A stretch of DNA of 64,000 nucleotides from Cladosporium halotolerans (Eukaryota): assembly GCF_011745625.1 (NCBI RefSeq), contig NW_027191453.1:124001-188000 (forward strand), written 5' to 3'. Positions within the stretch are counted from its first letter, which is position 1, and every line of letters starts with the position of its first letter. Below are positions 1 to 64,000 of the stretch, in pieces. The position numbers were made by a program, and so were the translations under genes. Below the pieces are notes generated by a model, which was given only the letters and a program-made list of their open reading frames with translations, was not told the DNA's origin and did not search any database.

Positions 1-47
1 TGAAGTGGCATGCGGCAAAGCGCTGACAGAGCAATTGCGAATAACAG

Positions 48-348
48 GTCCGGCGAACTGAACGCAAAGAACCGCGAGCTTCTCGCACTGCAAGCTCAGG
101 CACGCGCGCGGTTGGCTAAGACGCGGGCGAACTTCGCTGACGGCGTGAGAGCTGCGAAGGAGACGCAGAAGGATCTCGAGTGGACGCAGAAGAAAGTCAG
201 GTCAGTAGCTTGCAGTTCGCGCGCAAGTCACGATTAGCAACAACGACTGATCAGGACCAACAGCGCCATGAACCGCCGCGCAGCAGAACGCTACCCCGAG
301 CAATACCGCGCCGCGAAAGCCCGGTATCCCGCTCCAGTGGACTGCTGA
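48..348 (+). CDS. KXD1: KxDL-motif protein (BLOC-1/BORC KXD1-like), 3' part only; 5' exons lie upstream of the window
   Basis: Exon 48-200 follows a GCTGAC branch point and CAG acceptor and encodes a coiled coil ending KETQKDLEWTQKKV (KxDL motif). Intron 201-263 (GTCAGT...GACTGAT...CAG). Exon 264-348 reads SAMNRRAAERYPEQYRAAKARYPAPVDC*. Confidence 0.72.
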
Positions 349-1249
349 TCGCCCAATTCGCACTCCTGCCTTTGCTTTGTACAAAAAGAAAGAAATTAAC
401 AAAACGGCGGCAAAACCTCACGACATTTCCGGTTTTCAACGACAAACTCGTATTTCCTCAACGATACCCACGGCCAGGCAAACACCAGCTCCACCAGCGA
501 GCTCAAATCTCATTACTTCACTTACATACCCACGCAAAAGCCGACGTCCAAACAAGCTTCCCGCCCGCGAGCGCCCCGACTCGCTCCCCTTGCATGCCCG
601 CTCTGCAGCCGCCGCGCACGTGGGCGTCGCTAGCGCTTGTGGGGCCCTTTTTGCAGGAGGGCACGGGTTGCTGCGAGGCGCGACTCAGGTGCCGGCATGG
701 CTGGCATGGGCGTTGCTGCGAGTCGCTGGGATGGGCAGATGCGGACGGGTCGGCCCAATGGCCGGGATTTATGTTGGCGTTTAGGGGATTGGATTGGAGG
801 GATGGGGACGGGGACGGGGGCGGCAATGGGGGTTTATTCTTAGATTGAGCCAATGGGCGGTATCTCAGTTTCGGTGGGCTGAGGAGGGGATTTGGGCGCT
901 TGGGTGGGGTTGGGTAGGAGGTGGGAGTGGTGTGGTGTGGCGGGTAGAAGATTGTGCGTGACGATTGTATGAGATTTACGGTCTCCTTGTTCCGGGTATA
1001 TTGCGTTGTCCCGTGACCCCAATGGCCAGGATGTGGAGCCCAAACTCGATCGAATGCCTAGTGGTCTCTCACGTGAGCCGAGAGAGGGCAATGCACATGT
1101 ATGCATAGACGATGTTCAACGGAACTCCACTAGAGACTAGCCCTACGCTTCCATACCCCCAAACGCCCGCCTCACCTCAAACACCACGACAACCCCTCCC
1201 TCCAGCAGCACCTACTCCAAACCCCTAAGCACTCCCAAAACCCACTACC

Positions 1250-1598
1250 TCAAAGCTCCTCCTTCCCTTCCCCCTTCGCCTTGCCCCCAAAGCCAAACAT
1301 CCCCATCAACATGCCTCCCAGCGAGCCTGTGCCACATTCAGCCAGCGGCCCAACATCAGCAGTCACACCTCAACTCACCACCCGGCGGATACGCCTTGCC
1401 ATCTCTCTCGACTTTCGGCCCGCAGCTGCAGCGCTCGCTCTCGGGGACGGCGTCGAGGACGGAGGGGATGTGCGAGCCGCAGCCGTACCAGGTTTTGCCG
1501 TCTGGGGTTGTTAGTGATGAGTTGGGTGAGGTGGGAGGGATTTTTTCCCCTTGTGGATGGGGCTTACGGCAGGTGCTGCAGGTTACGCCGTGGCACAT
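1250..1598 (-). CDS. Small Cys/His-rich hypothetical protein (~76 aa, 3 exons), possible metal binder
   Basis: ATG at 1598 in an ATCAAAATG context. Introns 1567-1502 (GTAAGC..CTAAC..CAG) and 1378-1327 (GTGAGT..GCTGAAT..CAG). Spliced product MCHGVTCSTCHGKTWYGCGSHIPSVLDAVPESERCSCGPKVERDGKAYPPGGSLGGMLMGMFGFGGKAKGEGKEEL*. Confidence 0.75.
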
Positions 1599-2003
1599 TT
1601 TGATCTTGGTGTTGGGGTTGGGTTGGAGGGGTTGAGGGTGAGGGATGGATGGATGGATGGCGGGGTTGAGGGGCGGAGTCGAGCTGCTGAGGTGTGGAAT
1701 TTGGCAAGCGAAGTGCAGGTGGTCTCCTGATTTGCTTCGTGAGGCGGACAGTAATGACGAATAAATTATTGACTCGGATTTGATTCTAGATGCAATATGA
1801 TGATTCGTCCAGTAGCAATTTGGTGGCATCCAAATTTGTTGCACCTGTTATGGCCTTTTATCATTTAGCTTTGTGTTGCTTACGCTGTTTGACCAGAGGT
1901 AGATGAGAAATCCTGCCAACACCATATGAATCGCTCTCAAGACAATGCGCTACATACAAGTCGCTTATCCAACATGCACACCAAAAACAACACCGACCAA
2001 GCT

Positions 2004-5000
2004 TCATCCCACAAGCCCAGCCAGAACCTTCAAACTGTCCCCATCAAAACCCTCCGCACCTCCTTTCTCAACAGCCTCCCTGCCCATCGTTCCCAACTCG
2101 TAGAATCGCGCTGCCCGCTCGAGAGTCGCGCTAGGCTGCACAGCCTTCAATGCCTGCTGCAAAACGAGCACGTTCAGCTGCATGCGCGCGTTGCCGTGGC
2201 TGTCCATAGCCGGTATGAGCGTGACGAGCTTGATGAGAGCCGCGTTTGCCAAGTCGTCCAGGTGGGCGGTCAGGAAGTCGTACTGTGCTGGCAACAGGTG
2301 GATCCCGAGCTGTGCGTCGTAGGAGGCGATGGATGTCGCCAGGGCGAGAACGGCGGGGTCCGGGTCGTTGTAAGGCTGGTTCAGGGCGTAGGTGTTGCGC
2401 ATGGCGGTGCTGGTGCCGTGCAACAAGTGCAGACGGAGGTCAATGTGTAGGGTCCGCAGGATGAGAGAACTGAGCTCGGAGAAGCTGAAGACGACGCCGT
2501 TGAATTGCTCTGCTGTGGGCTCGTCGAGGGGTAGGTATGGGTGCGCGGGCGCCGAGGGAAGGTTGGCGTTGATGGTCCAGCGGCGGGAATGGTGAGATTG
2601 GAGATTTGATGTGTCGACTGCTCGGGGCGAGATGTACTCGAGCGATTTGCTGCGTGTTGCAAGCCACTTCATACTGGTGTGGAGGACGCAGAGAGCGCCC
2701 AAGGCTTTCCGGTCGTGGATGAGGTCTGCTTCGTCGAGTGGGCGCTGTAGAGTTTGAGAGAGGAGCGCCGAGCTCTCTTCGCTTACAAGGCCGGGTATCT
2801 TCTCTTCATCGGTGCTTGAGAGGAGATCCACCACAGTTTGCTGGACAGCGCCACCAGTGGCAAGGTCTGCAGCGAGGCGCATGCGCGGTGTCTCGTCTTG
2901 TGACATTTGGGCTCGCTGCAAGAGACCCTTTGACCAATTGTAGCAACGGTCATAGTAGCTGCGCATTTGTGCAATGACTAGTTGACTGAAGCTCTGCTCA
3001 TGAGGCAGGCTATCAAGCATCTTGCACACACCTTGAATGATGCTAAAAAAGCGGATGACACCCTTGAATATTGGCTTCTGTGCATGCTGCTGCCATTGCG
3101 GGTCCGGCTGGAAAGCCGAAATATCGTTGAAGCATTGGGAACACAGATCCAACAAGGTCTCCTCCAGTTGCGGGTAGAACACATTGATGAGGAAGTCGTC
3201 TAAGAATGACTCAAGCGTGGACGCTACAACGCTCGAGTTCGGAGGTACCACTTCCCGCAATCTGTTCAGGAAAGACAGACAGGGCGGCAGTAGAATGCTC
3301 ATGTTGAAGATGCTTGGTTCCACCAGAAGCTTATGTCCTGTGGCTGAGCGATCCGGCAAAGCGTCGTTCTCGTCACTCTCCTTCCTAGATTCCCGAGCAT
3401 TGCGATTCACCAAGCCTGGAACCGATGCTTTCAGGATGTATTCTAAATCTTCGCGTTCCGTGGCCAGCTCAGCTGATTTACTGTCAGTATCTGCAAGCTT
3501 GAATAGCCTGCGCGTCTTGTCCCTCGGCCTTGACTTGAAGATGTTGGCAGAAGGGTCATTTTCCTGCCGAGCTCCATGTCCAAGATTATCACTCGAAGCC
3601 AGGTGGTCGTGTAGTAGAGTGCGGATTTCGCTTTGCAAGAGCTTCCATAACTCCCTGAAACTGCGGTTCAGTGTGGGCCCATCCAAAGAGCCCTCACGTT
3701 TCAGCACAGCTGCAATGACGCAGTGCAAGACCGAGTGACCTTCGGCGATGGCCTCGAACTTGGCGAAGAGCGTATTTAACAAATCATTGAGCGTAGCATT
3801 GTGCTGTTCGCCCAATCCATCATTTAGACTGAGGGTCTCGGGTCGTGTCCGGGTAGCAGAATGCATTGTGTTTGGATGCCGTTGCTCGACCTCGTTGTGG
3901 GAACGCTCGACAACTCGGAATAGTTCTACGGGCAGTCTCTGCTCGATCGCGTCTATCACAACATCCAGGCGGCTCATGTTGTTCAATGCCTCTGTCAGTA
4001 GCTGGATGTAATAGAAGGTGTCCGCTTCAGGGTTACGGGTCGTGTCTTCTTGCATCGGCTCTGTGCCGTTGTAACCTTCGAAGAATGCATGTAAAGCCCT
4101 ATCCTCAGGAGATATTGCGCCACGGGCGGGATCCCTTCTTGCGTGGGCCTTCCATCGTGCTTCGCAGTAGGGACTTTTGAGGTAAAGGTGACTGTGAAGC
4201 TCTTCAACCAGGATGTCCGTGAGTGAGTGCTCTTGATTACCCAGGTAGACTCTGAGGTCACTCAAAGCTCCGATTTCCTCCAATTCTGGCTTTCGAATGA
4301 GCTTGAGCGCATCTTGTAACGTCTCGACTGCGGCCAAAAACCGCTTCTCGGAGATCTCTGCCTCAAGCTTCTCAGGCACTGCCTGCAATTGCTCAATCGT
4401 GGCCAGCACGGAGAGCATATGATCGTACTCTTGGCTACTCTGAGCGAAGGCCTTCAATTCTGGTCTTGTTGAAGCCAGGCTGCCTTTCGCTGCAAGCAAA
4501 CCAGCCTTCAAGGTTCTTACGCGGTGCTGCGAGGCGAGGATGGCGGCTTGAATTTTGTGGAATGTTCCTATGCTGCTGTTGAATCCTTGATGGTGCTCGT
4601 TCACGATGACCTTGAGGGCGTTCTGGAGCTGTTCGTGAGTTTCCTGGAACTGGTCGTATTGGTCCATCAGACCCAAGGAGCTTTGGTCGTTGAGCTGGAG
4701 TGCAACCTTGATGGGTATGCAGGACTCTGATGCCATGAAGGACCATTGTTGTTCGATATAGCGCAAGATCTCTGTGAAAATGGTCTCAGCAACTGGAGTG
4801 TATACAACCTAGGAACAACCGCAGACTGACCTTCAACCTGACTACCGGCCTGCCCATGGAGACCACCTGGCCGACTCCTGCTACGACTTTTACTCCAAGT
4901 ACTTTCATCTCTGCTCTTTCTGGTGGCATCTCCTCTATTCAGTCTTCCTGGCGCGCGGACGCGAGCAGCGCTCTGTCCACCAGCACCAAAGCCTCCATAG

Positions 5001-5143
5001 CCGCCTGGTCCTCGAGACCGCGAACGCTCGTCCGCGCTGTTGTCGCGACTGCTGTCAAAGTCGTAGCGACGGACGCGATCGGAAGCGCTGGGACCGCCGT
5101 TTGCATATCCGCCGCCATTGGACTGAGGTTGCATCCAAGACAT
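2004..5143 (-). CDS. SEC8: Exocyst complex component Sec8 (EXOC4)
   Basis: Exon 1 5143-4831, intron 4830-4772 (GTCAGT..GCTGAG..CAG), then a 920-aa ORF. Sec8 N-terminal signature IVNEHHQGFNSSIGTFHKIQ and LVEELHSHLYLKSPYC. Confidence 0.93.
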
Positions 5144-5595
5144 GCTTGCAGTGAAGGGTTGGGTGGGTGCCGATGCGGTCGGTGATTAGCTACTTCATCC
5201 CAATGCGACGCGCATATGGTGACTGGCACAAGTTCCAGTCAACCTTTCCAGAAGCTGTGACGTTCAAGCCGTGTCTTCTTGCAAATGAAAGATGGTCTTG
5301 CCTTGTAACTGTCCCATCCCGTCCCACCTCGGTGGTCGACGATCATTGGCGCGCTGGCGCGCTGAGGCTCTGCGGGAGCGCTCCGGGGTGCTGCAGCTGC
5401 GCTGTTGGCCCGCCTGTCTACAACGCGACATTCACTTTCACTTTTGTTGGACTGTATAAACACCTTTCACAGGTTCATTTCTACTTTTTCTCGCACCACT
5501 GCACCACTTGATACCTCTTTTCATACCGTATCGCCAAGCTTTTTGATCACACGAAAGACCAACCACTTCACGAGCCCCCAACATCTCCCGCCGCA

Positions 5596-8500
5596 ATGGC
5601 GGCTGTCCAGAATGGCCTCACCAACGGCCACGCGAGTGGCGATGATACTGCACGCTACACACGCTTTGGCGACATTCCTGCAGTCATCGATATCCCCGTC
5701 CGCGGCGAGGATGGCGATGAGGCGGTCAACCTTGACCTTACCGAGCTTCAGGACGACACCGATGAGCTTTGCGATTTGCTAGGGAACGAGAATGCAGCAA
5801 AAAACTACTGGATCACGATCGCGTTGGCATATGTTAAGGAGAAGAAGGTGGACATTGCAATCGATATGATCAAGAGAGGGCTGCAAGCCTTTGAACGAGG
5901 GAAGACAGAGGACCGACTCGCCTTGCTCACATGCCTTGTTTGGCTGCAACTATCGAGAAGCAGACAAACACGCCGCACAAAGCCAGATTCGGAACACGAA
6001 GATCAGCGGAACAAGGACAACTTTCTCCAGGATGCTACCGCGACTCTGAATGACGCGATGCGCTTAAGTCCCTCTTACCCACCCTTATCCCTTGCTCGGG
6101 GTGCTTTGGGCTTGCTAAAGGCAGCGCTTTTTACTGGTCAGACTGCAGGTCGTTCAGGAGGCGACCGCAGCAAACAGCTGACGGACGCCGCCAAAGCGTT
6201 TGAGGAGGCCTTGCGCCATTCGAATGGAAAAAACATGATCGCATTGCTGGGTAAAGCGAGGGCAACATACACTCTGGGCAGATACGCGGATGCCCTTCAG
6301 ATGTATCAGCAGGCTCTGGAACGCGCGCCCGACATGATTGACCCGGACCCTCGTATTGGTATTGGATGTTGCCTGTGGTCGTTGGGTCACAAAGATCATG
6401 CGCATGCCGCCTGGGACCGCTCCCTCGAGCTCAACCCGAACTCAAGCATTGCGCACACACTCCTGGGCTTGTACTTCCTTGACCAAAGTAGCCGCTTTGC
6501 GACAACGGACGAGGCATTCGGGCCCTTGTACAAGAAAGCCATGACCGTCCATACGCAGACAGCTTTCAAGCTTAACGACATGCAGCCGCTGACCTGCGCT
6601 ACCTTCGGAGGATATTTCTTGCTGAGGAAGAATTGGGCAAACGTGGACAAGCTGGCGAAGCGTGCTGTGGAGCAGACTGACACAACTGCTATCATGAGTG
6701 ATGGCTGGTACCTCCGCGCACGTCAAGCGCATTACCAAGATGACACCGCTAGTGCAGCAGAATGCTACAACAAGTCCGATTTGGCAAGAGGAGGTGATGA
6801 AAAGGGATATCTGCCTGCAAAATTCGGCGCTGCACAGCTCAGGATAGCGAATGGTGACTTCGACGGCGCGAAGTTCAGACTCGAGAAGATTGCCGCTCAG
6901 AGCAGGAGCCCCGAAGCGATGACTCTGCTAGGCATTCTTCATGCTGAGGATGTGTTTGCAGCACAGGCCGCTGGCAGCAAAGAGGACAAGAGCGCAGAGC
7001 GCAGAAGAGCAATCGGGCTTCTCGAGCAAGTGAGAGCGTCTTGGCGAGACCCCAAGAAGAAGGTTGCGCCGGATGCCGCTGTGCTGCTGAATCTTGCCCG
7101 TCTCTACGAAATTGATGCACCCGAAAAGAGCCTTGCGTGCCTGCTGCAAGTCGAGCAAATGGAGACAGAAGGTATTCCGGAAGAGGAGCGCCCCGAGGAC
7201 ATCGAAGATGAGGCCGAGATGAAGAAGGCTCTTCGTGAATTGATCAGCCCGCAACTGCTGAACAACATCGGATGCTTCCACTTCTACGGAGAGAAGTACG
7301 CGCTGGCTCGCGAGGATTTCCAAGCTGCACTAAATGCCTGCGTCAAGATGGGCGACAACAACGAGTCAATCGATACCGATGCTCTCGTCACTACCATCAG
7401 CTTCAACCTTGCCCGGACGTACGAATCAGAAGGCATGGACGAAGAGGCAAAGAGTGTCTACACCAGCCTTTTGCAACGCCATCCCGATTACACAGATGCC
7501 AGCCTCCGACTCACATATATTGCGCTCAACACCGAGCCAGAAACTGGAGCCAAGTCGATGAAGCAGCTGATGGAGTCCGATCCGAGCAACCTTGAAATTC
7601 GCAGTCTTTACGGCTGGTGGATCAACAAGACCAAGAAGCGCACGCTTGCACTGAACGAGGATGCAGAGCAGCGCCATTACAAGCACACTCTGCAAAACTA
7701 CGACAAGCACGATCTTTACTCCTTGACTGGCATGGGAAATCTGCACCTGGCAGTCGCGCGTGAGATGCCCAGATCAACAGATCAGGAGAAAGACAAGCGC
7801 AGTGGAGTTTACAGGCGTGCTGTTGAATTCTTCGACAAGGTTCTGGCTCTCGATCCGCGGAACGCCTACGCCGCACAAGGCATGGGTATCGCACTCGTGG
7901 AAGACCGGAAGGACTTGCAGAACACCATTCAGATCTTCTCCAAGGCCCGCGAGAGTATCAAGGACTACAGTGTCCACCTCAACCTTGGCCACATTTTCGT
8001 GGATGTCAAGCAGTTCGGCCGCTCAATCGAGAACTACGAGATCGCGCTCGGCAGAATCAAGGCGACAGACCCTCAGCTTCCTACTCTTTTGGCATGTCTC
8101 GGCCGCGTCTGGCTGTTGCGTGCTAGGTCCGAGTCCGCCGAGTCCCGTCTCGAATCAATGAAAACCTCACTTGCATATTCGCGTCGCGCACTGGAAGCGG
8201 CCCAGGGCGCCAAGGACGAACTCAACCACCGCTTCAACGTGGCTTTCGTGCAGATCCAAATCGCACAGCTCGTTAACGGCCTCAAGGAATCGCAGCGTTC
8301 GCTCACAGATGTCGAGACCGCAAGTAAAGATCTCGACGACGCTATCGAAGCCTTCAGCGAAATCGCCAAGGCGCCCAATCCGCCTTTCCCTGCTGGAGAC
8401 ATCGAGCAGCGTGCTTCCATGGGCCGCAACACGATGAAGCGTCAACTTGCCGAAGCCATTAGCAAGCAATCCGAGTACGAGCAAAAGAACGCCACGAAGC

Positions 8501-9285
8501 TCGAGGAGTCGAAGCGGGCGCGTGAGGCGGCCATTCAGCAGCGCCAAGAGGCGAAGCGTAAGCAGCTTGAGGAGGAAGAGGCTCATCGCGCGAAGATCGC
8601 CGAGGAGCGGCGACGCATGATGGAGGAGGACCGCATGCTTATCCAGCAGCGACTCGAGGACGAGAAGGCCCGCGAAGAGGCGGAATACACAGATGACCCC
8701 GAGACAGGCGAGCGCAAGAAGCGCGAGAAGAAGCCCAAATCCAAGGGCACTGGCGGGAAGAGAAAGAAGAAGGGTGACATCGTCGACAGCGATGATGACG
8801 GGCTCGACGGCACAGACGGCGACTTTGAGGGCGGCGAGAAGCGGAGAAAGAGCAAGAAGAAGAATCGCAGTGAGAGAAGCTCGGTCACCCCTGGCGGCGA
8901 CGGCTCAGACGACGAGGCCGCGCCCAAAAAGAAGAAGAGAAGACTCGCCCGCAAAGACGCTTCCGCCAAGTCCAGCAAGTACAAGTCGGCAGATTTCATC
9001 CAAGATTCTTCCGACGAGGACGGCGAAGGCGCGACGCAAAATGCTCGTGAGCAGAGCGAGTCGCCCGCTGCTGAGACTCCTGGCGCGGATGGGGATGAGC
9101 GGATGTCGGACGCGGGTGGAGACGAGGAGACCGAGGCCCGGCCTTCACAGAGGAAAAAGGCAGCTAGGGTGCTCGATGATGATGACGACGAGGATGAGGG
9201 CGAAGGTGAAGGAGAGGGTGGGGATGCGCCGCCAGTAGCAACGGCAGATGATGTTCCTGCCGCTGGCGATGAGAACCATGGCTGA
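5596..9285 (+). CDS. CTR9: Paf1 complex TPR subunit Ctr9
   Basis: 1229-aa single ORF with many TPRs (PDPRIGIGCCLWSLG, LDPRNAYAAQGMGIAL), a coiled coil and a K/D/E-rich tail containing SKYKSADFIQDSSDE. Confidence 0.93.
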   Translation: MAAVQNGLTNGHASGDDTARYTRFGDIPAVIDIPVRGEDGDEAVNLDLTELQDDTDELCDLLGNENAAKNYWITIALAYVKEKKVDIAIDMIKRGLQAFERGKTEDRLALLTCLVWLQLSRSRQTRRTKPDSEHEDQRNKDNFLQDATATLNDAMRLSPSYPPLSLARGALGLLKAALFTGQTAGRSGGDRSKQLTDAAKAFEEALRHSNGKNMIALLGKARATYTLGRYADALQMYQQALERAPDMIDPDPRIGIGCCLWSLGHKDHAHAAWDRSLELNPNSSIAHTLLGLYFLDQSSRFATTDEAFGPLYKKAMTVHTQTAFKLNDMQPLTCATFGGYFLLRKNWANVDKLAKRAVEQTDTTAIMSDGWYLRARQAHYQDDTASAAECYNKSDLARGGDEKGYLPAKFGAAQLRIANGDFDGAKFRLEKIAAQSRSPEAMTLLGILHAEDVFAAQAAGSKEDKSAERRRAIGLLEQVRASWRDPKKKVAPDAAVLLNLARLYEIDAPEKSLACLLQVEQMETEGIPEEERPEDIEDEAEMKKALRELISPQLLNNIGCFHFYGEKYALAREDFQAALNACVKMGDNNESIDTDALVTTISFNLARTYESEGMDEEAKSVYTSLLQRHPDYTDASLRLTYIALNTEPETGAKSMKQLMESDPSNLEIRSLYGWWINKTKKRTLALNEDAEQRHYKHTLQNYDKHDLYSLTGMGNLHLAVAREMPRSTDQEKDKRSGVYRRAVEFFDKVLALDPRNAYAAQGMGIALVEDRKDLQNTIQIFSKARESIKDYSVHLNLGHIFVDVKQFGRSIENYEIALGRIKATDPQLPTLLACLGRVWLLRARSESAESRLESMKTSLAYSRRALEAAQGAKDELNHRFNVAFVQIQIAQLVNGLKESQRSLTDVETASKDLDDAIEAFSEIAKAPNPPFPAGDIEQRASMGRNTMKRQLAEAISKQSEYEQKNATKLEESKRAREAAIQQRQEAKRKQLEEEEAHRAKIAEERRRMMEEDRMLIQQRLEDEKAREEAEYTDDPETGERKKREKKPKSKGTGGKRKKKGDIVDSDDDGLDGTDGDFEGGEKRRKSKKKNRSERSSVTPGGDGSDDEAAPKKKKRRLARKDASAKSSKYKSADFIQDSSDEDGEGATQNAREQSESPAAETPGADGDERMSDAGGDEETEARPSQRKKAARVLDDDDDEDEGEGEGEGGDAPPVATADDVPAAGDENHG

Positions 9286-9493
9286 GGAAATGGAGTTCAA
9301 AAGGGTGGCGTAAGATAGATTGACGGAATCTGTACTGCTGAGTTACTCACAAGCGAGTTTCGTATTTTCTTCACGCCCAGCCTTAATCATTGTACGGAGT
9401 AGAGCGTGACTGGGATGTATTCATAAGTACTTGAGCCATTGCCCCAAAAGTGGAGTTTCCCCAAGAATCGTCGTGCCTAGCCCTTTCTCTGGA

Positions 9494-11973
9494 CTACGCT
9501 GCGGCGGCTACTATGCTGGCGTTTTCCCAGCCCCATTCCCTCTGAAGCTCCTTGATGCGCCCTTGTGTGGCACACCCGGTATCCAGCTCGATAGCCCGTA
9601 ATACTTCTACCACTAATGACCTCTCGTCGTCCGCTTCCAAACACGTCCCAGCGGCGAATAACGGCAGTAGCATTTCCACGCGGACTGCAGGGTGTGGTCG
9701 ACCAAGCGCTATGCCGAGAATGACGTGTGCATGGTGCAGCGCTCGCGAGGACACCTCACGATATGCTTGCAATCGAGAAGAGCTTTGCGTCTGCGTGGGC
9801 TTGCTCAGTAGAAGCAGCACTCGGGTAAAGTGATAAAGTTGCATCGTGGCGGCGCAGAGCGGTATAGAGAAGAACGTCTCATTGATACCTGTTCGTGACG
9901 TTGACTGCGAGCCAGGTGTGGCGCTCGTCCTGCGAGACACAGGGTGTCGAAGCTGCGCGCTTGGTTGGAACGCGATAGGCAGGCAAGCATGCCAAGCGTC
10001 AAGCTGGGCAGTGACTTGTTCCCAGACTGATTGTCGCGTCGCGATCTCTTGGGAGGGCAACGATAAGTAGTTCATCGTGCGTAGGACTATCCAGAGAAGG
10101 GTATGGGCTACGAGCTGGACGGTCGAGCAACGATGACAAGGATCCGCCTTCAATCCTTCAGGATCAAAGTACAACGATCCACTTTGGGAGACCTGCAGGC
10201 CGCAACTCTGCCACATAGGGAAGTCCTCTGTATCGAGCAGAGTTGGCGTGCGGTTGATGTAGGCTGCTTGATAGTCGGCTCTAGCAAAATTCCAAAAAGA
10301 AGCTCTCCGCTCAAGTGATGTCTCCAGAGGATTCTGAGGATCGATCGCTGACGGCCCGAGAACGCTGAGAAGCGACTTCATGCCGCTGAGGTGCCTGTAT
10401 TCTGTTAGCTTGACGTAAAGCTAGTGTGTGACTCGGCGAAAGGAACGTCTCGAGCCGAGACTGGCGTCTCTCAACGCTTGGTAGTGCTAATGCAAAAGTT
10501 CGACTTACTGTGTCCACCCTATCTCAGCACTGTCAAGCGACTCGTACAGTGAAAAGATCGAAACAGCCAGTAAAAGGTCGTCCGAGTTTGCGGCGGTAAG
10601 TGTCGCAGAAGTTGCGGGTGATGCCGGGTCGCTTAGACTACCAGACAGGGCTTGCAAGTACAGTCGTGAGTACATGATTGCTTTGTCGTAGTAATTTGCA
10701 GCTTTGTAATACCAGTCGATTCCCAAGGCGTCGTTGATGACTTCCATTGCTGCGGGTTTCTGATTTTGTCGCCCGAGAAATGGCTTTTGGCCGCGGACAC
10801 GGCCCAGCTGTTTCGCAGCCACAGCCGCTATTGAATTTTTGAGTAAAGCATCTCGCAGAGCCTTCAGTGGTACCAGTTGGCCGAAATGCTTCTCGCAATC
10901 GAAGAGGTCCATCCAAGGCCCAAGTGACTCGCTGAAATGTCGTATCAGGAAAGCCATCTCATGTTCTCTTTCATCCGTGATTATCTGACTCGTGTGAAGC
11001 TGTGTTTCTGTGGCCCACATACTTCCGCTATCGACATTCAAGCCAGACCCTGGTGTACTGAAAGCTTCTATGGTGGGATGTGGTACTGTCTTGTCCACCT
11101 CATCAACGATGTTTGGCATGTCTGGGATGAAACCGCATGAGTTATTGTTCTTCCCATAGAACGAATCAGGCTCAAGGTCAAACCATGCAGGATCATATTG
11201 ACTCGGATCCAGCGCGTCATTCAAGAGGCTGTCGATATCCATCTCCGATGAGGCAGGTGGAATAAGAGGTAACGGGTTGGGGTTCTCCGAAAGTGGTAGC
11301 AAAGCCGGATCTGGTTTGAACATTCGCGTATTGGCCTCGCTTTTCGGCAAACCAGATCGAAAGACATCCTGCTGAAGATTTGGCGTACTCTGCTCAGATG
11401 GGTTTCGCCGTCGTCGTGCATTCGAGAAATTTGGTGAGTCATCAGTTGCGCCTGCCAGTGTGCTACGAGGGCTCTACAGTAAGTTAGCTCGCTGTTTATG
11501 ATTGCATAGTTGAGGACACCATACGTTTAGAGACAGGTCGGAAAACTGGCTTCCTGCAAGCTCCTTACCAGCTTCGCCTTCATATTTCTTCCGTAAAGAA
11601 GCACCTTCGTCAACAAATTTGCGCTTCTTGTCGTAACCGGGGCACGGCTTGCCGAGCTTCTCGCAGCGAAAGCATGCCGGATGTCTCTTGTCGCACTGCA
11701 GCCGAAGAATCAACGAGTTTTCTCAACGACAGGGCGAAGTTTCGCATCTAGAACGAGTGCAGAGAACTTCTTATCTGATTGCCACGAAATTGACATGGAG
11801 TAGTGAATATAGTCCAGAGGGAACCCATGGAGCCCGCAAAGCATCTTTCGTGCGAAACTTCCGTCTGCCAGCCCGCAGGGTTTTGGCGCACGTAGACAGG
11901 GTGGAATGCATACCTTGACTCGTCGTTCTCGACATCTGTCGCAGGCCCTCTCTGTTGACGTGCCCTCCGCCAT
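9494..11973 (-). CDS. Zn(II)2Cys6 fungal transcription factor with C-terminal fungal-specific TF domain (4 exons)
   Basis: The cluster ACDRCRERRVK|CDKRHPACFRCEKLGKPCPGY is split by intron 11913-11696. Further introns 11524-11474 and 10508-10395 join the 281-aa and 295-aa ORFs in frame (LGPWMDLFD...HLSGMKSLL...FWNFARADY). Confidence 0.88.
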
Positions 11974-12384
11974 CAGTGGCGCTAAACAGCCGAACTGTGG
12001 GCGGTGACGGCGAGGTGGGTTCGGCTCCGCTCGGAATGAGGCAGGGAGATTGACGACCTATTACACGAAGGCTGTATAGGTACAGTAGTTCGCAAAACAA
12101 CTGTTGCCCTTTAGGTAGAATCTTGCCGCTGGTGGCCTGGGCACGAGATGAGGTGCAGTGGCAGCTCTTGGTACGAGGTCAAGGTTGCTCGCTGGAGTAC
12201 TTCCTAATTGGGCGGATTTGGTGGGGCTTCGTTAGGTCAGCCCTAAGCAACTCTGCCTTCGCCGCCCCCAGTACTCTACTGCCACTGTCGACTACATTCC
12301 GGCACGTTTCCATCAGATTACACCTCAGATGCTCAAACGACACGCACGGGAAACAGTACGACCACCATATCTGCCTCGATCGCC

Positions 12385-13544
12385 ATGAAAATCCAGCGGG
12401 TGCGTGATCCGTTCGACCGACGTCATCCGTCTAGGGTGAAGCCATGCGCATGATCTAATTAATGTCTGATGATGTAGATTTTCATCTACCCCGTCAAGAG
12501 TCTTAGACCTCTCGAAGTCTCAGCAGCTGAAATTACGAATGAAGGCCTGCGCTTTGATCGCCAATATGTGCTTATCAAGCCCCCAACCGGCGACAATCAT
12601 GGACTAGCTGAACACATCACGATCAAGTCATACTTCGAGCTTGGTCTTTTTCACACCGCCGTAGACAGGTCTTGGAGCAAACTCACTATCACGCAAACGC
12701 AGGCTGAGGCGAATCGCTCTATAGTCATTCCTCTGACCCCTTCGCCACTGAGCCTCATGCAGGCGCAATCCTTCCAAGTCAGCATCTTCGGCACGAAAGC
12801 AACTGGTCTGGATATGGGTGAGGTAGTCGCTCAGTACTTCAGCCATCATCTCAAATTTCCCGTCCGTCTGTTGTACATCGGAGGTAGTGGGCAAAGAGAG
12901 ATTCCTGGCTCAGTCTACATGCCGAAGCATTACACCGCCTTATCGGTTTCGGTCAACGACAAGTTTCAGCCACAGCGCCTGCGATTTGCCGATGCTGCGC
13001 CTCTACTTCTCACCACAACCGCGTCCGAAGAGGATGCGCGCCGGCGTCTGCCACCTATTGCTCGGACAGAAGACATCATTATTCGCTTTCGCCCCAACGT
13101 ACACGTTGACACCGGCGATGAGCAAGAACCGTACGGTGAAGATGGCTGGAGCATGCTCTCCATTCGTTCACAGGCCGACAGAGAGCAAGAAGTATCCGTA
13201 AGATGTCTGTTCCGAACGGTCCGATGCTTGAGCCTCAACGCCGACCTTTCCAAAGGAGGCATGATCGCTACCAACCGTCAGCTCTATGGGTTGCTGGCTA
13301 AGGACCGCAGGGTGAACGAGAACTTTCCCAGTCAGTGCAAATGCCTCTCTTCTCATGGTTTGTAGCTAACAAGTCTCCAGATAAGCCCGTATTTGGACAA
13401 TACGCATGCGCTGGCCCATCAGGTGCCGTCCTCCGAGTGGGCGACGAAGTGGAGGTCACCGAGCGAATCAGCAGAACGGGCACACCTTCTTCGCAGAGCC
13501 CCATCACGCCAGTCACTTCGAATGGGCCCATAACCCCAACTTGA
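12385..13544 (+). CDS. MOSC-domain protein (mARC/YcbX-like molybdenum-cofactor protein)
   Basis: MKIQR|IFIYPVKS...GLRFDRQYVL (MOSC_N), FADAAPLLL, IRFRPNVHV, and RTVRC with the conserved Cys. Introns 12400-12477 and 13331-13380. C-terminal PVFGQY...VLRVGDEVEV. Confidence 0.88.
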
Positions 13545-14201
13545 GTCCTGAATTTCTTCGCAAAGACAAGAGTATCTCTGAATGCCTCTTGCTGTGAAAC
13601 GCCCAAGCTTCTAGTCAGCCGAAAGCAACGTGAAGCGTGGACTTTCACTCAGCTGTCTGGTGGAACATTTTTCACTGGAATGCGTCAGAATGCACATCCT
13701 GGCGCAACGTGGAGGCAATCCCGCACATCCGCTGGTATTGGGCGGGCTATGCACGGCTGACGACGACGCCGCTGTCATATCCCTGCCTCTATCATGCACC
13801 CTCCACCGAAGAAGCGAAATCTCTCGTGGATCCTAGGAGTTCGCACTCGCTAACCAGCGAATGCAGAAAGCGCACGAAAGATAGGCGTCACCGGCTTGGA
13901 TTCGGTCGCGGAGAGGATTCGAGCCGCGGATATTGAAGGACAGCGGAGGGAATGGGCCGGCAGTCTCGAGAATGATTCAGAGACAGCATTGAATCGAGCG
14001 AAGCCAGGGACACATAAGCTATACTATTCACATGCAGAAAAAGACTTGGGGTATCTATGCTGTTACAAACTCCGAACGCACAAAGCAAAAAGTGTCTCTC
14101 CATTTATCCTTGCCTCAGCAGCAGACGTCCCATGTTGTCATTACCGAATTTTCCACGCTTCAAGGATTCAGAATCTTTGCAACATCCCTCTCCACAGAAG
14201 C

Positions 14202-17200
14202 TCACTGCCTGGGAAATGGCAGGCCACCCAGACTCGCCGCTCTACCAGATAGATTCAGTTGGCTTCCTGACGCTGCCTGATTGCGAATGTCTCGAGGGGC
14301 AAAATTACTGCCCGAGTTATGCGCATGCAGATGCGGTTGGAAGCTTGGCCCAGTTGCATGGCTAGGCACCTGTGTAGCAGAGGGCACACTCTTAGTGCGC
14401 CCTGCTGCAGCTCCTGCGTAGAGAGACGCTGTGCTTTCAGGAGGGCCGGGCATTCTCGGCTGCGAATGATCGTTCAAAGCAGAGTGAGAAGCGGCAATGC
14501 CTTCAAGATGGAGTCTCCATGCGGCCCTTCTCTGCTCCACCGTACGTAGCTCCTCTTCGTTCAACGGGGCGGCAGCAGCTCCTGCGTAGGAGGGCGCTGT
14601 GCTGCGAGGAAGACCGGGCATTCTCGGCTGCGGACGATTGTTCATGGCAGCTTGAGAAGCGGCGGGCCCTTCGAGACCGAGTCTCCACGCCACCTTGTTC
14701 TGCTCCACCATACGTAGCTCCTCTTCGTTCAGCGGGGCGTCAGCAGCATCGGCTTGTAGCACTTCCATCGTGCGGATGGCGCAGATGTCGATCGACGGGT
14801 CTCGCGCGCAGCCACGGTCGATTTGGGCTTGCATGATCTTGCTGAGGACGTTTGGATCAAGGTCGAGCCCGAGCTCGTTGCTCACATCCTCGAGGTGAAC
14901 GGGCATCGGAGGGTAGAGATACTCCTTGGTGTTGCGCTTGGCGTGTCTCTTAGGGTTCTTCTTGTCGACGACTCTCTTCGCCAGGGTGGTCTTGAACATC
15001 TGAGTGTTGTAGATGTTTGCCTCGAAAGTACCTCCGGCCAAGAATCTGTAGACAAAGACCGGCTTTTTCTGACCGAAGCGGTACGATCGCCCAATCGCCT
15101 GTTCCTCCCATGCTGGGTTGAAGCCAAAGTCAAAGATGATGACCCTGTTTGCCTCTTGCATGTTCAGCCCCTGCCCACCCGCGCGGGTCGATATGAGCAT
15201 CACGTCGACACGGCCGGCTTGAAATTCAGAAAGCATCTGCGTGCGCTTATTCATGTCGACACCTCCGTCGATTCGGCGAAAGCTGATCTTATCTCTTTCG
15301 AAGAGATCGCGAAGATAATCCAATGTTGGAATGTTGGCGGAAAAGACCAGGACCTTGTCCCCACATTGCTTCGAAAGCCGTAATATCTGCTGGAGCAGGT
15401 GGGTTTTCGCAGACAAAGTGGGATCCAAATCGTCGCTCAAGTCTTTCACAAGCTCATCAACGATTGCTTTGGTGAATCCGAGCGAGTAGACGTCTTCGTC
15501 ACCGGGTACTTCTGGAGAGGCTGCATTTGCTTCTCCACGATCCAATTCGGTTGCAAGTGCTTCGTCGCCATCTGGATTCGGTTGTGCGGGATCATGAGCA
15601 AGCATGCCACCAGCTGCGTTCGCGCTTTTGTTCTTCCCCTTTTTTGATCTCGNNNNNNNNNNGGTGGCTGCGGCGGACGCGGCGTCAAAAGCTTTCGCCG
15701 ATAAATGCGCGGATGGGCGGTCAGATGCCCAAGGACAGCAAGCCATGCAAAGATCTGGGTCAGAGCAGTAGTGTCAAGATCTTCCGCACTGGCAAGCAGA
15801 CCCGCGACTGTCGCTGCATAGGCCTCGCGCTGTTGTTCAGTCAAATCGACTGTGAGAACGAACTCGACCTTCGGCTTCAGCGAGCCTTTGAGGACTGAAA
15901 TGTCCGCCCGGTGGACCTTGGGCTCGATCTCGTAATGCAGATTTTTCAGCTTGATGGTACTGTTTCGCTTCTCACTTGGGGTGCTGTCCATGTACAGACC
16001 ATCTTTGATCGGCAAGCCATAGAATGAGCTGAACTGGACTTTGTCGCCCAAAAATCCCGGTGAAACCCATGAGACTAGAGCGTAGATTTCGTCGACGTCG
16101 TTGCTCATGGGAGTGCCCGACAATGCTACGCGGGCTTTTGACTTCAACTTGGATACAGCCATCGCGGTCGCAGTCTGAGTATTTTTCACATGGTGTGCCT
16201 CGTCCGCGATGGTGAGCTCAGTGTTCTCCAGCAGAATGCTGCGAGCGCGTTCCCAATTAGGCTGCTCCCCGTCCTTGACTTCTTCGATCCGGCGTTGAAT
16301 GAGGGCGCGGAAGATAGAATAACCGATGAGCATGACGCCGCCGCTTCTCGACCACCTATTGAGCATCTCGACATAGTCCGAGCCACTTCCGGTCTTCTCA
16401 ACCACATGGACTTCATGCTGAGGCGCCCAAGCGCGGAACTCACGGCTCCAATTCTGCAACAATGAAGGCGGACAGATCACCAGAAAACGGAGGGAACGTT
16501 TTCCACGATCTCTGTGGAGTTGCAAGTCTTGTGGTAATTGGTGACGAATGCCTGCCGATGGCGACTTTGATGCATTGTCTATGCAGGTCACAAGTGCAAT
16601 GCTTTGCATTGTCTTCCCAAGGCCCATCGTGTGGGCAAGCAAGCACCCTTGGCCCTCATTTGGATCGGAGGTGAGCTCGCGCCACATGAACTGCACACCG
16701 TCAAGTTGGTAAGGCTTGATCTCTTTCGCAAGCTTGCCAGTCACAAAGATCGGGTCCTGCTCCGGCTTACGGGTGACGTTGACGATCTTGTCATCTGGCC
16801 CAAACTCCGCCTGGACCATGGTCTGAAGCATAGCCGGGTTTGAGCTCTGTTGCTTTTGTGACTCCATGCGGGCCCTCGCGTCAATTCGCTTTCTTTCAGC
16901 CGTGGTATCAAGTGCAACCTTTCGTCGCCTTTTGGTATCGAGCTCTGCTTCCACCTGCTCCTCGCCCTGCTCTTCGACGTCATGATCTGACTCGTCATCT
17001 GTGTCGATGATCAATGGGTCCTCGAAAGATGTCGGCTTAGGGCTGGAGTACAGAGCTTTGTTCCTTGCCATTAGGCATGTTCGCAGTTGATCGACAAAAA
17101 TCGCAGTCTGATCCTTTGGCGGCCTTTCCGCTTCGAGAGCATCCCGTGGAGGATACTTGTCTAGAACGACTTCTGATCTCGCAAGAAACCAAGCAAGCAG

Positions 17201-19765
17201 GAGGCGAGCACATAATTTCATTGTCTGTGCTCGTGGGGTGTCCATTTCCGGATCTCGAACCTCGCGCCGCTGCAGCGCATCCAAGGCACTCTCAAGCTGA
17301 ATCGTGAATGCCTTTAGTTTGAGGTGTTGAAACTTATTATGGATCTCGTCCCGCTTCTTGTAGCCAAGATCTCTGAGAAGCTTCTGCAGGATACGTGTCC
17401 GGTCCTCTGCTGCAGCAAGTTCCTCGTATTTCCAGTTGTCAGCTTCAGATGTAGACATCTCGGTCTTGATTCTTTTTGACGCATCCCTTGTGCCCTTGGC
17501 TTTCCTCTTCAAATCAGATTTTGGGTGTAAGTTCCAAGGGGTTGTGGGCTCGATCGGACTTGTTTTCAACTGGGTCATATCAATGACATTCGCAGGAGAA
17601 GTTCCTTGCTGCCGTATCGTGCCGCGCAAGGCCGAAGAATCGGGAGGGTTTGTCGCCGCAACATCTTGCGCTCGGGATGTCGATGAGATATTCGGTGTTG
17701 CAGATCGAGGCTGCCTAGTGGGAGTCTTTGTAAAAACGTCGCCGCGCAGAGGAGATGGCTGAGAAGTTCTTCGGGCTTGCGATACCGGCTCGTGGTCATC
17801 TACATTCATTTGAGCAAGTGGTGTCGCTTGTCTCGCGTCAAATAGCGTTCCGCGCTCAGCGTCGTCGTCGCCATCCAAGACGACAAAAGGATCTTCCACC
17901 ACGTGATGTGATGGCGAATCCGGCGCAGTGTGGAATCGCTCGCCTTCTTCTTCAGAGCCATTTGCAAGATTGGCGTCAAGTGGTGGTGACGACTGAAAAT
18001 GCGGCGACACAGTCAGACGATCATCAGAGCCCATGTTTCTCAGGATGCCGGCAAGACCATCTGGCTGTTGCATCTGAGCGGTTTGTTGGAGCTGGTGGAC
18101 CGCATGTGGGCGGGCAGTCATGAGCTTCCTTCTGTGCTTGGGCTCCTTTCGCCTGCGCCAAACCTCGATCTTCCAATTCTCCTTTTGGATGTCCTCGACA
18201 GTGACTTGGAGAACCTCGCATTGCTTTTCAAGGCCGCTCTTCGTTTCCCAAGACTCAACTTTCAAATCAGTAACGTATTTCCGCATTCTTAACTCAAGTG
18301 CCTGGATTCTCATTTTGGCGCCCTGTATCAGTTGGTCTCGAACTGTCTTGCTCTGCTTGGTCATTCTCCATGTAGACCAAGCCGTTTTCTCGAGCTTTGG
18401 CAGCAATTTCTCGTTCCAGTTCGCAATGTAGCCGGCAATGGCGCTGTCTACAACCCCTTGTACCTCGGTCTCGTCAATAGCATCGTCAGCCGACTCTTCA
18501 GCCAGGTCTTCGCCTTGGTCATTGCTATGTAATTCGTCGGTGTCGTTGGCGTCTTCGTCAGTGGACCCTTCGCTCTCGGTTGGAATATCCTTGTCATCTT
18601 CAGGTTGCCACTTCAGCAACAAATGACCATGCTCTCCATCGAGGATTGCGGCATCGTCTGCGCCAAAGCCCAATTCATGGGCTCCGCTTTGCAAGACCGC
18701 TTCGCTCTCGCGAATTGCAACAAAAGCTTCCTGCTCAGATCCTTCAAGTTCGGTCAACCTCCCAGGGGCATGCTGCACGACCATAACGGACCTCCAGCCG
18801 TCATATGAGATGCGCCCATGCCGACCATATTCTGGAAAGGCCCCGCTGTTGGTAGCCTGGAGGCCCGCACGGTAGGGGAAAGTTGCTTTTGCTGGTCTTT
18901 CGTTTCGCAAAAGAAGGGATTGATCCGGCGCCAGAAAGAAGTGCCGAAGCTGAGAGCTCGTGCAATGCGCAAGCCCGAGTTGCATTTGAGAGTTGATGTA
19001 TTGGAAGTTGTCTTCGTCTCCTGCTTCGTCGACGAAGTTTGGGTCCGTGATTTGCAGCTGCCCAAACTCCTGACCCACTGCAACGTCACCAAAGAAGATG
19101 TCGTTGACAGTTCGCTTGTTTGCGGGCAGAAAGGCTTGGAAGTCAGCGACGTCGACCACGGTCTCGGTTGCCGTAGGAACTTGAGTGATGGCAGAGAGAT
19201 TCAAGCGACGCCGTTTCTTGACGCTCTGATCCTCGACCAGCTGCTCGCCAGAGCGAATCAGATCTTCAGTTGTGGATTCGGTGCTGACGGTCGCGACTGG
19301 GTGTTTGTTGTTAGTGTTCGCGGGCGCGACATCCAGTTCTGGGGCTTTTGCATTTCCAGCCACAGCAGACGTATTTGTAGCAGCAGGGAGATCTGCTCGA
19401 TGAGATGTGGTGTCCAGTTGCATCGAATCATCTGCGGGAAGAGAAGGCTCGGCCCAATCCATGGGATCATCCTGCGATTTGAACTTGACTGACTGCGCCT
19501 TGAGCTTGCGAATGGAATGGAGTACAGCAGTACGAGGTCCCTTTTTCGACACATTGCAGTGCTTGAACAAGAACTCGTCATCGACATCGAGCATAAGAAC
19601 TGCACCGGTGATTTCCTCCTCAATCAATTTGTTTGTGAATGAATCCACGGGCGGCAAGCTGACTCCTGGAAGCTGTGCTGCCGCTTGGCTGGCGTAGCGA
19701 CGAAAATATTCGGCGACATCATGAACAGACCACAGCCAAGGGTCTCGATCCATGATGGACGCCAT
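14202..19765 (-). CDS. SNF2-family ATPase, ATRX/Rad54-like, with N-terminal SAM-like domain; interrupted by an assembly gap
   Basis: KPYQLDGVQFMW, GCLLAHTMGLGKT (motif I), IADEAHHVKN (II), ALSGTPMSN (III) in the 1439-aa ORF. ISTRAGGQGLNMQEANRVIIFDFGFNPAWEEQAIGRSYRFGQKKPVFVYRF in the 514-aa ORF. The frame change coincides with the N run. Confidence 0.9.
14407..14747. repeat. Intragenic tandem duplication, 2 x 168 bp (56 codons), in the SNF2 C-terminal tail
   Basis: GCAGCTCCTGCGTAG recurs at 14407 and 14575. The two protein copies are APLNEEELRMVEQNKVAWRLGLEG...YAGAAA and APLNEEELRTVEQRRAAWRLHLEG...YAGAAA. Confidence 0.92.
15653..15662. other. Assembly gap (10 N)
   Basis: Run of n characters in the sequence. 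Confidence 1.
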
Positions 19766-22454
19766 CTTGGCGTGTCTTCCTGGATCGCCTCTCAGGCAGT
19801 CAGGTGTTTCTTTTGTGGGTTTTAGTGTCTGGTAATTGCTGATAAGGTCGATACGGCCAACTTCGCCGGGACTCGCACTGCGGAAGTGGTTGTTGGAAGA
19901 AGGTTAACAAAGCGCGCCGCAAAGGTGGAATCTGCGCGTTTTGTCCCGTTGTCGCGCGCACGTGGTCGCGCCCGCAGTGACTGCAAGTAAAGAAGGAAGG
20001 AGCGTCTTCGGTCGGCGACGGGACCATCCGTGTTGCCTAATGGAGCGCTCTGCAAGGTGAAGTCAAGGAAGCTGAGGATGCACGAGTACAGAGAATCGCG
20101 AATGGGTTGTCTTAGGAACAAGGGTCGGCAATGTCATGGAAGATCTATGTCAGACAGGCACGAAAGCTGCGATGTAGCACTTCTGCTTCACCTGCCGTGT
20201 GGGACAGTCAGACACGCCGACAACAGTCTTCAAACAGTGCCTTCTTCACAAAGGCACTGCGCGGCAGCCCAGGATTCACTGCCAGCCGCAAGCATCTGAA
20301 GTCCCTTTCCAGCTCGCGTCACTGTACCGAAGACCTTGCTCTTTTTCGACCAACCGCAACAGGCCTGAAAGCCTCTGCAGGATCTCGCGACAATATGTTC
20401 GTGATCACTTGGGATGGTCCCCAGAACTCAAAGTGCTATTATGCCGTCTCTTTCTGCGATTCGAAGTGTCCGCCCTGTGAGAAGACGAAGGGCGCGGTTG
20501 ATGAGGAAACTCATCGCTTTTCATAAATAGTGAAGGGTATGGCTGCGGCCGAAGTGTGCAGCCATGTAGCATCGTGAACATCGAGTTCAGTGCCGCTCTC
20601 TCGTGTAGCAGTACTCGCCAAGTTCCCGGAGAGTCGTCTCGGCGCTTATCGACAGGCCTTACCACCTAGGTGGAGCGCCTGCCTCGTCGGTTCAGAGATA
20701 CTAAGCAATCGTCTTCCCAGAGGATTGGTCTCACGGAATCTGAAGACTGTGCGACTCTTGACGAGGCCTGCCTTCGAAGATGTTCCAAAGCGCGATGAGT
20801 TCGTGCGAGAGCTAGAAGCTCAGGTTTTCACGTGCGATCCCCGCGGCACCTGAAGTTGAGATCTGGAGAACCACCTCCAACGGCTCGACAGCTTTGGCCT
20901 TCAGAACAATCTAGGAGAGAGCGAGGCCAAGAAGATGCCTGAAAGGTATAATATTGACTACACCTTGTCTTGTTTGAAGATCAGTCGAAAGTCTGAGTAG
21001 TTTTGACTAGAAGCCTTGCGTTTAGGGAGGATTTGCCCCAGTCTGCAACGACGTGGGATCAATAAACTGCATGTGGCAGACAACCATGTTCGAATTCTAA
21101 CACTTTCGCAGAACATCTTGATGGAAGGCTGCATATCTCGAACCAAGTATGAATTGTCTATAGAGGCAGATAACGACACCGTATCTATGATCCATAGAGC
21201 ATGGGTAACAGTCAGAAATCATCCCGCCTTCTCATCACATGGTTTTGCCGTTGCCCTCATGCCCAGCACTTAGGGCTGCACACGACAAGCTTGACTGCAA
21301 CCTTCTTTCCCTCATTTTAGTCAGGCACGCGTTTCAGACACTCTCGGGCTCATACAACTGACTGCGACTGGGCAAGTTCCTTTATGACGATTCACTCGGT
21401 ACGTACAGCAGAGGAGCCGGTGGCGCTTCTTCGCCTTCGTGAATGTCTACTTTAGTCAGGGGAGATGGCCATTCATATCACGTGAATCCAGCGGGCGTAC
21501 AACCCGGTTGCATCGTGAAATGGTGCTCTTCGATGATGGGCGGCTCTCCGCTCTGCGGCTCGGATACGGTGCGACGGGCGCGGTGTTGCTGATGCACGTC
21601 GCCACTCGCTCTCTGAGCTGGAGAGGCTGAGCAGCTTAGCCTTGCACATGCACTGTCACGAGTGTTTATCAGCTGCTGTTCTTGGTGCATACAACGTCGT
21701 AGCTACGTCGCGTATGTACACAAGGCTCGTCGCACAGGGGCGATCTGCCTTGGAAAGCGGGACCTGCCACGGCATCGAATGGGCACAGCCATTGGCAGCA
21801 GGCATGCGTGAGGAGGAAGCTTGTACACAGTCGCAGTGAATCTTGGTGTTTGTTTCTATTATTGTTATCGCTAGGCGGCAGACTCGATAATGATGCATGA
21901 TCGTTGAACAATTCATTTGCCATCCCGCCCATCTCTCCTGATACACACTGCATACCCTGGCGCGGGTACTTGGTGGAAAAAAAGCCGTGGAAGCCCCTTC
22001 GCACCCAAACACGCGTTCCTCTGCGCAAGCCGCGCAAGCAAACACCACGACGCCGCCACGCCGCGAGAGACATCAAGTAGGCAGACTGCAAACAGCGAGA
22101 AGGCGAACGCTACAGTACAAGTGTGCTCGCTCCCGCCGTCATCAAACGCGCGACGGACAAGCAACTGATCGCCGTCGGTGGCCCGACGCGCTAAGATTCG
22201 CTTTCTCCTCTTCTAATCCCCGGTCCCTTCTCCTTTCACACCAGTGACGTGCTTGGCAACTGGACTTCGAGAACACTTGACGCCAGTCCTCCACTCCGAG
22301 CCACGTCCAAGCGCACGGCAGTCGAGTTCACCATCTCGTCGCTTTTGCCCGACGCTTCAATACCAACATCTAGACCACCACCCTCACTGTCGCTACTGCT
22401 TCGCGGAACGCGTCCTGTTGACGCCGGCGTCCTCCACCACCTCCTGCTGCCGCA

Positions 22455-24157
22455 ATGGCGTCCGGGTATGTGCACGCTCGTTTGCAATGCTGCCTCCTTA
22501 ACAATCGCTTGCCCGAGATTGCTGACAATGCCCTAGACTTGCCTCGCAATGGCGCGCCTTCTGGCATACCATGACCTCGAACGACCGTCACGCCTCCCAC
22601 GACTCTCCTTATCGCACCGGCCAACATGTCCCTCTCGCGCAGAACAAGAATGCTCCCCTTTCCTCTGGTGTAACGAGCGCCATGGAGTCTCGCGCTGACC
22701 TCAACAACCCCTACGACCACGACCTTGAAGCCGGCCACAGCTTCTCGCGCACAAACTCTTCGCCCCAGCTGGCTCAGGGGCCAGGCTCCCTGCAAAGGAC
22801 CGGAAGCGCTTTGGACACGATGGATGCGGGCGAAATCCAAATGCAGAACTTCAGTGATGGTCTCCCGCCACCTCCGCCTGTCGCACATTCTTGGAGGCGC
22901 ATGGATCGTTGGTTGGAAGACAACTATGAAGAGCTGTGGGAGAATCTTTGCGAACCCGCGACCTTCAACGACGTGAACGAACTCGAGTTAGAGCTGGATT
23001 GCACTCTCCCGCAAGAAGTCCGCGAGTCATTACAGATTCACGACGGCCAGGAAAGAGGAGGTCTCCCTACAGGAGTCATCTTCGGCTGCATGCTGCTCGA
23101 CTGCGAGGAAATTATCCAGGAATGGCAAAACTGGCGCACAGTCAACGAAGCATACTTCTCTGATGCCAGCGCGAAGAACTATGACATCCCTCAAGCTCCT
23201 ATCAAAGCTTTCGCAGGCAGCAGCTCTTCCGCCGTGCCTGTCGCACAAGCCCAGGCCAGCACCAACCCGCATTGGCGACAGGACCTCATTGACAAGCAAG
23301 ATTCGCAGCCGACCAATGCTATTCAGAAAGCCTATGCTCACCCAGCATGGATCCCGCTCGCTCGCGACTGGGGCGGAAACAACATCGCGGTTGACTTGGC
23401 GCCTGGCCCCACTGGCAAATGGGGACAGATCATCCTCATGGGCCGCGACTACGACTGCAAATACGTGATCTCGCGTTCCTGGAGCGCTTTCCTCGCGACC
23501 GTCGCTGACGACATGAACACCGACAAATGGTGGATCGACGAGGACACGCACGAGCTCAAACTACGCGAATTCAAGCAGCAAGGGGTCGAGCCCGCCTACA
23601 TCGACATCCTCCGCTGGCGCTCCGATCAGAAGTACGGTCGCAAGGGCCCTAAGAAGCGGCCTGGTCAGCCCTTGAGGATCAACAGCCAGGTTTCGCCTGG
23701 GTCACAAGCAAATGGATACTCGCCTTACGGTAGCCCTACGTCCGGAAGCGAAGACCGCGGCCGTAGCCCACACCGCTTCTCAGGGAACGGCAAGGCGCCC
23801 GCAACCTCGTCTCCTCGCGCCCACATCTCCAGCCCCCTGGCGCGAGTCACAGAAGAATCGGCATCCTCGCCCCAAGCGCAAATGGCTCCTACGAACAGCA
23901 TCGACACCGCCATGGCGCCGGCATCGGCAACGGAAAAGCTGATCGCTCTAGACTCGCCTGTTGTTCCTGCGCCTGTGCCCACCGAGGTTCCTGAGCCCGA
24001 GGACGATGGCAAGCCGAAGCCCAGTAACCTGCAAAACAACTCGGTCGCCGACGACCATGAGGAGGAGATCATCAAAAAGGTCGCGGACAGCACGATCTCC
24101 GACTCCACCAAAGCCGGGGCCGCTGATGACGGCGAGATGAAGAATGTGGATATCTGA
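22455..24157 (+). CDS. SMI1: Cell-wall/glucan synthesis regulator Smi1/Knr4
   Basis: Micro-exon ATGGCGTCCGG (22455-22465) and intron 22466-22536 lead in frame to LASQWRAFWHTMTSNDRHAS. SMI1/KNR4 core: LPQEVRESLQIHDGQE, YAHPAWIPLARDWGGNNIAVDLAPGPTGKWGQII. Confidence 0.93.
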
Positions 24158-25116
24158 AGGAAGATTAAGGAGGGAAACAGAACCCTTCAGAAGAGGGGCG
24201 TGCCTCGCTGACAAGGACGCCTCTCCCAAGAACGGAAACGAACGTGCGAACATTGTATCACCAACATCAACCACAACAAACCACTGCTGTAACATCATCT
24301 GCGAGAGATTGGAGCATTTTGCGCGGCGTCCTTGTTTGTGTCTCCTTTTGCGGTTCGAGCAAGCAAGCGGCAGACGGACGGGTGTTCTGTTGGCAGAGTT
24401 GGAAGTCAGGCGCTTGAGTGATGGACACGACGATGACAAGGAGCGAGCAAGCGTCTTTTACACAGAGAGGTATTACGCGGACGGCTTCTGCCCTGGGGGC
24501 TACATGCAGCGTCTTATTTTCGTATTTTAATTCAGCTTTTTATCCCACTACCATTCGGGCCGTGGTCGTTGAATTGTTGGAGCTTCGATAAGAGTGGACA
24601 AATCTTGAAGTGTCTCTTCATACATACGATTGCTCCTTTGGTCTCTTTCACGTCTGCCTAACAATGCAATTCCATTGCATGGCAAGTAGCAGTAGAAGCC
24701 CGCCTGATTATCCCGCCCACGACACATCAACCAGTCTTTCTATAGCGCCTACGCTCCACTCCGATATACGCAGATGCTTTTCAGACGCATGCGGCTGACC
24801 TTTCCTTGCCCATCCACTGGCTTCTACTTCGCCATGCGGTGGTGTTTCAGCTGGTACTGCTGATGAGCGATGGTAGGCCCATCTGCAGATGCACGTCTCA
24901 GCTCAGACAGCACTACACCACTGCGAACGAAATGTCCCTACGCATGCAAGGCCGTCAGCCATAGCCAAAAGCTGCATGCAATCTGGACACGCATTTCAAA
25001 CGGCGGAGCTCCGGTCGCCGGTGACTGCCCGTTTTGGGCGCAGGCGCGAAAAGCACGACAGGCCGAGGCTCGCTGCGGGGAATTTGATGTTCGATGGGCG
25101 GAAGAGGAAGATCCGC

Positions 25117-25351
25117 ATAATCGCCGCAGCGGATTGGCCACGGCACGACACTGCGACGATGCGCTATTGAAGTGTCCTCTGTGCGACATCACGCGCAGTG
25201 CGAATCAGAAGGTGGCCGCCTCGCGGACGGTAGGGTAGAGCGCAACACATCACTCTGACGGTCCAGCGCGATGCGCGGTGGAGGGCGCTCGCGCAGCGCC
25301 ACGCCTGCCCTCCGGCGCACCTCACGGCCGAATCAGACGGCGGCTGATTAT
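25117..25351. promoter_or_regulatory. Cluster of CCAAT/CGAAT boxes upstream of HEM1, including a CBC:HapX-type bipartite site CSAAT-N12-RWT
   Basis: CGAAT-cagacggcggct-GAT at 25329-25348. Near-copy CGAATCAGAAGGTGGC at 25201. Reverse CCAAT at 25133-25137. Confidence 0.55.
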
Positions 25352-25584
25352 TTCGCTGGCGCTAGACCAGGGCCCAGGGCTGAGTCTGACTATTCCCACT
25401 GCCGACCACGCCGACTTTCCACTGAAAGTCTACCCGTCACTAACTGCACATAAGCATTGGCCCGCCCGAACATCCCACCTCTCTCCCTCCACCGCCCTCT
25501 GCTACCTTTTACCACCACCTCTCCAAACACACCAGCATACACGCCTTCTCTCACATCCTCCTCATTCCTGAATTCGCCACCACG

Positions 25585-27462
25585 ATGGAGGCCCTCCTCC
25601 GCCAGTCCAGGGCCATGTGTCCCTTCTTGAACAAGACCTCGCCCGCCACCCTTCGGTCGATGTCCACCAGCACCAATGTCCAGCACACGGCTCCCGGTGG
25701 CGGTGCCATGAGCAACCTGCAGATCATTGCCCGTCGCTGCCCGGTCATGGGCAAGGCTCTCTCCGTGCAGTCCTCCCGCATGGGCAACAATGTTCTTTCC
25801 GGCGCTTTCGGCGGCTCCAGGGCCTACTCGTCTCGCGTGCCGAGAGCGAACTTGCACACTGGCCGTGCGGACAAGGCTCAGGCCGTTGACCTGCCGCGCA
25901 CCAGGCGTGAGGCCTACTCTCCGCGCGCCACTGGGCAGAAGCCCGCCGAGTCTGCCCAAACGCAGAAGCACTCTCACGGCGTTCCTCCTGCCCCGCCCCA
26001 GGCCGCTCGCTTCGACTACGAGGCCTTCTATCAGAATGAGCTGGATAAGAAGCACAAGGACAAGAGCTACAGGTACTTCAACAACATCAACCGCCTGGCG
26101 CGCGAGTTTCCCCAGGCGCACATGAGCACTCCGGAGGACAAGGTTACGGTTTGGTGCTCCAACGATTATCTTGGAATGGGCAGGAACCCCGAGGTGTTGA
26201 ACAAGATGCACGAGACTTTGGACATGTACGGAGCCGGCGCCGGTGGTACCAGGAACATCTCCGGTCACAACCAGCACGCTGTCAGTCTGGAGGCGAGCAT
26301 TGCGAAGCTGCACGCACAGGAGAGTGCGCTGGTCTTTTCTTCTTGCTACGTTGCCAACGATGCAACTCTTGCGACTCTGGGCAGCAAGTTCCCCGACTGC
26401 GTGATTCTCAGTGACAGCATGAACCACGCTTCGATGATTCAGGGCATCCGCCACTCTGGCGCCAAGAAGATGGTCTTCAAGCACAACGATGTCGTCGATC
26501 TGGAGAACAAGCTCGCCTCCCTCCCCGCTGAGGTCCCCAAGATCATTGCCTTCGAGAGTGTTTACAGCATGTGCGGCAGCATTGGCCCGATTGAGGAGAT
26601 CTGCGATCTTGCCGACAAGTACGGCGCCATCACTTTCCTCGACGAAGTCCATGCAGTCGGCATGTACGGACCCAACGGTGCCGGTGTCGCCGAGCACCTC
26701 GACTACAACATCTACGCAAACGGGGGCAACACCAAGGGCACCATCATGGACCGCATTGACATCATCACCGGTACCCTTGGCAAGGCCTACGGCTGCGTTG
26801 GCGGCTACATCGCCGGCTCCTCCAAGCTCGTCGACACCATCCGCTCCCTCGCCCCCGGCTTCATCTTCACCACCTCCCTCCCTCCCGCCACCATGGCCGG
26901 CGCCCAAGCCGCCATCGAGTACCAAATGTCGCACCGCGGCGACCGCCGCCTGCAGCAGCTGCACACGCGCGCCGTCAAGTCCGCGCTGTCCGAGCGCGAC
27001 ATCCCCGTGATGCCGAACCCCTCGCACATCATCCCCGTGCTGGTCGGCGACGCGCAGGTCGCCAAGCGCGCCTCCGACCTGCTGCTGGAGAAGCACCAGA
27101 TCTACGTGCAGGCCATCAACTACCCGACGGTGCCCGTGGGCCAGGAGCGCCTGCGCATCACCCCGACGCCCGGCCACACCAAGCCCTTCCGCGACCACCT
27201 CGTCGCCGCGCTCGAGAGCGTCTGGCAGGAGCTGGGCATCAAGCGCACCTCCGACTGGGCGCGCGAGGGCGGCTTCATCGGCGTCGGCGAGGAGAACGCG
27301 CAGGTCGTCGAGCCGCTGTGGACGGATGCGCAGCTGGGTCTGACGGAGGTCGTTGAGGGCTTGAAGGCTGGCACGGGCGCGCTGGGCGTTTTGGAGAGCG
27401 TGCTGGCGCGCGAGCAGGAGGAGGTCAGGCAGGTTCAGGCCGTTGCTGCGGCTGCTGCTTAA
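25585..27462 (+). CDS. HEM1: 5-aminolevulinate synthase, mitochondrial
   Basis: Presequence with heme-regulatory CP motifs (MCPFL, RCPVM). [32 protein letters not shown] and the PLP lysine in GTLGKAYG. Confidence 0.97.
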
Positions 27463-28047
27463 GAGGTTGAGTTGGATGGCGAAAGAGACGATCGCGCGAT
27501 TTTTGAGCTTGATCTGATGCTTTGACTTTGTTGTTGGATGCAGCTGTTTCTTTGTGTGCAAATCTTCGACTTGACGATTTTCACGGGTGAATGCGAGAAA
27601 AGACGTAGAGCTATACCTATGCTCCGGACCTGCTTTTTTGCGTCAGATAGTCGAACAGTCTGTTCTTCGAGAGATTGAAGATGACTTGAATGCCACTCCT
27701 TTTATGGACGCAACATACTTTGCCGCTCCTTTACTGTTGTCCAATGCTCGTTATTTTTACAAGCCTCCTCAGGTCCAGTACTATCGATTGGACATGAGAG
27801 GGTTCCACGTGGACAGCGCACTTGTAATTTCCCAGGTGGCTGCCAAAATCTACGATGCCTGTCTCGAGGAGTACGATCCTTGTGGAAATGAAAAAGACGA
27901 TAATGCGAGATAATAGCATTGAAAACGAAAGAATGGATCACTTGTCAGGCCGTAAATGCAGCCCGTACATCAAAGGCTTTTCTTCATACACTTTTGATCT
28001 ATTCATGATATCCATACGCATCCATCATAGCACCCTTACCTAGGTAC

Positions 28048-29456
28048 CTAAGCAAGAGTCTTCTCAGTAAGCCTGATACCGTACTGCTCGTCGAGCTTGA
28101 CACGGATCGGCTCGCTGAGCTCAGGCGTGACGGGCGCGAGAACACCCTTCTGCTTGATCTCGCCGCTGAGCACCATGAGCACGGCGACGGCGCAGGGAAC
28201 ACCGACCAGCTTGGCCATGGCGGAGTATCCGCCGGAGCCCTCCTTCTCGCCGTACTCGACGAGCGTGCTGGTGCGGGTCTCCTTGCGGCCGTCCTTGTGC
28301 TCGATGAAGAACTTGTGCTGCAGCATGACCATGTCGCGCTCGCCCTCGGTGTACTGCATCTTCTGCTCCAGGCTGGCGCACAGGCAGTCGAGCGGGGTGC
28401 CGCGCGGCTCGATCTTCTCCGTGCTGCTCAGCAGGCCGAACCACCGCAGGCCCGCCAGGATGCGCTCCTTCTCCTCGTTCGACTGGAACTTGGCCTTGCT
28501 CTCGACCGCCCAGTTGAGGTCCTGCTCGGAGTGCGAGGTCGCGCCGAGGATCTTGGCCGTCGCCTCGGCCCAGGGGATGGGCTTCTTGAGGAAGTCGTGC
28601 TCGGCGTCGGACAGGAAGCCCAGGTTGGTGAGGGTCTGGACGAAGGCAGGGTTGCCTTGGTAGCGCAGCGTACCGCGGATGAGGGTCTGGGCCTCGGGGA
28701 TGTCGTAGCGCTCGCGGAAGGGGGTGCTGTCGCGGTTGGGGTAGGCCTCGAAGGCGTAGCCGGGGTAGATGGGGTAGGACTTGGCGGTGCTCATGAGCTC
28801 GGGCCCGGGGGTGGTGACCTTCTTGCCGTCGCGGTAGAAGGTGGCGGTGTTGCGGGCGGCGAGGAGGACACCGCGCGGCGACCAGGAGAACTTGTAGCCG
28901 AGAGGGTTGTCGCTGGACTCCGGAGCGGGCAGACCACCGCAGTAGGAGAGGAAGCCGTTGATCTTGCCGCCCTCCTTGTGCACCTCGTCGATGGTCTTGA
29001 CGGCGTACAGGTGGTCGATACCGGGGTCGAGGCCGATCTCGTTGAAGACGGTGATGCCGGCGTCCTTCGCCTCCTGGTCCAGGGCCATCATGGCCTCGGA
29101 GACGTAGGAGGTGGTGACAACATGCTTCTTGACCTTGATGGCGGCCTTGATGACCACGGCGTGGAAGGTGTAGGGAATGAGGGAGATGACCAGGTCATTC
29201 TTGCTGATCTCCTTCTCAAGGGCAGCAGAGTCGGAGACGTCGAGCGAGATGGGGCTGGCGTTCTTGAGGCCTTCGGCGAGGGCCTTGGCGCTGTCGAGGG
29301 TACGACAGGCTGGGGGAGGGTAAGCATGAGTGTGTCTCAAGAAAGTGACGGAGTATACATACCAACGGTGACCTTGACACCGGCCTTGTCGAGCTCGACG
29401 GCAGTCGGTCTGGTGACGAAGCCAGCGCCGAGAAGCAGAACCTGGTTGGGAGCCAT
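28048..29456 (-). CDS. LYS9: Saccharopine dehydrogenase (NADP+, L-glutamate-forming) / saccharopine reductase
   Basis: Exon 1 MAPNQVLLLGAGFVTRP..., intron 29362-29310, then ACRTL. Motifs NEIGLDPGIDHLYA, SYCGGLPAPE, LGYKFSWS, AYPNRDS, RGTLRY, SAMAKLVG. Confidence 0.96.
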
Positions 29457-29894
29457 GATTGCTATTGTGTTGGTGATTAATTGACGTGAATCAATTGATC
29501 AGAGACAGTTGGAGTCGGGGTCAGGGAACGGCTTCAAAAGTTGCCCGCTTCAATGCCTCGCGCCCAGTCATGGCGGGCAAAAATGAGCGTCATCCCACCC
29601 GACAGCCCACCTTGCCCGACGTCGGCGTTACCAGGTAGCAAGCGAGCCTCCCCGCTACCTGAACTGAAGGCTGCCTCCGCGGACTCTTGCTGCCTGAGAT
29701 GCCTCAGCATTAGCGAATGCACGAGCCTGCCGTGCCTGCCTTCGCCAAGCCCCAGCTGGCATTAACTTCTACAAATCCTTGGACGACATCACGTCTCTTT
29801 CTTTTCATTCCTTCACGCGGCAACCAGAATCAGAAATCCCTCTGCACCTGCACACGAAGGATATCCCTTTTGTATCCTTCTGCGCATCGCAGCC

Positions 29895-31101
29895 ATGTCA
29901 GCCATGGAGATGTTCTGGGCCGCGCCGCCGGTTGCTCGGTATGCAAGCTCGAATTCGCCTTGATGGCCAAGGACCTCTCTGATTTACTGATCTACAGAAC
30001 CATCACTGCTATCACTGTCGCACTGTCCGTGCCAGTGCACATGCAATTGATCCCTGGGTACTACGTTGCCTTTTTGACTTACAGGGTCTTCACGTGGCGA
30101 ATCATACCCGAAGTTTGGCGTCTACTCACGCCGTTCTTCATCACGTCCCCGAACCTCGGCTTGCTCATGGATCCTTACTTTCTCTGGATGTACAGCAGCC
30201 AGCTCGAGAGGGAGTCTAGCCGGTTCTCTCAGCCGGGCGAGTTCTTCACCTACCTCATCTTCGTATGCTCGGTGATCTTGGTGAGTCGGGATATCTCTGC
30301 TTTTCTTCAACACGCGAAGCTTCCTCAGCACAATTTCCTTCTTCGTTCCTTACATTCAACCTCCCATTATCTGCCCGGCCAGCTGCTCTTAGCTGTGACC
30401 GGTTCCTGGTTGGGAGGGAAATTACCCCTGCACTGTGCGGGCGCTCGTCATTCGCAATCAATCCAAGAGCGTTCGTGGAGTGTGGGCATGGTGGGATTCC
30501 GGTTTTGAGAAATCTGTTAGCCGAGACATGTGGCGAAACGGAGGTTGTTGGCCCCTACATCTCTTCTTCGAAATTTATACTTGTCATTTGTTCGCTCGTC
30601 CCAGAGTCGGCACTGACAATCCTGTAGATGACCTGTGGCATTGGCATGGACGGCGTATTCTTCCTCAGTGCTTTGACGTTGGCGCTGGCGTATACGTATG
30701 CCCAGGACAACCCCAATAGGCAGCTCACCTACTTCATCGTCACGTTCTCTGCCAAGTATCTCCCATTTGCGATGCTTGCTCTGACACTAGTGATGGCGTC
30801 GCCCAGGGCTGCCCTGGAGCAATCGACTGGCCTAGTCGCTGCGCATGCTTACGAGTTCCTGACCAAGATCTGGCCAGAGCATGGCGGAGGTCGCAAGGTC
30901 ATCAACACGCCCGCTTTTGTGGCGAGATGGTTCGCGACAGCTCCCGGAGTCGCTGCCCAACGCTCTTACGGCACGGCGTATACTGGCACCTCCGGGGCTC
31001 AGAACGTGGGACAGCAAGGCCAGGCTGGGGGCAATGGCGGATGGGCCAGTGGCTCATCTTGGAGTTCTCGCGGTCAAGGTAGACGTCTTGGAGGCAACTA
31101 A
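29895..31101 (+). CDS. Derlin (Der1/Dfm1-like ERAD membrane protein) with C-terminal SHP-like box; 3 exons
   Basis: MEMFWAAPPVAR|TITA...PEVWRLLTPFF. Introns 29939-29997 and 30281-30627. TGLVAAHAYEFLTKIWP. C-terminal RGQGRRLG resembles the Cdc48/p97-binding SHP motif. Confidence 0.9.
30358..30562 (+). ncRNA. Intronic box H/ACA snoRNA, predicted guide for LSU rRNA pseudouridine at the yeast U966 position (snR43-like)
   Basis: 5' hairpin: CTCCCA(30361)/TGGGAG(30411) lower stem, pocket TTATCTGC / TTCCTGGT, CCGG and AGCT upper stems. H box AAATTA at 30419-30424, 15 nt after the guide start. Further hairpins follow, then ACA at 30557-30559. The pocket pairs with rRNA UCAGGA-UA-GCAG. Confidence 0.78.
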
Positions 31102-31251
31102 TACCCAGATGTTTTTGAATGAGAATCATTCCTTTGCTATTGTGCTGCCCTATCATCCTTCTTTGGGTCCCTTCTGACTTTCATTGCCGACACGATGCCT
31201 CGCCACTGCGCTGCACCGCCAATGCGCAAAGCGCTGAACCTTGTTACTTTC

Positions 31252-31779
31252 CTACATCGCGACACAGCCCCACGTCACCTCCATCCACTCTCCGTCCTTC
31301 CCTTTCCTTCCAACGACGCTTCTCCCCCCAAGCCACAGGTTTCTATCCGACCACAAGAGTTTCTTCTTGCCCTCCTCTTCGGCTAATATCACAGCATTGT
31401 CACCATCGACAGGGATCGCGCTCTCACTAGGCCCGCCATCAGCAACCTCAGGGTGGGGCTGCTGGACCTGCTGCAACGGAGGAGCGGCCGTGATTAGATC
31501 CGGATCAGGGATCTGAGGTGGTTGCTGCTGTGGAAATGGGAGAGGAGTTTGCTGCATTGGCGGGAAAGGTTGCATAGGTTGGAAGGTCTGCTGCGGCTGT
31601 TGCTGTTGCTGCATTGGAGGGTTTTGCAATAACTGCCCCAGAGGCGATTGTGGGTTGGGCGGGTACGTCGGCTGTGGCTGGTAGATGCCTTGCATGTGCT
31701 GCTGCGGGTATTTTTGATATTGGTTCTGGCCTCTAACGGGTCCTTGTTGGGCTTGGGGTTGCGCGAATGGTTGTTGCAT
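31252..31779 (-). CDS. Hypothetical Gln/Pro-rich protein with C-terminal CaaX motif (CVAM)
   Basis: 175-aa ATG ORF with a low-complexity Q/P N-terminus, a compact Trp-containing C-terminus and the ending ...WGCVAM*. Confidence 0.6.
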   Translation of the reverse strand: MQQPFAQPQAQQGPVRGQNQYQKYPQQHMQGIYQPQPTYPPNPQSPLGQLLQNPPMQQQQQPQQTFQPMQPFPPMQQTPLPFPQQQPPQIPDPDLITAAPPLQQVQQPHPEVADGGPSESAIPVDGDNAVILAEEEGKKKLLWSDRNLWLGGRSVVGRKGKDGEWMEVTWGCVAM

Positions 31780-32739
31780 CGTTGGGAGGCGTGCGATGAT
31801 TTGACTTGAGCGAGTACGGTGTGGAGAGCGAGTGGAAGTCGGGAGAGGGCGTCTTCATGGTATTTGTTCGGCGGCAATTGCGAACTCTATTTACTATCAT
31901 GGGATTTTGCTCGTGGTATGCGGGCACGCGACACTTTGGAGCGTGATGTCCTTGAAGGGCGCTAGTGACGCACGCAAGTACACGATACAGGTACCCGAGT
32001 CTGATATGTTGTGCTGCGTGAGAGTCACATCGCAATTTCAAAGCCAGGGTAGCTTGAATGCAAGGTGATCCGGATCTTATTCGAATCTTACGCGATCGAC
32101 CAAAATCGGTCACTGAAGGTAAGCATAGATCCTAAGCGGCAAAAGATCAATCAAGCACACATCACTATTTGCGCCATCGTTTCGAGTTACCAAGCTTACA
32201 TTACACCGTAGCTTACATTTCGATGAATAAAAGAACGAAGCTGCGAAGAAATGAATATGACATCTTTGTCTATAACGACCTTGATCTCCGAAAACGAAAT
32301 TCACGGGGGGAGCTGGCTGCCACATGCAAATGCAAGCGATCAAGTGAAGTGAGCACTGACCAACCGAGGGCAGCATCTTAATTGTTTTCACGATTCTTGC
32401 AATGGACTGCCAGAATTTCCTAATTAGGAAGTTGTGGAAAAGCTTTGACTGTCACATGCAAGCGGAATGATGAAGTGAAGCAAACACGCTACTCTCCGAG
32501 ACGATCGGTAGACCTTCAAACATTCAACTTCTTGCTGACGCAGACAAGTAAAGCCTAGACTCGCTCTGCTCACAAGACTCTAGAAACCCTCCCAAGCACA
32601 TCCTATCGGCTGTAATAGAGACCGAGCCGTCATCCTCCGCTTCCTTGACGCTGATAGATGTTTCCTTCAAAGCACTCGATGCAGAATCCGTCATCTTCCA
32701 GCGCTCAGCGATAACCTTGGTCCAAAATCATCACCTCTC

Positions 32740-33228
32740 TCAATGCTTCTTCGCTCTCCATTCGCTCCACTTCGTCTGGACCTTCGACCCCTTCTCCTTC
32801 AAAGCAAACTTCATCATGTCAGACAAGGTCGATCTCATACCCCCACTCCTCCTCACCCAAACAAAAAGTCCCTCCTTCCTCCAGCTCAACTCCTCGTACC
32901 TCTCATTCGCCGCCTCAAGTCTCACAACTTCAGCATTCTGCGCTCTCAGCGCCCTATCCAAAGATTTCGCCGCCTCTCTGAACTGATTGGCCCTCTTCTT
33001 CCACTGGTCGACCTCAACGCGCAAGAACATGCATTGCCCCATCCGCTCCTCCAGCTCCTTCGTTCTCAAGCGATAATCTGCTTCGAGGGCATTGTAATCT
33101 CTGCAGATGTGTCTGAGTGTGATCTTGATCGTAGGGACATCGTTAAAGCTGGCGCTGAAGACTTCCTCCTTGTACTTGCTAGGAAGGGTTGGAGAGTCGG
33201 GGCGTGGCGGCAATGTGTATTTTGCCAT
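32740..33228 (-). CDS. Hypothetical coiled-coil protein (~162 aa)
   Basis: ATG at 33228 in an AAAAAATGG context. Heptad-like region (YNALEADYRLRTKELEERM...LEAANERYEEL). Confidence 0.55.
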   Translation of the reverse strand: MAKYTLPPRPDSPTLPSKYKEEVFSASFNDVPTIKITLRHICRDYNALEADYRLRTKELEERMGQCMFLRVEVDQWKKRANQFREAAKSLDRALRAQNAEVVRLEAANERYEELSWRKEGLFVWVRRSGGMRSTLSDMMKFALKEKGSKVQTKWSEWRAKKH

Positions 33229-33555
33229 TTTTTGCGTTTTCTTGGGCGGTTTTGGGAAGGGATGATAAGGCATGTGTTGGTTGATTGATGGTGATGAGGG
33301 TAGCTTTGATTTGGTCAAAAGGGATCCATTGCAGTTTATATGTCGACTCTCTGATTGTGCCTTAGTGCATGGATGTGAGACACACGCTCGAGGACAGCCT
33401 GGAATCGAGCAAACGTGGATAGGTGAAGCAGAAAGCATTGCGATTGAGGTAAATGTTGCAAGCGAGACACGCGTATTTCCTAAGCAGAAGAGCAGAATAG
33501 CTGGCAGCAATCACTTGGGGATGAAAGGTGAGCCAGATTTTATTACAGCCTACCA

Positions 33556-34587
33556 CTAGTCTTCCATAACAACACCAACCTCTCGGTCTTCCACGGCCGC
33601 CTTCAATTCCTCCATATCGCCGCCTCGTTGTCTAACCACAAAGCCAGTCGTCTCGCTGAAAGTCTCTCCGTTATTGCCAAACCACTCCCCAAGCGTCGTC
33701 ACGTAGGCTTCCACCTGACTCTTCATCGGGAATTGTTCCTTCAGAAGCAGGATCTGCCCCGGATCCAGTTTCATCATGTCCTCAACGACGTAGTAGTGTC
33801 CGACGTCGTCTCCCCAGCCTTCCGCACCAGGCTCATGAAATCGTGACGGGGTCAGCTTCGCGTGGTACTTCGACGAGTCCATGCCAGAATTGTAATAGCT
33901 GCTACTGTCCGGTACGAAAGAACTTGGCGGGTAGTTGAGATGGATGTTGAACAAGAGCTGATGACTGCTGTCGGGGTAGCGCTTCTTGAACTTCTGGCGG
34001 ATCCTGCCGTTCGAGGGACAGACGTTGTTGGCGACAATCTCGCGCAAGATCTGGTGCACGTCGAGCATCTCAGCGAGCTCCGCTGTTGAGAAATTGTGCA
34101 GGAGTGCGGCGCGCTCACGCATCGTCTCTGGAAGCGATCGGGCGAAGCGGACGTGGCTCGAGTTGTGAAAGGCGCGGTCGAAGAGCCAGAGGCGGTATAG
34201 GGCGCGGCGCAAGTTGTAGCGCTCGGTTGGCGTGAGGAGACGACGCGACGCGAAGTCCGTCTTCCACTTCTTGAAAGGGTATATCTCCTCATACTTCTGC
34301 GCAATCTTGCCAATCTTTAACATTTGTTTGATCAACGCGTCGGAGACAGGGACGTCGCGGTGGATGTGAGCTGGCTGGGAGGCGTTGTGCGTGGCAATCT
34401 GGACGATGTCGTCCAGTGGTCCGAACTCGGCTTCAGCGGCTTGCGTGAGAATGAGAAGTCGTTTGCTGGAGTGGTACACATGGCGGAAATGGTGGCATGT
34501 GGACGACAGTGCGAGCGCTGAATCAATGGAGGGCAGCGAGAGGAAGATCTGTGTGACGATCTCGGTTGGGAGGGTGTCGAAGAACAT
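33556..34587 (-). CDS. F-box domain protein
   Basis: N-terminal F-box-like MFFDTLPTEIVTQIFLSLPSIDSALALSSTCHHFRHV. Strongly coding codon usage over the ORF. Confidence 0.82.
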   Translation of the reverse strand: MFFDTLPTEIVTQIFLSLPSIDSALALSSTCHHFRHVYHSSKRLLILTQAAEAEFGPLDDIVQIATHNASQPAHIHRDVPVSDALIKQMLKIGKIAQKYEEIYPFKKWKTDFASRRLLTPTERYNLRRALYRLWLFDRAFHNSSHVRFARSLPETMRERAALLHNFSTAELAEMLDVHQILREIVANNVCPSNGRIRQKFKKRYPDSSHQLLFNIHLNYPPSSFVPDSSSYYNSGMDSSKYHAKLTPSRFHEPGAEGWGDDVGHYYVVEDMMKLDPGQILLLKEQFPMKSQVEAYVTTLGEWFGNNGETFSETTGFVVRQRGGDMEELKAAVEDREVGVVMED

Positions 34588-35028
34588 GGCTGCGGCGGTG
34601 GTGGGCGTTGTAGTGTGTAGTAGTGAAATATATGCTTTATCGGTGTGGTATGCAAACAATCTTCCTCGTCTCTTCTATCTCCTCACTCAGTTTGGTCAAA
34701 GAAACAAAAGCCAGACAACAATGTTGGGTGTCTGGCAACGCGTTCAATGCTCAGATAACGAACACCCCTCCGTTGGGGCTATAGATGAGAGTTGTGGGTT
34801 CATCGCACGGCATTGTCGCCTGGCTGTAAGAAGCCATTGGAGTAGAGTCGTCCATGAATGCGGTGATGGTAGGAAGACAAACAAGAAATCAAAAGGAGAG
34901 GAGAGTTGCCCCAGGCGAGGTGACGCGACTGATGGAAGCTGGAGCCAGCCACCTCCACGTGGAGACCCCATGCTCAAAGCACCAGCCCTCGTTCCACCGT
35001 CCACGCAAGCGCCGCAGCCTACTGGACC

Positions 35029-36102
35029 ATGGACACGGGCACCTACAATTGCAGAGACTACGAGTTCAGCCCGCATTTCGCCGCCGCGACAATCACAAAC
35101 CCCAGCCGCCATGCTTACCTTCAGCGCCACGAGAGCTGGGCCGACCTCGAGCACCGCTCCCGATCACCAGCCAGCATGATGCCGAAGTTCCCTCTCCTCA
35201 GACTGCCTCTCGAACTGCGCCAGCAGATCCTCCTCTACCTCTTACCACACACGCAAGAGCTCGGCAGCCATGTTGATCCTCTGGAAACGCACGTGCGCAA
35301 CTTCTCCGCAGTGCAAAAGCGCGTGCGCAAGGGAATGGAACTGCCTCCCACAAAACATGCGGCGCCGCAACCTCGAAAAAGTACTGGCGTGCCGAGCAAT
35401 GTAGCATGGCGGCGCGGTAATACAAGCCTTTTCGCCGTATGCCGGCAGCTGCACGATGAGTGCGCAGACTTGGTGTATGGTGGGAACACATTCATGCTGG
35501 GCGTCACGTTCTCCAAGATCACTTTCCGGTTCCGATATCTGCTTCCCAGCGGCATGGCGCCGCAGCGCGAGTATGCGTTCATTGAGCTGATGCCGGAGAG
35601 ATATCTGCGACGGCTTAGGCGAATTATGGTGTCCGTCGATCATGTGGACAGTTACACGGGCATGATCAAGTACAACGTGAGCGGGAAGGGATTGGTCCAT
35701 GGGTTGCGGCGGCAAGTCCTCAGGCTGGTGGGGGCACTGCAGCCAGTAGATGCAGAGGACATGGCGACGGACAAGTCTACAGAGGAACAAGGACTGGCTA
35801 GGGTCATTATCCGCATATCCAACGAGAACGCGGTCATGCAAAGCCTGAAGGCGCAGTTCGGCGAAGTGCAAAAGATCTCGGAGGATATCGAAGAGATCCT
35901 CGAGCCTTTTGGTCATTTCCGTGGCGTGCGAGATCCGAGAGTCCTCGGCGCCGTCGGTCAGGGGTATGCCCGCGAGCTGGAAGAGCGAATGCGTAGCCTT
36001 GAGCCGCTCGAGGACCAAGCCTGTTGCTGTGGTGGCGGCATGGCGGATGTGGCTGTGGACGAGAAGCCTGTGCAGCTTTGTGTCTATGGCAATGATATAT
36101 GA
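35029..36102 (+). CDS. Hypothetical protein with F-box-like motif (FPLLRLPLELRQQILLYLL...SLFAVCRQLHDECADLVY)
   Basis: 357-aa ORF carrying the split LPxE(L/I)R..I...LL / L..VCRQ...E motif common to a large Pezizomycotina F-box-like family. Confidence 0.75.
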   Translation: MDTGTYNCRDYEFSPHFAAATITNPSRHAYLQRHESWADLEHRSRSPASMMPKFPLLRLPLELRQQILLYLLPHTQELGSHVDPLETHVRNFSAVQKRVRKGMELPPTKHAAPQPRKSTGVPSNVAWRRGNTSLFAVCRQLHDECADLVYGGNTFMLGVTFSKITFRFRYLLPSGMAPQREYAFIELMPERYLRRLRRIMVSVDHVDSYTGMIKYNVSGKGLVHGLRRQVLRLVGALQPVDAEDMATDKSTEEQGLARVIIRISNENAVMQSLKAQFGEVQKISEDIEEILEPFGHFRGVRDPRVLGAVGQGYARELEERMRSLEPLEDQACCCGGGMADVAVDEKPVQLCVYGNDI

Positions 36103-36195
36103 GATATGCCCTGACGATCATGAGAATTAGATGAATCAAGATTTCTATACTATGAGCATAGATGCTCAGCCATGTTGCAACACGCCGCGCCAGCC

Positions 36196-37766
36196 TCAGC
36201 ACGCCCTGCGTACTTCCCATGCAACCAACCCTCTCCGTCCAATCACTCGCTCTAGTGTCGGCCAGACACCATCGTCACCGAAGTTTAGGTCGTCCAGTCC
36301 AACATGCTGTCGGTAGCGCCAAACTTCCTTCAACGAAAACTCCGGCACCTCCCCAGCGAACCGAGGAACAGTGTAGGGGTCCAAGAACGTAGCGCTAGCC
36401 GGAGCGACGAGGACGGTGCTGTTCCCAGCACCGACACAGACGGAATCGCTCTTCAGACGTGCAATCATCTCCTCGCCGGGCAAACCCATGAGGTCGATCG
36501 TGTCAACATCGGCATTCCGTCCATTCAACAGCCAGCGCGGTGGCGAATAGGTCTTCCACCAGAAGACCTGACCAACATCCTCGCGCTTTGCAAGGAAGCC
36601 CTGCATTGGCACGATGCCTCCCTGGTGATATGTTCCAAATACGATGCCCGCCAGCACATTGAACAAGATCCATGTTGCTGCCCAGACGCGAGCAAAACGC
36701 TTTGGCATGCGAAGCGAGCCTAGCAAGAGTGGTACAGCTGGAAGTAGGAATCGAGCTTCTTGATGCTGGAACGCAGAGAGGCAGACTATTCCCGTGATGC
36801 CAGTCCAGAAAAGTGAGTTGAACGCGCTGGTGAACGGAAGTAAGATGATTGCTGGCCCAAGCAGCTGGGGCAAGTTGGCGACGAAGTGCTGGTAGTAAGG
36901 GTGCAGTCCGTGTGAAGCAAGGTTCGCTGGGTCCATATTATACATTAGGTTGTTGTAGGGCGTGAATATGGCAATGTCGGGAAGATCTCTGATATGGATC
37001 GGCCATTGCGACTGGGTGTGGAAGCCAGTGTCGATGATGACGGCGTACGAGACAAAGGTAACGCCGGCGGCCAGGAGGATCAGGATGCGGTATGGTTGGC
37101 GAAGGAGGTCCGGAATGAGTTGGCAGGCTGGCACAATCAGGAAAGCCGGGAAAGTGATGCGGTTGAAGACTCCTAGCACGCCCAGAAAAGCAAGAGCAAG
37201 GCAGGCGCCAATCTGGACATGTTCCCTGTCATCCCGAATACGGTTGATGAGCACTAGACACCACAGGACAACGAGAGTCTCAATGCTGTTCGAGAATGTG
37301 TGCGTTTGGAAGGTCCAGGTAACATATGACGATGCGATCAGAGTGATAGCCATCCTGCGGTCTCGTGGTGCGGAAATGAGTTCATGAATAGCCCAGTCTT
37401 GCAACACGAAGCTCAAGAGAAACATCATGGCCCGCAGAGTATAAAAGGCGACAGCTGGAGGTACCATGCCATATCCAAAGCCTTCCCAAAGCCATTTTAG
37501 AATCGTAAGAGGAATGCCGTATACCAGCCAGAGAGGGAATACGCTGCGGATGGGTTCCGCTGATGTGAACTCCCACGTTTTGTATGTCGGCCAGCCATAC
37601 ACAGCTCCTGGAGTAACATTAGAAGAGAAGGGGAGCCGGGAGTCTCTCAGCGCTCACCTGCTATCACTTCCGGGCCTTGAAAATGTTCATCGGGGTGAAT
37701 ATAGCTTGGCGATAAGGCAAAGTACAGTCTCACCACCACGAGAGCAAGGTAAATCCTGCGCCACAT
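36196..37766 (-). CDS. SMP3: GPI mannosyltransferase 4 (Smp3/PIG-Z, Alg9-like family)
   Basis: Exon 1 [36 protein letters not shown], intron 37657-37608. Motifs [51 protein letters not shown]. Confidence 0.93.
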
Positions 37767-37797
37767 GGTAGGCTACTTCACGTGCAGTTCAGGGATT

Positions 37798-38279
37798 TCA
37801 GAAGGAACAGCATGGCACACGTGAGAGATCAATTCAGCAGGGATGGCATGTCGCACACCTCTTGTGGTCCAAGTCATGGTGGCATCCCCTTTCGCAGCGC
37901 GTGCTTACAACGCGACCCAACGCCGTTTGCCTCGCACGGGCCCTGGGAGCGAGCGTTCACGTCCCGTGACAGCATGTGATGCAAACGCACGTGTCTGCGC
38001 GCAACGTAGTGAATTGCAGTTCACTGCTCATGCTAGTTGAATTGAATTAGAAGTACCTGAGCACGTCTCTGTCGCCGTGGGCAGGCGGCGAGGGTAACCA
38101 ACGTGACAGCAGAACCTTGCGGTTGATCATTTGAAACGATGGTACACGGCCAGACTGAGGCAGGGCTAGGACGCACATGACAGAATCCACTGCTGTCACG
38201 TCAAGTCACAAGCTGTCGCCTTCCAACCGCCGCAATCGAATGATAAGAACATCTTTCACGCAAGGGCAACATTCACGTG
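37798..38279. promoter_or_regulatory. Cluster of CACGTG E-boxes in the divergent SMP3/SKP1 promoter
   Basis: CACGTG at 37799, 37818, 37988 and 38274 (three as TCACGTG on one strand), plus related ACGTGAC/GTCACGT variants near 38101 and 38194. Confidence 0.5.
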
Positions 38280-38611
38280 TTTGCATTTGCCGCCTCGTCA
38301 CAAGGCATCAACCGCAAGCTTTAGGCTTTGCTTCGCTGCGGCGGCTGCCGTTGGCTCGCACGGTTCACCCGACGTCAAAGACCCTCCTTCTGCCTACCTC
38401 ACCAAGCAACCTTGAAGCAGCGAAGGAACCGCGCTCGACATACAAATCCCGCTCTCTTCCACCCACACCACCGACTCCTCACCATCCTGCTCACAACTTC
38501 CATCAACCTCGCCAATCTTGCTGCCGCGACTCCACCGCCAGCATCCATCAACTCCGAAGCGCCAGATACCCCACCTTGAATCACACAGCACCACTCACCA
38601 CATCACACGCA

Positions 38612-39245
38612 ATGTCTTCCGAGGGCGAGCAGACCGTCAAGCTGGTCTCCAGCGACAATGTCGAGATCGTCACTGGTATGCGCGCTACCTTACACGTCAA
38701 CCGCGGTTAGCGGTGCTTGCGCAACAAACACTGACTGTTCGTCGCAGAGCGCAAGGTCGCCGAGCGTTCCATGCTCATCAAGAACATGATCGAAGATCTG
38801 GGCGCCCCGGGCGAGGAGCCGATTCCAATCATGAACGTGAGTTGACCCACGTTCCACCACTCCGGCCGTGCAGCTCGTACTAACAACCACACCATAGGTC
38901 TCCGAGAACGTCCTCAAGAAAGTCCTCGAGTGGTGCGCGCAGCACAAGAACGACCCGGCCCCGACCCAGGACGACGACGCGGACTCGCGCAAGAAGACCA
39001 CGGACATCGAGGAGTGGGACCAGAAGTTCATGCAGGTCGACCAGGAGATGCTGTTCGAGATCATCCTCGCGGCCAACTACATGGACATCAAGGCCCTGCT
39101 CGACGTCGGCTGCAAGACCGTCGCCAACATGATCAAGGGCAAGTCGCCGGAGGAGATCCGCAAGACTTTCAACATCCAGAACGACTTCACTCCCGAGGAG
39201 GAGGACCAGATCCGCCGCGAGAACGAGTGGGCCGAGGACCGCTAA
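38612..39245 (+). CDS. SKP1: SCF adaptor Skp1 (SconC/SkpA)
   Basis: Three exons with introns 38676-38747 and 38837-38897. VKLVSSDN...[14 protein letters not shown]...LKKVLEWC...[51 protein letters not shown]. Confidence 0.97.
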
Positions 39246-40349
39246 GCTGCTTGCTTAGCTCTCCCCTTTCGACCATGCCATCCTCCCCCGCACGGTCTGA
39301 TATTGGCGCACTTCACGCTGCCCAATCCTATCCTCTCTATGGCGCGACAAATGATCCCCCGAACCTCATGCATCTGGAGCGGCTCGCTCGAATTCCCCGG
39401 AATCGACAGCTCATCACCGTCGGCGTTGAGGCGAAAAGAAAAAACAGGTCCATCAATTACTCTTGGCCTTTTGCTTCATGCTTTCTGCAACGGAGCCGCG
39501 GCTTTCTCTTTATTCTTTTTCTCTTATGATGCGACGATCCATGAGATAACAATGGGCGCCCGACAGCGGCTAACCGAGGCGGCTGGGGAGCAATCAACGT
39601 GGTACATAACTAGCTAGGGCGCCCTGCTTTGGTAAAGTAGTTCTGCCGAATGCAACTGACCGTCGTTATTCAAATCCTTGAAATTTCTGTGATCCCCGTT
39701 TCCGCACATGGCTGTAATCAATGACATGTCGCCTTCGGCCATCGAGATCACGTGACACGAGTACGTGCTCATTTTGTGCACCGGCAAATAGACGTGAGCT
39801 CAGACTCTCGCGAGGAGAACAAGTTGTAACTACGTGATACCCACAATGTTGAGGTGGGCGTGAATCAAATAGGAATAAAAATCATTCATACTACCTCCAA
39901 AACCGAGGAGAAAATAGCTCTCCTCCCTCGCGCTGGAAAAGTCTATGTCCTATGCTCGCGAGAAAAAAAAGGAGCCCAAAAGAACAGCAAAGCAAATGCG
40001 GCAAAACTCCCAATAGCACGGTCTATTTCGTCGAAGGGCAACACGCAGCAGACGCGAGCCGCTTGCGTTGTTCCCAGCAAAGGTCCCGAGACTCTTCGGA
40101 GACGAGTCAGAATAGCTGATGATGAGGCGTATGATGCGACGCACCGCGTCCGGTGGTGGAAAGAATGGGAAACCATGATCAATTTTCGTGAAAAAGAAAG
40201 AGAAGTAGAAAGCTTTCCGCCGCCGCTGGTGGCGTCGTGGTTGTGTGTGCTTGTTACCCCGTTTTGGTTTGGTCATCAGATCTATCGTATTGGTATTTTG
40301 GGTTGCGTCCTGTCGTCTCTCGGCCCCTGGTGTAGAGGGTGATGGCCGC

Positions 40350-42196
40350 TTAGACGGCACCGGCAGCAATCATCTTCTTCTGCAGGTGCTTCTTGTACTC
40401 GCCGATGCTGCCGTCCCAGCGGGTGACAGTCTTGTTCTCGCAGACCATGATGTCCTTGGCGATCTTGTCGAGCAGTCTGGAAGGATCACGTTAGTGTTTG
40501 CTAGTCAAAGGTGTGGTTTTCAAGGAGTCAACGCTTACCTGAAGTCGTGGGAGACGACAACAACACCACCGGTGAAGTCGTTGATGGCGTCGGCAAGAGA
40601 GTCGATGGTGGGAATGTCGAGACCGTTGGTAGGCTCGTCGAGGAGAAGCATGTTGGGGCCGTCGATGGCGAGGAGAGCGAAGACAATTCTGCTCTTCTGG
40701 CCCTCGGAAAGAGTACCCATGAGGGCAGTCTGGGCGTCACCGCTCAGACCGTACTTGCCCAGCTGCTGGCGCCAGTACTGGTAGTCCTGGGACACAGCGG
40801 GGTACCTGTCACGGACGAACTCGAGCGCGTTCTTGGTCAGGTCGAGCTGCTCAGCGGAGTGCTGAGAGTACATGCCGAGCTTCAAGTGGGTGTGGCGAGA
40901 GACCTGGCCGCTTGTGGGGTAAAGCTTGCCAGTGAAGATGTTGAGGAGAGTAGATTTGCCGACACCGTTGGGGCCGACAAGGGCGGTACGAGAGTCCATG
41001 TCGACACCGAAGTCGAGGTTCTCGTAAAGGTTGTCGGCGGCGTTGCCGGAGTAGGAGAAGGTGACGTTGTCAAGAGACAGCACGGGCGGGGGAAGCTTCT
41101 CGACATCGGCGAAGCGGAAGCTGAAGACGCGGTCCTGGTGGACGGGCTGGATGAAGCCGTCGGCCTCCATCTTGTCGAGAATCTTCTGACGGGACTTGGC
41201 CTGACGGACCAAGTTGGCGTATGTACCAGCGCTGGCAATGAACTTCTTGATGTGCTTGATTTCCTCCTGCTGCTTCTCGTAGGCCTTCATCTGGTTGACC
41301 TCCTGCTCACCACGGGTCTTGATGTAAGAGTCGTAGTTACCACCGAAGTACATGAGCTGCTGCTGGCGCATGTCCATCATGTTTGTGCAGACACCGTTGA
41401 GGAAGTCGAGGGAGTGGGAGACGAGGACGAGAGTGCGGTCCCACTTCTTCAGGTACTCCTCGAGCCACACGCAAGCCTCCAAGTCCAAGTGAGCAGTGGG
41501 GTCGTCGAGAAGGAGGAGCGAGGGCTTGACGAAAAGCGCCTTGGCGAGCGCAACACGCATACGCCAGCCACCGGACATGTCCTTGGTCTTCTTGTCCATG
41601 GTCGTCTTGTTGAAGCCCAGACCGGTCAGAATGAGGGAGGCGCGAGTGTGGAAGGTCGAGGGGTCCATGCCGTCGATGCGCTCGTAGAGGTCCTCGAGCT
41701 TGGGGCTGTTGGGGCCCTCGTGCTCGAGGATCTCCTCAGCCTGCTTCTCCATGTCGTTGAGCTTGGCCTGAGCCTGCTGAACGACCCACTCGAGCGCACC
41801 GGTGTCCGACTTCTCGGCGCCCTCGTTGAGCAGGTAGATGTCGATGTGCTCAGGGAAAGGGTACTCGCGGGCGGCGATGGCCTTGAGGAGGGTGGACTTG
41901 CCGCAGCCGTTCTCACCGAGGAGACCATAGCGGCGGCCGTAAGAGATTTCGAGGGTGGTGTCGTTGAAGAGGACCTTTCCGTGGAACACCAGGGAGGCGG
42001 AGGTGATCTTGACGTCTCTGCTGGCCTCGAGGGAGGAAAGCACACCGGTGGTGACTCTGTCAGAGATGCCCTCCTTGTCCTCCTGCAGGTCCATCTTCTT
42101 CATCTGCTCGGCGACATCGTCGCCCTTCTTGGTCTTGGCGGTCTTGCCAGCGGCGGCCTTCTTGGCTTCACGCGCAGCCTTGGATGCGGAGACCAT
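40350..42196 (-). CDS. ARB1: ABC-F ATPase Arb1/ABCF2 (ribosome biogenesis / RQC)
   Basis: Two NBDs (GENGCGKST...SGGWRMR...[16 protein letters not shown]...SEGQKSR...LLLDEPT) and no TM domain. ATG at 42196 ([10 protein letters not shown]). Intron 40538-40477, last exon [13 protein letters not shown]...GAV*. Confidence 0.95.
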
Positions 42197-43360
42197 GATC
42201 GCGGTATGTGTGTATGTGAGGGTTGGTGGGGGAGTGAGGTTGGTCGGATTGGGCGCGAAAATTAAAACGTCGGAGCGGGCGTGGCGGGGCGCTGACGCTT
42301 GTGGTGGGGTGTGAAGGGCGAGCGAAGGATGGGCAGCGCTCGCAGATGGCAACAAACAAAGAAATTCACAAGCACTGCAGGCTCGGGGAATGGATGGGAC
42401 AGGAGAGGAAGAGTCTCTAGAAAATATTAAGAGACTTTGCTACAAACTCGCTCAGCGCTTCTCGGCGCGGACTGGCAACAACACAACACCGGTTGAGTCG
42501 CCCCAAAATTTCAGCCTCTCACGGATGACGCAGGGGTCCGCCAAGGTTTGAGCCTTGCGCGAAATCAGAGAGACCTCCGCCTCTATTGGCTGCGAGGCTG
42601 AACGAGTGGCGAGTGCTGCCTGACCGCTCACTCGCTCCAGTGCGGGTCGATGGCAGGACTGACGCGAAATGTGAGCCGGAAAAAGCTGCAAACAATGCTT
42701 GAATCAACAGCCACTCTGGCGTTGTCGCTCTCGTCGAGTATCTGAAGGTATGTACGGTGAGAAATCAGAAAGTCTTCCTTGTGTGAATTACGCGCCTTTG
42801 TCGGTGGGGCGCGCAAGTCTTCTTGCCTCTCATCTCCCCTGGACGTGAATGTTCTTGTAAACGGTCTGGACAGTATATAGTCTTTAAGTCTTTAAAAATT
42901 TGTGGATTGGCGCTTGAAAAGATGAAGTAGATCTGGAAAGTGGGTATGAATCGAATCTCATTGCAGGGCATAGCCTCCTCGAGAAACATCCCATGAAACT
43001 GGCAAACCAAACCACTGCAATTTCACCTTTGGGGGCTGAAGGAACCTTTTTTTCGTACGTCGTCGTAGATGACCCTTCCAGATCTTACCAAGCCCTCAAT
43101 GCAGCCCCTGGTAAACCGCCCATTCACCAAGCCTGGAGAGCAAACGAATGCCACGCCCTGAAGTCATGCCGTGCGTGCTTTAGAAGTAAAGATGCTCCCT
43201 CGAAGAAAAACACAGAAACCCGCTGAACGCTTGGAACGGGGACAAAAGAAGATCTACGTGAAAGGTGTTTTGGGGAGCCAAACTTGCTGAGATTCGTAAT
43301 CGTTGCTGATGGAGCCTGGAGGCTGGAGAGAGTGAACGGGCTTTCGCGGTGCGCCTGCGC

Positions 43361-45027
43361 TTAGAGGCCCTCCTCTCCGGCGTGGCATACTTTGATGCCC
43401 TTGCCCCACTCGGAGTTCAGGACCTGGTGGGCGCTTATACGCCTGGTCGGGTTGGGGTCGAGGATGCTGTAGATTACATTGCGGCAGCGGGCCTATTGAA
43501 ATGATTAGCAGCTGATTGTTGTAGTCAATTACGATGACTTACCCTATGCAGAGTCTCGATGGGTGTGTAGCCCTCTTCGCTCTTGCGGCCGCGAATGTAA
43601 GCCTCGTAAAACTCATCCTCGTCCTTCTTGGCGACACGCCAGAGGTGGCGACCAGTGCGCATAGCCATGTAGATGACACCGCAAGCCCAGACGTCCAGGG
43701 GGCGGGGATCAAACTCGCGCTCGACATACTCCTCAGGAGCGATGTACGGAGCACTACCGCACAGGCCAGCAGTCATGTGAGCCTCGGTCTCCCAGGCCAT
43801 GCGGAAGCATTCGCCGTTGCCAAAGTCCGTGATCTTAATTGCTCCGTGAGTTGTGAGAAGCAGGTTCTCCGGTTTGAGGTCACGATGCGCCACTCCCATC
43901 TCGTGTATATACTCGACGCCACGCATCAGCTGAAGAAAATAGCAATCGGCCTCTGCAACTTCGAGCTTGCCGGCAGCAAGGACAAGTGAATACAAGTCAC
44001 CGCCGGCGCAGAACTCCATGACCTCGCAGTAATCGCCTTTCGCGTCCGCGAGAAGGTCAAGCGTATGGATAACGTTCGGGTGGCGTAGGGAAGAAGAAAT
44101 GCAGAATTCGGAGTTTAGTCGTTTGCTGTACTTTTTCTGGTCCTCTTGCGGCCTTCTGCGAAATTCCTTCACAGCGTACAGTTGCTCGTGCTTCGAGTCC
44201 GAGGGGTCGGTCTTGTGGGCTATGCGCACGATACCGAATGCGCCACGTCCAACAACCTCCTGACATTTGCCGTATTTCTGGACGAGTGTAACCGTGTTGT
44301 TCGGGCCGCCTTTCTGGTCGGACGCCAACCGGTGCTTCTCACTCTTAATCTGGTCCACCCAGTTGGACATCAAAGACAAAGGTTGCTCTTCGTGGTGCTC
44401 TCGTTTTTTGCCGGTCAAGAAATCGCGGAACATATCAGACAGCTTCTCTTGCCGCTTAGCGCTCCTTAGGTAGTGGTGGTGCTCCCCGCTCTCGTCGATC
44501 CAGAAGCGCTTGGGCGCCGCCGCGGCAGCCGCAGCAGCAGCCTCTTCACGCTTCTCCTTCTTTGACTCGCCTCCATTCTTCAAAGTGACGGTGGCCATGC
44601 CCGCTCTGGACGATTGTCTGGAAGGTTGCGACGGGCGCTTCGGTTTTATACTTGAGGTTTCCGCCTCAGCTTCAGGCTCTTCTACTGGAGCACCTGGGAC
44701 CTTGTCGTTGACTTTAGCCTTCACTGGCTCCCGCTCGCGACTGCTTTCGTTCGAGTTGTTGGATGAAAACATGCGACTTAATCGGGTGGTGAAGGTGGGC
44801 TTCTTCTGAGGTGTTGGACGCGAAGGCCGGTCGAAGGATTCTCGAGCTTCTCCATTTGTGGTTGCCGGGTCCTGCGAAGCCGCAGCGGGTGGCAGACTTG
44901 TATGTGAGTTGACCGAAGTCGACGATGCTGTGGGCGCTGGCGAGGTCTGGGCGCTTTGCTGCGCGCTCGGTTGTGCGCTCGTCTGCGTAGACGTCGCTTT
45001 GGGAGAGTCTGCTTGCATTACTGCCAT
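43361..45027 (-). CDS. SAT4: Npr/Hal-family Ser/Thr kinase (Sat4/Hal4-like)
   Basis: KYGKCQEVVGRGAFG, YAVKEF, LNSEFCISSSLRHPNVIHTLDL, HRDLKPEN, TDFGNGECFRMAWE, GSAPYIAPEEY. Intron 43542-43493, last exon ARCRNVIYSILDPNPTRRI...L*. Confidence 0.88.
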
Positions 45028-47033
45028 TATTTCGCCGTGCGCCGCTGTCGACGAGGTGGTCGAGTAGGAAGAGGTATTACGTCGATGTCTTGGCAGGCTT
45101 GAGATGCAACAGCAGGATTCACGCGCGGGCAGGCGCCCGGGTTGTCACGATGCGACGTCGACCAAAACAGCAGGCTGGCAGCTGTCGCGGGACTCCTGGC
45201 TACCCTCGAGGCGGAGTCGCAGAGGCAGGAAGGCGGGTGTGTTGTGTTGGCACCGGTAGTCCGCGGTACTTGGCACGGCGAGAGGACGCAGGGCTGGTGG
45301 GCTGTGGTGGGCCGGCTGCTGGGCTGACAAACTTGCGCTCCCGGCTGGGAGAGCAGGCAAGCCGAGGGTCAAGGCGGCGAGATTTCTGAAGCAACACGGC
45401 ACAGCCACGCGCTGACGGCGGGCGGTCTGGCGAGCCGGGATTACTGAAGGCGGTGGGCACGCGCGAGAAGCAGAGGGCTGTGTGGCGGCAGCGAGGGCGG
45501 GCGAGCGGGCGAGGTGTGTCGAGGCAGAGAGAAAGCACCGTCAGTAGTCTCAGATTTGACGGCGGCGGTGGTGGGCGAGGTGGGCTAGTGACGAGAGTGA
45601 GGGTCCTCCACTGCTGCCAGCGGGATGCGCGATTTTGAGCCCTGAGGCCTGCAACGATCTGCCCACGCGACGTGACGTTGACGACCGGCCGGGTGCTGCG
45701 GCGCAACGAGCAGCAGCAGCAGCAGCGCGCGATGGCGTTCGGAGGGCAGTCAGCTGTCGCGCCGGAGGGCGCAGGGCGTGAGGGCGAGGAGGCGTGGTGA
45801 AGACATGACTGCGCTGCGCTGGTCGGTGGCCGCGGCCGTAATCTGCGCGCACGCGTCGACAAATGCAAATCAAATTTGCCGCGCCAAAAGGCTTCTCGAT
45901 ACGCTTTCGCGGCGGGCCGTCATCCGTTTAAGAACCTAGAGAGAGAACTGCCACCCCGACTCCGCCGTATCCGTCGGCACAGCACACGGGCAACGCACCC
46001 GCGGCCGCCAACGCCGCCGAGAGTCGTCTCCTGAGCGCTCGATCACACCGCAGCGGCTTGTCCGCCGCCGTGCCTTCACGTGCTGGCCGGCGCCGGGTTG
46101 TGTGGACGTTGGCGGCGGACTTCGTCTTCACCGACTCCAAGCGTGTAAATTGCGCTCACGCAGGTCCGGCATGCGCCTGGCCAGCCCACGCAGGCAAGCG
46201 ACCACGCGCGCGGCGGGATCTGTGTATTCTCGCACCGCGAGCCAATGGAAAAGCGTCCCGCCGCCGATTGTAACTGCCTAGTTCGACACCGCTCACCTCA
46301 TGCTCGTCTCGCCCTGTCCTCGCTCGCATAATACACGATCAGCGGCCACGGCCATGTGCTTGTGTACAACCAGCACGTGTGCCTGGAGCCCGGGGCCATA
46401 GGGGTCTCTGCCATCCGAGCTCGAAGTCTCCGAAAGACTCCTGAGCATCCCACGCTTGGCGACTATCTCGCATCCATGTTCTCACCACATTGGCACACCT
46501 TCTCGAGCCCGAAGCGTCGAGCGCGGGGTCAGCGCGCAGCCGAGGGATTCGCGGAGCGGTGCTATCGAGCCCCAGACGTTAGTCCTAAAATCGCGCAGAG
46601 CTTCAGGAGGCGCGAGGCAAGGTGACATCGCGGGTTGTCGCGGCCGTGATATCGTCTTCGTGTCATTATCCTCCTCCATTTCCGGTTTCCTGCCGCGTGG
46701 TGGTAGGGTACGGGATCAGAGTACATGCAAGTGTGTGATACGCATGTCGACGTCGTTCGGATGATATCGGCCAACGACATGATTATCCAATCAAGGGAGC
46801 AGGTCTGATCAGCTACACCCGCGCTTGTCGTAGCTTGAGACTCTTGTTGTTGACCTTTTCAAACTTGTTCATACAAAGGAAAGCGTAAGAGTTGAGTATA
46901 GACAGCACTACACCGTATTGACGCGCTCGTTGCGCAGGACGTTCAACCAAATTCCTAAACAGTTCCCAACTCCGTGCTCGTCCAAAACCTCCCAGGTATA
47001 TAATTACATCTCTTGTACAGCAGCGCCTTTTCT

Positions 47034-47680
47034 TCAGGAGGCACCAACGCCGCTGAGCGGCTCGTTGGCGGGATCGGTGTCGCTCTCAGGGCCGCCGGTC
47101 TCGCTGCTGCTCTCGATGCGCGGTCTCGAAAGGGCCTCGAAGTTACCTTCGGAGTGTTAGAGTCGTCTAGAGCTGCCGATGAACGCTTGCACTTACGCTG
47201 GAGAAGGTTTAGAGCGGTGCGCTGAGTGCCGTCCTGAGCCTGGAAGGAATCCATCTTGGCCTCAGCCTCGATGTACATGAGGGTGCTGCGAGGAACGTCA
47301 GCTGGCGAGTCGCCATTTTCCCAGCGCGGCGGCATCGAAAAGATCGGATTGTAAATGGCTTCCAAGCCATGCGCTGATCTTCTAGTTGCGCCGAAACGTT
47401 TCACTCACCCCTTGGGCAAGCTCAGGAGCAGGTCCTTCTGGGGGCCCTCGGAGAAGCTTGCGACTTTGAACCAGCTGACTCCCCTGTTGCCATTCTCATC
47501 CCTCGAGCCAGTACTGACACCAACGGCGTATCTGATCACATCGCGACCGGTAGAAGTAGGGTTGACAGCCGGAGTGTCAGCGAGCCTGCCGATAAGCTGC
47601 ATCTTCGCGAGCGATCTGGGAGCGGTTGTGGAAAAGGCGCGCGCGCCGGCGCGGGGCAGAGCATTACGAAGGGCGAACAT
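47034..47680 (-). CDS. RIM1: Mitochondrial single-stranded DNA-binding protein (SSB family)
   Basis: Presequence MFALRNALPRAGARAFSTTAPRSL, then AKMQLIGRLADTP and SWFKVASF. Introns 47408-47286 and 47196-47147 (AAG acceptor). Confidence 0.9.
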
Positions 47681-48646
47681 CTTGAATGCGTTGAGTCTTT
47701 GGTAGTTCTCGGTGCGGTTGTGTACGTATGTCAGCAACGTGTATGAATCGCGACCAGACGACGCTCCGTTTGGAGGAGCTGTTGCGAACGCGCGCGGGCC
47801 AAAGCTTAATTGAAACGCGATGGCCCAAGCGTTTCTCCACTCCACCTCACTACACGTAAGTAGCACATTCTCATTGGCACGCCCCTGTTTGCCTCAGACT
47901 GTTGCAACGATGTTGCTTGCTGATCATATCGCTCTCTTGTAATGGCAAGTGACAAGTTGCTGCCTATTGAGGAGGAGCGCGACGCAGACTTACGGTGGCG
48001 GATTTACCTTTTGATTGCTTACCATTCGCCTCGACTGTCAACCAAGAGCAATCGTCACCGACCTGATGTGGCGCTGCTTACCACATACACGCATCGCAGT
48101 GTGAATATGACCGGCTCCGTATGGCACTGGTAGGTATTTTCTTTGTCATCGATATCAGCATCTTGGCACAGTGGGCCCTTCCTCAAGAGACTTACTAGTC
48201 GCCCGGCAGTATACGTACAAAGCACACATCGTGGCCCAGCAGATGACCTTCTTTTCATGCATGGTTTGTTGTGATCACCACGTGGCTTCACCAAAGTTCA
48301 CATCTCAAGGAGAAAATTTCCGTCTTAGCATTACGCTTCGAATCTCATGCAATTGCTCGTGGCAGTGCCTGTGCTATAATACTGCTATGGAGTCGGAGAT
48401 CGCGCATTCTCGCTCCTCGCTATCAGCTACACACAAGATCCAGCGGACGCACCACTAGCAAACAGAGCGTCAGTCTAACGTACATCGCATCGGTCCGTTC
48501 GACGCAGACAGCTTGTCCTTGCCGCTCAGAAGGACTTTGCTTCATCCGGCGAAAACATCTGGCGGACCAGATACGGCCGCGCCCAACACTCCACACAAGG
48601 CTGTCCTTAATCTTCCGGGAGATTTTCGAGGCAAAAGTTGCTCGTC

Positions 48647-49249
48647 ATGACGAACACATACGGACTGGAAGCGAGTCCACAGGTAGTGGTCAATGCTTGG
48701 ACCACAGTCCTTTGGGGTTCCAGAATCCTATATTTTCCAGCGCAATCTGCAACTATCAACATAAGAAATGCCAATCCTCACCTGACACTTCGGCAAGAGG
48801 CACTCATCTCGCTCTTTATGATGATCTATTCCTGCTCGCTGGTGTTCGCATCTCTGTCCTACTTTTGGTCTCACCGTGTGACTCCACCGGCTTGGCTGAC
48901 ATTCGGCCACTCGATCGCTTTTGGTGACCCGACCCCCGATGTCTGTATGGACGCCGCCCGATTGCTGTCACCGAGTGGTGAATGGCGGTGCGCCTACGAA
49001 GACCTTGGCATCTGGTTCGTCAATGTTTCTGGGCCCAATGGCTGGAAATACTTCTTTCGTCCGGATGCGACGCTAATCAAGTGTATGGCATTCCTCGTCT
49101 GGGCTATTTTGGCTCCTCTCTTTCTGGCCAAGGTGCTACGCGATTGGCGAACTCTTGCTGCAAGGCGCCGATTGGCGGCGGTTGCTCCCTCGATATGCGA
49201 TGATAAGCTCGAGCGCAAAGCAAAGGATTTAGAAATCGGTTCCGTATAA
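48647..49249 (+). CDS. Hypothetical small membrane protein (2 predicted hydrophobic helices), orphan-like
   Basis: 200-aa ATG ORF with hydrophobic segments ALISLFMMIYSCSLVFASLSYFW and LIKCMAFLVWAILAPLFLAKV followed by a basic patch. Confidence 0.5.
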   Translation: MTNTYGLEASPQVVVNAWTTVLWGSRILYFPAQSATINIRNANPHLTLRQEALISLFMMIYSCSLVFASLSYFWSHRVTPPAWLTFGHSIAFGDPTPDVCMDAARLLSPSGEWRCAYEDLGIWFVNVSGPNGWKYFFRPDATLIKCMAFLVWAILAPLFLAKVLRDWRTLAARRRLAAVAPSICDDKLERKAKDLEIGSV

Positions 49250-49599
49250 TGACGGGTCTTCGAGCCTGATGCTGTATTCCATCATCAATTTTACCGGCAA
49301 GCCCGTCGAATTGTAGGCTGCCTTTTGATACTACTGACATGAATAAAGCGGTCGCATTCACGCTGTCGGGATGATTGTGCTCGATTAAAGCTACATATAT
49401 ATGGAAATGCAGTGGCATTTTGGCATCCTACTACCTACCTTGACCTGGCGCGATACACAGGCGTTGAAGACTTGTTATTAAGCGTCACATGTGTTTTGAA
49501 GCGAACAATTTGCATATCGATCTATCTTCAGCGCATGCGCCGCAAATCTGAACTGTGTCTAGCGGCTACGGTAGCGTTCTTGCCCGGCCAGCTACAAGT

Positions 49600-50560
49600 G
49601 AGCTATCTGTGATGCTCATATCAGCAGATGTCAACGCAATTGGCCGCGTGTCTTTTTGGGTTGCTGGAGGAAGCATACTAGCTCCTCCAAACAGTGTTAC
49701 GCTTCACTAGCTATGCGGCTTCAAGCGCTATTATGGCAACCGTCGAAGAGCTCCCTATAGATGGCTTGAAGCCGATCGTGTCACCCACAAGAAGTCGCGA
49801 ATCTCAAAAGCATTGCATGAATGAAATGCTTATTGCGTATGATATTACTATCAGGTAAGGGTGAATTTGCCCCTTCCGCTAATGGACGAGTCGCCTCCTT
49901 GCCATCATCGTAGTTTCTGATGCTCATACTAACGCATATCAATCTTAACACGATCCCACACGCCAGTGAGATACTAATGAAATCTGCTGGGCTCCTAGCG
50001 GTATGTGTACTCATGCTATCAGACGTAAGGGTAACCACAAGTATAGCGGCCGCTGAGATGCTATGGGCAATTATAGGATATCGAAGGTCAAGGATTGTTA
50101 ATACGTGTATGCGAGCTTTTCTTTGTTTTAGGCGTCTTCTTCACCTCATGTCTCTAGTGAGCTAACCATGATATGACGATGCTAATTCCTATAACGATCG
50201 CGTGCGGGAGTGGGATGCACGTAGAGCTTTATGCTCGGGACGATCTTCCCTAGCTAAGGAGGTTGTTTCGATCGTTAGGTAGGGTTTGAGGCATCGACGC
50301 TACCAACGTAATCAACAGTTCTACCAGCACAAGAATAAGGCCGACATGGGGTATGTTACTTGTCCTAGTGTAGTAAGCAAGGCCGGGCTCAATCACATCC
50401 TGTGTTAGACTTCCACTGGTCTTGGCATGCTTGACTTGAAAGCGCATGTGGTCACAACAACGAGTCGTAGGGCAGTATAAGCTCATCTTCTAGGGTTTGA
50501 ATGATGCCTATCTGTAGCCTTACTCTTTTCATAGTAATCGAAGCAACATTGCATTGTCGA
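49600..50560. other. TpA-rich, stop-riddled tract consistent with a RIP-mutated relic (boundaries approximate)
   Basis: A hand count over 49921-50100 gives TpA about equal to ApT (ratio ~1). Abundant CTAG/TAG/TAA. Lower GC than flanking genes and no credible ORF. Confidence 0.5.
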
Positions 50561-51523
50561 CCTTTCACTTGGCAGGCTTGGCATCTACCTTGGCCATATC
50601 CTTGGCATAATCGATGCGGCCATGCACCGTCAATCGTCATATGTGAGATCTTAAAGATGCTTCGTTCTGTTAGTCGAACACGTTCAAATGTCTCCTTGAT
50701 CGATATTGTACGTTTCGCGAGGTCTTGGCATTCGCGCCCAAGGCCTCCAGAGCGGTGCCAAGCGTTGCCGGTCAAGTTGAAGGTTGTCAGCGTCAAGGCA
50801 AGAATGCAGCCGGCGTTGACATCTAGATATACGGTCAACTCATGTACGTTGAAATAGCAAAGTGAAGGATTCGTTGAGAGCATCGTCTTGGGAACACCGC
50901 TTTGATTTTACGCCGTTTCTGCAATCGTGGTGTACGGTATCTTTTTAACTTCAGATCTACGAAGCCGGCTTCGATTGCCTCTTGGTTAGACGGGCGTATC
51001 CTATGAGGCAACATGCACGGGGTTAGTCATTGATCTCCATGTGTTTATCTCATTGATCTGATGCAGCTGTGAGCTATGCCTGAAGTATAAGAGACAGATT
51101 CTCTGCATGCGATTGTCATACTTTCGAGCTGGCAGCGACAAACACTTCAGCTCACGTAGCACGGAGCAGATGTAAAACCATGTTCTTCGAAGCAGGCTGG
51201 TAATTCTAATACTCGTTCTATCGCTAAGAAACTATCGGGGTTTTCTTGATCGCAATACTGTAAAGGAAAGCTGCATATGGAGCTTCATCAATTGAGCATT
51301 GGCGAGCGACCTTGAAGCGAAGCGTGACGCCACGGCATCGCAAGTCAAGCTTTCAGCCACAGCCCGCCCGTCTCCAGACTCCCTCCAGCTTCAAGCTGCC
51401 GCTGAACATAGACACGCGCAACACCACTTCCACCCATGTCTTGGAGCCTTGGAACCTTCTCAGCCTGAAACATGGCATAGTTACACACATACTGATATAC
51501 GCGACCGCAATTCAAGCGACGAC

Positions 51524-54436
51524 ATGGCGTTAGACCCTTCGAGCGGCTATGCCGCTGGCATCCCAGACGACAACCAAGTCCCCATCTTTGATGTCCAGAA
51601 GGTCACCCTACAGTTCGACGTCTCCGCCGATTTTGTAGCCGCGCAAGTCGCCAACAATGTCCTCATCCTTGCACTATCCAGTGGCCGCCTCTTGCGCTTC
51701 GATCTGGACAATGCTGCCGACATCGACGACATCGATCTTCCGAAACGACCTGCCGAAATCGGCGTCATTCGCCGCCTATTCCTAGACCCCTCAGCTTCAC
51801 ATCTGATTGTGTCCACCGCGCTCGGAGAGAACTACTACCTGCATACGCAATCGCGGCAGCCGAAGGCTTTGGCGAGACTAAAGGGCGTGCAGATCGAAAG
51901 CGTCGCATGGAATCCTTCACAGCCGACAGCCTCAACACGGGAGATATTGATTGGCGCTGCGGACGGGAACGTATATGAGACGTATATTGAGCCAAGCACG
52001 GAGTTTTACAGGAGGGAAGAGAAATACTTCAAGAGTGTGTACAACCCGCATGACGGGGCGGTTGTGGGCATTTACACCGATGTATTGTCCACAAAGCCAG
52101 AAACGCGAAGAGTGCTGGTAGCTACACAGAACCAGCTCGCACACTTCTCTGGTCGTGTCGGTAGGCAAGGGCATGAGGGCAGCGGCTCAATCTATTCTAA
52201 ATTGTTCGAAGGAGAGACTCCGACAATTCATGCGATAGAGCCAACAGGACCGGCCACGCCATCCAGTCTAGCGGTTTCTCCAGATCCTACGGATGCGTCG
52301 CAGGGCACATTAGGAGATCACAACATCGAGAGAGCCTACGCATGGTTGTGCTCGCAGGGAGTGTACAATGGCGTGCTGCTATCGGAGTCGCCAGATCCCG
52401 CGACTCTGGGCAGGCAAGTCTTTCACGAATCGCATTTGCTGCCAAAAGCCAAGCTGCCTCCCATACAAACTTCCGGAGGCCGAAATAGGACCGCACAGCC
52501 GTCGATCTCGTCTATTGCCTTGACGCAGTTTCACGTGCTGGCGCTCATGGAAGGCCGGGTGACAGCTATAAACCGATTGGATGACAGCATAGTATACAAC
52601 CAGATCGTTCTCGAGCCTGGAGAGAGCAACCTCGGACTTCTCGCGGACCATCAGAAGAACACATACTGGCTGCTGACATCGTCGGAGATCTACGAAATAG
52701 TGGTCACAGATGAGACTCGGGACGTGTGGAAGATCCTTCTCGACCAGGGCAACTACGATGCTGCTCAAATATACGCGAAATCCGCAGAACACAGGGATGC
52801 AGTTGCGTCGGCGACGGGTGATCATCTCATTTCTCAAGGGAAATTCGCAGAAGCAGCTGCGGTCCTTGGGAAGAGCAGTAAGCCATTTGAGGACGTTGCT
52901 TTGACCTTTATTGACAAGGGCGAGCACGATGCTTTACGCAAATATCTTCTTACAAAGCTCTCAAACTTTCCAAGGAATTACACCATGCAGAGGACGATGT
53001 TGACCAGTTGGTTGACGGAGCTTTATATGTCCAAGCTCAACCAGCTTGACGACACGATCAGTACGAAGGCCGAGCTCGCGGAAGGCTCAACAGCATCGGA
53101 CATGCAAAAGCAGCTGCCTGGCTTCCGAAAAGAGTTTCAGGATTTTGTTACCAGGTACAAAGCAGATCTTGACCGCAAAACTACATACGAGATCATCAGC
53201 TCTCACGGTCGAGAAGAGGAGCTCTTGCACTTCGCCAACGTGACGGAAGACTACAACTTCGTCTTGTCTTACTGGGTGCAACGGGAACGATGGACTGAAG
53301 CCATGGCGGTGCTCAAAAAGCAGACCGAGCCCGAGATGTTCTACAAGTATAGTAGTGTGCTGATGACACACGTTGCTGTTGATCTGATCGAGGTGATGAT
53401 GCGTCAGCCGGGCCTGGAGCCCAAGAATGTCATACCGGCCCTGCTCAACTACAACAAAACCACAGGCTCCACGGTACCTGTATCACAGAACCAGGCTATC
53501 AGGTACCTACTGTTCTGCATCAACCATCAGCATTCCACTTCACCTGCCGTACACAACACATTAATATCGCTTTACGCTTCTCATCCGTCTCCTGATGAGT
53601 CGGCATTACTCACATATCTTGAGACTCAGGAGGGCAATCATGAGCAGAATTACGATGTCGACTTCGCCCTTCGGCTGTGCATCACCCATAAGCGCGTTCA
53701 GTCGGCCGTACATGTCTATTGTACAATGTCCCAATTCGTTTCGGCCGTAGACCTCGCACTTCGACATGATGCGGTTGAGCTCGCTGCCGTCGTTGCAGAC
53801 CGGCCCGGCAACGACGATGCTCTTCGCAAAAAGCTATGGCTCAAAGTAGCCAAGAAGGTCATCGGTCAGAGCAAAGGCATCAAAAGCGCAATGGACTTCT
53901 TGAAGCGCTGCGAGCTCCTACGCATCGAAGATCTAATCCCCTTCTTCCCTGACTTCGTTGTCATCGACGATTTCAAGGAAGAAATTTGTGCGGCTCTCGA
54001 GGATTACAGCCGCCAGATCGAATCGCTGAAAACGTCCATGGACTCGTCTGCGACTACCGCAGCTTCAATCAAGACGTCCATACAGGCTCTCGACTCGCGT
54101 TACGCTATCGTCGAACCCGGAGAGCGGTGCTGGAAGTGCCGTCTTCCGCTTCTCATGCGGCAGTTCTTCGTCTTCCCTTGCCAGCACGCTTTCCATGCCG
54201 ACTGCCTTGGCGAGATGGTATTGAAGAGTGTGGGCATGGGCAAGGGAAAGAGGATCCGCGAGCTACAGAGAGAGGTGGGGCGAGCCGTGGTGGGTGGCGC
54301 GAAGAGAGAAAGCATGGTTAAAGAATTGGACGGTCTGGTAGCGGGCAGCTGTGTGCTCTGTTCCGAGATGGCGGTGCGGATGATTGACGAACCCTTTGTC
54401 ACCGCTCATGACAATCGGGACGAGTGGGCTCTGTAG
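51524..54436 (+). CDS. VPS18: HOPS/CORVET subunit Vps18/Pep3
   Basis: Likely ATG at 51524 (MALDPSSG). LFLDPSASHLIV, IESVAWN, ALTQFHVL (Pep3_Vps18 region), clathrin-like repeat, IEDLIPFFPDFVVIDDFKEEIC, and a C-terminal RING CWKC...FPCQHAFHADC...CVLC. Confidence 0.95.
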   Translation: MALDPSSGYAAGIPDDNQVPIFDVQKVTLQFDVSADFVAAQVANNVLILALSSGRLLRFDLDNAADIDDIDLPKRPAEIGVIRRLFLDPSASHLIVSTALGENYYLHTQSRQPKALARLKGVQIESVAWNPSQPTASTREILIGAADGNVYETYIEPSTEFYRREEKYFKSVYNPHDGAVVGIYTDVLSTKPETRRVLVATQNQLAHFSGRVGRQGHEGSGSIYSKLFEGETPTIHAIEPTGPATPSSLAVSPDPTDASQGTLGDHNIERAYAWLCSQGVYNGVLLSESPDPATLGRQVFHESHLLPKAKLPPIQTSGGRNRTAQPSISSIALTQFHVLALMEGRVTAINRLDDSIVYNQIVLEPGESNLGLLADHQKNTYWLLTSSEIYEIVVTDETRDVWKILLDQGNYDAAQIYAKSAEHRDAVASATGDHLISQGKFAEAAAVLGKSSKPFEDVALTFIDKGEHDALRKYLLTKLSNFPRNYTMQRTMLTSWLTELYMSKLNQLDDTISTKAELAEGSTASDMQKQLPGFRKEFQDFVTRYKADLDRKTTYEIISSHGREEELLHFANVTEDYNFVLSYWVQRERWTEAMAVLKKQTEPEMFYKYSSVLMTHVAVDLIEVMMRQPGLEPKNVIPALLNYNKTTGSTVPVSQNQAIRYLLFCINHQHSTSPAVHNTLISLYASHPSPDESALLTYLETQEGNHEQNYDVDFALRLCITHKRVQSAVHVYCTMSQFVSAVDLALRHDAVELAAVVADRPGNDDALRKKLWLKVAKKVIGQSKGIKSAMDFLKRCELLRIEDLIPFFPDFVVIDDFKEEICAALEDYSRQIESLKTSMDSSATTAASIKTSIQALDSRYAIVEPGERCWKCRLPLLMRQFFVFPCQHAFHADCLGEMVLKSVGMGKGKRIRELQREVGRAVVGGAKRESMVKELDGLVAGSCVLCSEMAVRMIDEPFVTAHDNRDEWAL

Positions 54437-55337
54437 TGTACGGAGGACGGACTATATCCGCAAAAGAAGGCCCTTGTCATCTCAGACCGACCGTTTTCTA
54501 ATACCCCGATCTCCACTGACCTTCAAATCTGACCCCGAAAACGTAATTGCACATCCGATGCCAAGTCTCTCCCGATCATCGGTGCCCGGGCGACGCGCAT
54601 ACCTACGGGATACTCAAGGCACGTTAGTAGGAACCAACGAGGCTGTCACCAAGTCGTCAATATGCTAAGGCAGAGGGCACGACTATGTCACAAGATCCTT
54701 TGTCGGTGCAGCATTGATGACAAAGAAACCCGATACCTATCACAGGACTTGGCCATGTCTCATAAGACTGAATTCGTCAAATCTGGCGGTCGCAAGCATG
54801 ATTTTCACGTATCATGCAAGCGTACGGGCGATTTGAGCGGTTCGACTTTTTCTTTCCGATGCTGGAACATCTTGACGTCCGGATCACAACGACACCATGG
54901 GCTCCCACTGATCATTGCAGAGCCTCTCACATGAGATCTGCCCCGTCGTAGGAGTAATGGCTAGAACCCGTGTCGAGCTCGTTGCCAAAGTATTCAGGCA
55001 CCCACCTTGACGCTATGATTCTTTACCTCGTCGTCGAACCCACATTGAGCACAGGGCTCACAATTGACGAGCTCTTCGGACACTTTCAGCATTGGATCCG
55101 TTTTCTTTGTTCATTGTGATGGCAAGTGAAAGAACTGTTGTACTCCGGCTTTCAGTCTTTCTTGTGAACGTTGCTTTCAAGGCCAGTGACTGCCATCGGT
55201 TACTTAACAGACCCGTTGTCACAGTTATGTGAATAGCGTGGCTTTCCCTAGAGCGAGTCCATACCGCAGGCTACGGGGACAATCAAGGCGCTCTCAGTCC
55301 ACAATCGTCAACACAAGTCCAACCGACAATAACTACC

Positions 55338-56306
55338 ATGCCCCTGGTCAATTATCACTTGCCGCTTATGGCCTCTAGTGGTCAGACTGAGCGGGCTTCG
55401 TTGGATCACGATTTCGTGACCGTCAAGACTTTTGATTCTCGAGAGGGCAAGGTCAGGCTCGTCAGGCATAAAGGCACCGATAAGCTTCGCATCATCAAGT
55501 CGGTGCGGCACGACAACAGGCAGAAGCCTCCCCGAGAGGCTAGAGGCCTGGCACGGTTGCCCCAGCTCCACCCGAACATCATTCGACTCTTTGCTGCTGA
55601 ACTGGATTTCAATGGCAACGGGAAGATGCTGTTCGAGTATTGTCGAGGCGGAGACCTGCTCCAGCAATGCGAGCGTTTTGATTCTTTGAACATGAACGTA
55701 CCTCCGCTCTTCGCTTTGCACATTTGGATCTCTGTTGGTGAGGCTCTTGCTTTCCTCCATCACGGAAAGGTCCATGATTTCGGCCGAAACTACAGGAGAG
55801 TGTCTGGCCATCGCGAGCCCCTCGTACATTGCGATATCAAAGAGGACAATGTCTTCCTAAAGTGGCCTGGCCAGCGCTCAGGCCTGCCCGATGTGGTCCT
55901 TAGCGACTTTGGACTGTCCTCGAGTCATCCGACCCCTGGGAATGGATGTGTTCCCTATTTTTCGCCGGAATGTCGTGCCAACAAGGTACGACATCTCACT
56001 TACAAAACGGACATTTACTCCTTTGGAGTAATGATGCATCAGATACTCAATTTCCGAGTCGGGTTTTGGCCTCCTGGAAAGAATCCGGACGACGTCAATG
56101 TCGACAAGGAGTATAAAGGTATGGGATTTACCTATGTTTTGAGAAAGTGTCTTATTCACAAGGCGTGCAAACGTGGCGACTTCTCTAGCACGAGTTCTCC
56201 CGGGCTCCTGGGTCACCTCGCGGATTTTCGGGAGAAGAGGAGCCAGATGCTTCAAGATTCGAGACAAATGATTCGTCCAGAATGGTGGAACTTCCGCAAT
56301 GGTTGA
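55338..56306 (+). CDS. Divergent NIMA/Nek-like Ser/Thr kinase, non-RD, intronless (array copy 1)
   Basis: RIIK, HPNIIRL, EYCRGGDL, EALAFLHHG, VHCDIKEDNVFL, SDFG, FSPE, DIYSFG. Confidence 0.85.
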   Translation: MPLVNYHLPLMASSGQTERASLDHDFVTVKTFDSREGKVRLVRHKGTDKLRIIKSVRHDNRQKPPREARGLARLPQLHPNIIRLFAAELDFNGNGKMLFEYCRGGDLLQQCERFDSLNMNVPPLFALHIWISVGEALAFLHHGKVHDFGRNYRRVSGHREPLVHCDIKEDNVFLKWPGQRSGLPDVVLSDFGLSSSHPTPGNGCVPYFSPECRANKVRHLTYKTDIYSFGVMMHQILNFRVGFWPPGKNPDDVNVDKEYKGMGFTYVLRKCLIHKACKRGDFSSTSSPGLLGHLADFREKRSQMLQDSRQMIRPEWWNFRNG

Positions 56307-56574
56307 GTCTGACTGCATCGTTCTGTGTGTAGTCGACCGTATGGACCTCATCGCTTGAACGAGACCTGTAGACAGTGTATGACAAGTTGAATGCGGCCTC
56401 TCTAATATTTTCCTCATAAAGTCAAAGATCGCCACTGCAGAGATCAGAACGACACTATTGGAAATCGCTATGGTCTGTCTCGCGTGTTCAAAACGCAATG
56501 TGTTAATCTTTGCGGACCAAGATGGGCACAACCTCAATCAATTCATAAATTCTTCAACCAATTCCCGCCCAAAG

Positions 56575-56576
<2 letters not shown>

Positions 56577-56612
<36 letters not shown>
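56577..56612. repeat. (CAAT)9 microsatellite
   Basis: Nine perfect CAAT units. Confidence 0.95.
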
Positions 56613-57321
56613 TCCCCCACACCACGTCCGCACTGACTCCTCAGAACCTGACTTTGGAGCTAATAATCACTACAGTAGTTAACACATCTGAGATCGGTTC
56701 AACCATATAGTCCATGCTCCACTTGAGGCACCATTAAAGACTGCGGGAGTACCCGTAGCATTAAGAGCTCCTCAGATTGAGCTATACAACAGTTGTAACA
56801 CGACACAGTTTACAAGTCCAGCTTCAATTGATCAACCGATATGCCAATCTTGATCAATATTGATCGGTCAATCCTGGGATTTCAATCGCTCAATAAATTC
56901 AGCCCTGCTTTTCACGGATTGATTGATTGTGCCCATCCCTGATTGCGGATCCCCTGTCATACAGATGCATCGGTCAAGCTTCTTTGACTTGACGCCAAAT
57001 TTGAGAGGTGAAATGTTCCAACATATTAGTGATCGGTTCGTAGGGCTAAGGAACTCGTGTGAGTGTGAATCCAAGCAACATTGTTGCATTTCGCTCATGT
57101 CGTGCGTGAGATCGACTTGTCCATATTCACAGCGCCATTGTGAAGGTCTGACCAGCCCATAAAACTTGCACAACATTCGCGCTCTTCACAACCCACTACA
57201 ATGGCAGTGTCAACCTGCTACACTGGAATAAATACACCACCATGTACCGCTCTGCGCCCAGTTTTCTCTCGGCAAAAGGCTCCAGTTGGTCCTTGTCTGG
57301 ATTTTTGGACAGCTTGCAAAG

Positions 57322-58493
57322 ATGGATAAGACTTCATGTGCTCGTCCAACCAATGCCGGCAAACCGGCCAAGAGCTTTCCAGGGGCAATTCCTGAAGGAT
57401 CGGATACCGACAATCCAGCCACTCACGCAGGAGGGAAGCTAAAGGGATCTGCGCAGCCCGAGACCCCTCTGCTTCCAGCTAGCATTTGTGTGATCAAGCA
57501 GCCGTCATTTACCTCACTCAGATCAGTGAATGCTCCAAGTTCCTTGGGCGAAGGTGTATCTCTGGAGAAGGATTACGTTCGCGGCAAGCTCATCGGACAG
57601 TCTTCGGAGGCGAGGGTATATCTCTTGAAGTCGAAGAAGGGTAAGGAAGTCTTTGCGTTACGAGTCCTGTCCTGAGGCGCAAGGCCGAGTCATCTGATCC
57701 AGCGGCCGTACCGGCTTCTACACTCCTGCATCTCAGCAAGGTCCATCATCCGCACATTGTCTTCTGCCCGCGCGTGGACATTGTCGAACCAGATTTCCAG
57801 ATCTGGCAGGTGCTGGAGTTTTGCAACGGTGGAAGTCTTTGGGACTTCGTGAGCACTCTCAAGGAAAAAACACCGGTAATATTGGTCCTTCAATGTTTCA
57901 TCCAGCTCGCCGAGGCTCTCGCCTACCTTGGATACGGCCTTACCCGTCAATATGAGGGCCACTGGGAAGTTGATCCGAACTTTACTTCCCCTATCATCCA
58001 TTCAGACCTCAATCTGAATAACGTCCTTCTCCACTTCGGTCAGTGCGTAGAATACGGCATGCCTGACCTGCTTGTAGCGGACTTTGGCATGAGCACCACC
58101 GCCGACAGCCCACGTAAGACTGCCGGGACGCCACAGTACTATTGTCCGGAAGTGGTTTCTGCCGGCCGCGGTATTTCTTCAGCGCCACCGATGTCCATTC
58201 AGAGCGACGTCTACACGTTTGGGCTCACCATGTACGCCCTGATTATGCGAGAGCTTTGGCCTCCGGCATTGCCGCCTTGCTGGCTCAAGTTGCCTCCAGT
58301 GTACGACCAGCTCGGAATAACAAACGCCCTTAGGCGCTGTCTCGAGATCAAGCCCGATGCTCGTCCAACTATGGACAATGATCCGGGCACTGGGTTACTT
58401 GGTTTCGTGGATGTTCTTTGGGAGAAGCGGCACAAGATGTTCATGGATGAGGGTCCTCCTGACAGAAGCCTTTTCACCAGAATGGATGCCTGA
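57322..58493 (+). pseudogene. Frameshifted NIMA/Nek-like kinase (array copy 2)
   Basis: The N-lobe (YVRGKLIGQSSEARVYLL..EVFALRVL) stops at 57673-57675. Removing one copy of the tandem GTCCT at 57664-57673 joins it in frame to HHPHIV...EFCNGGSL...HSDLNLNN...ADFG...GTPQYYCPE...DVYTFG. Confidence 0.8.
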
Positions 58494-58651
58494 GGACGAA
58501 CATACATCATCGGTGACCACGCTGTTTGAGTAAGAATCAAGTTCTGCTCTTATTTTTTCATTGCGCGAGTCGTGGAGTTGAGCATAGTATCTTTTGAATG
58601 TGATTGCATGTGTTTACCAATTTTGAAGTACCCTTCACACTCCTTGTCAGT

Positions 58652-58676
58652 CTAGGGTTAGGGTTGGGGTAACCCC
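58652..58676. repeat. Short interstitial telomere-like (TTAGGG) tract
   Basis: CTAGGG TTAGGG TTGGGG followed by TAACCCC. Confidence 0.4.
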
Positions 58677-59158
58677 ATCACCGCCTACCTTGCCTGTTGT
58701 CCCAGCTTTTGACGCGATCTCAGAATAATTTCGCGAACCTGTCTGTTATGGTTCGATCTCGCTTAGTCTTAGTGTGAAAGTTGGTGGTTAGCTATGTTAT
58801 GCTTGGTGAATCGGTGTCTCATGCTCCCTGTTGCTTGAATTGATCTCTTCAATTACGAAAGCCATTCCTAGAAGGCCCCCAATGGGACATCCTTTCGAGC
58901 TATGCACGTATGTTCACTCGAACCGATTCACTGCATAGGATTGGAACTTGCAAAGCACTAGAACAATGTATTCACCTGCTGCTCTTTGTTCGGCGATCAA
59001 ACAATGTCGCGCGCTTGACAAAGAAACGTCCTAGACATTCACACAATACTGTAAGAACACAGGAATCATCACCAGCATTTAAAGCCCTACCAATGGTGTG
59101 CCATCAAGATTTTCCTGTCCTTCGAGTACGGCAAGCAAAAACCAGTGGTTACGAAAGC

Positions 59159-60370
59159 ATGGTTGGCCCTCTTCTGAAGCAGGCATTTCTCCGCTGGGGC
59201 ACCAAGAAGACCAGCGATGAGGAGGAGATCATGTCAGATGAGCAGGCTCGTCGGAGCTCCCGCTCTTCTGATTCCAGTCAAGTGAACCCTCCTAGTGAGG
59301 AACTGAAACTCTGGAAGGCCTACGATGATTATCAAGACATCAAGCGTCTACAATGCGGTGCTGAAGCCGTGTCGTCGCTGACCGAGTCATTTTCAAGCGG
59401 CCGCGTTTTTGTGGTCAAGAGAATGATCAACTACCCAACCTATAGGCCCCAGCCGCGCCACAGCTCCCGGCAGAACTTTGTGCCGAAGTCTTGGCCATAT
59501 CCGAACGAGTACAATGTGCTGTCCAAGACAATCAAGCCACACCCAAACATCCTCAAGGTTTTCGGCTGTGATCTGCTTGGCCTTCGGCATGCTAACCTGT
59601 ACACCGAATACTGCAATGGTGGAGATCTCTCAGATTTCGCGGTCAGGCGGCCTGGTGCCGGTGACCTCGTCCCAGAGAACTTTGCCCTCCACGTCTTCAT
59701 CTCGCTCATCCGCGCCCTCGCGTACCTGCACTACGGCCTACGATGGGATGCCGAGTATAAGAGGTACTGTCAGGAGACCAAGTACACTCCCTGTGTTCAC
59801 GGTGATGTCAAGCCCGAAAACGTCTTTTTGAAATGGTCCGAAAATCCCCAACAGCCGAGCATGCCCGATATCGTCCTCGGTGACTTCGGCTTCACGCAAC
59901 CGGCCAGTCGCGCTGAAGGAGTCACAGGCACGACCGCCTATCAGGCGCCTGAACTCGCCGCAATCCGCGCGCTCAAGAAGGTCGATCCCAAAGCGTACGA
60001 GAGAACGATGTCAACTCCGGGCCACATGACGTTTGCGACCGACGTCTTCAGCCTCGGGCAGACTATGCACGTTGTCTGCAAGGCCATGCTGCACCAGATC
60101 GGCGGGGATCCGCACACCAAGCCTGTACGGAGGGTGATGGTGGGAAAGCGGTGGCAAATGGTCGGAGTAGAGCTGGACTCAAGCGAGGTTCCTTCGTACG
60201 TTACTCCCGAGATCGAAGACTCGATCAAGCGGTGCCTGGCGCCGAACCCTGCGATGCGGCCGACGATGGGGCTAAATGGTATGCTTCAGATGGTTGAGGT
60301 TTTCAGGAAGGCTTTGGAGGGCTTCAGCGTAGAGAGCGAGGAAGTCGCCAAATGGCCGAGAGAAGTGTAA
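59159..60370 (+). CDS. Divergent NIMA/Nek-like Ser/Thr kinase, non-RD, intronless (array copy 3); start uncertain (58910, 59159 or 59231)
   Basis: FVVK, HPNILKV, EYCNGGDL, RALAYLHYG, VHGDVKPENVFL, GDFG, GTTAYQAPE, DVFSLG, CLAPNPAMRP. Confidence 0.87.
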   Translation: MVGPLLKQAFLRWGTKKTSDEEEIMSDEQARRSSRSSDSSQVNPPSEELKLWKAYDDYQDIKRLQCGAEAVSSLTESFSSGRVFVVKRMINYPTYRPQPRHSSRQNFVPKSWPYPNEYNVLSKTIKPHPNILKVFGCDLLGLRHANLYTEYCNGGDLSDFAVRRPGAGDLVPENFALHVFISLIRALAYLHYGLRWDAEYKRYCQETKYTPCVHGDVKPENVFLKWSENPQQPSMPDIVLGDFGFTQPASRAEGVTGTTAYQAPELAAIRALKKVDPKAYERTMSTPGHMTFATDVFSLGQTMHVVCKAMLHQIGGDPHTKPVRRVMVGKRWQMVGVELDSSEVPSYVTPEIEDSIKRCLAPNPAMRPTMGLNGMLQMVEVFRKALEGFSVESEEVAKWPREV

Positions 60371-60533
60371 AAAGTAGGGTTCAATGCAACTGTCATTTTC
60401 AGCGTATTCTCATTTCTCGCGTGTGCTGCGTCTCAATAGTGATGTGTAGAAAGTATCGAAAGGGTATCACCAGTCCAATTCTTCTCATTTGTGACCCAAC
60501 CTGCCCAATACTCCAATCTATACGCACCAATCC

Positions 60534-61820
60534 TCACCTCCCAAGCAATCGGTCAACGAGCTGCACCGCAATCCTGGCCACCAACACCGCGGCGCTAACC
60601 GGCGCAAACATTTGCAGAAACTCCAGGGGGCTCCTCGGCTTGACTTCAGTATTGATGTAAGGCGTCTTGAAAGCATCGTCGGGCCCATTCTCAATGTGCA
60701 CAGCTTCCACAGAAGCAGGGAATTTCCCGGTCTCCAGGAACTTATCCAGCAGCTCGTCTTTCTCCCGCCACCTCGCCACCATCCACTCGTACATAGCGTC
60801 CTTGTCGTCGATGGGGATGTCCTTGACAGCGAAGCGACGCCAGTGCATATTGACAGACTTCGGCGGCCGGCCTTGGAAGTACACCGAGCGGAGAGAGAAG
60901 ATGTCCTGCCCATACTCGCCGCGAGGGATCCCCTCGTAGGCGATAGTGCAGTCGTACACGTAGTCAACGGTATCCCTTGTCTCCTGCAGGCAGAACTGCA
61001 GGCCGGTCGAGCGCGGCAGGATCTGGTGCTTCAGGTCTGCGGACTCCGACTTGGCGGCGAATTTGGCAGAGGCCTTGCGCGTGTTAGCGCTGAGGTTCGT
61101 GCCTTCGGGGAAGATGAGCAGCCACATCGGGTCCAGTTGCGCCTCGCGCTGCTCGCCGGACAGCGGGCCCGCGTGCCGCGAGTTGAGCTTCTGGAGGCGG
61201 TAGCGCAGGCGTTCCTGGTCTTTTGCCCACCTGCGGGCCATGAAGACGAAGCCGTAGAGTTGCATGGCTGGGCCGATGATGGGGACCCATTTCAGGCTTT
61301 CCTTGAGGATGATGTAAATGTGGCCGTGGGTAGGGGTGGAGTTGGTGTAGGCGATCCACCACAGGTACAGCCAGTCGGTGTAGATTTGATGATTAGCTAT
61401 CAGGACCAAGCGGTCTGGAAAGTGGACGCGAAGAGAGCCGTCGGCTTCCTGGTGAAGTTGACCTGCAACGCTCTTATCTCCGCTGATTCGAACGAGCGTG
61501 GGACTCCACCACTGGGTCATCGTCGTGACGAGGAGGCCGAAATATTGTTTCGTGAGGGCCATGTACGCGTAGAAATCGTCCTTCGAGAGGAAGTACAAGG
61601 GCGTACCTAGAATCTGTGCGAAATGTATGAATAGACATGAGCCCAGGAAATAGATGGCGAATCCAACGATACGAAGGAGTTGCATGAGAGCACCGAATTG
61701 CGGTGGTCCGAGAGGATGGTCATCTTTGGTCGATTTGGGTGCACCATTGGGGAGATCTGCCTTTGAGCCTGTATCGGTTTGCTTGCGAAGGCGTGGGCCT
61801 TCCGAGCCTGTTTGTGACAT
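60534..61820 (-). CDS. 1-acylglycerophospholipid acyltransferase (AGPAT/LCLAT1, Cst26-like family)
   Basis: NHQIYTDW (NHx4D), ILKESLKWVP, FVFMARRW, IFPEGTN, LPRSTGL, VYDCTIAY. Confidence 0.92.
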   Translation of the reverse strand: MSQTGSEGPRLRKQTDTGSKADLPNGAPKSTKDDHPLGPPQFGALMQLLRIVGFAIYFLGSCLFIHFAQILGTPLYFLSKDDFYAYMALTKQYFGLLVTTMTQWWSPTLVRISGDKSVAGQLHQEADGSLRVHFPDRLVLIANHQIYTDWLYLWWIAYTNSTPTHGHIYIILKESLKWVPIIGPAMQLYGFVFMARRWAKDQERLRYRLQKLNSRHAGPLSGEQREAQLDPMWLLIFPEGTNLSANTRKASAKFAAKSESADLKHQILPRSTGLQFCLQETRDTVDYVYDCTIAYEGIPRGEYGQDIFSLRSVYFQGRPPKSVNMHWRRFAVKDIPIDDKDAMYEWMVARWREKDELLDKFLETGKFPASVEAVHIENGPDDAFKTPYINTEVKPRSPLEFLQMFAPVSAAVLVARIAVQLVDRLLGR

Positions 61821-62210
61821 GGTGCTTGGATGCGAATGTCCGGATCGCCCGGAAGCAGGGTGCTACAAGCGGCAGCGGTGTTTTCGAAGGTCTGGAGAAT
61901 TTATAGTCCTGGCGCTAGGATCACAGCATTGTTGACACGTGTGTAGATTGTCTAGTGATGTATATTCTCCGAAAGGAAAGCTTCAGTCGCTGTCGGAAAA
62001 GACGCTGCAGGCGCTGCGGTGCTGATTGCCTGACTGACTGGCCGTTGGCTGCATGACGTGAGCCAGCTCGAGCAAAGCCTTCGAGATCCGCGCGCATGAG
62101 ATCTGGCGTGTGATCAGCACCACATCAACTTTATCTCCACACTCCGTCCACACAGCGACGGCGCCCACTTCTGCGCGTGACTCTAGGTTCGAGGGCCTGA
62201 GGATGGGAGG

Positions 62211-63592
62211 ATGATTCAGGCATGGCGATGCTTGCGAAGCATACGGCCTGCTGTCGTGAAACGATGCTTCACCACCACCGCGCCGCGGCTTGAGCTGCGC
62301 AGCCTTACAGAGCTACCCGACAGAATAGGCGCTGGATTACATGGTACCTTTGTCAGCTCCATGTTCTGCACTCGAAAGATTGTTGACTTTCTCCAGAAAC
62401 GAGTAGCCACGATCTCCTCTCCCTGCGATGGCCGTCTCCTCCGAGGAATGTGCTTTTTGTTAGCAAAGACAACGACGAGCCCGTACGCGATGCTCTGATC
62501 GAATATGCCAAGCACGTCCAACAGAACTACCCGGAGGTATCTTTGATTTTCGAACACTCCGTGGCTCAGGACATCGAACGCGATCTACCATTTCCAATCT
62601 ACGTGCCGGGCAAAGGCGGTAACACAGAATTCTGCAACAAGGTGGACTTGACGACTACACTTGGTGGAGATGGCACAATACTGCACGCCGCGTCGCTCTT
62701 CGCGACTGCGAAAAGCGTACCGCCCATTCTCTCGTTCAGCATGGGTACCTTAGGGTTCTTGGGAGAATGGAAGTTTGCAGAGTACAAGCGGGCATTCAGG
62801 GAGGTCTACGTGTCTGGTGCTCCCTCCCCAGTGCCGCCAAAAAGTACAGACGAGCCCAGATACAGAGACGGAAAGGACTCCAATGCTTCTGACACCCACC
62901 CCGGCTGGTCATCTGCTCGTGGAAAATCAATGGGCTCTTCACGCAACTCGAGAGTATTGCTACGAAATCGCCTGCGTATCGGCATATTCTCGCCAACCGG
63001 TGAACGCTTGCCCCACGAGCCACCATTTGCACACTACGACCACAGGTGCGAGGACATATATGCTCTGAACGAGGTGCTTCTCCATAGAGGCGCCCTGCCG
63101 CACCTGGCTCACATCACGATTTTGATCGGCTCGCCTCCTCATCAGAAGACCTTGACTACGGCCATCGCAGATGGATTTCTCGCAAGCACACCAACTGGAA
63201 GCACGGCATATTCGCTCTCGAGCGGAGGTTCTATCGTGCATCCTTTAGTGTCCAGCTTACTTCTCACTCCCATCTGCCCTCGATCACTCTCTTTCAGACC
63301 TCTTGTGCTTCCCGCCAATACGCCTGTCACACTTCGCATCGATGAAATTAACAGAGGCAAGGAGATTGAGGTCTCCGTCGACGGCGTACGGCGCAAAGAA
63401 GGTCTCAAAGCAGGTATGGAGGTCAGAGTCGTTGGCGAGGAGGTTCGAACTGCCGGTGCACCAGGTGCAAGGGAATGGGTCGGCGGGGTGCCGTCGATCG
63501 TGCGCAGTGGAGGCGCAGCGGACGGCGAAGATCACTGGGTCGGCGGGCTGAATTCTCTGCTCAAGTTCAACTACCCTTTCGGCGAGAGCTAG
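62211..63592 (+). CDS. POS5: Mitochondrial NADH kinase Pos5
   Basis: Basic presequence, intron 62344-62396. Motifs LGGDGTIL, FSMGTLGFL, ALNEV, ADGFLASTPTGSTAYSLSSGG, TPICPRSLSFRP. Confidence 0.9.
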
Positions 63593-64000
63593 ACATATAA
63601 GCGACTACAATCTATAGAGGGCGCGTATGCAACCCTTTTCTTGGAATCACAGGCATAATGCACGCTATGACAGCAGCGAGTGCGTGCGATGCGCGAAGTG
63701 GGTGTTGTCATGCTGCAAAATCGCGTATTCACCGTCCACTTTGTCTCATTTGTTGGCGAGTCACGCTGTTGTGATGGCGTCCGAGCGCTGCCTTCTCGCG
63801 CCATCAGGAGAAGTACACAGTGCACGGTCCGGCTCGCCGAGGCAGAGACGAGTGCTGGTCATCTCAATACTTCACCCAGCAGAAACACAGCGGCCGCGTG
63901 CGAGTCCTCAGACAAGAAGTGAGTCTTTCTTCGGAGTTCATCGCCGTTATGCGTCGGTAGCAGATTGACTGTTGTGCGGTTGTGCGGTTCTTCACCGAAC

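Follow-up and report, generated by a model that had tools for sequence, protein, structure and literature searches.

Box H/ACA snoRNAs are known by their hairpin-hinge-hairpin-tail fold, with the ANANNA motif (H box) present in the hinge after hairpin 1 and an ACA placed 3 nt from the 3' end. In their pockets, bipartite complementarity flanks an unpaired U-N that lies 14-16 nt from the box, and the RNAs are bound by Cbf5, Nop10, Nhp2 and Gar1. Yeast snR43 is independently transcribed. In the tables of yeast modification sites, this RNA as a whole is listed as the guide for both 25S-Ψ966 and 5.8S-Ψ73 (PMC5699541, PMC8307265). Vertebrate SNORA9 or ACA9 (chicken GGgACA31) is described as directing its 5' hairpin to the snR43-equivalent site and its 3' hairpin to the snR33-equivalent one (PMC2653536). 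In N. crassa, Nc ACA9 (EU780988) is entered in Table 2 and supplement file 2 of PMC2780460 as a 201-nt RNA, detected in a cDNA library and by northern blot, with the labels 'Intron' and 'Orphan'; its cDNA ends at ACA+3. Canzler et al. (PMC5824354) state in section 26 that snR43 is matched by AJ632018, an orphan RNA of S. pombe, and they could not find the snR33 family in Pezizomycotina.

The DNA analysed here, referred to as the window, is a 64-kb stretch of Cladosporium halotolerans. It carries a derlin (DER1 family) gene, assigned through PF04511, which the derlin homologues carry. The length of 347 nt that the original prediction gave to derlin intron 2 is confirmed, as a contig joining 30280 to 30628 was present in 4/4 RNA runs (from 4 studies). 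Within this intron, 30359-30562 of the + strand very probably encodes a box H/ACA snoRNA, which in Pezizomycotina corresponds to yeast snR43 and, judged by eye, to Nc ACA9 (Table 1). A mature RNA of about 204 nt is predicted from the sequence for C. halotolerans. The 3' end of the snoRNA is 65 nt away from the 3' splice site in the window, while the median over 70 loci is 71 (range 57-145). The reading frame of exon 2 is open into the intron as far as 30508, which calls for caution in annotation and makes plausible the earlier remark that gene predictors may misread the snoRNA as coding. A literature search found no report of a fungal snoRNA in a derlin intron, and judged by titles, none of the papers found on snR43 dealt with Pezizomycotina host genes. 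The conserved derlin host of the snoRNA is new here. The earlier idea that such a host could couple rRNA modification to ER stress is speculative.

Table 1. Features of the derlin gene and of the predicted snoRNA in its second intron (positions in the window).
Feature	Position	Strand	Basis
Derlin (DER1 family) exon 2	29998..30280	+	Frame, splice sites; RNA contigs join 30280 to 30628
Derlin intron 2, GT..AG, 347 nt, snoRNA host	30281..30627	+	Skipped exactly by RNA contigs
Derlin exon 3 including stop codon	30628..31101	+	Frame, splice sites
Predicted mature box H/ACA snoRNA, ~204 nt, snR43 / Nc ACA9 family	30359..30562	+	Rfam snR43 full-length match, model R1, conservation boundaries
Hairpin 1 lower stem, 5' strand CCTCCCA	30360..30366	+	Pairs with 30411-17; inner pairs covary (helix 1)
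Hairpin 1 pocket, 5' guide strand TTATCTGC	30367..30374	+	..UCUGC against LSU GCAG 3' of target
Hairpin 1 upper stem-loop	30375..30402	+	Helices 2-3: compensatory changes in 7/8 pairs
Hairpin 1 pocket, 3' guide strand TTCCTGGT	30403..30410	+	U30403 unpaired; UCCUGG against LSU UCAGGA
Hairpin 1 lower stem, 3' strand TGGGAGG	30411..30417	+	Pairs with 30360-66
H box AAAUUA (ANANNA)	30419..30424	+	Sole ANANNA in intron
Internal (middle) hairpin, H box to hairpin 2	30425..30491	+	Helices 4-7: compensatory changes in 15/18 pairs
Middle-hairpin loop motif UCAUUCGCA, nearly invariant	30448..30456	+	Complementary to LSU GCGAAUGA(U), yeast 999-1007
Hairpin 2 lower stem, 5' strand (GGG..CCG)	30493..30501	+	Helix 8: compensatory changes in 5/7 pairs
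Hairpin 2 pocket, 5' guide strand UUUUGAGAAA	30503..30512	+	Complementary to LSU UUCUCAA(A)
Hairpin 2 upper stem-loop	30513..30542	+	Helices 9-10: compensatory changes in 9/9 pairs
Hairpin 2 pocket, 3' guide strand GGUUGU	30543..30548	+	GGU nearly invariant
Hairpin 2 lower stem, 3' strand	30549..30555	+	Helix 8
ACA box	30557..30559	+	ACA in 52/52 aligned sequences

The element is not restricted to this organism. Our own covariance model, R1, matches the window and 76 of the 80 metagenome derlin loci, just upstream of exon 3, and blastn with window positions 30340-30600 matched 73 of the 80 at the same place. The loci without an R1 match either have no upstream DNA (L076, L078) or carry exons 2 and 3 contiguously, with no intron (L054, L065). 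Conservation begins at the first stem and ends 1-3 nt past the invariant ACA, with nearly random sequence on either side. In 9 close loci, the snoRNA has an identity of 0.83 to the window and its two flanks 0.32 and 0.42; in the 42 other loci, the values are 0.63 versus 0.24 and 0.25. Such conservation, together with the strong covariation, is far beyond chance. The snoRNA has kept its place in this derlin intron in lineages whose exon 3 is only about 50% identical (46-78% identity to the window).

The individual elements are conserved as well. The H box reads ANANNA in 47/52 aligned sequences, and the other 5 end in G. The canonical 15-nt spacing to the H box (30404 to the base before it), which had been claimed for hairpin 1, is constant in 52/52 sequences, as is the 14-nt spacing of hairpin 2, counted from 30543 to the base before the ACA. 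The CTGC of pocket 1 is unchanged in all 52 distinct full-length sequences and TTGAGAAA of pocket 2 in 46/58 distinct sequences, while the middle-hairpin loop TCATTCGC is present in 50/52.

The original prediction was of a box H/ACA snoRNA that lies in an intron and is laid out as hairpin-H-hairpin-hairpin-ACA, and it proposed covariation across orthologous derlin introns as a check. The covariation turned out to be strong and backs hairpin 1, the middle hairpin and hairpin 2. Changes on both sides are present in 38 of the 48 modelled pairs. Paired cells amount to 93.5%, versus 78.4% in shuffles, in an alignment that was fitted to the covariance model and is hence biased toward the structure; none of 500 shuffles attains this value, and slid controls give paired fractions of 39-50%. 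The minimum free energy fold of the + strand (-78.8 kcal/mol, z -1.92, with 6/200 shuffles equally good) recovers hairpin 1, pocket included, as well as the long middle hairpin, while the - strand gives a z of -0.40. The upper stem of hairpin 1 is formed by CCGG at 30375-78 with 30399-402, plus CAGC/GCTG. Most features listed earlier (lower stem, pocket strands, H box and ACA) were found where they had been placed. The 3' hairpin is the exception, as the pairing of TTCCGGTTTTG with CGAAACGGAG was rejected because it is not conserved in the alignment; the comparative data favour the lower stem, pocket and upper stem given for hairpin 2 in Table 1. RNAalifold on a MAFFT alignment paired an invariant UUCCU with AGGRA and missed the lower stem of hairpin 1. 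This pairing shows no covariation and was discarded, because the single-sequence fold and the covariation of the inner pairs back the lower stem.

The likeness to snR43 that had been suspected is borne out by Rfam. The snR43 model (RF01256) aligns end to end, over positions 1-207 of 207, with window positions 30359-30562 (27.2 bits, E 4.2e-4) and with locus L041 (30.5 bits, E 6.8e-5), scores that lie below the gathering score of 60 and are significant only for the short stretch searched. These matches came from scans of 221-231 nt. In a permissive scan of 501 nt, snR43 was not among the matches listed, and a scan of the window at gathering thresholds gave 0 matches. The S. pombe snR100 (RF01449), which may be the same as AJ632018, gave a weak local match over hairpin 1 with the same guide letters, which is not significant (10 bits, E 3.6-8.2).

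Pocket 1 pairs with LSU tccctcagga-TA-gcag through 6+4 or 6+5 bp in 10/10 LSU loci scanned, none of them the rDNA of C. halotolerans itself. At least 10 bp to this site are kept by 50/52 distinct snoRNA sequences. For the numbering, a yeast-like LSU locus was anchored with the target U as 966, and 22/22 tabulated yeast modification sites fell on the expected base. U966 had been named as the target of hairpin 1, and this assignment holds up, since both sides of the U in GGA-U-AGCAG pair. On the basis of this complementarity, hairpin 1 most likely directs pseudouridylation of the LSU U equal to yeast 25S-966. Upon splicing of the derlin pre-mRNA, the RNA would be trimmed from the intron while bound by Cbf5/Nop10/Nhp2/Gar1. 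Pocket 1 would then direct the modification of the 966-equivalent, a U of the helix 37 region, and may also act on the 5.8S U73-equivalent, for which it has 3+5 bp only.

It could be argued that the conserved core of the intron is not a trans-acting snoRNA but a structure that acts in cis on the derlin pre-mRNA, controlling its splicing or expression. The core always occupies this one intron of the derlin gene, and the RNA contigs of C. halotolerans give no mature RNA. Contigs X17 and X18 leave the intron uncovered and X19 takes in just its 3' end, from 30554 onward, which is uninformative either way. The sole contig over the intron core (X15, record 2) comes from a relative, with 15 differences, and from a library that may hold DNA. 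It has an unlike 5' extension of 87 nt, and its end at 30561 (ACA+2) is at most a weak hint of a mature 3' end. A cis-acting role is nonetheless very improbable in view of the invariant ACA just past which conservation stops, the H box in the hinge, two open pockets exactly 15 and 14 nt from the boxes, a bipartite rRNA complementarity kept in 50/52 sequences and the end-to-end snR43 match, along with a homologue that is tabulated in N. crassa as a discrete cloned RNA of 201 nt (PMC2780460). That the window copy is a decaying relic, with functional copies elsewhere in the genome, is hardly conceivable. The search for copies was confined to the 64-kb window, where the intron copy is the single R1 match, but this copy scores 191.7 bits on 30356-30564, which is mid-range for the family, and it retains both boxes, all stems and both pockets.

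A further alternative accepts that the RNA is a true H/ACA member of this family, but holds that its hairpin 1 does not make the 966-equivalent Ψ, the RNA being either an orphan or a guide for another substrate, such as 5.8S U73. The authors of the N. crassa study list Nc ACA9 without a target, as an 'Orphan' (PMC2780460, Table 2). Moreover, pocket 1 pairs with the Pezizomycotina-type LSU through 10 bp only (6+4), with one unpaired guide base atop the 3' strand, and it also finds its 3+5 bp at the 5.8S site in all 3 loci with 5.8S. We regard this alternative as improbable, as the guide cores do not vary among lineages with the exon 3 divergence described above, and the spacing is exactly 15 nt. 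In addition, the 9 closest relatives, which lost pairing on one guide side, offset it by a gain on the other, matching GCAGUG-type rRNA (4+6 bp), and in yeast the homologue is tabulated as the guide for the same site (PMC5699541 and PMC8307265). The preferred reading stays with an snR43-type guide for the 966-equivalent.

The 3' hairpin had been left without an assignable target. This no longer stands, as its conserved pocket has a candidate in the LSU, with 3-5 + 7-8 bp, a 14-nt spacing and one unpaired A atop the 5' strand. Pocket 2 would most likely engage LSU ACC-UA-UUCUCAA. Canonical geometry would place the target at yeast U1039, which lies three bases 5' of Ψ1042; this is a prediction only, and as a candidate target of hairpin 2 it is new here. 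The target base is C rather than U in 7 of the 53 LSU loci fetched. The stems backed by covariation leave 1039-1040 unpaired and not 1042-1043. That hairpin 2 guides the 5.8S U73 site or Ψ1042 itself was rejected, the required strands being absent, and by eye its upper stem could not be extended by pairing into GAAA. Other matches in the rRNA scan, which covered only the 3' part of the SSU, were too weak (for example, ...cttt-TC-ttcttaac, with 2+7 bp and 3 wobbles).

The loop of the middle hairpin may also pair with the LSU, at GCGAAUGA. This duplex is kept as a hypothesis because its best site (-13.3 kcal/mol) is only 0.7 better than the runner-up (-12.6 kcal/mol). Accessory pairing is documented for C/D snoRNAs, and no description of it in H/ACA modification guides was found in the literature. 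It is conceivable, though rather unlikely, that the RNA makes three collinear contacts on one stretch of about 85 nt in LSU domain II: pocket 1 with the 966-equivalent, the loop with GCGAAUGA and pocket 2 with 1036-1047. Equally speculative is the placing of the central contact, in which loop UCAUUCGC would pair with yeast 999-1006, midway between the sites of the pockets. One of the yeast tables names this the helix 37-38 region (PMC5699541 / PMC8307265). If true, the RNA would resemble SNORA9 as a double guide and have an accessory pairing element as well, it might supply the function of the snR33 family in Pezizomycotina, and Nc ACA9 of N. crassa would be de-orphanised.

The finding fills a gap in the annotation of C. 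halotolerans and of many relatives, namely a non-coding gene overlooked by Rfam thresholds. It also connects a cloned 'orphan' H/ACA RNA of N. crassa both with snR43 and with a concrete target in rRNA, and offers testable predictions, namely a second target beside Ψ1042 and an accessory rRNA contact. The understanding of H/ACA guides is unchanged by it.

When compared with the known systems, the window RNA has the same order of parts as the Rfam consensus of S. cerevisiae snR43 (hairpin 1, H, long internal hairpin, hairpin 2, tail), the long internal hairpin of which aligns to 30425-30491. The two share the core of pocket 1 (..UCUGCC / GUUC..), with one unpaired base atop the 3' strand, and 25S-Ψ966 as the common predicted LSU target. 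The yeast consensus, however, has AUA in place of ACA, its pocket 2 and internal-hairpin loop are unrelated in sequence, and the window RNA, unlike yeast snR43, is intronic. SNORA9 (PMC2653536) is also intronic, and both of its hairpins likewise target the same rRNA neighbourhood, but it is only about 130 nt long, has no internal third hairpin, and its 3' hairpin is aimed at the Ψ1042 equivalent, whereas canonical geometry points the window RNA to 1039. The Rfam SNORA9 model was not among the matches listed in the scans of 501 nt and 221-231 nt. Nc ACA9, as recorded in PMC2780460, looks like a homologue when the sequences are compared by eye. It shares the pocket 1 strands, the intron location, the junction CCAUGGUGGGA / CCAUGGUGGGAAUGC and the end CCCUACAUCU, and it has an H box (AGAUUA) and a loop (CAUCAUUCGCAAAAU) that appear as counterparts of those in the window RNA. 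The 5' strand of its pocket 2, UUUGGAUG, can pair with the neighbouring CAUCCA of a variant LSU type, so its predicted target would move about 6 nt upstream. Relative to the main text of the survey PMC5824354, the link to Nc ACA9 is new here. The element itself is genuine, and it is a new member of a known RNA family.

The second intron of the derlin gene carries a genuine, well-conserved box H/ACA snoRNA. It belongs to the family of snR43 and of Nc ACA9, an RNA cloned from N. crassa, and is missed by Rfam thresholds.

Features of the derlin gene and its intronic snoRNA (window positions)
Feature	Position	Strand	Remark
DER1/derlin gene		+	three exons
Derlin exon 1	29895-29938	+	
Derlin intron 1	29939-29997	+	
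Derlin exon 2	29998-30280	+	
Derlin intron 2	30281-30627	+	347 nt
Derlin exon 3	30628-31101	+	
Hairpin 1 lower stem	30360-66 with 30411-17	+	
Hairpin 1 pocket strands	30367-74 and 30403-10	+	
Hairpin 1 upper stem		+	CCGG/CCGG plus CAGC/GCTG
H box AAATTA	30419-24	+	sole ANANNA of the intron
Internal hairpin, long	30425-30491	+	then one U
Hairpin 2 lower stem	30493-30501 with 30549-55	+	
Hairpin 2 pocket	30503-12 and 30543-48	+	
Hairpin 2 upper stem	30513-42	+	lower stem followed by U, ACA
ACA	30557-59	+	

PF04511 is found in homologues of the window derlin, of which the best-matching with a name are from Teratosphaeriaceae-like Dothideomycetes (~64% identity). Contigs from four RNA libraries (four studies) were compared with window 30150-30750. 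In each of the four, there is a contig from which exactly the 347 nt between the GT..AG borders are missing, 30280 being joined to 30628; intron 2 is a real intron. The intron core is without contig cover in libraries X17 and X18, and X19 covers the 3' end of the intron only. One X19 contig of 103 nt (30554-30656) starts shortly ahead of the ACA box, crosses the 3' portion of the intron and enters exon 3; it represents either unspliced RNA or DNA present in the library. In library X15, a 292-nt contig with a relative's sequence (15 differences) spans 30357-30561 and stops two bases past the ACA, with 87 unlike bases upstream; it is a weak hint only. The exon 2 frame (open over 29717-30508, forward strand) meets no stop in the first 228 nt of intron 2, a stretch that includes hairpin 1 and the internal hairpin, so an ORF caller can continue the protein across the snoRNA. 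Among the database 'proteins' for this gene, many are fragments of ~150 aa that consist of exon 3 only.

For comparison, 80 derlin loci were picked from metagenome contigs via an alignment of exon 3 homologues. By nearest named derlin, they fall into Teratosphaeriaceae-like, Pleosporales-like and more distant (Candelina-nearest) lineages, and their exon 3 protein is only 46-78% identical to that of the window. With blastn, window 30340-30600 finds matches in 73 of the 80, always just upstream of exon 3 and at 68-88% identity, besides a single 17-nt fragment at 100%. Among 52 distinct sequences aligned with MAFFT, conservation extends from the hairpin 1 stem to CCTACAT. The nine closest loci have an identity to the window of 0.83 within the snoRNA, compared with 0.32 and 0.42 in its flanks; in the remaining 42, it is 0.63 within the snoRNA, compared with 0.24 and 0.25. 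R1, a covariance model built here, has one window match (30356-30564, 191.7 bits) and matches 76/80 loci. It misses two contigs that lack upstream DNA (L076, L078) and two in which exons 2 and 3 are contiguous and the intron is absent (L054, L065). Wherever the intron is retained, so is the derlin host. The metagenome-collection contigs L054:144-893 and L065:212-961, with neither intron nor snoRNA, resemble copies made from spliced RNA (cDNA-derived) or cases of intron loss; in exon 3, L065 and L062, which has the intron, are equally identical to the window.

Folded as a single sequence, the forward strand forms hairpin 1, its pocket open, and a second, long hairpin (-78.8 kcal/mol, z -1.92); the reverse strand is unremarkable (z -0.40). 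Comparison supports the order hairpin 1, H box, internal hairpin, U, hairpin 2, U and ACA. The stems and pocket strands of hairpin 1, the H box and the ACA are present where the original prediction had placed them. Its pairing of TTCCGGTTTTG with CGAAACGGAG in the 3' hairpin is not conserved, and TTTTGAGAAA is an open pocket strand. The ACA is kept in 52/52 sequences, and the H box is ANANNA in 47, with G as the last base in the remaining five. In all 52, the 3' guide of hairpin 1 has its first paired base 15 nt upstream of the H box, the spacing predicted, and the 3' guide of hairpin 2 has its top 14 nt upstream of the ACA. From the snoRNA end to the 3' splice site, there are 65 nt in the window (median 71, range 57-145, 70 loci).

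Pairs were counted in a model-fitted alignment of 58 distinct rows, where fitting to the structure favours that structure; standard pairs occupy 93.5% of cells against 78.4% after shuffling, and 0/500 shuffles reach the observed 93.5%. Compensatory changes on both sides occur in 38 of 48 pairs, the covariation in orthologous derlin introns by which the original prediction was to be checked. With partners slid by 1-3 columns as a control, only 39-50% were paired. RNAalifold on the plain MAFFT alignment, which is not model-fitted, gave compensatory changes in 31/47 pairs. It also offered an alternative, in which the invariant pocket strand UUCCU pairs with AGGRA of the lower stem/H-box region (columns 53-57 with 65-69 of the snoRNA alignment A2; window 30403-07 with 30415-19). 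This pairing is probably spurious, since it is without covariation, and it could act as a competitor of the open pocket 1.

The main job of the snoRNA is predicted to be pseudouridylation at the LSU 966-equivalent (yeast 25S numbering). LSU rDNA loci were retrieved by a short conserved motif, as eukaryotic contigs within prokaryote assemblies. In 10/10 scanned fungal-like loci, pocket 1 pairs by 6 bp and 4-5 bp around an unpaired U-A, UCAGGA with UCCUGG (one G-U) on the 6-bp side and GCAG(A) with (U)CUGC on the other. When this U is numbered 966 in L106, a yeast-like locus, 22/22 modification sites tabulated in excerpts of PMC5699541 fall on the expected base. The bipartite pairing proposed for this LSU site is supported. 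Both 25S-Ψ966 and 5.8S-Ψ73 are guided by snR43, according to excerpts of PMC5699541 and PMC8307265. Pairing at the LSU site amounts to at least 10 bp in 50 of the 52 distinct full-length snoRNA sequences and to 8 bp in two. In the nine closest relatives, two 3'-strand pairs are lost and two 5'-strand pairs are gained (UUACUGC), fitting the GCAGUG rRNA type. The 5.8S site gugaa-UU-gcaga pairs with pocket 1 by 3+5 bp in all 3 of the 10 loci that include 5.8S, and by 7-10 bp in total across the 52 sequences; it may be a second target, possible but weakly supported. Among the matches listed, more than 53 bacteria/archaea-labelled assemblies hold short eukaryotic LSU rDNA contigs (L081-L133), of types including yeast-like and filamentous-fungus-like, which is evident contamination.

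For hairpin 2, the strand ..TTGAGAAA is kept in 46/58 distinct sequences and GGT in 57/58. They pair with LSU ..ACC-UA-UUCUCAA(A) by 3-5 + 7-8 bp, with one unpaired A atop the 5' strand, reaching at least 10 bp in 51/58 sequences and less in 7/58. The U left unpaired corresponds to yeast position 1039, which does not appear among the listed yeast modifications and is located three bases to the 5' side of Ψ1042 (snR33). Base four of the 3' guide strand is G or U, fitting rRNA with C or A/G at 1035, the snoRNA-rRNA taxon match being unverified. Different 5' strands in Nc ACA9, L039, L070 and L080 are complementary to adjacent rRNA (CAUCCA in the variant type, ACCUAU in the common type). Excerpts of PMC2653536 describe a vertebrate ACA9 that serves the snR43 site by its 5' hairpin and the snR33 site by its 3' hairpin, and in those of Canzler et al. 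(PMC5824354) the snR33 family is not findable in Pezizomycotina. From these three lines, it is plausible that pocket 2 engages the segment around 1039, a candidate target. Against this prediction stand the C at 1039 in 7/53 LSU loci, among the matches listed, and a target scan that covered SSU rRNA in part.

In L118, L124, L125, L126, L129, L130 and L133, a fungal LSU variant ..CUUCAUCCAUUCUCAAAC replaces ..CUUAACCUAUUCUCAAAC, whereby a U is lost at 1039 and created at 1037; the Nc ACA9 pocket 2 strand (excerpts of PMC2780460) is complementary to this variant. The hairpin 2 5' guide strand is changed in four lineages, represented by L039:1220-1430, L070:616-825, L080:1221-1430 and L062:116-324. 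The first three have ..UAGGUA (UUAUAGGUA in L070 and L080, GUUUAGGUA in L039), complementary to LSU ACCUA beside the usual site, and L062 looks degenerate on both pocket 2 strands. These changes suggest lineage-specific retargeting or loss of pocket 2.

The internal hairpin loop TCATTCGC, present in 50/52 sequences, is complementary to LSU GCGAAUGA (yeast 999-1006), between both pocket sites. This duplex ranks first in every one of five LSU loci, at -13.3 kcal/mol, but a second site reaches -12.6. Covariation is uninformative here, as both partners are invariant. We hypothesize that the loop pairs with LSU 999-1006 as a possible accessory contact. Extra pairing is documented for C/D snoRNAs in excerpts of PMC3116282 and PMC8522698; a limited search of partly available literature found no report of it for H/ACA guides.

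At gathering thresholds, Rfam has no match in the window. Against a 221-nt stretch, RF01256 (snR43) matches 30359-30562 over the full length of the model (positions 1-207 of 207) with 27.2 bits (E 4.2e-4), and it scores 30.5 bits (E 6.8e-5) on L041, both below its gathering score of 60. The full-length match supports the proposed snR43-like nature. What is added to the family is a link by eye to an N. crassa orphan, the conservation of derlin as host, a candidate for a second target and a possible accessory contact with rRNA. The Rfam snR43 consensus has the same layout of hairpin, H box, long hairpin, hairpin and tail, so the three hairpins are a family trait and not a novelty; it also shares the pocket 1 core, including one unpaired base atop the 3' strand. 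Nc ACA9, described in excerpts of PMC2780460, is a 201-nt RNA that was recovered from a cDNA library, seen on a northern blot as well, and classed as 'Intron' and 'Orphan'. On inspection alone, it appears homologous to the window snoRNA, with the pocket 1 strands, the H box (AGAUUA), the loop CAUCAUUCGCAAAAU, the junction CCAUGGUGGGAAUGC and the end CCCUACAUCU as the likenesses seen by eye.
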